Below, in pieces: positions 1 through 64,000 of a stretch of DNA of 64,000 nucleotides (positions within the stretch are counted from its first letter, which is position 1; the number at the start of each line of letters is the position of its first letter). The notes under the pieces are model-generated. The model had not been told where the DNA came from. It did not search any database and saw only the letters and a program-made list of their open reading frames with translations. A program made the translations under genes and the position numbers. Origin of the DNA: Bugula neritina (taxonomy: Eukaryota > Animalia > Bryozoa); contig OZ037767.1 in the NCBI GenBank assembly GCA_964035545.1, positions 24,630,628 to 24,694,627 on the forward strand, read 5' to 3'.

Positions 1-262
1 TAGTCCTCGCACTCTGAATCTGCACTTTTATTGGTTGACTTCTAATTACGGCCACCAATTGCACACTCTTGTTTTCTAGAAACCGTTTGCTTCTCACATA
101 TTAAATTAGAGCCGAGTGTTTGTATTACTCATTCTTCTGTAATTACGCAATACTTGTATAGACCTAACTAATATGTGTTAGAGAAAGACAACTCTTAATC
201 ATATATATACTGCATAGAGTTGTTTCTATTTATACTAATATTATTCACCTCTATTTTCCAAG

Positions 263-268
263 CTTTGT
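263..268 (+). other. Candidate 6-nt ACC microexon (CTTTGT)
   Basis: TACTAAT branch-like motif, pyrimidine tract (ttcacctctattttcc), AAG acceptor and perfect GTAAGT donor at 269; frame-preserving in phase 2-2. Confidence 0.45.
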
Positions 269-417
269 GTAAGTGTTCTGTATTGTTACAAACAAACACT
301 GTGTTTTTTATTTACTTTTTTTAACATTCAAGCCTTAGTTTCTAAATGGGTTGTTTTAGTTGTTTGTGGTGTTGTTGTGCTCCCCTCAATGTTGTAATGT
401 AGCCATAATTTATTCAG

Positions 418-441
418 GTCTAGGAATAGCTTGTGTCAAAG
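418..441 (+). other. Candidate 24-nt ACC microexon encoding (R)SRNSLCQ(R/S)
   Basis: ttattcag acceptor and AG|GTAAGA donor; open in phase 2-2, matching the phase of exon 3311. Confidence 0.6.
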
Positions 442-1026
442 GTAAGAACACCTACTATCTGCTTAGCTTTCCTGTTCTCTCCGCACTATGACAGAGTTCT
501 GTAGATAGAGTTACGCTGTTTAATGTTCATTTATTCTAAATTTTTCTCAACTTTTATATACGGATTTATGTTATTATTTAAATATGCAATCATCATACAT
601 GGTTTATATAATCTCCATAGCCTTTTGATGATATTTTGGTTCATCTTTGTTCTAGTTTATTATTTTCAATTTGTTTTTCTTTTGGGCTGCTATTTGGTAC
701 TCGAGTTCTTTTCAGTAATTATTATATAGTAACTCTACCTACAGACTCTGGGGCTATCTGCTAAACCTGGGGATATAAAACTGTGATACAAACTTTACTT
801 CTTGCATTTAAGCATGCTAATATCATACCTACAGCATAGTTTGAAGCCTCATGGCACAAACTTTCCTAATGATAGGAGGGGGTGTAGTGGACGCCCCTCT
901 CCTGATCAGCCAGTTAGACCCTGTGGGGACTAAACCCTATTGCAGGCAATTATTTAACCTTTTTTAAACATGCAGCTGATACCTGCACATCTACACTGAG
1001 TAGTGAAACAGATTAGTTTCACTCAG

Positions 1027-1041
1027 ATATTTGTACAAGAA
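1027..1041 (+). other. Candidate 15-nt ACC microexon encoding (R)YLYK(K)
   Basis: tttcactcag acceptor and GTTAGT donor (a donor type used by constitutive ACC introns at 7151, 10244 and 10903); open in phase 2-2. Confidence 0.4.
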
Positions 1042-1345
1042 GTTAGTTAATTGTCTGCTTTCGTACCATTCACATGGTGTATGAATTGTTTTCAATTTTC
1101 CAAAGTGCATTTTCACTCATTACATGTTATAATTCCAACCTCTTCTACATTTATATCAATTATAAACAGTTTATAATGTTATAAGCGTTGCAAGGCAGTT
1201 GTTCCAATAATTCTTGTAGTATTTCTGTTGTGTTTATTAGTCAAAACATGGCCCTTTTTTTATGTTGAGTTTCTCTTTTGTGCTTTTGATTAACCAGCAT
1301 GTCAACTATGTTTTCCTACATTTTTCCTGTTAATTTTTTTGTTAG

Positions 1346-1393
1346 GACCATAAAATCAAGAAATTTGAGCGGCCAGTCGTTAAAAATGATGAG
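1346..1393 (+). other. Candidate 48-nt ACC cassette exon encoding (R)TIKSRNLSGQSLKMM(R)
   Basis: Long T-rich tract then ttag acceptor, AG|GTGAAT donor; open in phase 2-2. Confidence 0.55.
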
Positions 1394-2273
1394 GTGAATT
1401 TGAGTGGGCATGAACACCTTGTTTGGTGGTTCCCAATGTCCTATAAGCAAGGCAGTTATCTTTCCTGCTACATGCTGAGCTTAACGCATGCAACTCAATG
1501 CTTCTCTCAGCATATAACTTAGCTCATGCATAATGCTTTGTAGTTGTCTTCCTTTTCTTCCATTGAAATTCCAGGGGTTGGTTAAGTAATTTTTGCTGCT
1601 ATAGTTGTGGTGGTTGCCGACAAATGTACTTCCTCAGGCTATGCCATGTCCAATCAGCTTAAAATTTGAAGTTCTTATGTCCACCAGTTGTTTTTCGAAA
1701 TGTTGATCTGTGCATCAGTTTTTCATTATGAGTTTTATTGAATTTCAATAGCCGTAAATTGAATCATGTTGATTAGTATCTGTTAAAAAAGTTGCTCTGC
1801 TGAATCATCTAGAAATGGAAAAAATAACACTAATATTATTAAAAAATTGGAATTGAAAGATGCTATAGGGATTGTCTCCTCACTCTTCATAATATAAGTA
1901 CCAATATAAGCCACATATAAGTGGCAATGCAATATATTTGTTCAAGTAACTTTCCTGCGAGTTACATTGGGTAGTAAAATGTGTAGTAAACACTGCATGA
2001 TCCATCACAAGCTCAAGTCAAGAAGTAAAAGCATCGGAAAGAATCACAAGGCGCTTTATCAGCTAATCTGTAGTCAGAATTAACTCAATGAGATTCTGCA
2101 CAAGTTTTGCATAATCTTTACCACCTTTTAGATATCTGGGACAATAATAGCACTGTAGAAACTTGCACTCCCTATACTCTGTACACTAGGATATTTCCAC
2201 CTAATGCTTGTATAATACAATGCCTATATATAATATAGTACCTGTATAATTTAGTGCAACTTCAATTTTACAG

Positions 2274-2285
2274 GCCTCTACTCAA
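2274..2285 (+). other. Candidate 12-nt ACC microexon encoding (R)PLL(K)
   Basis: tgcaacttcaattttacag acceptor and perfect GTAAGT donor; open in phase 2-2. Confidence 0.55.
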
Positions 2286-2454
2286 GTAAGTCTTGATCTT
2301 GTAAAATGCTTTCTTAGTTTGATTCATGGCTGCCCTTTTCTTTGCATCTTCTGCCCTCTATCAGCTTCTAGTGGATTGCATAGCCTTGCAGCATCTCTCT
2401 AGTGCCTGTAGTAAAACTGTGTGTTATATCGTAGCTCTAGTTGGCATGCAATGG

Positions 2455-2533
2455 TGGCGGTAGTTGTGGTAGTATTAGTATTAGTAGTAGCAGTAGTAGT
2501 AGTAGTAGCGACATAAGTGGTAGCAGTAGTAGT
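2455..2533. repeat. Degenerate (GTA/GTG/GCA)n microsatellite in ACC intron
   Basis: gtagtagcagtagtagtagtagtagc run seen directly. Confidence 0.8.
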
Positions 2534-3310
2534 TAACATTTGCCTAATCTGTATACCATACTATGTTTTACACTGTACAGCATGTATTACTGTAGATGTA
2601 CATTTCATAGCATGAACTATACAAGTTTACCTTCACATTTATAATGTTTCATCTCCTTGAAATTGTTAGCAACTTAAAAAGTTTGGTATTTATTGTTGTA
2701 TGTGCATAGTAGAGCTATAATATTGTTTAGTATCCTATGTTTGTATGACGTGTTACCTTATGGATGTAGTAAACGTTTCTGCACTACTTACAGCTTGCTT
2801 CATACTCATTAGTGTGTTTACTTACTCTCCTAAAAGCAAATGAAATTTGTTATATTTGCCTACATATGAATAACAAACGCATCAGAAAAGTACTTGTTTT
2901 GTGTTGAATTAGATATGTTGATTTTTGTAATTAAAATATGTCAGAATTTCATATAAACTGTTAGAAATGTTATAATGAAATGTTTAAGTTGTTTAATAAT
3001 ATATGAAGTTAGTTTTTGCATGTGCAGCATGTGTTGAATTTGATGGTGAAAAGTGTTAATGTACTGCTAAAATGGGAAGTGAATGTCTTATTTTATGAGT
3101 ATAGTGTAAGTACTGATTGATCAACACTATTTGTACTGTCGTAACCTACTATTCACTGCTATGTAACCCAATTTAATTATCAAAGTAATACAAGGCATGA
3201 AACTCTTCAAATTGACTCCTCTTAGTAAATGAGTGCTATCTATTAACTTATATGAATATGAGTAACCATGACAACTGCTCTTGCGTAATAAGGGGAAATT
3301 TCTCTCGTAG

Positions 3311-6300
3311 ACACAGACGATCTTCGATGTCGAGAATCAACAGTGTGAGTGATCACGAAAGCCTATGCACATTCACAGCCACCGAACTTCCTCCCTGTCA
3401 AAGAATGGGAGTTATGGCCAGCTTTAGGAGCTTCGAGGAGTTCACACAGTGAGTATTCAGTCTAGATGGGGGGAGGGGGGTCTGCCCCCCCCCAGCTGCT
3501 AGGTTGTAGATACTAGATAGTCAACTATATCTGACTGCATAGGTTGTGTTTTGTAGATTTCTGTTGTGTCTTCTTGCTTCATTGGCTTCACTGTAAATAA
3601 AATTATGTTGTAGTCACTTTGACGTGTTGCTAAGAAGATTTGTCTTCCCGACAATAGACTACCACGACAAGGCTAGCCTATCTACCTCCCCTAAAGAACA
3701 TACTGCTGCAACTGATGATGAGCCTATACACATCCTCATGATAGCCGTGAAGGCAGATAAAACTGAAAACACAGACGAGGAACTGAGCAACAAATTCTTG
3801 GAATTCTGCAACGCTAAGGTGTGCACTCGTAACTTCTGAAATAATTTAGCAGCTCAGCATATTGATAAGCTATTCTGGGCGGTTCAAAAGGAAAATTGTA
3901 GACCTGCAAGTCTTGACAAAGTGTAACACATCTACCTATTGAGTAAAATATGTTTATATGATTCTTAATCTGGAATTATTATATATTTTATGGCTGGTTC
4001 TTGCAGTTCTGGTAATTTTCTAGTACTTGTATATTGTTTAGTTATATTTTATTCTCCAGCTAGTTGTACACTGTTGAATCTTCTTTATTTAGTCTGCTGA
4101 CATGAAGGCAAAGGGTATCAGAAGGATCACATTTGCTGTCTTGTATTCTAAACTGTGGCCTAAATACTTCACATACCGTCACCGTAAAGCTGTAAGTATC
4201 TACCTTACCATAGTATTGTCTACCTTGCTATAGTATTGTCTACCTACCAAATTTTTCCTTACATTTGCATTATCTGCAGACAGCTTGAAGCTCACCAGCA
4301 GTCTCACGTTCTGTTTAATCAGACATAAATTGAATTCTGTTTCCACCATTTAACATTATGTCAACAAATATATTGCTGTGAATGAAACAATCACTTAAAT
4401 CAGGCGTATACATTTTAAATTATATATGCTCAAGTATTCACTGTACGTTAATATATATCTCTGTATCCACATCTCTCTCTCTCTATCCACACGTCTGTTT
4501 CTATTTAGTATGCAGAAGACAGAATCTACCGGCATTTGGAACCGGCTCTTGCTTTCCAACTAGAAATAAATCGAATGAGAAACTTTGACCTCGAGGCTAT
4601 ACCGATTGACAACCACAGGATGCACATATACCTGGGGAAGGCTAAGCAGGTGTCCCGCACTCAAGAGTCTACGGACTATAGGTTCTTTGTCCGAGCTATC
4701 ATTCGGCATCATGACTTTGTTACCAAGGTATGTGTTCAGGTTACTTCTCTAGCTTCCTACGCACGTAGAAAAGTTAAAATCAATTTTTAAAGTTGCTTAT
4801 ATTTACCAGTTAAATTCATGAACATTTATATCAAAATTAAAATTTAGTTTTAAGAAATTTTCTATTAATGAAAGTTGTTCAGAATTTTTCAATTTGCAAC
4901 TTGGTTTATTTGTGATGTTTTTTTTTTAAACAATTGTTTAGTTGATTGATGATAAATTTTATTAATATTGTTTTTTCTAAGCAATTTAAGAAATCTCAGT
5001 GTAAAAACCCCAACTTATACAAGCTCAGTCTACAAGACCCTAAATAACATAGTCTCACGTATTCATGTCAACCATTTGTTTGTAGGAGGCTTCCTATGAG
5101 TATATCAAGAATGAGGCTGAGAGGACTCTGCTAGAGGCAATGGATGCTATGGAAGTTAGCTTCTCTCATCCTCTGGTAAGATATTTCACTAGTTGATTAT
5201 CTCACCTTGCACGTGTGTGTGGATAAGGAGATTGTAGACTAACAAACTGCAGCATTCTACGCTGAACCAGGGGTTGTCTATTAATATGTAGCTTAAGTGT
5301 GTAAATGCTGTAAGACAGTGGTTATACTCCTAAGAAAGTATTTTCTTTGAGATCCATTTGTTACCCTAACAGCCGCTCTGCAATACGTTTGGAGAATTTT
5401 TGATGTAATTTGTTATTCCGTTTCTCTATTGTACGTGTGCTGGTTATGCAATGTTGTCCAGCAGTGTGCAGCTTGTTCTAGTTAGCGGGAGTAATACGAG
5501 ACTCTTGTGGTAGACAGGATGCAGCTAATAAGTTGTCTTCTTTGCAGAGCTCCAGGACCGACTGTAACCACGTCTTCCTGAACTTCACCTCAACTCTGAC
5601 AATCACTGACCCAATGAACCCTAGTCAGCTGATGAGCACCGTACGAGAAATGGTTGTTCGTTACGGCCCTCGGCTGTGGAAGTCTCGGATCTTACAGGCA
5701 GAGCTGAAGATGACCGTCAGGTATGAATGTTATACAACATATCATCATGTTCAACTTTCACTACCATGTCCTGGTCGGGTGGTGGATGCAACATAATATC
5801 ATGGCTGTAGCTTATTCAATATACTTAAGATGTTGAGATGTAAAATTATTTTTTGTTCCTCATCAGTTTTTCTTGTTGAGGGAAGTGTTTCCATGCATTT
5901 CTACCTTCATTCTGATGTTATACTTTATGGCCAGCCATGCAAATATGCATCATAGTTGTGATGTAGTCCTATACTACAAGTGTGTCTAATACTGTGGCTT
6001 AGCTATTAACTTAATCTGGTTGATGAATTCAATAAAAAATGGAACAGCATATAAAGCAATATGCACAGTAGAAGACAATTACTAAATAGATTATTTGTTG
6101 TCAGATTTCAGCCAAATGGAGAGAAAATACCAATAAGAATGTTTCTGTCAAATGAGAACGGCTACTCTCTGGACATCAGCATGTATAAGGAGGACACTGA
6201 CCCTGTCACTAGCCAGGTCACCTTCAAGGCGTTTGGCAATAAGTCGGGACCTCTTAATGGCTTACTGGTCAGCACACCCTACATGACCAAGGTAAGACAA

Positions 6301-9300
6301 TTACTAATCAGCACGCCTTACATGACCAAGGTAAGACAATTACTAGTCAGTATGCCCTACATGACCAAAATAAGACAATTACTAGTCAGTACACCCTACA
6401 TGATTAGGGTAAGACAATCACTACTCAGTAACACTCGAATCAGGAAAATATGACAAACGCTTGTAACAAAGTCCAGATCTAGCAATAGGCTACTTACTTA
6501 TATAGTTGAATGATCTTCTACTTATTTTAAACGTCTGCTGCTTTTTAGGATCATCTTCAACAGAAGAGGTTTATAGCTCAGAACCAGAACAACACGACGT
6601 ACGTTTATGATTTCCCTGAGGTGTTCAGACAGGCTCTCTTCTCCGCCTGGCAGGCTTCCGGAAAAGGTAAAATAAACATACTGTCGAAAATATGTATTCA
6701 TTTTGCATACTAACTGCTGATCATATTATTGTGTTTTCTGAACTTGCTCTACGCTGCTAAGCAAGAAGCTGCTATTTAAGGTTTCAAATCCTACTTGTAA
6801 AAATATGTTTCTTCATCTTATCACACATATTTCAAATTGTATTTACTCTTTGCAATTAGTTGTGTTAAATGTAAGTAGTGGGATGAAACGTTTTTGCTAT
6901 TGCCCATGGGTTTCACACTGTAGAAATATACACATAATGCTTTCCTTCATTGTGTAACTTGTTCACTAAGCACATGGCATGTATAGGGGTTTATCCAAGT
7001 ATACCTGTCTGCCAACATACAATATGTATGATGCTGGTGGTTGTTGTAGGCAAGGAAATCAATGCTGCAGATATAATCGACTGCACAGAACTGATATTAA
7101 ATGCCGACAAAGAGTTGGTTCACCAGACTAGACTACCCGGAGAGAACCTGGTTAGTATTTTATTGAACACTGCATTCTGTAGCAAATGTATGTATAAAAT
7201 GTCTTCAGAATAAACATGTCTGTAGCTATCTGTAGCAGGCGTATGTACGAAATGGTTTCGGTGTAACCTTGATTTGTATCTGCATTATTTGTGTGTGAAG
7301 TTCAGATTAAGCACATCTTTAATACATTCTTAATTAGATTGGTATGGTGGCCTGGAAAATGACCCTGAAGACCCCGGAATACCCAGAAGGTCGTGATATC
7401 ATCATCATAGCCAATGACATCACGTTCAAGATCGGCTCATTTGGTCCAGACGAGGACCTCCTCTTCCTGCGGGCGTCGGAGTACGCCAGAAAGCACGGTC
7501 TTCCCCGAATCTACATATCCGCTAACAGTGGGGCACGCATCGGTATGTGGTTACCATAGCAACCAGCTTACCCAGCTTGCCTGCTGCACCATACTTGACA
7601 TACCTTTACAATAAATAACTTGATAAACTTGAACTTGTTTCTGAGCTGAATGGGAAAAGAAAATTGTTAAAACTGTTTACAGGTGTGGTTCGTAGAGATT
7701 ACGTTTACTCTCCTAAGCCAATCACAGTGACTTTTCTAATGCTGACTTAAACAACTGCGCTGTTTAACAATATGTCATGTCTCAGCCCACTAGAAATTAT
7801 GTGATATGTACTTTGATGTATTGCTTTACAGGTTTGGCTGATGAAATCAAACCCCTGTTCAAAGTTGCATGGAACGACAACTCTGACCCTGACAAAGGAT
7901 TCAAGTACCTGTATCTGACACCAGAGCACTTCATCAAGGTGTCAGGTTCAGTGAAAGCCCAACTGATAGAGGATGAGGGAGAATCTAGATATAAGATCAC
8001 AGATATTATAGGTAAGGTGCTAGCAGGTGCTCTAGTTTGCATTGGTTAAATGCTTTCTAGTATATTGGCAGCAACTCATGCTTGAGAGAAATGTATGAAC
8101 TATTTTTTGATATGGCAAATAGAAAACATCAACAGTTTTATATAATACCAATTTAATAATGTTAAACTTGGCTATATGACTATTATTTTACTTGTATCGT
8201 GATAACTGTGTACTGGATATTACTGATTTCATTAATTTAAAGCTATCAACAGATTTTACCTTTAAGATCCCCAGCAATGCATGTTATAGTGTCTGTATGA
8301 GCTGAAGTGAAGTAGTTAACAGAAGTACTTGCTGTTGTATAGGTGCTTCACACGGCCTGGGAGTAGAGAACTTGAGGGGGTCCGGTACGATAGCCGGCGA
8401 GTCGTCCCAGGCATACAATGAGATCCCAACTATAAACCTGGTGACTTGCAGAGCTATTGGTATCGGCGCCTACCTGGTGAGGCTGGGGCAGAGGACCATC
8501 CAGCACGAGAGCTCACACATCATCCTCACTGGAGCTGGTGCTCTCAATAAGGTGGGTTCAGGCTACGACTTGCTTATTTCTTGCATGTGGCATAATAATC
8601 TAGATAATGTAGAGTGTATTTTATTCTTAATAATTATATATGCCATACTAAATTTTATTACTAAATGCTGTAATTTATAGTAATGGATTTAAATAATTGG
8701 TATAAGATGCCTACAATTTATAGATAGTTTAGATTATATTTTATCATTTGTAATTGTATGGACCCACTAAATTATAATTTAATAAATTACATTGCTAAAT
8801 GTTCTAATTTATGTTAATGAGTTTAAACAGTTGATTGAAGATATATTGTGTCAGCTGTATAATATTACCTAATAACCTGCATACTGTAGGTGCTAGGTCG
8901 TGAGGTGTATAGTAGCAACAGTCAACTCGGTGGAACACAAATCATGTACAACAATGGAGTGTCACATCAAGCTGTTAGCCATGACTTGGAAGGAGTTAGA
9001 ACTATAATCAAATGGCTCTCCTACATTCCTAAGGTTTGCCGGTACACTTACTGGTTCTTATATGTCTGTTTCCTGTATAGAGTGCAACAGTGCAAGGGAG
9101 TGTAGCTTGCATACACATGTGTATCCTATCTTACCTGTGTGTGTATTGCTTCTTGATACAATCTCACAGTCACTAACAGTTGCTCCACGTTATGTGAATG
9201 GATTTTTCATTTAATGTTTGGAAACAGTTACTTCGAATAAAACCACAACCATAAGTTAATGCAAACCGCAACCACAAATTCATCCATACAGATCCATTGG

Positions 9301-12300
9301 AAGCAATGGGAATGCAATGTAGGCAATTCTCACAGCCTTTCTTAGTTCTAACTATGTATAAAGAGACCCCGGTTTAATTCTCCTTAGACAGATGGTGTGT
9401 TTAGTCATCCCATGGCTTTAGTTATTGTATTTGTTGAACAGACAACGCAATCTCCGTTACCCATCACCATATCATCAGACCCTGTAGACAGGAACATTGA
9501 GTTTATACCGTCCAAGACGCCATACGACCCTCTGCACATGCTCGCTGGCAGGGAGACGGAGGGCGGGTGGCAGTCTGGTTTCTTTGACAAGGTAAGCTAG
9601 TAAATATTTTCTACTCAACTTTAGTTTCCTCTACAAAATAAGATATTGGGCTAATACACAGTAAAAGTATATTTAAACCCACTTTAAAGCTGCACAATCA
9701 AGTGCAGCTATTGCAGAGTGTTGAGGTAAATACTATTAATGCTCACTGCAGGGTTCATTTGACGAAATAATGGCTGCCTGGGCCCAGACTGTAAGATGTG
9801 GTAGGGCTAGACTGGGAGGCATACCTGTAGGGGTCATAGCTGTGGAGACGCGAACTGTTACACTCTCTGTCCCCGCTGATCCTGCCAATCTAGACTCTGA
9901 AGCTAAATTAGTCCCTCAAGCAGGTAATGCTTTGGCGAAAGCTACATTTTTATATAGCAAGTAATAGAGATGTAATTTTCTGTTCTAGACTTTGTAATGT
10001 CGGATTTTATAACTTTTTTGAAAAAATGAATTTAACCTAAATGTACAAAGTTTTAATATCGGAAACATTAGAAATACCACAATGCCTTCGTAAGCCATTT
10101 CCTATCTCTCACAACTAATATAGGTCAAGTCTGGTTTCCCGACTCTGCATACAAGACCTCACAGGCTATCAAAGACTTCAACAGAGAGGGTCTACCTTTG
10201 ATGGTGTTTGCCAACTGGAGAGGTTTTGCTGCGGGCATGAAAGGTTAGTTATATAACTTGTGTGTTCCTGGGTGTTACGGAATTGGCTACAGTAAATGGC
10301 TCTCATGGAGGTTGACCAATCAAGACTTTGTAACGTCACCATTACATGTTTACAGCATCACAGAAGAATATTTCCCGGTAAACGACATCAAATGTACTCA
10401 AAAATTGCCTCATTATTGTACCACAGCTGATTTATTTTTTAATTTTTAAATAAGTTTGTTTGGTTTGAAATCTAGCACTAGCTTCACACACAAAATACTG
10501 GTGCTACATATACGCCCCCTCAGTCACTCCAGCTTTTCTGAATTGGAATCTAGCTCTATGATAAGCTACCATAACAAAATTGGCACACTGTGTAGAGAAT
10601 TTTAAAACCCCCACCTCTTGCTTCTAGCTAATTGGCTGGTTTAGAGATTATGAGCATACGTGTAATAATAAATATACTCAGTTAAATGCTGGCAACTTGA
10701 GTATAACTCAACTGCATGTTACAGATCTGTATGACCAAGTATTGAAGTTTGGTGCATACATAGTCGATGGTTTAAGAGAATATAAACAGCCAATCATGGT
10801 ATACATTCCACCTCACGCTGAACTTAGAGGCGGGGCTTGGGTTGTCGTAGATCCAACAATTAATGATCGCCGCATGGAGTTGTATGTTGACCCACAAAGC
10901 AGGTTAGTGGAGCTTAGCTTAGCGTTGCCAGCTGCCCTCGATGGTTAATACTGTAGCCTATGACTAGTTGCGGTAATTTCTAGTGTTGGTAATACTGTTG
11001 TGTATGTTGATAGAGGTGGTGTGTTGGAGCCCACAGGCATTGTGGAGATCAAATATAAACGCAGAGACGTACTAAAAACCATAAGAAGGCTTGACTCAAA
11101 ATATCAGGCTCTTGCTGAGAAACTGGTTAATGAGAAACTATCCATTCAAGAAAAGGTATTTGCAAGTTATCTTGGAGAAATGTATATTTGGAGATTTTTG
11201 GCTCATGTAATGTTGGTTTTACTTGCAGTACTTATAGTAACTTCTATAATTGCTAATAATACTAGTGTTATATTACGTAGTAGCCAGAGTGTTTTTTACA
11301 GTCAACAGTAAATAATATGTAATATATATTTACAAATAATACTGTTATTGTTTGACCACCAATCCAACACCTATAAACTCTACAAGTGCCTGTGCAAATG
11401 TCAGAGTTGTGTAACCTTGCTATTTATTTGTTAGCATGACATTGAGCTGCAGATGGCGCATCGAGAGGAATATCTCATCCCAATCTACCACCAGGTGGCA
11501 GTTTCATTCGTAGACTTGCACGACACTCCTGGTAGGATGCAAGAAAAGAACTGCATAAATGTGAGTTTTGTATATTGTACTTTTGCTAATATATGTTTGA
11601 GTTCAGTTTTAGGAGTTTTCTACTCTAGTGGCTGTTTAACTATATTCACATCAAACCAACTTTTAAATTCAAAATATTTGTGTGTAGCTTGTGTTTTGAT
11701 CTAACCTTGAAATAATGCAATCAACTCTTTACATCATCATCCAATATAGGACACGTAGCTACCTTGAACGTTGGAAAGTATTGTAGATGTTATAGACATT
11801 GAACTGAAGCAAGGTTTATACAATTTGATCGAATTTCTCATGGACTGTTGCGCAATATTTACAGGATATAATTCCATGGAGTGGAGCCAGGAAGTTCTTC
11901 TACTGGAGGTTACAAAGACTGCTGCTGGAAGATCAGGTGATTAAACTGGTCAAAGCTGCCAACCCGACCCTCACTGACCTGCATATCCAGTCAATGCTGA
12001 GTCGCTGGTTCGTTGAGGCCAGAGGTGCTGTACAGGTTAGTTGACTTCGTATTCGTATATTTAGTTGAGTTCATATTCCACGGGGATATGCTTGTGACTT
12101 GGTTTTATTCATCAGCTAAAGTTAGTATGTTCAAATACCTATTATTTGGAAAAAGCCTATGATATTATATTTTATTGTACTGTATTATATTGCACACATC
12201 AATGATTAGTTGGAATAACATATATGTGTAGAAATAGCGTGTTCAGATTATCCCAATCATCTTCCTGGCTATTCTATGAAGGGTCCCTCTTGCAAGTAGC

Positions 12301-13086
12301 ATACACAGGCAACCATACATTATAAACAATGCGTATCATTTTCTTAGGCTTATTTATGGGAGGACAACAAAGCTGTAGTCGAGTGGCTCCAAGATCAACT
12401 AAGGGAGGATAACAAGGACTCCTCCATCAAGCAGAATTGTCATTGCGTGAGCCAAGACTACAAGAGTCAACAGATTAAACAGTGAGTCTTCCGTTGAATG
12501 TAATCAACACTTGGCTTCCTTGTGTTCTCATCAGAGTATAAGAAAACTTGCTATAGTTTATAGTCTCCTCATCCCTGTGAGAACTTCTAATGAAAAGGGG
12601 TTTTAAGCGGGCTAGGCCCTTGTTTTCTGTTGTGGCAAAGGAGCAATTATGACTGAATTCTCTTTCTAACAACACCAATAGCCTTTGCGGGGATTCACAC
12701 CACTGACCTTGTTTTTACTAGGCCAGTGCTCTAACAACTAGACCATGACTTATCCATATCATAGTATAAGACATTGCTAAATATTGGTTGTGTATTCTAA
12801 AATAAATAGTTTCTGTGATGAAAAATATGTTTGTTTTGGTAATTAACCATCTCTTATATCATCATACATAGTAAATATAAATGCTACAATACAGCATAAT
12901 ATGCTGTAACTTTTTAAATATTTTCCTAAAACTCTGTGTATACTATAAATTTTGTATTTCAGACTTTTGGAAGGAAACCCCCGCTTAGCCATGGACTCTT
13001 TAGCTCACATGGCATCGATTATGTCTACCAGTGAAAGAAAAGAGTTGTCTTCTCTACTCAGTAAATTTGACGATGCATCAAGTTAA
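3311..13086 (+). CDS. ACACA: Acetyl-CoA carboxylase, 3' part (central domain and carboxyltransferase); 5' exons lie upstream of the window
   Basis: Phase-consistent GT-AG exons: 3311-3448, 3614-3818, 4093-4191, 4509-4727, 5086-5175, 5548-5720, 6105-6291, 6549-6666, 7050-7150, 7338-7542, 7832-8011, 8343-8551, 8890-9033, 9442-9591, 9752-9923, 10124-10243, 10725-10902, 11014-11155, 11435-11560, 11865-12035, 12348-12481, 12963-13086 (TAA). Hallmark motifs: [89 protein letters not shown]. Confidence 0.97.
6262..6456 (+). repeat. 39-bp minisatellite (~5 units, last degenerate) spanning the ACC exon end and 5' splice site
   Basis: Units start at 6262, 6301, 6340, 6379 and 6418; consensus ttactagtcagcacaccctacatgaccaaggtaagacaa. 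Confidence 0.92.
7550..7563. promoter_or_regulatory. RFX X-box consensus match GTTACCATAGCAAC in an ACC intron
   Basis: Match to the 14-bp X-box consensus; function untested. Confidence 0.4.
12556..12746 (-). mobile_element. tRNA-derived SINE-like element (degenerate) in the last ACC intron
   Basis: Minus strand begins TGGTCTAGTTGTTAGAGCACTGGCCT...GGTGTGAATCCC (Pol III A/B-box-like); the body shares TCATAATTGCTCCTTTG and GTTCTCA with the copy at 20408. Confidence 0.6.
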
Positions 13087-13944
13087 AGCTTCTATGCCTC
13101 TCAATAGATTACTCTTACTGACCTCTTCCCAGTTAGGATCTCTGTTTCGGCACTACCTACCTCTCTTTGATTGTTACTCCGGTTGATTTCTTTATTTATA
13201 TCCCAACTGTTTGCTGTGTGCTCACAATTATACTACTATTGGTTAGTAACACGAGATATTGTTTAGTGTTATTTATAGTAGTACCAGTAATTTTGCTGGA
13301 AGTTTTAATGCCTACTAAATAAGTGCTTTCTGGATCAACTTTAGGTGTGATTTCCACCACTGCTATATTTGGTGCCAAAATGATGAGGGTTAGGTTTTAT
13401 TTGTAATTTAGTTTTGTCTACAATTATCGAAGAAGGTGTCTTTACTCAAATTAGTACAATTATTTCACTGGAGCAGCTACTCTTTTTCTGCTAAGTTTCT
13501 AGGATGATTGCCTTTACAATGCTGTGTTACAATGTCCCAAGTTAATCATAAAGTGGGTAGAGTTTATTTATATGTACATTATCTTACAAGTTATTGACAA
13601 GAGCCAACTATTTGACAATAATTCTCTCCATATAGAACGTTATATATATATCGGCATTAGATAATATAATACAACATAACATTTTTTTATCAATATTGTG
13701 TATTTATGTGTTATTTGTGTAATCTTTTTGTAAGTAATATAATGTGTTGATTTGATCAGGTTTTATTGTATTTTCAAATTTTATTATAAAAATATTGCAT
13801 AAAAATCATGAAATAGTTATAACATCTTGTAAAAATCACCAACAGACAAGGTAAACATAGATATTTATAAAGTTGCAAACTAGTTAAGAAATTATAAGTT
13901 TTATTGAAGATAGTGGGGATTGCTTAGGTCATCGCATGGAGAGA

Positions 13945-14046
13945 TTATTTTGTGGGCTGTGTTTTCTTGACTGGAAGTCTCCTTTTATCTAAACTGCCCA
14001 TTAATCTAAAACAAAACTTCAATATAAAGGGACTATAATATGTTTG

Positions 14047-14135
<89 letters not shown>

Positions 14136-17100
14136 CAGTATATAATTTTATATGAATACGTATTCAACTATAGGAAGCTGTTATATGCTGTCTACTGACC
14201 TTTCATAAGACTCCCTTGGCCATTTAACATAGTATGAAAACACCCAAGGCTTTGTGTAAGCCTGGTTCTTCTTGATTGTTTCTAAATGCTTCTTCTTTTC
14301 AATGTTTTGCTGTCTTAGTTCCATCAGACGTCGTCGTCTTTCTTCAATCTCTTGTCTCATCTTCTCTTGTGCTTCAGCTTCTAGTCTTTTCAACTGTAAA
14401 ACCACCAATTGTCTTCTTCATTCACAACTATATATTTACGTTGCCTGTTACATTTATGTATGCTTAGCTGTTACATGGCAAAAGCTGGTATACTCAAAAT
14501 ATGTCTTAGGTTATGTAATTAAAAGTCCTTGTTTAAAGATGAGCCGATATAGTTATTTGCACATTATTAGCTTCAACATACACTGAAGCTAGTAATTGAT
14601 CTAGTCACATGTACACTAAGCGACAAGAAAAACTGGTGTCTAATTGGTCACATGTACACTGACTTGACATGCTGAACAAGCAGGTGTCTATTTAGTCGCA
14701 TGTAGTATGTGTCAACGATCAGGTGTCAAACCTCGAGAATCCGCTGACGTTCAGCCTCCCTTTCTTGCTCTTCTTCCAATAACTTGAGCTTTAAATCCTC
14801 TTCAATCTTTCTCTGCTCAGCTTCAACTTGAGCTTTTCTTGCATTTTCTAACTCCCGAAGATTTTGCTTCTTTAGCTCCAACTCCCTTTGTTGCCTTTCT
14901 GCCTCCATTCTCTCTTCTACTAGTCTGGCCATTGCTTGTTCTTCAGCCTAAATATGAGAGATGAGAAAACTCTAGCAACACCACTTGCTTCAAATAATAT
15001 TCAAAAATTATACAGTAAAAAGTACATAATTATGGTGTATATAGCTATTAATTTGAATTTAAGTAAATATTATTAATCACAAGCTCATAGGACACCATGG
15101 ATATTTTTTCTAAGAAAAAGTTAATAATTTCTCAAAATAAAACTAAAAATAAATGAAATTGCTTATAAAATAAGTAAGAGAGAAAACTATTGGCTGAAAG
15201 TGATGACTCAACACTTGGAACTGCTAAAAGTTTGTACTATTTGATAACCCAATCTTAACAGTCATCAGGCCTTATTTTGAGGTGCAAACATAAGTAGTTA
15301 TGCAACTCGTGTTACCTCTCTTTCAATATTTGCAATTCTAGCCTCTTCTTCTTCGGCCTTAAGTCGTGCAAATCTTTCCTCTTCCTGAGGAAAGGCAAAT
15401 GATACAACACCAAATAATATTCACACAAACAATACTTGGGTGCAATTTATATAAGATTCTTACACAACAATGACTCGTATACTAAAGATAGCCGAGTGTA
15501 ACTGTGCGCTGTAATGACAGATAGCATACGACTGCAGGTAGCCACAACTCCCAAATTGGGTTTTTCCAAAATATTGCACAGGATTTGACAATAGAGGACT
15601 CAGAAGTATTGCTGGTAATAGGAGTACTTTGGATAAAAGTGCAAAAGGTTTAAAAACATATTTGTGAGGCTTACCGTGATCACACAAACTAGAGAAGTGT
15701 ATATTAAAAAACAAGAATAGAGAAAGAAAGGTGCGCATACATAAAACACAATATAATAATTTTACAAAGTTGGTGCTTAAAAACAAAGAAAAGATATTAT
15801 TGATTATTACCATCAATTTAGCTTGCATTTTCCATTCCTCTTCCTCCCTTCTTCTACTCTCTTCTTCTCTCAGTCTACGCACAGTCTCGGCATCAGATAT
15901 TTTCTCCAGCATATCAAGTTCTTTTTGTCGAGCTGCGTCTTGCATTTTCTTCTGCTCTTCTCGCCTAAGTAGACATGTTATCTCCTCTTTATCAACTCTT
16001 ATGACCGATACTATTACTGATAGTTAGTGTTGGTAATACAAGTACTTGTAGTGAGAAACTCCTATTCAATGAAAGCACAGGCTGGTTCAAACAAACTGAA
16101 TGACTCATTATTGACATTTATAAACTAAAATGCAGTTTACGTGCAATTGAATTTGTCTAACATTTGGAATCATCATTATTCTTTTTTGTAATAATCATTA
16201 TTTTGATGTATAGAGATTAGTTGATGGCGGTTGGTAACATAGATAGTATAAAAATTAAAATAAACTTGAAAATAAAAAGAAACTGTAACACAAACTAACC
16301 AATATGTAACAAAATACAAGGTGTAAAAATTCAGGGTGCAAAATTGTTCAAACTTTGTATCAGTTCCAGATTAAATTATAAAACATATATTTTATAAAAC
16401 TTGTCGCCACCTACCACGAAGAACCGTGTTGCGTTTTATTGAGATATCTAAAGAACAGTTTCAAATATTTTAATTATCTCAATACAAATTCCAATTAGAA
16501 GTATTATATGCAGTTGATTTTAGCCTGGGCTCAGTAAAACAAAAGTTTACACATCAACAGGATATGCGGCTAAACACAACACCCAGCCACAATTGTTCTC
16601 ATGCTCTACCAGGTCACAAACTCATTGCCAACTTGAAATAAGGTTCAAGTAGCCAATTTTCATATTAGACAGTTTAAATAGAAGATGTTAAAGTTATAGC
16701 TACAGCTATACAGTTTACATTTCCTAAGGTATATCATTGACACATATACTGTAACCCCACTATAGTGTATTTAACTCACAGCTGTGCAAGCTCTACTAAA
16801 ATATTATTGCAACTTTATACATATGCAGCCATAAATTTAAAATTAAGAGAACATTCCTGTGTAAGTAAGATATCGAATTATGAGGTAGGTGCACTATTAG
16901 AGAAAATATAAAAGCCTGCATGTGTTCTAGAGGAAAAATATTGCAAGATGTAGGTATTATGTTCTCATAAGAATTTCAATCTTTTCCTTAAACCAAAATT
17001 TATAAACTACAATTAAAGATACTAGGCTCATTGATAAAAGTCTTGGTGTTTAGAAATCTGTGAAAAGCTATAATTATGACTATCACAGCAACTTGAGTTG

Positions 17101-20100
17101 TTTAAAACTTCAACTCCACTGCAGCGGGTTAGACTGGACTGCAAATGACAGGTAATATAATATGTAGATCTCGAATAATACAGATCACCATGTTTTATAT
17201 CTCATAAAAGAGATTTTAACCAGTCATCTAAATACCACTGCTTGGCATTGCAATACCTTCTAATAGCTTCTTCCTTTCTCCTCTCTAACTCTTCCTTCCG
17301 CCTTCTTTCTCGTTCCTCTTTTGCCAGACGTCTAGACTCGGCCAGAGCCACCCTCGCCATCTCCTCCTGCTGCCTAGCTTCCTCGGCTAAAGCATGTGCA
17401 TAATCTTGCTTTTCTTTCATTTCCTGTATCAGCCATAGGAGTTTGTGAATAATATTATTAGCCGTGAATTTCAAAAATATGATATCCATTATATCTCTTA
17501 AAATCAAAATTTCTTTTTCCTCAAGTAGCACAGAATATATTGGAAGAATCTGGTGATAATTGCAGATTTATCAGGTCACATACCCTTAGTTTTCTCTCCT
17601 GCTCATTATGCAAGGCTTGCCTTTCTTTGGCTTTAATCAAAATTTGTTCTTGTAATGCTTTCTTCTCTGCCATTCGGCGTTCATGGTCTAGTTTCTTAGC
17701 TTGGCGTATTCTCTCTTTCTTTTCTATCAGTTCCTTCCTATGTTGGCAAATGTATATCGAATATAATCACCATTCAGTCAATGCAGTTAAATATATAATT
17801 ATAACTACTTTTAAATTTATTTTGGAGTTGTCTCCAGATATGAAAATTTTCATCAGTAGTGGGTGTAGAGTCCATAAATCGGTCAATCAAAAATCAACAT
17901 GGCTTTAGCGCTCAATTGTTAGAGACAATTATGTAACTTGACATAATATAACAGGTATGAGTATCATATATGTATGCAGAGTAGCCTACAGCAAAATATG
18001 ATATATTAACAAAGAACCTTTTGGCTTTGGCATCATCTACCACTGTTTCCGGCTCAGATTCTTTAAGAGTTTTCTTCTTTGTCTTTGTCTCATTAGCTTT
18101 TAATGTCTTATTGTCTTTAGGTTTTTTCTCCTCTCCTTTGAGGGCTGCCGGTGATTTGGCAGCGAGATTTTTGGCAATTCCTACAATTAAAGTTATAATT
18201 TTGCAACTTGTATTGCAGAAATTATAGATAGTCATGCAATTTCATCAGAAGTGCATGGCTACTTGACTAGAAATTTTGTTTAAAGCAATTAAAGTGCAGT
18301 AATAAAAGCATGTCGAATATATATTTGATTTGGTTACAGTTACTGTGTATTTTATCAATAGTGTGATAAAAACCAAGTGTAAGTGGGATATATTTTGAGC
18401 ATATGTAATGTAAATTTTCCTGAAGGGCTACACTTTATAAATAAACATATAGCCTGCTCAATTTAATTTTTTATGTAATGAAAAAACGAATTATAATATT
18501 TAATATATGTTTCATCATTATGTAATAGTTAATTAGTTTTAAATAAATTCATTATATTATTTTCAGATGCATTTTATACCACGGTGAAGAATTAACATGC
18601 CAATAATAAGGTTAGAATTATTGCAGAACCAATTTAGTTAGCAGTGAAGAGTGAGCCTTTATCTATTGCACACCCAAGCCAACCTTATTAGACCATGTAC
18701 CACCAGTTTACAGTAATAGCCAGAGTCTGCTTTAACAAATTGGCTAGCAGTAGATTTAAAGTTGCATAGAAACCAGCAAAGGATCACAAGTTTCTTGACT
18801 TTATATTAAAATATTTTGCTGAAGTAGGTGCACATTTATAGTAATTTAGTGTAATGTAAGTTTTCATAAGCTCGCAAAAACATTGCAAAGGCACATCAAA
18901 CTTGAAACATCAAACCATGAATTGGAAACCTAAGTTAACCGTACCAGGTAGGACTTGTTAGTTATCACTAATAGCATAAGTATATTATTTCTCAACATTT
19001 TACTGCTGTTATAAGTAATATGGATATCATAACTACAGCAGCTTGACTACTAGCAACACTCAACACATCGCATTTCCTTGAGCTAACAGCGCAAAGGTAT
19101 CTTTCTATACTAATGTCAGCAACACCTTCTTAGTAGACATGAGATGAGTAGATGTAAGAGCTAACATCAGCAGTGCAGGAGTAGCTTTTATACTAGCTTC
19201 AGCAGTAATGCAATAAGAGTAATGAAGTGCAAATTGAAAGTGCAGTAGATGTAAACGCTTCGGTATAGTTAAAGTATATGCTAGTATAAACACGGAGCAA
19301 CCATTTCAGTTAATATGGAAGCTTCTATATTTATCAGAGCAAAAGCATTGAAAAAGTTTAAATGCCCGAGTGCCATTTTTAGGGACTTTTAAACCTAAAG
19401 AATGAAATGCTGCAAGAAGATGAGCTTTTAAACACAAGATTGACTAGATGATTGTTTAGCTGCATCACTGTCGGGAGGCGTGACTTCAGTTAATAGTTCC
19501 TACATGTTAATATTTTCTCATAACAGCTAACAAACTAACACTCCAATAGTCATAACAAACAGCTTTTAATTTAGCATTAAATTACACGAGCTTGTCTTAC
19601 CTCTGTTAGGTTAACTCAACATTGAGCTGCTGTGACAGATAAACAACACTAAGAACAATGCATAATAAAAACACAAAGAATATATATAAATTAACTCTTT
19701 GTAGGAAAAAAAAATATAACAAGCACACGTATAGTTTTTCTGAAGATATAATGCATGCATGTGCTAAAACTAATATGTATGAACAAAGTTTAAAATTCAG
19801 CAACATTGACTTTTATAATTGAGAACGCACAATATTATAGAACTTATTAGAGCTGAAAAGATTTGAAAAACAGGTATGAATGACTAATTGCTATTGTTTC
19901 ATTAACCCAAGAATAATACAAAAAAATGGTTGTTACATAAGAGAGTAAGAATGAGGTGAAGGTTACCTTTCTCAGCTTCCTCTAGTTTCTGACGCAACAA
20001 TTCTTGGGCCAATTCCATTTCCTCGGCTGTCAGGCCGCTTTCATCAAACTCATCTGCCAAGTTACTGGCCATCATATCTTGCACTGTAATGATAATACGG

Positions 20101-23100
20101 CTCAAGTTATTAAGTTTATTGGACCAGTTTAAACAGTTTGTAGCACACTAAATACATGCAAATACATCATAAAACGCGCTTTAAATAATATGTCTTTGAA
20201 GTAGGTGCAATAATAGAGAAATTGAGGAAAGCATGTGTTATAGATTAGAAAGAAAACAAAAAGAAGTTATGTTCTCATTGTAATTTCAACTTGGGCAAAG
20301 ACTAAAATTCACTAAGAAGATTAAAGAACTTAAACGATCTTAAATTCTCCACTACTGCACCAAAATGCAGTTTTAAAAAAAAGCCGAGAAGAGAGCAGCT
20401 TCGATCTGGTGGTCTAGTATGCACTGTGCAACGGGTCCAAAACCCGGCAGCCTTATTAGTGATGTCAGGAAAAGCACCCAATCATAATTGCTCCTTTGAA
20501 CAGGGCCCTTAACTTTTACCATCAGGGGTTCTCAAAGAGATAGAGAATCTAAACAATCATGGGTTTGTTACAAAATAAATATTCAACTAATCAATGTCTG
20601 GGCTTACCTTCTTTTGGGTCTTTCATTAAAGCTTCTAATACTTTCTGGTCTTCAACCTGCAGCTGCTCAGCTCTTTTCAGAGCCTCCACGTCTGCTTCTC
20701 GCACCTTACTTTGTGGCCTTGGAGTTTCCTGGATATGCTACACGAGATATGAGAACACATCTTTTAAATCAGATTCAGCTTATTTATGTAGCGTTTCTAT
20801 GAAATTAAAAGCTACAGTGTTTTCACTTTTCAATAGGTAATAAAGAATTGCATGAAGTTGGTTCTCTTAGATTATATACATATTGCAATAACATAGTTTA
20901 TAAAACAGAAAAAGTGTTTGTATGTACATCTTGCCATCGACTCACGTATATAATTTCTGGTTTAGGTTTGTCTGCCACCGGTTCTGTCACTAGCTGCGTA
21001 ATATCTAGTTGAGGTCCAGCATCTAGAACTGTGGATGTGGTCGGGTGGGTGGGGGTAGCAGCCTGAGGCTTTTCATCTAACCTCTTCAACGGTTTCTTTT
21101 TTTCAGCTTTGTCTTGTATCTTGAAGAAGCGTAAAGTATAAAACTTAAAATAATTTATTGGCATGTAACATCTTCTATTTAGCAAGTACAGTAACGTATC
21201 AACAATAAAGTTAGCATTTTAGCCAATATAACTGATAAGAATTTGGGTTAAAATGATCGATTCCATGTGAAAAAAATAAAGTGTTTCTACAGCCAATGTC
21301 TGTTTTGTAGGGACTTTTGCTAACTTGATGCACAAACTTAAGGGAAGGCACATTTCCGAAAGGTTATTTATTTAAAGTTTAAAATATCTGCCATAAATCT
21401 GCAAGAAATGGTGTACAAGTATAGGTGAAAACGAATATTAGCAAAAAGTTACACAGAAAGCTACAAAAACAATGAGAGCCTTTCACCTGAATAGATATTG
21501 TAGATTGAAATTTTTCTAAGATACTTTGGGTTAGAGGGTCATTTTTCACATCAACCTTGTTATGCGAGGTGCCTTTAGGTGTTGTTACTTTAAGCTGTGT
21601 TGCAAATCATATAGGCTAACAATATGGTGAGTGTTGGTGCACACACAAATGCTGTTCACACACAAAACTTTGTACACAGAATGGCTAATTGGTAAAATTA
21701 CAATTAGCAAAACACATCTATAAACATGATTAGTGGTAGGCAAGTCTAATAACTTGTAAGTGATTAGTAAAGTTACATACAAATAAAGCATTTAGCGGAC
21801 AGGTTAAAAATTGTATACCAGAATGCAGTGTATTCTGCTAACCTGACTAGTCTACAAACAGAGTTTGCTTTACGTAAATATGATATGAAAGCTGTCAGTA
21901 AATTATTTTCAAAAACTCTAAAGTGCAGCCAAAACTTAAAATAAATATTTATTGAGGGACAAGATTACATTGTTTTTTAATAAAAGCTAACATCATCTTA
22001 TAAAACAAAATTTAACCAGTATGACAAAAGGTAATACTTTAAGGCAATATTCTGTCATGGACAGTAATGCCTACCTCTGGCAACTGCACGGTTTCCTTTT
22101 CACTGTTGGTTACCTTCACTTCTGACTGAGAACTTCTGTCGGCTGGCCGAAGTATCGGCTCTAAAGTCAAGACAGACGTTGAGCTGGTGCTTGTCTTTCT
22201 GGTACTTGAGTACTTTGCTGCTTTTGAAAAAGAATTGTTTTTAATTGATTGTTTTATATAAATAAAACCATAAAAGCTCCTTACTTTGCAAAGGCAATTT
22301 TTAAATTACGATGAAATGTCATATTTGGAGTTTAATAAGATAATAAACTCAGAACATACCTGAGGTGTGGCTTTCATCAGATAGAGGTCGGGAAATCGGG
22401 CTAGGAGTACGCCTGTCATCAGATTCTGATGATAAACTCTCTTTTGTAGCCAATTCTGGTAGATGTGTATTTATTTTATTAGAAACTGCTGGCTTTTCTG
22501 GTGTAGCAAGTTTTCCATTTATTTTACTAGGTTGTGTTTTTCTCCCTTTGGTACCCAAAACAACTGAAATTTCAAATGACTCATCATTGCCAGAAGAAAA
22601 CTCATCTTCACTTTTACTGGAGGTTTTAGTTTGGCCAGCAGACGTATCATTTGTCTCACTGTGTCGGCTGCTGTAGGATGATGAACTGAAACGCTCTTTT
22701 GAACGTGAAACTGATTTTTCTGATGACTTGTCACTCAACTTGTCGCTGGCGCTGCCTGAAGTCAGAGCTGTCGGTTTAATCTGGGTGTCTTCTATGTTGA
22801 AGGTAGAATTGCTAGCTCCAGGTCGCAAAGTGAATTCCGGAGTCATAGGCAAGCCAGAAACTTTAAAACCTTGCGCCACGTCTGGTGTATTGGTCAAGTG
22901 TCTACAACATTGTCACAATGAGTAAAATTCTCATGGAAATATTTAAAAAATAGAAATTATAAACAAGCCTTCAACTTCTACGAATTTGTATCACAAAACT
23001 AATAATCAACTATGCATGTAAAAAGAGCTGGATAAGTGATAACTAATTCCTGAAGTGCAATTATATACATTTATTTCTGTACTTTTAATTAATTAGCCAG

Positions 23101-26100
23101 ACATTGCACAGTATAACCTCAGTAGCATATTTTCTGATGAGTTACACCATAAACATTATGAGCACATTAGAGTTTCCTACGTGATTGTGACAGTTTAGAT
23201 TATTATGATAATCAATAAAAAGCAATCAGAAGAAACTGCATTATGCTCCTACCTAGCTTGTTCAATGCTGGTCGGGTTTACAATGCCAACTTCTGATTGG
23301 TCGACATATACTTCTAAGGTATTGGGTAATTCATCAACATTCAGAACTAAAAACAAAAGTTATATGAAATGCAAAAACTTGTTTAACAAAACTTATAGAA
23401 CAAAACACACTATTTTATTATAAACTCTGCATTTATTACATAAATGCTATCATGATTGTGCTGCATACAGCATAAGCTGAGCTTACCATTTTTAAAATAT
23501 TCCCCTTCGAGATCACTATCTGGTTCTGAAACATATCATAAAGTATTGCCAAACACATGGACACTTCAATAAAGAGTTCAGAATTATAAGAAAATGATAT
23601 TGCTCCTAAAGCAGAGCCATGTGAAGCGAGTGTACTTTGATATTATATATTTCATATTCAATTATGGATAGCATAAACGTTTTTTTCTGTACAGATCTGT
23701 TGAATACACATTTTCTCAGGTTGCAGAACTTAGGTATTAGAAAGCACCATTCTGTACTATATAATACAAACACAGATTAGTGTGTGTAATGACTAGTTTT
23801 ACATATACATGCCATGGGATGACAACTACAACAGAGACAGCATAGCTGAAGCCACTGACCAGGTCCTGACAACTCCTGAGGCAGTGGAATATCCACCTCC
23901 TCATACAAAGTTGGGTCATCAATGAGTGACCCACTGGTAGCAGCAGATACTCGACTGTCTGAGCGCCGGTGACCAGTGCGCGCAGAGCTAGTCACGCTGA
24001 CGCTGCTGACAGACTTGGGACGTCTGCTGTCAGTCTGTGTGTCTGTTTGTCTATCAGACGCCATGCTGGCACTTCTGCTGACTCGCTTGCTGCCAACTTC
24101 CTGTTTGTTATCTGCCTCATGCATAGCTTCGTCACCAGCCATCGATGTCTGGTTAGCATTTGGCCAAGTGAAATGTGTGCTGAACGGTGGGTTTGTGCAG
24201 TCAAACAAGGATACAGTGGGATCTAATGCTAAAACAATGTGCAGCTACAATATTTATCTTACTAAATGTGACAATATATATGCTAACTGTGCAAAATTCA
24301 AGTTGAATTATGATAAAATTAGTAAGCTAAATACTGAAATAAACCGATTATACTATAGCTAAACTTCTTTAATGTGCAGCACTGAGGCTAAGCTATACCA
24401 ACATATTGTTATGTTTATGAGAAAGAGAAAACATCAATAATATATTACTAGTAATTCAATTGATATATAAAGTCTGCAATAACTGCTTTCTCATCTATTC
24501 ATTTGTTCAAGTACATTGCCACCTAATTCTTAGCAACTCCATTGCAAAGTATAAATTCTGATTACTCTTTAATATTCAGCGAATGCATACAATACATTTG
24601 TTTACAAAGAGTTGTTCCTCACTTGGATAGAGAATCTTCCGGCCCATGTATGTATCCGATTTGAGAGATGCAGTAAGTTTGGCACTGCTGAGCACATGAG
24701 AAGACCTAGTAGCTGTTGTACTCGGTCTGCTGCTGCTGCTGCTAGGTGTAGCGAGAAGGGCATCTATTTCATCAACGATTTTGGCAGTAGCTATGTCAGA
24801 TAGTTTCCTAAAAAGCCATAAACATAGTATGCTAAACCTAACATAAGAATTTGAATAAAATAGCATCAAATAGCAAAGTTTATTATTAATTTTGTTTAAC
24901 AGGCCGTTTCAACAGCCTTGAAAATATGAAAACAGCCACAAGCCACCAGCTTTCAAGTTTTAATCCAACTTACAAAAAATCTTTAATGGTTTGTTTTTTA
25001 CAGTGTATATGCAGAGCATAGAATTTATAATAATTATTTTCGTGGAACAATGTCTCACTCTAAAATTGATATAAGCATTAAAATATAATGTTATTTGCCA
25101 TCAAAAACCACATTTATTGATAAAATAATTTAGAGATAATGGTTTGATAGTGGTATAATTCAGTCTATCCATTGCAATCAACTCATTGAAGAAATTGAAC
25201 TCTATACACAAAGATTTGATCCTTTGATTCTTTGTGTAACGCTACTTGCTTCTTGGCCACTAATTGTATTTTCTAAACAAGCATTAGGTATACAAACACA
25301 GGTTTAAAATATAGGCATAATGCACTACTTATGAGAGGTTTTACATGCATGAGTATGTCATCTTAATATAATAAACATCACCACGTACATAGAGCTGTGA
25401 TGTGTGTACATATCACTACTCATTTCTAAACTACTAACCTGCAACATCAGCTAATAATATGCAATGGGAATTATCTTACCTGGCGTGAATTCTTAGAGCT
25501 CTGAGGTAGAAGGCAAGATCACAACCAGGCTGCATTTTCTGTTTATACAGGATGTTGTCTAAAGTTCTTAAAAATCCCATAAATACTTGATTCTGATTGT
25601 CGGACACACTAACTTCTGGATCTGGAGCCTATGGGCACGTACATAATATATATCAGAATACCCGCAGTGATTGCAGTCGGTGACAAGCACTCAAGCTAAG
25701 TTTAAATATAACTATTTTATTAGCAGACTAAAGGCAATACGGTAGTCCATCACACAAAATATATTTAAGCAATTATTTAAACAATAATTGTTTATGAATC
25801 TAATGCTTGTGCACTCAGAATTTTGTGCAAAACACAGCAGTAAATGAATTAAACTAATTTTATTATATGGTAGTGTGTGTCTTCTATATTGCAATACTCT
25901 TTTAGCACAAATTCTTACCTCAGTATCGTTGAGAAACAAGATGGAAGCCACCAGACGTCTGACATTCCCTAATTGTTCTAGCATCTTAGCCACATTTTCG
26001 GCTCTCTTAGCCTTTTTACTGGATACATTTGTTTGTTTATCATCTTCAGAACTGAATAATACTAAAGCTCCTGTGTAAAGAAATACACTTCGTGTTGTTG

Positions 26101-26559
26101 AAACCAAAATAAACTTGTAATTAATCTTTGTATCAAATTATTTGATCAAAATTGAATAGAAAATAATAGACATGTACAATTTAATAAAAGTAATGTTGAC
26201 CTTTTCTAGTAAGATAAGTCTTTGGCATATGAATGCATCCACTGGCTTCTTCTACAGTGACAACACGAGGTCTAGATGAATGATCCCTCTTTATGGTCAC
26301 CCCATGTTTATGACTAGCTGTTTGTAATATAGGAAGACAGTCGGTATCCTGGAAAAGATGGTTCATACTGATACCATTTAAAATAAATATATAACATTTT
26401 TAGTATATAGCGTTTAAAAAATAGAAACCATTTCACTTTAATGCTTTCTGACATTTTGATAAAAATAGGTTATGTAAATACTATTTAACTTACTTCTGGC
26501 ATCTTAAAAGTAGTAGAGCCATCCCAAGTCCCATATCCTTGCGAGAGCGTACTTAGCAT
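13945..26559 (-). CDS. KIAA2012: KIAA2012-like protein: conserved N-terminal motif, long Ser-rich disordered middle, Glu/Arg/Lys-rich coiled-coil C-terminus
   Basis: ATG at 26559 (MLSTLSQGYG); MPKTYLTRKGALVLFS across exons 26201-26348 and 25919-26070, and C-terminal TKPWVFSYY, resemble remembered KIAA2012 motifs (PKTFSTRKGALILYS, RPWVYSYF). About 20 phase-consistent exons. Probable last exon 13945-14005; the unspliced alternative stops at 14181. Confidence 0.78.
14054..14131. repeat. (TA)n microsatellite, ~39 units
   Basis: Uninterrupted TA run in the probable last intron of the KIAA2012-like gene. Confidence 0.98.
20408..20555 (+). mobile_element. Second degenerate copy of the tRNA-derived SINE-like element
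   Basis: tggtctagt...gggtccaaaaccc head, then tcataattgctcctttg and gttctca shared with the 12556-12746 copy. Confidence 0.55.
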
Positions 26560-26899
26560 ACTATTTTATTTGAGTATGAAAAATCTATTTTATTAAAAGA
26601 ACAAAAGAGTGTTAATAAAACTTTAGATCAATTTTCAAGTGTAAAACTAAATTTGTGAACTGTCACCCTCTCTGTGGTAATGTTTGACGTATAGTATAAT
26701 GAGCATACACTAAACTTTGCAGTTCTAGATCTATGGTGAAAAATTTAATATATATGTAGAAAAAAAAGAACAAAAAATATACTAATATAAAAAGTTTGCT
26801 ATTGGCTAAAGTAACGAACAATCACAATAATGATCAAAGTGTGCGATTATAACATAGTATTATCACAAAGGATTTACTAAAACACACAACAGCCTGCAC

Positions 26900-27300
26900 T
26901 CACGTGTTGTTTACGTATCTGCCATGACAACACAGGGGTAGACGTTTCACAATATACATACAATATGCTATTAGAGGTGTTTAATATGTGCATAAATACA
27001 CATATAAAAATTATTCTATGTAAAAAAAATAATAAGAATAAATTGTTTGTTTATAAATGTAATCTATTTTATGATTTTTCAAAATAAAAGTTTGTTTTAT
27101 CCTTAAATGTTTAGCTACATAAGATATCGATTTTAATTGGGTTAAAAGTGTTGATAGGAAGTACGCAGAGCGCAAGCGTATGACACGCTAATTGAATGAG
27201 ATTCCGGTTTGAAAAACTCAGTTTGCAGAATACAACTACAAGTATAAAACTGACAACTCAACTTGCGGCTTACTATTAACTACTCTTGTCTCAACTATAT
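26900..27300. promoter_or_regulatory. Bidirectional promoter region of KIAA2012-like (-) and TMEM258 (+)
   Basis: Head-to-head ATGs at 26559 and 27304; X-box-like TCTGCCATGACAAC at 26918-26931; TTCCGGT at 27202-27208. Confidence 0.55.
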
Positions 27301-27303
27301 ATC

Positions 27304-29067
27304 ATGGTATGTGAATAATAACTTCTATATTTATTTTAGACATCGCGAATCAGTTTTTTCTGTAATGTCAAATATAGTTATAATATATTAACACAATTAA
27401 ATTTAAATATAAATATATCTTGACACTTTGACTTTAATGATAATCTTTTCGATTCATATTGATATTGATAATAATAATATTAATAATAATACTAATCATA
27501 TTCATAATCATAATGTCAATAATAATCACAATGATCATAATGTTGATTGATATTGTTATCGATAATCATAATCATAATGATAATTATTATTATCATCATA
27601 ATCAGTGATAATCATTATGATTGTATAAGTATTTATTGATTAATGATTATCATTATAATTATTATTAGAAATTTATCATTAAATGATTATTGATAATAAT
27701 AATTAATTTATCTCATATCTGTTATCATAATCATAATAATAATCATTGATTTAGATTAAATCTAAATCATCATCATGGTGATTAATCATGATCATGATGA
27801 TTAGTGACAACATAAATAAATATAATCATTACAATGATCATAATGTTAATGATTATCATTTATCACACTGGTATTAGCTTAAACTTAGAGTTAGACAGTA
27901 ACACCAACACTGAATTAGAAAGAGAGCATTGTCAAATTTAAGTCACAGGCATTCATTTCATTTCATCGCAACGAGTATGACATCTACATTAGGAAGCATG
28001 AAATTTTCCAGTACTGATTTAGGTGCTTACATACTGATGTCATTTTGTCAAGAGTTCATAGTTAATGTATTTTTCAAATAAAAATTGGAATAGCATCACA
28101 AAGTAAAATGCCATAAAGTTTATTAAAGGATTGACTATGTCTGTTATAATCTTGTGTTCTGAATTTAAATCAAGGCTATCTACTAAAACAATGCCAAACT
28201 GATTTGCATTTTTGTTATCAACTAAATTGCATCACCATGTAAACTTTTAATTCAAATTTGGTTCAATTTACAAATATAAAGTTATAAATGTTACCTAAAT
28301 TATGATATAAACTATAAAGGCTACAGTTTTGTTATAATAAATCCAGTGCAAGTATTAATTTTTGTTTTTTATTAAATATTATGAATAGTATTTGTATAGA
28401 CTATAGACCATTGATAGTTTACCCTTGCTTGCTGATGGTTATTGTTTAGTCACACAGCACTGGTCTAGAGTTAAAATATGTTTTACAATGTCTGTTATTT
28501 TGTAGGATTTTGCTATGGATAACATGTCTAGATATGTGTCACCTATAAACCCAGCAATATATCCTCAGCTGACGCTGATTCTCCTAGCTATTGGAGTGTT
28601 CTTTATGGCCTGGTTTTTTGTGTATCCTTACCATAGCTATTAAAAGTAAATGTAATGTAATTAATGTGGCATTGGTAATAACTGTAACATATACATGGTG
28701 TAACCTGTAACTAGTATAAGCGAAATTTTGAAACTGTAGAATAGATTCCAAATGAAACTTTATGTTATTTACATGCTATCTTTTATGCTCTTGGTGTGAT
28801 ACATATTTATTTTAGTATTTTGTATTTGCTCAGTCTATATATTCCAAGCCGCACCAAGTCCATTCTAGTGCATCCTGTGTTGAATATCAATACATGATCT
28901 TTTGAATTTGTCAGATTTGTCCTTAACCACCATGTTTTAGTTATGAGGTTACTTCTACAAAATTCACTAGAGATCTCACCAAGGAATTACTGGTTTCTCT
29001 AGTGGCATCTCTTTTTATGGGATTCGGAGTTATGTTCCTATTGCTTTGGGTTGGAATATATGTGTGA
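27304..29067 (+). CDS. TMEM258: TMEM258 / OST5-like oligosaccharyltransferase subunit
   Basis: Exons ATG(27304-27306)|28506-28621|28941-29067 give [81 protein letters not shown], closely matching remembered TMEM258. The ATG-only first coding exon is inferred. A 3'UTR intron lies at 29076-29203. Confidence 0.95.
28622..28940 (+). other. U12-type (minor spliceosome) GT-AG intron
   Basis: 5' splice site GTATCCTT; branch point TCCTTAAC at 28920-28927, 13 nt from the intron end; only a short pyrimidine tract. Confidence 0.93.
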
Positions 29068-29449
29068 TATCTTATGTAAGTAATCAAAGTTGAGTTATTA
29101 GAAATCAATTATTAAACTTACTGTCTAAAAATAAATAATAAGAATTTTGTGATGGCTACCAATCGCTTTTATAGAAACTTAATATCAAGTTATTATATTG
29201 TAGGACATGGACTATATGAGAACTCTCAGCAGATTGCAGTGACCATCTACTTTATTACAAAATGAGTAAAAGTTGCATTGGAACAATATAGACAATAAAC
29301 TCATTGCATCAAGCATTCTAGTTCATAGCTAATAGATTTGTATATACTGCATAGTAGACATAGATATTGCTAAATAATTTATAAATAATGAAATAAATTT
29401 ATTTTATCATTCATATTACTCCGCTTTTCATTATACGAGTAATTAGCTT

Positions 29450-31820
29450 TCATGAAGGAGATTTCTTCTCGGGCTCTAATCTTGGTAACACAGCTAAAAT
29501 GGGGTTTCCAAACTGAGAATCTGTGCTTACAAAATAGCCAAAAGATGTCTGCTGCGCCTCATGCAAAGCTTGTCTGTTGTGCGAGTGTCTGTTTGAAGCA
29601 CCAGGGAACAGTGCAGATTCTAATGTGATGGGTCTAGGCTGAGTTGTTACCGGGATACCTTAAATAAAGACAAAAATTTACTGACATGTTGGCTCTTTCT
29701 CAGTGCTAAAAAATATATTGCAAACTGCAACAACAAAATGTATACATGGTCAAGTTATTTTATTACATTGGTCAAATTATAGTGAATAGGATGTGCAAAT
29801 ATGAATGGGTCCAATCATTGAAGGTTTTAGCAATACTATAATTAAGTCAACCTTCGTGTGATTTTTTTAACTAGCATTATTTTAGTTACATATTATATGC
29901 TGAAAAAATGATAGCTGATATTTTTCATCCAACTTCTAATAATGTGGAAGACAACTCAAAAAGTTAGAAAAAGAATCTGTGCATGGAAATAGAGCAAATA
30001 ATTCACTATTGTAGCCTTCAACTGCATCAAACACTAAAACGTATTTCAGAATGATTTTGAATTAGAGCATATACATTTTGCAAAAAATTTAGTTTGACAA
30101 AGCCAGACCACAAATTTGACACACATGCCAGCTAACCAACCAAAGCCAAAAAATAACTTAATATAATACAATAGGTTAGTTCTGGTTACTTCTACACACC
30201 TGATTAATAATTGCATGTATTACTTTATAACTTCAACTTAAAATAAATATGCACTGTGCAAGATCCATTTTGCAAAACAACTAGAGAAAGATAATATATA
30301 AGATGGGTGCTATTTGTAACCTAAAGAAGAGATAACATGTATTACCAGCCATTACATGTAATTTGTAAAAGTGGAGCCATAAAGCCACTACGCACTATCA
30401 AGAGAAATACACTTTACAAATAGATAGCCTACTCTTTAGCAAACTCTCTAAAGATTAAACTGACCATTCCAAGCATTAGCATGATTAATAACTTGGCACA
30501 TTCCTTACAGTTATTAGTTTATCATTACCTTAACGCTAAAAATACATCAATTGTCATAACTGCTATTTGTATTAGGATAATAAATACTGATTATAAATAT
30601 TAATAATTATTATAGAATGACACTCTTTGCTATGACTCTTGCTTTAGAGTGACACTCTAGCTTATACAGCCTGACTAGGAATAGGGAGGGTTTTAGACGT
30701 GATCAGAGTTTATTTGAGTCACCAATGTTGATCAAATACTGACCAAACACTGACCGTAAAAACTAAAATAATAATGATACAACATAAGGCATAAGGCAAA
30801 CAAAATGTACGTAATATAATAAGTATGTATGTAAAAGCACTAGCAATGTATATTATAAATTGTAGATAGCAGCATGAAATAATGATTCAACATAACATGC
30901 AACTACAGCCCATATTATTAAAAACTTCATAACATAAAAATGTAATAACGATATATAATTGTAAATAGATGTTCATTACCTCTTTTCTCTCTCTCCTAGT
31001 CTACTGTTATGTTAATGCTGTGGCTTTGCACAGTCTTTCAAATAATGCTACTCTTTAGTAGTCTTACATAAATTTGATGCTGTCCAAACTGACAGCATGA
31101 CTCTAACAATATTGCAACTAATAAAAATGGTTTTGTCTTATATACTAATCCATTTGATAAACATTATTGTGTTGTAAGAGGTATGATTTTACAATTTACT
31201 ATTTTGGGGTAGGATCTTACTGTTTCAAGAAGTGGGCTGAAGTAAACAAGCATCGTGTGACATCACAGCTGATGCAAGCATAGCTGCTGACTATGAATCA
31301 TTCTACATGCGTAGCTACTGTTTTGGGGTAGTGATTAAAGAAGCATTAGGTAGACTACTAGCAGCTAGTGGTTAGGCTAATTTGAGGTTAATGACATTGT
31401 GATTGTGTGTGATTGTACTACAAGTTATAATATCTGTAAACATCCTATTTCGTAACATTACAATTATTTAGTAAACTAAAACTAAATTTAGAAAATTAAA
31501 TTAATTTTATAGCACTTACTAGCAAGTTACTATACTAATAGTAATATTAATAGTGATACTTTTACTTTTAGTAAACGTTAACTACAACTCAAATACAAAT
31601 TGGAATATAATATCCATACGAATGTTAATTTTAAATCCAAGATCAATAAGAAATTTAAATTGAATATGAATATGAAAGTAAAATTTTTACTAAAAATAAT
31701 ATATTTGTTACCACTGTTAGGTATATTATGCTGAGATTTCATAGCAAATTTTCGTTTCTGGTCTTCTAATTCTTTTAAAATACGTTTGTTTTCTTCAGTT
31801 TGGCCGGATGAGTGAGACAT
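29450..31820 (-). CDS. INIP: SOSS complex subunit C (INIP)
   Basis: Exons 31712-31820 (ENKRILKELEDQKRK) and 29450-29658 (ALHEAQQTSFGYFVSTDSQFGNPILAVLPRLEPE) join in phase 1; the C-terminus matches the remembered INIP motif GYFITQDSAFGNLILPVLPR. Confidence 0.9.
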
Positions 31821-32566
31821 TACTTAGGCAAACATTAATTACTGGGAGGGGAAGATTTTTCGTGAAAGTATGCTCAAGTTAAAAAATAAAATTTCCAATC
31901 TTTCATAAACGGATTTAATGTTTTCGCTGTTAATCAGCCAATTTCATACAAAGCTTCCTCAGGGCTTCATAAAACCTCCGTTAAAAGCAGTAAGGTGCTA
32001 AAGTGGTACAGCAAATCAATAGTAGCACATCAATTTGAATCTTATTGTATTTCATTTCCGGTTAGCATCCTCTTCTCATTGATATAACTGACCAAGTTTG
32101 TCTTAAAATTTAGTGTATTAGTCAATTCTATGTTTATATATACAAGTTTATGATGAATCACTATGATCTATAATATTACTGCACTGTACCTTCGTAAGCT
32201 ACAGGTTCGAACTTATAGTTCGTTTTACCAGTATGGCATAAATTGCATTACTGAGAATTTAACATTTTACAGTCTAGGCCGAGTAAAAGTAAATTTTTAT
32301 CGATAGCAACTTTGCTCTCAAGTCTTCTCATGTTTCTTCACTTTCTACCTAATCAAGAAGTTAGGTTTAAGACTTGTGGGAATATTATAAGTGTGGCTAT
32401 ACCAGTCATTTCATAGGGCTACCTTAGTTCCCATTCCACAACCATTTACCAGCGAACACTTTTAGATGATCACTACTACACATGGAATTCCAATATAATA
32501 ACTTTATTTAACCTATTAATATAGATTAAGAATGTGACATTTTTCAACTTCATATATATAATTGCA

Positions 32567-38865
<6,299 letters not shown>

Positions 38866-41346
38866 CCTTAATTACACTAAGAGATGTGTCAATAAATTAA
38901 ACTTAGTAGTAAACTTTTTAAAAAATTCTATGACAATAGTATTTTATGCAGGCTGACATGACAGTTTACACTGCTCTCTTAGAACACAGAAAGTATGATG
39001 ACTATATTCCGGTAAATGAACGGCCTAGTTCATCGGTCTAATTTTAAAACAAAAGGTCCAAGGGAGCATAAATCTTAAGCTGGTAGTTCTTGCACGACGC
39101 CTTGTACATATGGGATATGATAATGATTTTTTATATTAATAATATTGTTTTATAGAGCGAATATTATTGACAAATTATTTATATAGCTAGAGAAATTAAA
39201 ACATTTAAACATATAAACTAAAATAACCTTTCTTATTATTTATTATGCGCTCACGCATTAAAACATTATAATTAGAACATTTTCAGGCATGCGCAAATGG
39301 TGTTATAGTGTAAATTTAAAGAATACAGTTGAAATCTTATTGCAAAATTCATATAATGTTTTTATAACTTGTAAATATACTACATCACTATTGATGCATT
39401 TTCCTTGCTATTCTAGCCTGTTTATTAACAATAAAAAAGTTGCATACGTCTTTAAAGCATATCAGTAGACTGTGCAAGTATAACATGCCACTTAACAAGC
39501 ACAGTCTATATGATTACGCAAGGCTGAGTGACCCCTAGGAAGGCATAATTATTAAAAAACTCACAGGTACGAACTCCAACTTTTGTTCAAATATAATAAA
39601 TTCAAATAATGTAATATAATGGGAACGTTTTCACCTATATTTAACCTTTAAAAACCAAACAAGTTTGAATGCTCCAAAATTTGACCATGCAGTGGCTAGA
39701 CTAAGAATTTTCATTGGTGCTTGATGAGTAAAGGTTGCGCTTAAGGGGAGCTACAATAATTACAAAAATGAAGAAACAAAACTTGCTAAACTGTATTGTA
39801 TAGAGCAGCTGTAATTAAGCAGAGAGTATAAAGTTGCCTCCCCCAAATATTTTTGTGATTGGCAAAGTTAATTATTACCAGGCAAAGTTAATTAGTTGTT
39901 TAATTTATTCTGTTGTTATAGGATGGGAGGACCTGACAAAATTGGCTGGAGGCAAATATGCTGTTAAGTAGATATCTATAGCAAGCTGTGACATTTTTTT
40001 AGTTGTTAGTCATTTTACATCTTAGGTTCATGATCTCCAATACTGGTAGGTTTAAACACTCTATATTGAAATCCCAATTGCTAATTGGACAAGACACGTG
40101 TTAGTTTTAGTTTCATTTATATTTGAAATGACATGCTTCATGCAAATATATGACACGCATAATGCTTTTATATCACTGCATGTTGTCAGAATGCTCACAC
40201 TATTTCTTATTTTCATTAGTGGTAAGGCTTCAGGTCACTCTTGGCAGTTGAAACTACAGTGGATATTTTACTTAGCAACCAGCCTTCAATATCTGGTGAG
40301 TATAAAATAAATTCATAATATTGTATCTTGATATAACTGATGAAGGGTTGAAAACCATCAATGTATTCCATTGAAGTAAAGCATGTATAATCAAGTTAGC
40401 TTGTGTTCTAGTATTTAGATTAATTTGGCAAACCAAGGTTTAACATAAGCATGCAAGTTGATAGGATAGAATATGTCTAAGGAAGTTAAATATAGTTATA
40501 ATAATACAAAAGTGCTGCCTAAATAAATTTGTTTCTTAGCTTAGGTTGGGTGCTCGTAGTAACACAAATAATCAAGTTAACTTTCACTGCAGACAAAATT
40601 ATTGTTTAGGCACAAAATTAGTTGGTTACATGTATATAGTATTTATTGTTTTGTTGCAAAACTAACGTATTTTTTTCTATATTATTATTACAACACTATA
40701 CCACATTATACTATATCTTACTGCGCTATGCAATAAGTAACAATACTGTAAAGTGTGAAAGGAAGAAGAGTGACCTAATCTAAATAAGTAGCCTCACTGC
40801 AAATGCTGCAAACTAGGTGCTAGTTGTGAACCGAAAACCAGCCACCTGAAGCAAGTACACATCACCTAAGTTCTAGTAATTAATGGGCACATTCCACAGT
40901 GACAGTCAAGTCGCACATACATATATACATTATATTGTAGAACTGAACATAACATTTGCACGATTCTACTTTCAATCAGATGGTCTGAGCAAGGCTTGAC
41001 ATCTCACTTTAGTTTTGGCGAATGTTATTCGTGAATGGGTGATTCTCAGAGTTGGAACCAAGATAAATATATTATATACCAGAGGTATGTGACAATAGTA
41101 CATTGACTTACATTTATACTGTCCTAATTATTGCAGTAAAAGAGGTGTATCTATTTCGTGATATTTTGTATCCTTATGAAGGGCAATTATCTTCATTTAA
41201 CACCAATTCAGGAGTACTAAAGCAGAGCTTTGCTTCTAATTTAGCCAGTAATTTAAAAAGAGGGCAGTGGGGGGGGGGGTCACTTAAAAGGAAGGTTTGT
41301 GGTTATTTTGTAAATATTTTTTGTTGTTTAAAAACTCATACCAAAT

Positions 41347-41708
41347 ACAGCAACACAAGCAAAGCAAAAATATGATACTTTTTTGTTTTCGTAACTTATG
41401 CATTTCCTGCACATGGAGCTAAAATATGGGAATCTAGGACGTACTATATCATACAATCGCTAACTAAACCACTACTTGTAATGTTATCATCACAATGTAT
41501 TAAGACAATCCTATATATGCATACATAATAGAAAATATGACAATTGTTGATAAACTGAGATTGAAGGAACTATTTATTGTATAAAGTTACACAATGGTGT
41601 ATGTATTCGAAATACTCAACATTGTTTTTAAATTATAATGCTTTGAAATTGGATATGTGCAAAAGCAATCTAGATACTGTTGAATATTTGATTCAAGTTG
41701 TTTTGGAA
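41347..41708 (+). repeat. ~360-bp dispersed direct repeat, copy 1 (copy 2 at ~44792-45139)
   Basis: Shared blocks such as cttatgcatttcctgcacatg, gctaaaatatgggaatctaggac and aactaaaccactacttgtaatgttatcatcacaatgtattaagacaatcct. Confidence 0.9.
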
Positions 41709-43019
41709 ACCTACTACTTTGAGGTGGAAATTTAGTCGGTGATAGCTCAATTTCAATGTTATTTCACAATGTGGAATGTTTATAATAGTGTCGGTTTATG
41801 TCTGAGCTATAGTATCTGGGTTGATCAAATGAATGATGTTGCAAATTGTTCAGTTTAGAGGAGTATTGCATTAACTAAGATGTATGATTATTAAAACTGC
41901 TCCAGTAATTTTTTCACTATACTGCAAATACAAAGTATGTAAGCAGGTGCGGGAACATTTTATCTGCAAAATATGGCCATTTGAAAAAAGATGAATTCTT
42001 TAAAGGATAACACTTTATGGATAAACATACTCAATTTACAGTTTTTGTATTTATTCAGAGCTCGAGCTATTAGTAATAGGTTTTCTAGCATATGTTTCAT
42101 CATTATTGCATTGGTATCTAGCATAATAGCAAAATATTTTATTTTATTCAATAGTCAATGAATTTAGAATAACATGAAGACATTATTTTAATATACCATT
42201 ACAGCACTAACTAGCTTAGAATAGCCCTTATGCACTACATTATAGACCAACAGCTGGTATTATAGCTGTCTCCGTACAAATAGATTGGTCAGAAACCAAA
42301 ATATTAGTAAAAATGCTGAATCAAGTTCTCACTCAGCTAGAAATGATGAATGGTAATTGCATTGGAGAAAAGAATTGAATGAGTTATGTAATGTGCACTT
42401 CACAGATTTGATTCCTTTAGTTATTGGTAGCAATAGTGAAGCATTACCAGAATATAATATATAATATAATGGATTATATATTTATATACCGCAGAAGGTA
42501 TTACAACACAGCACAGGTATACTTAGTAAATGTGAGATGGTATTTCGGTGGTGATCACGTGTCAATGCCATGTGCATTGATCCTTGCTTATAACATCATG
42601 ATCTGACAAATGAGTAATAATTCATTACCTTGAAACTTTCAGGATATGAATGCGTTGACTAACTAATAAACAAAGGATGCCAATAGTGTATGTTATAATA
42701 AAAAAAATCTCATTTCAATCTCCATGACAGTCATATTTTTGCTAATTTGATGAATTACTATTACCATATCCTGCTTTGTCAATCTTTTAACAGCTCTCTT
42801 CAAATATTCAAATTCTTCAGAAGAACTCGTTTAACTGCCTAAACAAAGTTATTTTACCAACTTAACCTGCTAAAGTAAACTCAAACAGTTGTGCTCGAAG
42901 TTCACTCAAGCTTTAAAACTTTAGCAGCAAAAATTACCCCTATTCATCCACGGCAGCTGAAAGCATTGTTAGGCAGCAACATTCTTATTAGTTGTACATC
43001 TTATTTGTTACAGATTATC

Positions 43020-43784
43020 ATGGGCATAGTGAGCAACTCTAGCAGTCTAACTGTAGACGAGACAATCACATCAGCTGGCGTAGGAGTATCACAAAATTCT
43101 GTAGCAGCCATCTTATTCACCCTGTGTGTTCTACTTGGTAAGTTGATCCTTTATTTTGAAAACTATGCATTAACAAAATGCAGTGTTGTAAAAATTGTTT
43201 ATACTAAACTACGTGAGCTTCTGTTTGAGGGGTGATGATCACCCAAACAAATGACTTACAATCAAAAACAGAGCTCAATGGCCACTTGTTAATCGTACTT
43301 TCATTTTCACACAGAAGTAATGTACAGGTAAAATAGTTTACATGCACATTGTTATAACTATATATCACACTTTGCATATAACAAGTAATGTAGGTAGTTA
43401 TTTTAGTTACTCATTCTTCACAATCATGAGAACAAAACCCAGGAGGCCCCATACGAAATAGAAAACGATAGTTATATTAAAACTCTCTGGTGTACTTATG
43501 AAAAGCTATTCTCAGAATTGTAGGTAACTGGTTTATATGTAAATATGCTAAAGAAATCATAGAATTCCACAAAATATTTAGTGTTGGTTATGCTCAGTGT
43601 CAATATAAAAATATCTGTAAATTTTGCAGGGGCATTGTTGGGATTCGGATGCTTTTACCTAACTATACGGTTTGGAAGAAAATATTCGCATAAATTTGCT
43701 CATCCTTTTGAGCTGAAGGTTGATGACAATGCCATTATGCTGGATGAAGCAGAGACCGTAGATCAACTGAGTGAAGATCAATAG
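43020..43784 (+). CDS. Uncharacterised ~90-aa single-pass membrane protein
   Basis: Exons 43020-43137 (GTAAGT donor) and 43630-43784 join in phase 1: MGIVSNSSSLTVDETITSAGVGVSQNSVAAILFTLCVLLGALLGFGCFYLTIRFGRKYSHKFAHPFELKVDDNAIMLDEAETVDQLSEDQ. The hydrophobic segment spans the junction and is followed by basic residues. Confidence 0.65.
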
Positions 43785-44627
43785 ACAGCTATTACAGCAA
43801 ATTTCTTTCACAGCGGTCTACAAATCTATACAAAACGGAGAATTATTTGCTGAATGTTATGTACAGTTCATATATATTTGTTGTAAGACGATTATAATAT
43901 ACATTGTAAATAGAAGATTATATATATAGGATTTCCTAAGGTTAATGGTGCTAGCTTATAAAAACCAGACTCATCCCTATGTGGTACATGAACCCAGAGA
44001 AATAGTTTTTGCCAGTAGTCATTGTTTCTTGAGTCATGAGTGAGGACTGTTCTTGAGCTGTTTTACTATATATTACAGGTGATTATTTACATGACTCATG
44101 TGATTTAGCGTGGAAATACTGAAACTATTCATTCATTCAATATATTTTTTGCAATAAAAAGTTAATGATAGTTATCTTCCAGGTGAAATGATTATAGCAC
44201 TATATACATCTCTGTATATACGCAATCTTGCTTATAATGTAGGCAACATTATTTTAGGCAAAAAATTAATGTTGATCAAAATCATATATTGTAATAAGCT
44301 ATCAATAAAATAGTATTCCTCTATGCACAACTATTTTTCTTTCTTAGCGCAGTATATTTGTACAAAAAGAAATAAATAGGCAGAGTTAAACAATTAGCTA
44401 TATTATGAATTTAAATGCATTACCATGTATCAAATAATTTACTTGTAACAAAAGCAAGTTGTATTGCTAATGGCCCATTGCAAAATTGCTCAAAATTGTG
44501 CTACAGCCTAATTTCATATGGGAGAAAACAATTAAACCTTGACCTTTTCAATAACTGGGATAGTTGTGGCTGTGAAAGTTGCTGCTACGAGTGATGTATA
44601 ATAAACATTAATATTAATCAGGTTGTT

Positions 44628-45303
44628 AACTCAAAATGCATTATATTTAGTGCAGCTACTGAGAGCTATTATTACAAGTTTTGACAAGAAAATCATATTC
44701 CATATGTTTTATCATCAACATTTTCTGTAATGAAAGAAATAAAGAAACCACAATAGAGTTAGTGAAGTAGGTATTGATGGACCTCTGACACAGTAATACA
44801 AGCAAAGTAAAAATACAATTCTTTTTTGTTTTGGTTGCTTATGCATTTCCTGCACATGAAGCTAAAATATGGGAATCTAGGACATACTGTATCATCCAAC
44901 GGTAACTAAACCACTACTTGTAATGTTATCATCACAATGTATTAAGACAATCCTACATATGCATACATAATAGAAAACATGACAACTGTTGATAAACAGA
45001 GAATGAAGGAACTATTTATTGTATAAGGTTACACAATGGTGTATGTATTCAAACTACTCAATATTGTGTTTAATTTATAATGCTTTGAAAGAAGGATATC
45101 TGCGGAGGATACTGTTGAATATCACATTCAAGTTGTTGGAACTCAAAATGCATTATATTTAGTGCAGCTACTGAGAGCAATTATTACAAATGCTGACAAG
45201 AAAATCATATTCCAAATATTTTATTATTAATATTTTCTGTAATATAGCGAATAGAGAAACCACAATTGAGTTAGTGAGGGTGGTATGTATGGACCCCTGA
45301 CAC
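44628..45303 (+). repeat. Composite A-B-A' repeat (A ~164 bp at 44628 and 45140; B ~350 bp, also at 41347)
   Basis: aactcaaaatgcattatatttagtgcagctactgagagc...gaaaccacaat...ctgacac occurs twice, flanking block B. Confidence 0.88.
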
Positions 45304-45450
45304 TATTTACATCACGTCAACACTTGAAGATCAAAACTTAGAGAATTTAATGATCTCATCCTGTGCGCAGCTGATGCCTGCAGATTTAATGAAATAACTT
45401 GTTTATTTACAAAAAACCACTACATTAACATAACTGAGCTTTTTAGCAGT

Positions 45451-48400
45451 TCATCTAAAAGATTTGTCATCTGTACTTGAGCCAGGTTCGCTGTCAGATT
45501 CACTTTCAGAATCACTGCTGCTGCTGTCACTTCCAGAATCACTGCTGCTGTCACTTTCAGAATCACTGCTGCTAGTCTCATCTAAATTTGAAACAAAATA
45601 AAGTCAAGAAAAAAGTACAAGTTCAACTGTAGGATGTTCGAGTTGAAGAAGACAATTTAGTATGATTGTGTTAATCATTACAGATCAATAGCTACTGAAA
45701 GTATTGAGTGTTGGTGTTTTTCACCACTGAAGCCCTTATTTTGAGAACAACTGCCAACTCTCTTATAGGCAAGCTACTAGCAAATCCTTTGAAGAAAAAT
45801 CAAAGAATGCTAGAGCAGCGCATAGCAGGTCGTGACCAACTCAACTCATGAACCCGGCTATGAACTAGCATACAAACCAGTGCTTATCTTTTCTGAGTGG
45901 GAAGAACTTATTGAATCCCTCAATGAGAGAATTTTCATTTCACGGAGGAGCGAGACATCAGTGATGGCCTCTTTCTCAACAAAACTCTGTAAAACCATCA
46001 ACAGACATAAAAGTCACATCAACAAATAAAGATAATAGCAACCTTACCACTACATCTTGCTGCGTTTTTGTCAACTCAATCTAAGACCAAGTTTCCTTGT
46101 ACCTTCCCTTAACTAACTATCTATTGACAGTATATTCCATATTCACATATAGGATGGTTGCGTAGTATAATAGCTCATACAAAAAATAACTGAATAAATT
46201 TGACACTGATCAAAACAAACATCCTTTTATAATAAAGAGTCTGTAATACTGCTACTCATATTTTATCATTACCTGACATAAATTCACATTATTAAGGCTT
46301 CGTCTTACTTTATCTTTTTATACCCCACTATGAGTATTATTACTATAATATGATTGTCACATCACAACTTTGAGTTACTCAATGGTAAAAAAGTCAAGTC
46401 TCCTAATCAAATGACTTGTTACAAAAAACTCAGGTCACATTTAAGTAAATCTTAAAAAAGCAGTTATATTTTCAAAAATATATAGATAGGATCAGTTACA
46501 CGGAAAAAAATGCTAAATAAAATATTGAGAGTGGCTGAGATAAATATATATCATATTATTGGCAGCACAATGTTATACAACAAGCAAAGGGTTTTGGACC
46601 AAACCCACAGAATTGACTACACTCTCTTAAAGATGAGGAGAGTCTATCTCCTTTTATAGGAAAAATGCAACTATGAAATTCACTCTGGCTATCAAAAACT
46701 TAGAGTGGATTTATGTTGTGTTAAGACTAGTTTGTTATAACTGTTGTCAATCCAATGGATTAATTTGCAAGTCAATACCAGCAATATTCTATCAAATATT
46801 AAGGACATGGCAGACACTGGCAAATATTTACATAACATATGCAGGCATTTGACATTAATCAATTCATGGAAAGGGTGAGGAGTATTAGACAATAGCAGCT
46901 TAACCTATTATAAGAATAAAATCTCTATAATCCCACAATAACCACCAAAAAATCTCCATTGATAACTTCTTTCTTATGTCAAATGTTTGATGGGGAACTG
47001 TTAGTGTTAGCCAATAGGCTACGAGCATTAGATGCTTCAGATTGCAAATATAAGTAATATAAGAAAATTATTACGCAAACAAAAGGAATAATTTTTAATT
47101 TAAATAAAATGTAATTTTCAATTTATTATCAGTAAATCTACTTTTAAAGTAATGTTTGTGTGCAGTACTTTATGTATGTTGCTAAATAAAAGCACCGAGA
47201 TAATCATATATACTACAGTCTTGAACGCAATAAAGTGTAACATTATACACTTTTGATTCTTTTAAAAAAGTACATAATAGCACCTATAAACAGCCCAAGA
47301 CCTGCAAACTAATCTAATATAAATTCCGAAAGTCAAAATAAAATATTGTAGGAATTTGGAAGATGAATAGAAGTGTATGTATTCTAATCCCATGATCTGC
47401 TACAAGTTAATTACAGCTTCAAAAGGCATTACTGCATTGGGCAGACAGGATGAGAAAACTCCAAGTAAATAAATGGTCCAATCAACATGACCTAAATCCA
47501 GGTTTTTAAGGTAATAACACGTGCTAACCTGTATAAAGGATATCATTGCTTTGATAGAATTGGTCTCAGGTGGAGAAGATAACTCTAAGTCCCACACTAT
47601 AGAATACAACTTTATAACTTCTATACAATCATCTGGCCTAAAAGAGATTGACGGAGGATGCATAATAGAGACTGCAGAGGGTGCCATTGAGTTTTCAACA
47701 GAATACCAAAACGAAACAGTTCTAAAGCAAAAAAAAGCTATTCAACACTACATTAATCTTATATTACCAGAGCCAAATTGGTCATTGGCCAGCTTTGGTC
47801 GACTTGATAAAAACACAACTACTCTTTCAACTTTATGTAAAATGCTGGTGGTAAGCTGAAAGTGAATGGGATAAAGAAAAGTAACCAATAGAAGCTACAC
47901 AAGCAGGTCTGTACAACGTACAGTCCAGTAAGAGATTACTTTAGTATTCTTGTTATTTAGAAATTTATATTAAGACATCACACTACGACTTTAGAACTGC
48001 TAAAATACAAAAGAGATCAGACTGAGTCGATTGAATTTACTGCAGTTTAACCGTTCATGGCCCATGTGCCACTACTAGCTACAAAGCAATAATATTAGTA
48101 TTTTTTCATAGTCAATTATTTTAGCCTTCAAACTAATTATTATAAAACATGCAAACAAATTTATGAATATGCGGCTAAATTGAAGCCTGGGTTTTAGAAC
48201 TAAAGAAATTCGAAGAAGTTAAACCGTTGAAAAATTGTTTAGAAGATAGGATCTATTTCCTCAAACTATATAATAGCAATCCATAGTAATTTATATTTGT
48301 GCAACTTTATTGAGAACCAAGTTTTACAGTTTTTTTCTGCAGATTTGAACAATCAGCTAATGGCTAAAGTTATTCCAAATTGTAGAAAATCCGAGGGTTC

Positions 48401-51400
48401 AGTCACTCAACAAGGTTTAATGAAACTACATAAAACTAACTTTATAATAATGTGTCGCATTGCTAGAAATTTTTTACCTTTAATTGTCATGTTTCATTAT
48501 ATTCACTAAGTTGCTAGCAACAATGTCAGCCGTGGATATAGAACAATATTGAACTAGTTATTAAAAAAAAACCCATTTTTCCCATTCCAGATTCTAATCT
48601 CATCACTTAATTAATCTAAACGTTTTGAAAACTAGCAAAGTGCATAGTTTTTGTATAAAATAAAATAATTATTACCGGTTTTGGTGCAACAAATGCTTCA
48701 ACAAATTTGTAACTCTTTTCTGCAAGACAAAGTAGAAAACCATTGGCCCATAATGCCTAGTAGAGAGAAGAGCATGGTACGTTTCCCTGGCCTCACAATC
48801 TTCATATACTTGATGAGTAATCTGTAAGGCAATCAATACCAACTTGCTGCTATTCCTAACACTTATTACTCTGTATATATTTATATAATTGTATTTTAGA
48901 ATGTTATAAGTTATTATTGCTTAATATAAAACAAACTACTTTTGAATGATGTAAGTTGTGTTTGAATTGTTCACAACTGCAATAGCATGGCTGTAGTGGG
49001 ATTTGAGCATTTACTGACTAGGTTGCCTATAAAATGAGCCATGTTGCCTATAAATGCAGTGTGATAATACTTTATAAATTTATAAAAACTTTCTTAATTT
49101 CAATTAAATCTGTGTATTAGTCAATTAAGTAAAATAATACTACTGCTGATACATCATGCAAGTTCCAAAGTATGCTACCAGTAGCAATTTCATGAACACA
49201 AACCACAAGAATAAAAATGTAATAAACAGTTGACTGCAACCCAATACGCAAACGATTAAAAAATTTCAAATTATTACTGAAGATTACGCACTGATTTGGA
49301 GTTACTCATCCAGTGTGACTGAGTGGCAGCCTCAAGTCGAAAACAGCATAGAGTAAATGCGTGCATGTGCTACATGTAAGGCTACATATAGACATATAAA
49401 CAGTAGATTGGACATACTAACCTTAATAAAATCAGGATGATCTGGTTCGTACTGGCAACATGCACTATCTAATAAATATTTGTATCTTTTTTCCTTGATT
49501 AGATTCTACAAGTATAGTCATGGATGAATTTAGAATCTGGTAAATTTAAATACATTTGAAGAGATAAAGATTCCAGTATTTCAACTCTATATATATATAC
49601 CAGAGAGCTGATAGTATGACTCACCTCTATATATACACTACAGAGCTGATAGCATGACTCATCTCTATATATACACCACAGAGCTGATAGTACGACTCAC
49701 CTCTATATATACACTACAGAGCTGATAGCATGACTCATCTCTATATATACACCACAGAGCTGATAGTACGACTCACCTCTATATATACACTACAGAGCTG
49801 ATAGCATGACTCAACTCTATATATACACCACAGAGCTGACAGTATGACTCATCTCTATATATACACACCACAGAGAAGACAGTATGACTCACCTCTAGAA
49901 AAATACCACTGAACATAGGTGCTGGTTTGACTCGTCTACCGCTCCTCGGGTAGTAAACCTGCAGCACCCTGTCTCGTACGTCCCAAGGAGCTGACATTAG
50001 CGCTCCGTCAGGGGTTCGTACTACCATTACACGCTCCTACATCATGTCATTAAAATATTCTAGCAATAGCTTACAGTGTTACAGTCTAAGAATTTACTGC
50101 TGAGCAGTTAAAAAGAGCATACAAATTCAAGCGCAGTAAAAACAACACCAACGTGTGTGACTAACTCAACTGAACAAGCTATGACCAAGGTGAAGAACTT
50201 TAAAAAAATATTAGAGATTTATAAAACAGTAAATAAAACTTATTTAGTTCAATTTCAAATCCCAAGGAACTTATAATTTATTGGACTCGTACGCACCAAC
50301 TAGCATATTTTCAACTTTGCTAGCTTTAACCAGTTAGCAATGACAATGTCTAAGTAATATAAATATGTATTTAGGGAGGAGAACCCTTTATAACTACGAG
50401 TTGACTTCAGCAGATTAACAAGTTTTATGGGAAGAAAACTACAAATTGCAAATGAATGGCATACATTACTTAACTCGAAGGGACATTATAGCTCTAACTA
50501 AAATTATATAATTATTATATAGCTCAAGCTCAGGGCTAGCTAATGCACTTATAAGTATTTTGTTCCAAGTCATTCTTGTAAAAATATCTGGTAAACATCT
50601 ATATAATACAATTCTACAATTATTAGTTTGACATATATAAAGTATAAAACCAACTCTCTCGGGAAGACCAAGGGTGGTGTCAGTGAACACAATGGAGCTG
50701 GTGCTGAGCCCAGACAGCTGGCTGTCGACAGCCATTACTTTCTCACACTCCTTTCGTGGAGGCAGCACTGGGGGCATCTGGGAAAGTTGCTCAGCTCTTT
50801 CTACAGCCGCCTTCTCTGCCTATATAATAAAAACTTTTATCTGACCATATCTGTTACAAAATATGACTTCTACTATTGCATAATAGTTAATCTACAGTGA
50901 GCAATATTATGACTTTCATTAGAGATTAACTGTACAAAATATAAAGGAATTAATTTTGCATTTTTAAAACTAGTTGCCTAAATTATATCTTACATATTCT
51001 CTATTCCTGAAACTTTAGAATAAATGACAAAATGGCAGTAGTTCAATAAAATGTTATGATTTAACATGCCCGTACTACTACATAAAAATGCACTAAATGC
51101 TATCTTAAATGTAGCATACTTTCACATACATATAGTAATACAACATATAACAATAGATTTGATATCATGTCCTTACCTGAATCAACTGCTCTTTAGTCAT
51201 TAGAGTAATCTCCCTTGTCTGCTTTAACTTGGTAAGATTTGGTAAAACTTTGTGTGGATCGATAGCAGTAAGTTTCTTCAGTATATCCTGAACGTCAGGT
51301 CTAACAAAGAGTTCATATTTATTCTCTGGTATTGAAGCAGTGGCTCCATTACTTGAGTTTACTGATGCAGCTAAAACAAAACAGATGTTACATCTTTAGA

Positions 51401-52148
51401 AATATGTAAATAAAGTCAACAAGCAAAATAATTTCACCAATACTGGCAAATAAAATAGGCAAAAAATAAATTCTAACACTTAGCAGCTTGATAATGTTAT
51501 TATCAAGCTAAAGCACTCAAATATGCAGAGGTTCTGTCCTTCATGTGTTAACCATGTTGTTGAATCAAGTATTTTGAAAGTATTATGAAAGACTAACCAA
51601 AGTAAATAAACTAGATGTAATTAACCTATTGCTTAATGTCATATACCTTATGGTTAAATACTTTCAAGGATGTAATAAAAACACAAAACATCATAAGTAA
51701 TTTTTTTTAAAAAGTATCGAATCCAGCTACACCACAGCTTGACACACCACCTAAGTTCTATTATGAGGCTTTTAATTAAAAACTAAAAAATGCAGCGTAT
51801 GCTCTCAATTATTACTTAACTAAAAACTTAGATGTAAAAATGGTATGTCACATATTTTTACCACTACAGAAATTTTTAAATGGCCAATAAAACACAAGCC
51901 AGGTCTACAAACACTCAAAAGAAAACCTACAACCTACAACTACAACTCTCACTATATGACGAACCTACTTGTTTTGAAATTGAAGTTTGTAAAGCAAATA
52001 ATGATAGCTAAAACCAACCTTGAGATGCTGCATGTACTAATCTATTTTGGCTATTGCATACAGCCCTGAGAACTAAATCACTGTGATTAATAATGAAAGA
52101 CTTCACTGAAGATGAGGGCAGAGTCCGTATTGTACATAATAGTCCCAT
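45451..52148 (-). CDS. MRPS22: Mitochondrial ribosomal protein S22 (mS22)
   Basis: Exons 52019-52148, 51177-51370, 50655-50819, 49893-50036, 49422-49505, 48676-48821, 47529-47637, (46048-46080), 45878-45986, 45451-45581. Motifs: VQDILKKLT, QMPPVLPPR, VFTDT, VVRTPDGALMSAPWDVRDRVLQVYYP, QYEPDHPDFI, LLSTRHYGPMVFY. Confidence 0.9.
49583..49897. repeat. ~38-bp minisatellite (~8 units, partly alternating variants) containing copies of the MRPS22 5' splice site
   Basis: Unit ctctatatatacac(t/c)acagagctgatag(ca/ta)(t/c)gactca(c/t); on the minus strand GAG|GTGAGT recurs. Confidence 0.93.
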
Positions 52149-53789
52149 GCTGTTGATGTTCTGTAAATTAAGAATAAAACATGTCTGATGTTTCATTGAA
52201 ATAAAACAGGCTCCTCTTTAATTTATAAAAAAGAATAGTAATAAACTTCAAAAAATATTGCAAGTAATACATTGCTGTAACTGCAAGTACACAGATGCTA
52301 GCATAGTCAGTTGACTAATCTACAAAGTCACTTTTAACACTTTAATGTTTAATCAACAAAGTCTAATTATGATGATATAATTAGACCAGGGACAAAATTT
52401 TCAAGGTAGACTAAATTGAACAAGTAGTGAATGAACTAGTTAGTATCTATTACTAAACAACCGAAAAATTTGGGACTCTCACTCAAAATTAGTAGCCAAT
52501 TACTAGCAGTTACACCAATATCAATACGTCTTTAACATGAACGAACAATATAACTGAGAAACTAAAAAGAAATTAAAATTTATTATATTATTATAATTGC
52601 AATTACAATTGTCAAGATTACAATTGTTGTCACTATTTATATTGGATTTTGTGCCCGCGTCTGTTTAGAGAAAAAGTCAGTAGAAATAGTCAAACAATAA
52701 TAGTAAAAGTAAAGACTCAAGTCTAATTATCAAGTGCCCTGACAATACCTGTGACTTTTTACATTCATCATCACTCTCATTACGATCATCAATATCAAGC
52801 ATGAACATGATCACTGAAGAACTACGATTACTAGTACTACTAGACTCTAGAGGAAGATTAAAGAGATTTCAAGAGTTACACTTACAGTAATTAGACTTTA
52901 AATTAATTTATATTATAACACTTCTATTGATACTAAAAGTGATAGTAATAATTATTGAAGATAATCGCCAAAAGATAAAAAGTGAAAAACTAAGTGCTAA
53001 AGATTTTTTTTGATCTCATATTTATGTTATCATTATTTATTATTAAATTTAATAATTTTTAATTATTATTGCCATAATTTTGTCAATTTGTATCACTATC
53101 ACTGTCAGTAACAGTATGTATAATACTAATAGGCCTAATAATTATATTATTACAAATTTATTAATTATCAAATAATTTAAATTAATTATTAATATTTATA
53201 TTAAGTTATATATCATTATATTACTTTTAATATGATTATATGCATAATCATAATGATAAATGATTATCATATTGAATGTTGATATTAATTTTTATCCTTA
53301 ATGAATATGAATATCATTATCATTATGAAATTAAATATCAGTAACTATAAGAAATAAATCGTGAATAACAAATGTCAATTACAATGTGAATATGAATATC
53401 AGTTTGAGAATATCAAGATCAATACCAACTGCCCAATGGTAATAGACAATAGTAATACCATTAGTATTACGGTTCTCACGTTCGACAACTTTTAGTTTTA
53501 ATTTGAACAACAACAAGTCAACATACTGATAGTGATACTCAGTCTCATAGTCATAATGAGAATGATTATCATAATCATAATGATAATCATGCTGATATTG
53601 AGTTTGATAATCATAACCATGCTGATAGTAATATTGATAATCATAGTGTTAGTCAATCACAATGGCATATTCATATTGATATTGATTAATTGATGATCAT
53701 TAACTGTAAGTGTATTGATATTGATATTGCTTGAGCCTTGAATAAACTTGAATATGACTAGCTCTAAGATAATCAGCAAAAATTACTTT

Positions 53790-54075
53790 GACTAAATCTG
53801 CTCCTTTAAGGATTACGCCAGAGGTTAAAGTAAAGAACTTGTTTTCAAATAGTGAAAAAAGTCAAATGCAAGAAATTTGAAAAATATCTCCAACTCCAAC
53901 TGTCTACAAATAAAAATGCCCAATGTTAACATTGACATAGTTGCATCTACATTGTATAATTAGGAGTATTGAGAAGTGATTTCACCAAATGGTAATCAAT
54001 TAGGTGTAGCCTTTCGCAGTAATAGCTTTAGTTCACAGGCTATATTTATTTTGTTTCCGGTTACCATACACGTGA
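53790..54075. promoter_or_regulatory. Probable bidirectional promoter of MRPS22 (-) and PUS7 (+)
   Basis: Head-to-head genes; a normal-complexity island between two low-complexity blocks; TTCCGGT at 54055-54061 followed by a candidate 5'UTR donor GTGAGT at 54072. Confidence 0.5.
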
Positions 54076-55178
54076 GTTGGTAAACATTAAAATTTAGTAA
54101 CACTAACAATACTAATAGTAATACAGTAATACTAATAGTAATAGTATTACTATTAGTAATAGAACCGTTCTATTCAAGTTTTGACAGCTTTATGCCTGAT
54201 AATAGATTTTAAAGCTTAGTTGGGAGACTTTAAACTTTATTTTGATATGCTTTGCAGATTAAAAAACAAAATAAAACTGAAACATTAAACTTAAAGTTAA
54301 ACATTACTTCTCTGTTCTCAAGCTGAAGTATAACATTAACTATATCAATATGACTATGAGTATAAGATTAAGTTTAAGTTATACTTACAACTGTTATAAC
54401 TATAAGTATAACTGTAAGTATAAGTATAACTATAAGACTAACTCTAAGTATAACTATTACTATTAGTATTAGTGTTAGTATTACTATTAGTATAAGTATT
54501 AGTATTAGTATTACATTTACTACTATTACTAATAGTAATACTAATAATAATAGTAATACTAATACTAATAGTAATAGTACTTATGATTATACTTATAGTA
54601 ATAGTAATACTAAAAGTATTACTATTAGTATTACTATTACTATAATCATAAGTATAACTATAACTCTGAGTATAACTATAAGTATTACTATTACTATTAG
54701 TATTAGTATTACAGTGAGCATTACTATTACTAGTGAGTATTACTATTAGTATTACTATTAGTATTAATCTCATAATCATACTGATGGTGATAGTGATCTT
54801 ATTCTAATTCTTACAGTGACAGTTACACACCATAATGATAATAATAATTAAAGTAAGTTAACAATTTTGAAGGAAAAGGTTTTTATAATTGGCATTGTAA
54901 ATGTTATTTCTGGCTATTACTATTAGTATTACTATTAGTAAGTATTAGTATTACTGCTCTACTAATAAATTAGAAAATAAACATTCTTTTTCTGTATGCT
55001 GCAATGAATTTTTTTCCTCTGAAATGTATCTATTATTCACATATGTAAGCATGCTTCAACATTCTTTATAATGAATATATATTATACTATTATATATATT
55101 ATACTTTATACTGAATATATATTGTTAAATATAATTTGTAGTGACTATTAGTGTTAAGTTTATATCGATTTGCTAAAG

Positions 55179-58100
55179 ATGGATGACACACAGGAACCAC
55201 AAGCCAAAAAACTGAAGCTAGAAGACACAACTTTGGTCGGTAGCTATTGGATTATTGTCTCCAAGACTGACCCAATCTAAATTTCAATATTACTGTTTTT
55301 TTATTTTTTGTAATGAGTGTTGAAAAATCAAATCAATTACATAATTGAATGATTACATGTGTTGTTATTATTATCACTATGGCTAAAAGTTAGTTCCTTT
55401 TGGCTTCAAAAATGCTTTTTAGTGAGTCATTATAGTTTGTCATAAATATCATAATTTTCTTGTAGAAACCTGAATGCGATCGTGGGTTGCCATTAATTGA
55501 GTCTGATGTTGGAATTAAGTGCTACGTTACTTCCGGATTCACCCCCATACCAGGTTCATCTTTATAATATAAACGTGAACATAGATAGTTTATAGATCAT
55601 ATAACTGCCATATTATTTTATCTATCCTTGGTAAAATTTGTTTTTGTATCTTCTTTCTAGAGTTGAAAAATTCTTTCCTAACTATGAACATTAAGTTGCA
55701 TTATTCAACATTCCAAGTTTGAATATAGCGTTTTGATAACTTTTCACCTCATGAATACCTGGAACTTTTTTGTAAAAAAATCCAAACAATTTTGCATGTA
55801 AAATTCAAAGTTTTTATCACTTCAAATACTAAGTTAAAAATTGGAACAATTTAAACTGACAAAATATTTGGAAATTGCACTGAGTTGCATCTGCTTAAAT
55901 TTTATAAGGTATAGCAGGTTTTATTCACTTCTGTAGGAATAGTGAAACAGAGGTTCTCTGATTTTATTGTCAATGAGATGGATATGGCTGGGAAGATTGT
56001 CCAACTCACAAATACTGAAGTAGAAGGTGTCCCTGCAGCTAATGGTACCCTTCCTTCAACTAAACAATCTACTTGCAGTGCAACCAATAATGTACCAACT
56101 GAATCCAATAAAGTTAATGACAATGGCAATACAGTACCTACTGCAGTAACTAACAGTTCTACTGTAGTCACTGATGGTTCTACTCCAATAACTGACAGTT
56201 CTGGTACAGTTGATATCAATTCTGATGTTGCAACTAAAAGTCTCAGTTCAGTAGCTGGGACCCATGAAGTAGGAGCCGGTAACTCTGGTGCAGAACTTGC
56301 CGACTCTAGTAGTATAACTGGTAACTCTAGCCTAGTAAATAGTGGTAAAAGTATAACTGAAGACCGCAGAACAGTAACTGGGAGTTCAAAAGCTTCAACT
56401 GGAGAGAGTGAGAAGGTAGCCAACACTCCAGTTGTAAATGAAAATAATAGCACTTCAACTGCCAGCACCAGCTCTGCTAGTAATAGCAACTCTTCAAATT
56501 CTCAAAGTACTATTCTAGAAAATTCTAGTCGATCCGAGAGCTGTCTGACCATGGATGCTGGGCATGTCAATTGCCCTATACCGGCAAATATTCTTGTGAG
56601 TCTATTAAAGATTTTAACTAATTTTTATAATTCTATTGATTAATTTAAAGGGTAAAAAGTTTTTTGTGACTGAAGTAATCACTCGAACATCATGCATTTA
56701 TATATGAAAATAGTAGTAATAAGTATAATATAATTATTTAAAAAGTACTAATGTTTTCTTAGATTCATGTCCCTAAGGCTAAATACCTTTCTCTAAACTC
56801 TAACATCATTTCATATTAGAATGAGCTGAAAGAAATTAAGAAGAAAAAGTCTGTAAAGATGGAAGCTCCACAAGAGAAAGATGCCCGGAAGAAGATTCAT
56901 TATTACATACAGGTGCGAGTGTACTGGGCACTAACATCTCTCGAGTTCATGGTGGAGAACTCGCTGACCAACTTTATTTTTCAAACAGCATTGTTTGGTT
57001 TAAAACTTGAAACATAAAAACCAAGTTTTTAGGTAATTGTGTGATAATAAATATGAAGATGATTTTCGGCTCAGCACAAAGCAATATAAACTAATGATAA
57101 AATGCTCTATAATTAAGTGAATGTAAATTAGCTAAAATGACAAACTTTCCTAAAATTCATCTCATCTCTCTTTAAGTTTTATATCAAACAGAAACTTTCA
57201 AAACATTTTTAAAAAAGTTTTCAACAGTTTAGCTTAAATGTTGTTGATATGAGGTAATTTTCACATTTAATGCTGTTGGCAAAACTATGCTCGGGCTGTT
57301 CTTTATTAAACAATACAAAGTGGTTGTAGTAGGTAGCTACATGTATAATAGTGGCAATGATAACAGCAGCAGTTTTAAAAATCATTCATTATTAGTAGTG
57401 GAGGCAGCAGTGGTAGTAGACAGCAGTGCACTCTATTGATGCATCTCGTGTTCCAGGCTCAGTTTCCCAACATATGCAGCAACTGTATCACAGATAATGG
57501 AGTCAAGTATCTGGAGTTTAGCCTCCAGTCCGATAAAAGTAGCTCTGATCCTAGGAACAGAGGGGAAGGCTGGCCCAAAGACAGGCCCGCTCATCTTCAT
57601 TTCATACTGTATAAGGAGTTTAAGGTAGCCTTGTTCTTAAAAATACATGACATTGCTGGTTTTTTTTAAATGAAAGAAGTTTATATTCTAGTACCTAGTA
57701 GTTGATTCAATGTGCACATAGCTTAGTTTTTGGGCCCACGTCAACACTGTTTTCTTGTTTTGGATGTAGTATAAAAATGTTAACATAGTTGCACTGGCTG
57801 TTTGGTCAATGCCTTTGAAATAATTTCAGTCTGATTTAATGGCTGAAACTGGCTAGCATTTCAGAATCATATTATTTGCTGCATGTTTAACAGGACACAA
57901 TGGAGGCTTTAGACATAATATCCAAGTACAGTGGCATTAAACCTCAGCACTTCAACTATGCTGGCACCAAGGATCGCCGGGCTAAAACTAGTCAGCGTAT
58001 TAGTGCTCATAAAGTGAAAGCTGAGAAGCTACAAGCCATCAACTCTAAACTTCGCGGTATAGCCATGGGAAACTTTCAGTACTCCAATGCAAGTTTGTTA

Positions 58101-61100
58101 TCTTGTTTTAAAACTTCAAAAAGATTTGGTTTAGTTGATTTTTGAAAATTTGAGCTAGAGATTCTGTAGTTTTCAATGACTTCTGCTAAGGTTTTGGTGT
58201 GCTTTACGTGTCTAGGAGAGAGTAACACTTGGTCAGCTGTCTGGTAACAGGTTCAAGATAGTATTGAGAAGTGTGGAGACAACTTCTGAGAACTTGGAGA
58301 AAGCCACAGAGTCTCTCAGACACCTGGGGTTCATCAACTACTTTGGTATGCAGAGATTTGGCACTGCTTCTATTCCAACTTATCAGGTGAGTAATATTCC
58401 CAGAACTTGCCCTAGCTCTAGTGTGATTACACTTCTTAGCTTGAGTATCAACACACTGCATAGCCTTAGTACCAATACACTGCATAGCCTGAGTACCAAT
58501 ACACTGCATAGCCTTAGTACCAATACACTGCATACCCTTAGTACCAACACACTGCATAGCCTTAGTACCAATACACTGCATAGCCTGAGTACCAACACAC
58601 TGCATAGCCTTAGTACCAATACACTGCATAGCCTTAGTACCAATACACTGCATAGCCTTAGTACCAATACACTGCATACCCTTAGTGCGGGTATTCTACA
58701 TATATAGTTGGTACCAACACGCTGTCTAACCATGGTATTAAGTAGACAATTAAAGTTGAGCACTCTCCATCACATACTCTGTGAACCAGCCAGTCATCAT
58801 GTAACTGGTTATTTCTTTGAGTTGAATCACAGTTTAGTATTGTTGCTGGGCTTCGAGTTGCCCTCATCTCGCCTCTCTTTATTACAAAATACTGGAATGC
58901 TGCACTTGGTAATTTAAGTAACATTGCTAGTGAGAGAGCACAACTACTGTGTTTATGTGGAATACTTGATGAGCTCATAAGTTAGCTGCTGCTTGCTTGA
59001 CTTTGACTTAACAGCCGGTTATAATAATAAAATCGAACACACCCTTTGTCATTGCTAACTTTTCTAGCCATCAGCTTTAAAATCAGGTAGATAGAATGTA
59101 TAGGGTAGTTTGGAAAGACGGCAATGAAGTTGCTGATTTATACATTAAATACTTTAGTACTACACGTCATCATCTGGCATAGCCGCATGTAACCTGCAAG
59201 GCCCTGTGCCATGCATCATGCACATATCACTTATATATGCAGTAGTTTTCTTGTTAGTTCTAGTTTTTTTGTTAGACTTTTTATTTAAAGAATATATTTT
59301 AGCAGATTAAATATCTTGTGTGAGACTAATAAAATGTTTACAAGTATTACTAATTATTATGTTATAGATTAGTCAAATGAGATGTGTTGTTTGCTCAATG
59401 TGAAAATAAATACAGTTGATTGAGGTTTGAATCAGTTGCAAAGCTACCCACTAGTTGGAACGTATGTGGAGGGTTCTGTGTTGGAATTGCAGGTAGGTCT
59501 GCATATACTGAAAGGCGAGTTTGACAAGGCAGTGGATCTAATAATGGTTCCACGTTCAACCGACAAGCCACACATCACTGAGGTCAGACGAATATGGATG
59601 GGGAAGAAGGATGCCAAAGCTGTGTTGAAGAAGCTGCCTAAGTCTATGAACATCGAACGGAGACTCATGGAAGGAGTGGTAACCTGCGGGGTGACAAATC
59701 TCTCTGGGGCCCTCGAACGTATACCCAGGTATGGTTACAATCCTCTCATTATGTAGGGCTCACAATAGTATAAACTGAAAAATTTAGGACTTAGTTGATA
59801 TATTCAGTAAACATTTAATTGCATTTTGTGTTAGTGTTGGTTGAGGCAAGTAGAGCTGTTAGTGTTATATTTATTGTAATATATTTTACGTTGTAGAACT
59901 ACCAGACTTCTCTATCTTCACAGCTATCAGAGTCTGGTATGGAATAAAGTAGCGTCTCTAAGAGTGGAGAAATATGGTCTAAAGCCAATGGTTGGTGATC
60001 TGGTATACGTTCAAGGTATGTCTCCACCTGGCCACGCCTACTCTATGTACTACTGTTTGATGTCCTAAGCTATTGCTATTGCTATTAGTGTTACCTTCTG
60101 CTAAATTTCCCATTGTCTTAGTTAACCAAAACAAGAAGTATTTGATTATATGCATTAACTATTATAACTTGGGATAGTTTTTGAATTGTGTAAATTGAAT
60201 AAGATTATCAATGCTAAAGAAACCAAGGTTGTAGCTATTGCATCATAGCACTCGCTTGGGAATCACGTTTTAAGCCTACATATATAGATGCATAAGATTT
60301 TTAAAATTTATTTCAATAAACAATTTGTGATTTTTAAAATTCATTTATACTTTTTTAAATTGTCAATAGCTAATTTCTTTCATTTTCAGAGCTGAAAGCT
60401 GATGATATGAATGTAGACGAGGACGAAGCGACTAGTAGTAGTGATAGGAAGACTAAGCCAGCAGTGAAACACTTGACTGAAGATGAGTTAGAAAAGTACA
60501 CTATATATGACATAGTTTTGCCACTTCCTGGGTACGATGTCGTCCTGCCAGCCAATGAGGTCAGTTTTATCTCACATGAACTTTCTTATATACTAATTTG
60601 CATTTTAATTGAATTTCTCTTCAATTTGCCAGATCCCACTCAAAGAAAACACTTATTTGGTGTTATGGTTAGCATCTGACTGAAGTGTCTAAAATGTCAT
60701 GAATCTTATGTATGGTTGAATTTTTGTTTTGTAAATATGTGACTCTTTCAATGGTTTGTTCTACATGCAGCCCTCACTCTCAACACGGAGTCTAAATCCT
60801 TAACAAATGTCAGTATTCGATTGGATGTGTGGCTGTTGCTACTTTTTTAGTGTTGCATTTCTGTGACTTGCAGTTGAAAGATGCGGTCACAGGTCTACTA
60901 GCAGAAGATAGCCTCTCTTTGGAATCTCTAAAATGCACGAAGAAGGCAAAGGTGTGGTTATCAATACTTTCTTTGATCTCTAGGCTTTACAGCTATATTC
61001 TAATTTTCCATTCTGTATTTATATTTTAACTTATTTGGGGCTGTTTTGGTGTGTTTGCACACAATATCCAAATTGTCTAACCCCCAAACAATCAAAAGCA

Positions 61101-61916
61101 CTGTTTCAGCCACTTTTGTGTGTGCTGTTTGTTCAACTGTGAATCAACTTCTTTGTTGTTTAGTTGTTCTTATCCTGGACTTTTATGTGATACATTAGGA
61201 ATGTATTAGTCACAAATTTATAGCATTTTATGAATTATGTTGATAAATTTGGCTAACTTATGTTAATAAATTAGACTGTTTGCTACTGCAAGTATGGTAG
61301 CAAATGTTGATGACATTCCTGCCAGCTGTTAGTTAGCATAACCATAACAGTACAAAAGGGTGACATTATGTTCATACAGCTGCTGTAAACACTTATTTTG
61401 AGCTGCAGTGTGAACTGGGCATAATAATCTCAGGGTAAGGTTTTCACTCTACCATGAAGTACGGTTTATATGTAATAATATTCCTGCAGCAATACCGCCT
61501 GCCAGGCTCGTACAGGCATGTTATGGTGAAGCCCATCGACCTCACTTCGTCCCTCAGTTACTATGACGACGTGACAGAGGAGCTTGTGCAGTCCGATATG
61601 GACCTTCTCAACAAGCAGGTAACCACCTATGTCAGCATCATCTCTACAACTTAAACCTCATACTTCAAGCTTTTCATTTAATCTGTATTTAGACTAAAAT
61701 ATTTATCGACCACCTTATTAGTTTGTGGATATACTAGAGTTATGTTCACATGCTCTTGTTTATTCTAAGGAGCTGAAACATAAGGATTCGGGGAAGCATA
61801 TGGCTGCCATCTTGGAATTTGGATTACCTTCGTCATGTTATGCTACAATGTTGTTGCGGGAAATTACTAGGGCCGATACTTCTGCGGCCCACCAGACTTC
61901 ACTGAACAAACAATAG
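55179..61916 (+). CDS. PUS7: Pseudouridylate synthase 7 (TruD family)
   Basis: Exons 55179-55235, 55466-55553, 55937-56595, 56820-56912, 57457-57624, 57894-58088, 58216-58386, 59493-59728, 59897-60015, 60390-60559, 60874-60951, 61490-61618, 61770-61916. Motifs: [14 protein letters not shown], catalytic [60 protein letters not shown]. Confidence 0.96.
58089..58215 (+). other. Non-canonical GC-AG intron in PUS7
   Basis: AAT|GCAAGT donor gives MGNFQYSN|[13 protein letters not shown], colinear without gaps with the remembered PUS7 segment [20 protein letters not shown]. Confidence 0.85.
58438..58687. repeat. 24-bp minisatellite (~10 units) in a PUS7 intron
   Basis: Unit ccttagtaccaatacactgcatag with few substitutions. 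Confidence 0.96.
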
Positions 61917-63002
61917 TTGAGACATCCTGAAGTAATACTGAGTGTATACTGACTGCTGTTGGCTTTTATTGTCAAAATTACTGAATTTTAACAAATATTG
62001 AAGTAGTAGAGCTGTTCGTGTGTTTAAGAAACAATGCCAATGTTGTGAACATTTTTGTACATGTGTAGCTTGAAAAGTAATTTGTCATGTAGAGGTTTTG
62101 TTTACACCCTTTATACTAAGTAACATAGAGTGAATATTTAGCCGCTGTTCCATCAGATCCATCATTCCAATGCAGGCAAGTTATTTTAAATTATAAATAT
62201 TCTATACTATTTTTGATTTTACCAATAACCTATTTAACTGCTGTTCTAAACTTGTTATTTGGTTATTCCATTAGTTGAATTCAAGCTAGAAATGAAAGCA
62301 TGTTCGACGTTTTAATTACTATTTTGCAGCTAGCCACACTCTCGTAGGCAAATGATTGACCATAATTTTGAAAGGTGTTTTTACGTATTATGTTGTACTC
62401 ATTGAATTACATCTACCAACTCTGTTCTCTGTAAAGCAATAAAATGTATTTCCAAACTTTAAGCTAGTCTCCAAATAATAATATTTAAATTAATTAACAA
62501 AAAAGATTTTTGCTATTTAGGTCAAATAACTCTTTCATAATATTATTTTTTTACCCTTCAATAATGCTGCCAATATGATACTATTAAATAGTTAATTGGC
62601 ACCATTAATACTGCAATGACCTCTTAATGTGGAAGTAGTGACACAGCTGTAGATTATTTCTGGCAAGTTGGATAAACACTTACTGACTTTATATGGTATG
62701 AAAATTTATTACACTGAAAATTCCAACAAAATTATAAAGATAACAAATACAAAGCTAATAAATGATGTACAATAATAAAAACAAAACTTAATCTTATTTT
62801 TTTTGCTTTTAGATATAGATTTTCGTAAAAATAAATGCATTTAAGTAACTAACAGTTATTATACAATTACTAAAGAGATAAAAATTCTAAGTGAGTTATT
62901 TCAAGAACTTTTGCTATTCTGTGTGTGACAAGGCTTAGAGATATATATATGTGCAGTTAAAACATAGCTAAGTTGCATAATGAATTAGTGCCAAGCTTTT
63001 CC

Positions 63003-63798
63003 TTATACAACTTTGCCTTTTGCAACGTCAGTGGTTCCTGGGTCAACACATGTTCCTTTTCCTCTTCGGGGGTGTTTCTTGTGTGACGCTTGCTCCGTTG
63101 TCTTGGTAAAGAAACACACTAAACCTAAAAATAGCACCATGTGGAGTGTAAAGAGAAATCTTTGAAAACTCAATGTTGAACAATTTATAACCAAATAAAG
63201 TTGGCTATGTCAGTTACTATTCTTTTTATCACATATGTGCAAAAGAACATCACGAAACAAACAATTAAAGATTGCCTCAAACAAAATCCTTAATACATTT
63301 CAACTCCACAAGTTTACTTGAGTAAATTTGATGACGTGATATAGGAAGATGAATAATGATTTTTGGCAGAACCTGACTTTATGGCCAGCTGTAGGTAGTC
63401 AAGTTACTAGTAACCGTATGACAGTTTGACTAGAGAACTGACTGTTTTCCAGTACTTAGATGTGGCAAACTTCCATCAAAATAATGTACCTTTACACTGG
63501 GAGTAAATACATGGCCCGCACACCTGAGCGGTGGCTTAGACTTTAATCAGTGTTTTCATCATTGGAACAGTATAAGCATAGTCAATATTAGTGTTTCCTT
63601 ATTTCAACAAATAACACACCTGTGATGAGCAATAATCAAAGATGGCTTCTTTTACAAGTATTATCAAAATACAGGAAATCAGGTGAGAGCAGTTACCTTT
63701 CATACACTGGTCTGAAGAATGACATTTCTTGCCAATCGGTTTGTTGTGATTTTTGCCTTTGCAGTGTTTGTGTCCCTTCTTATTGGTGAAGCAGTGCT
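63003..63798 (-). CDS. 3' exons of a small cysteine-rich protein (possibly secreted; prohormone-3/colipase-fold-like Cys spacing); 5' part beyond the window
   Basis: Exons 63697-63798 and 63003-63124 join in phase 1: HCFTNKKGHKHCKGKNHNKPIGKKCHSSDQCMKGLVCFFTK...RRGKGTCVDPG. Family assignment is tentative. Confidence 0.55.
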
Positions 63799-64000
63799 CT
63801 ACAACAAGGATGGAGTTATCATCTCTGTTGAAATACAGCGCAACTGTGTCATAATACTGATTACTTGCACACTGCTACCTGCATTCACATGTCATAAACA
63901 TATAAGGCATAATATTCACACGTGACTGATGACACATGCATTTTCTTTATATAGGTGACACAACTGGCAGATGGCATACACCAACTACTTATGTATACAT

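Follow-up and report, generated by a model that had tools for sequence, protein, structure and literature searches.

The ACC gene and its 3.3-kb intron

The window is a stretch of 64,000 nucleotides from Bugula neritina (contig OZ037767.1, positions 24,630,628 to 24,694,627 of the forward strand) and opens within an intron of the gene encoding acetyl-CoA carboxylase (ACC), which catalyses the committed step of fatty-acid synthesis under the control of phosphorylation. ACC is single copy, no second copy having been found in the same genome. The preceding exon (L002:9877-9995) ends about 5 nt before the window with ...TSHPN followed by the letters AG, and aligns to residues 1152-1191 of human ACC1. 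It closes in phase 2, which bears out the phase predicted for it by the first-pass annotation. The nominal intron runs from about 5 nt outside the window to position 3310, lies in phase 2 and measures 3315 nt. The earlier description of it as unusually long (over 3.3 kb) holds true when it is set against ten mapped neighbouring ACC introns, which range from 87 to 399 nt.

The constitutive exon that follows the intron (Table 1) contains the motif HRRSSMS, which is kept in the relatives described below, and the serine of INS within its INSVSD motif aligns with Ser1216 of human ACC1. Human Ser1201 and Ser1216 are both located in the regulatory loop of ACC, and Ser1216 corresponds to Ser1157 of the yeast enzyme (PMC4833862). 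The identification of this exon with the ACC regulatory phospho-loop is thus confirmed by the serine aligned to human Ser1216 and yeast Ser1157.

Table 1. Features of the ACC intron and of the exon that follows it, with positions in the window.
Feature	Position	Strand	Remarks
First sub-intron	1..417	+	begins about 4-5 nt outside the window, at L002:9996
6-nt candidate (CTTTGT)	263..268	+	unsupported; AAG acceptor; PWM rank 90 of 116
e24, predicted 24-nt mini-exon	418..441	+	phase 2-2; (R)SRNSLCQ(R)
15-nt candidate	1027..1041	+	unsupported; decent splice scores, PWM rank 6 of 116
e48, predicted 48-nt mini-exon	1346..1393	+	phase 2-2; (R)TIKSRNLSGQSLKMM(R)
GCATG motifs	1408 and 1486 (1408..1490)	+	+15 and +93 nt downstream of e48
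e12, predicted 12-nt micro-exon	2274..2285	+	phase 2-2; (R)PLL(K)
Constitutive exon	3311..3448	+	matches human ACC1 residues 1212-1245 in alignment; holds the C-terminal half of the loop

Three conserved segments within the intron

The first-pass annotation placed five frame-preserving micro- or mini-exons in this intron. The five segments are present at the positions given in Table 1, are bordered by AG and GT, have lengths that are multiples of three, contain no stop when read in phase 2 and have GT, AG or AA as their last two letters, and three of them carry GTAAG donors. The frame-preserving, open character of such segments was considered as evidence for exons and rejected, since the intron holds 104 AG..GT segments of 3-60 nt with these properties versus 121 +/- 17 in Markov shuffles, which is not above chance. 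A splice-site PWM derived from just 12 donors and 11 acceptors of the gene itself ranks 1346-1393 second, 2274-2285 fourth and 418-441 twelfth among 116 candidates.

Orthologous introns were obtained from metagenome and Logan contigs (L004, L005-L010, L011, L012 and L014), so that five related species, presumably bryozoan, were compared with the window. A representative protein search with the 45-residue exon returned two short genomic ORF fragments which led to the contigs of these relatives; word searches with single exons gave one match each, and a word search built from a one-exon alignment yielded nothing but genomic ORFs from more distant animals, with no transcript-derived fragment among them. 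When the introns were compared by blastn in 15 pairs, the only collinear matches to recur were three islands, which correspond to e24, e48 and e12. These are found across the six species in the same order, with the same phase 2-2, a conserved peptide and canonical AG/GT borders (e48 in five of the six), and their identity of 0.53-0.73 compares with about 0.30, the random level, in the flanking intron. Degenerate motifs built from the relatives only have one match each in 84 kb read on both strands (168 kb), at 418, 1346 and 2274. Three of the five proposed segments are therefore conserved above the intron background in the alignment of related species.

The e24 segment is exactly 24 nt long in all five relatives, where it encodes (R)S-x-[N/T]-[S/T]-[L/M]-x-x(R) and is followed by a GTAA donor. 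Four relatives have an orthologue of e48, with lengths of 48, 48, 51 and 54 nt and a common core K-S-R-x-L-S-[G/R]-x-[S/T], whose conserved residues are often specified by different codons between species; against L014 the blastn match reaches E = 2.6e-6, and e48 was not found in the intron of L011, one of the five relatives. In all of the pairwise comparisons the shortest segment, e12, gives the strongest blastn island of the intron. The pattern of e12, YAG/GCC NNN CTN AA/GTAAGT (slashes at the exon borders), recurs with synonymous changes in five of five relatives, the peptide being (R)P[L/F]L(K); counting the window itself and one species that is represented by two contigs, seven copies of the pattern are known.

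Short islands in otherwise unalignable introns might also be expected if they were non-coding elements, such as a small RNA or a regulator of splicing or transcription, rather than exons. This is extremely improbable given the way in which the islands vary: pairwise differences amount to 0.42, 0.23 and 0.68 at codon positions 1, 2 and 3, a three-base periodicity in the predicted frame, while conserved residues are frequently maintained through different codons, including AGY/TCN serine switches. In addition, AG and GT lie exactly at the borders in every species and lengths change only by multiples of three (48, 51 and 54 nt). The comparison makes it very probable that 418-441, 1346-1393 and 2274-2285 are real coding exons, and with the same degree of confidence the 3.3-kb intron would in reality consist of four introns parted by three coding mini-exons.

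The proposal of five mini-exons thus stands for these three segments and fails for the other two, 263-268 and 1027-1041, which lack a conserved counterpart. A model in which all five act as cassettes, with up to 32 variants, can draw on the AG..GT borders, multiple-of-three lengths and open frames of both remaining candidates, on the fair splice scores of the 15-nt segment (rank 6 of 116) and on AG-N6-GT segments, which L011, L012 and L014 carry in their first sub-introns in excess of the Markov expectation. It is nevertheless highly unlikely. Neither candidate falls on a conserved island in any comparison with the five relatives, none of them has anything corresponding to the 15-nt segment, the 6-nt segment has a poor AAG acceptor and stands 90th among 116, and about 100 equivalent segments are expected by chance. 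The 6-nt segments of the three relatives differ from one another in sequence, encoded residues and position. A recurrent 6-nt exon had appeared significant in these three species and was dropped once the segment predicted for L004 and L006 proved to be absent from both. Chance most likely accounts for the AG..GT borders of both the 6-nt and the 15-nt candidate. Because these two have no conserved counterpart, the number of isoforms is at most 2^3 = 8, in place of the 32 variants first put forward.

A probable modular arm of the regulatory loop

The three mini-exons lie just N-terminal to the serine aligned with human Ser1216 and yeast Ser1157, and together would add up to 28 residues to the N-terminal arm of the loop, ahead of HRRSSMS...S(V)SD. 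All three are multiples of three in length with symmetric phase 2-2, so that skipping any of them keeps the frame, and as was first noted no combination of them gives rise to a stop. The first letter of a mini-exon is G or A and its last two are AG or AA, and the constitutive downstream exons all begin with A; the junction codon is AG/G, AG/A or AA/A and reads as Arg or Lys for any joining of exons. The addition of basic and serine-containing motifs claimed at the outset is also upheld, as S-x-N-S-L and K-S-R-x-L-S are both located in supported mini-exons.

It is probable, if less firmly so than their coding nature, that the three conserved mini-exons act as a frame-preserving cassette array which tunes the loop. 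As cassettes they would give rise to up to eight isoforms, in which inclusion would alter the length of the loop as well as the number and spacing of basophilic-kinase motifs. The motifs concerned, recognised by consensus only, would be R-S-x-N-S-L, K-S-R-x-L-S and P-L-L-K placed before RRSS. Inclusion could in this way modulate phosphorylation-dependent inhibition of the enzyme, in the manner of the 24-nt exon 28 of mammals at Ser1200.

Alternatively, the mini-exons may be real exons that are included constitutively, in which case the N-terminal arm is simply encoded in small pieces and no combinatorial isoforms arise. Beyond the splice sites the intron flanks have reached saturation among the species compared, as have the third codon positions. 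Neither synonymous sites nor flanking introns therefore show the added conservation that usually marks regulated alternative exons. The donors are strong, scoring 7.0-9.6 in the PWM versus a median of 7.1 for constitutive exons. The arm from SHPNR to the conserved serine spans 38 residues with all three mini-exons, 24 in human and 10 with none; since an arm skipped of all three would be so much shorter than the human one, some inclusion looks necessary, which suggests that inclusion of some mini-exon is the default. Against constitutive use, every exon is a multiple of three with phase 2-2 in every species and the junctions always read Arg or Lys, properties that would be needless if the exons were never skipped; e48 is not found in one species, GCATG is enriched in the intron, and the mammalian exon just ahead of the same phospho-cluster is alternative. 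Constitutive inclusion remains a serious, though less probable, account of these exons.

TGCATG is the RBFOX motif, and the two copies cited in the first-pass annotation are indeed present at 1994 and 3017. The regulatory weight given to them is not sustained, as two copies compare with 1.67 expected (P 0.5) and both lie 280-290 nt from any exon. The GCATG core occurs 11 times in the intron versus 3.4 expected, and over the six introns 32 times versus 15.5 expected on the sense strand, the antisense strand being at chance level. Two of the six introns account for most of this excess. In four of five species a GCATG is located no more than 100 nt downstream of e48 (P about 0.009, post hoc), and inclusion of e48 may be aided by such downstream GCAUG elements of the RBFOX type. 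The GCATG enrichment, the missing e48 in one species and the alternative 24-nt exon of mammals are indirect hints of regulated splicing, and the odds are slightly better than even that at least one of the three mini-exons is alternatively spliced.

Were the cassette array in use, a lophotrochozoan with a conserved set of three exons at the same site would imply that splicing control of the loop is either old or recurrent. The natural variants of the loop arm, of 10 to 38 residues and with or without K-S-R-x-L-S, would lend themselves to tests of the influence of the N-terminal arm on kinase access and on the CDC1/CDC2 hinge. For annotation it matters that gene models which miss exons of 12-48 nt will mis-predict the ACC protein.

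Mammalian exon 28, animal microexons and the ACC loop

Mammalian exon 28, with effects on phosphorylation, milk fat and fatty liver, is to our knowledge the only case of splice control of the central phospho-loop of ACC. We know of no similarity between the exon 28 peptide and those of the bryozoan mini-exons. Exon 28 is an alternative exon of mammalian ACACA (ACC1/ACC-alpha) with a length of 24 nt, which inserts 8 residues upstream of Ser1200 and just before the phospho-cluster, and its inclusion alters both phosphorylation and activity of ACC (Kong 1990 and Barber 2001, as cited in PMC11494077). Bryozoan e24 is also exactly 24 nt long and follows ...SHPN(R), whereas bryozoans possess three exons (24 + 48-54 + 12 nt) where mammals have one. 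In human numbering 20 residues separate R1191 from T1212, which fits an 8-residue insert right after SHPNR, and the mammalian counterpart of this intron position most likely hosts the alternative exon 28.

In more distant animals the same phase-2 intron is present in L016 and L018 with no mini-exon. It is short in both, and L017 likewise has a short intron free of mini-exons. The bryozoan-type motif is absent from the long introns of L019 and L023, each a single species, and bryozoan motifs are absent from the amphioxus locus L022, where the upstream exon is out of reach as the stretch reads N. Continuity between exon 28 and bryozoan e24 was thus not found in the intermediate lineages sampled (L016, L018, L019, L022 and L023). 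Because L016 and L018 keep the intron without a mini-exon, an independent origin within an old intron appears as likely as common descent with exon 28. A broader and rather doubtful proposal is that the old phase-2 intron after SHPN(R) is a recurrent site for the gain of kinase-module exons, with the three-module array on the bryozoan side and with e24 as a possible homologue of exon 28. Under this proposal each join would create or keep a basic residue upstream of a serine, and combinatorial inclusion would set the response of ACC to kinases of the AMPK/PKA type; if e24 were homologous to exon 28, a microexon of the ACC phospho-loop would be a feature as old as the bilaterians.

Animal microexons measure 3-27/30 nt, preserve the frame and are often regulated by RBFOX or SRRM4. 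Our literature search for ACC microexons in invertebrates found none. Bryozoan e12 and e24 resemble animal microexons in that they fall within the size class, are multiples of three, have strong GTAAG donors and encode deeply conserved peptides in a surface or disordered loop rich in modification sites, and GCAUG is enriched near the mini-exons. The bryozoan array differs from such microexons in that e48 exceeds the size class, ACC is a metabolic rather than a neuronal protein, and the bryozoan flanking introns are not conserved. With regard to the loop itself, the constitutive bryozoan exon carries the conserved serine (human Ser1216) as do the yeast and human enzymes, and the mini-exons would lengthen the N-terminal arm in which human Ser1201 is located. 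However, the arm of yeast and human ACC has been described as a part of the protein, whereas that of bryozoans appears to be split into separately spliceable modules.

Host intron of the acetyl-CoA carboxylase gene

The window cuts into the acetyl-CoA carboxylase (ACC) gene, which is single copy in this genome, and the 20 kb upstream of the window (L002) were added to the analysis. The ACC exon preceding the window ends in the AG of a split codon, and thus provides the phase 2 that the first-pass annotation needed from it. The span from this exon to exon 3311-3448 is a phase-2 intron of 3315 nt; neighbouring ACC introns measure 87-399 nt (n=10; mapped by eye and then verified).

Window, flanking constitutive exons and proposed mini-exons of the ACC gene (bare coordinates refer to the window; L002 is the stretch upstream of it)
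Feature	Coordinates	Length	Coding content	Splice sites
Window	G000:C3:24630628-24694627			
ACC exon preceding the window	L002:9877-9995		VYIRRGY...FQFLLPTSHPN + split-codon bases AG	donor CAG/GTTGGT
Candidate mini-exon e24	418-441	exactly 24 nt in 6/6 species	(R)S-x-[N/T]-[S/T]-[L/M]-x-x(R)	GTAA donor
Candidate mini-exon e48	1346-1393	48 nt (three species), 51 nt (one) or 54 nt (one)	core K-S-R-x-L-S-[G/R]-x-[S/T]	donor AG/GTGA or AG/GTAC
Candidate mini-exon e12	2274-2285		(R)P[L/F]L(K), with synonymous substitutions	YAG/GCC NNN CTN AA/GTAAGT in every species
Next constitutive ACC exon	3311-3448		begins with split codon (R)	

Elsewhere in the gene, two introns (L002:8630-8940 and 9320-9560) consist mostly of tandem repeats of about 27-30 nt with GTAGTAACACACTATTG-like and GTGTAGTGTTGGTACAGTG-like units, and a G run (GGGGGGAGGGGGG) followed by a C run (CCCCCCCCC) lies at 3467-3493, about 20 nt past the donor of exon 3311-3448. 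The exons ending in MAALE and beginning with VYIRRGY are separated by an intron at L002:9725-9876 (comparison over L002:9635-9995) and form a single exon in a related animal (L014:1600-1795), implying intron gain or loss between these relatives.

Candidate segments and conserved islands

The five segments proposed in the long intron (6 nt at 263-268, 15 nt at 1027-1041, and those listed as e24, e48 and e12) are all bounded by AG and GT, have lengths that are multiples of three, are open in phase 2 and end in GT, AG or AA, and three of the five carry GTAAG donors. The combination of length and open frame does not stand out against shuffled sequence: the intron contains 847 AG..GT segments of 3-60 nt, of which 270 are multiples of three and 104 also open in phase 2, compared to 121 +/- 17 in Markov shuffles, and there is thus no excess. 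With roughly 100 equivalent segments available the five are picks, and only independent evidence separates them. Similarly, the TGCATG motifs at 1994 and 3017 are correctly placed, but their number is that of chance (2 versus 1.67 expected).

When the 45-aa exon was searched against a representative protein library, two short ORF fragments came up, each located on a genomic contig of a related animal (L004 from Logan and L005 from an ENA metagenome labelled BRYA16). Scanning metagenomes and a word search based on the upstream exon yielded further contigs, namely L006-L010, which belong to the same species as L005, and L011, L012 and L014. Both flanking exons are present on L011 and likewise on L012, and L014 is the closest relative with 90% amino acid identity in the upstream exon. 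Between the six species compared, window included, intron sequences are saturated. The only recurrent collinear matches apart from a (GTA)n-type microsatellite (blastn of the window versus each relative, and all 15 intron pairs) are three short islands which coincide with e24, e48 and e12 and whose order and phase are constant across species. The sole non-exon blastn matches between orthologous introns are (GTA)n-type tracts: the window holds a three-base-periodic (GTA)n / AGT-ACT tract at 2460-2535 (TRF: 2460-2508, period 3), and much longer tracts of this kind occur in L004:600-770 and 1320-1760.

The three islands vary in the manner of coding sequence. Pairwise differences at codon positions 1, 2 and 3 are 0.42, 0.23 and 0.68 (aligned codons; the pairs are not phylogenetically independent), and the same residue is often encoded by different codons among species, for instance serine by AGC and TCT. 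Identity is 0.53-0.73 in the mini-exons, whereas the intron next to them (30 nt per side) is at a random level of 0.25-0.36. Degenerate motifs built from the relatives' copies alone match once each, at 418, 1346 and 2274, in 84 kb of locus on both strands. A splice-site matrix made from only 12 donors and 11 acceptors of this gene ranks e48, e12 and e24 at 2, 4 and 12 of 116 open candidates with lengths divisible by three. If an in-frame acceptor at 403 were used instead, e24 would be 39 nt long (403-441), with a matrix score of 5.8 versus -1.3 for the 24-nt form; the boundary conserved in 6/6 species is the latter. An e48 counterpart was not found in L011, where a 24-nt segment with the same AG/GTGAAT donor (L011:6537-6560) may be its remnant. 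Conservation and coding pattern together make it very probable that e24, e48 and e12 are real exons.

The remaining two of the five claimed mini-exons lack conserved counterparts. Splice scores of the 15-nt candidate are fair (matrix rank 6/116), but it is neither a conserved island nor matched in any relative, and is treated as a chance match. For the 6-nt candidate the acceptor is AAG and the matrix rank 90/116. AG-N6-GT segments open in phase 2 also occur in the first sub-intron of three relatives (L011:5832-5837; L012:4336-4341; L014:1898-1903 and 2071-2076), exceeding there the Markov expectation of 0.07-0.09 per intron. They differ among species in sequence, encoded residues and position, and the 6-nt segment predicted from this recurrence was not found in the 543 nt upstream of e24 in L004 or in the 287 nt in L006. 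A recurrent 6-nt exon is not claimed on these grounds, and 263-268 is provisionally treated as a chance match as well.

Age of the intron and its mini-exons

A third word search, run with a one-exon alignment, retrieved the queried exon from animals that are more distant. The loci L016/L017 and L018 have a phase-2 intron at exactly this position (AAC AG/G or A), of about 140 and 46 nt (within L016:8640-8980 and L018:1790-2045), which indicates that the intron position is ancient; it holds no mini-exon at either locus. L018 reads on R-M-S-Q-R-E-Y after the intron, which presumably resembles the human sequence following SHPN(R) minus an 8-aa insert. The introns of L019 and L023 are long (about 6 and 3.3 kb) and lack the bryozoan mini-exon motifs; the former owes its size to a LINE-like ORF of 1158 aa with endonuclease and reverse-transcriptase domains (L019:5244-8720, minus strand). 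In the amphioxus locus (L022) the upstream exon is not present within the stretch covered. The mini-exons have so far been seen only in the bryozoan group, and e24 is about as likely to have arisen by a separate exonisation within this intron as to be a homologue of the 24-nt mammalian ACACA exon 28. In L005, ARAGORN calls a tRNA-like gene (L005:2303-2390, minus strand) with no assigned type and an odd anticodon loop in the ACC intron that follows the phospho-loop exon; it may be an intron-containing tRNA and is absent from the corresponding position of the window.

Splicing mode and the regulatory loop

Aligned by sequence with human ACC1, whose structure is solved, the upstream exon corresponds to residues 1152-1191 (...SHPNR1191) and exon 3311 to residues 1212-1245, with the first serine of its INSVSD motif on human Ser1216. 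This residue aligns to yeast Ser1157, a serine of the 36-residue CDC1 regulatory loop that also holds human Ser1201; once phosphorylated, the loop wedges itself in between CDC1 and CDC2 (Hunkeler et al., PMC4833862). Given the positions of the flanking exons, the mini-exons would lengthen the N-terminal arm of the loop, from 10 residues if none is included to 38 if all are; the human arm has 24. The last two bases are AG in the upstream exon, e24 and e48 and AA in e12, and the first base is G or A in every mini-exon and A in each constitutive exon downstream, so that any combination of the three is in frame, places Arg or Lys at every junction and, as had been proposed, creates no stop. Inclusion of e48 would add the conserved K-S-R-x-L-S, whose basic residue at -3 fits the preference of basophilic kinases, e24 would add R-S-x-N-S-L, and e12 would set P-L-L-K immediately ahead of HRRSSMS. 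Inclusion would thus be expected to alter how many phospho-acceptor sites there are, their context and spacing, and how far the loop reaches.

Judged from sequence features, the balance tips slightly towards at least one of the three being alternatively spliced, with the mini-exons acting as cassettes. Each is divisible by three and phase-symmetric in every species, and e48 was not found in L011. GCATG, the RBFOX core motif, is enriched on the sense strand of this intron (11 versus 3.4 expected) and of the six introns pooled (32 versus 15.5, rank 6/1024 pentamers), the antisense strand being at chance, and lies within 100 nt downstream of e48 in 4/5 species (P ~0.009, post hoc). However, synonymous sites and intron flanks have no extra conservation, and an arm of 10 residues looks short. 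Even if the exons are alternative, the 32 variants envisaged by the first-pass annotation reduce to a ceiling of 8, since three exons are supported and not five. The cassette reading and the proposed loop-exon mechanism also have a direct mammalian precedent, as exon 28, which encodes 8 aa upstream of Ser1200, is described in PMC11494077 (citing Kong 1990 and Barber 2001) as skipped in some tissues, with altered phosphorylation and activity as a consequence.
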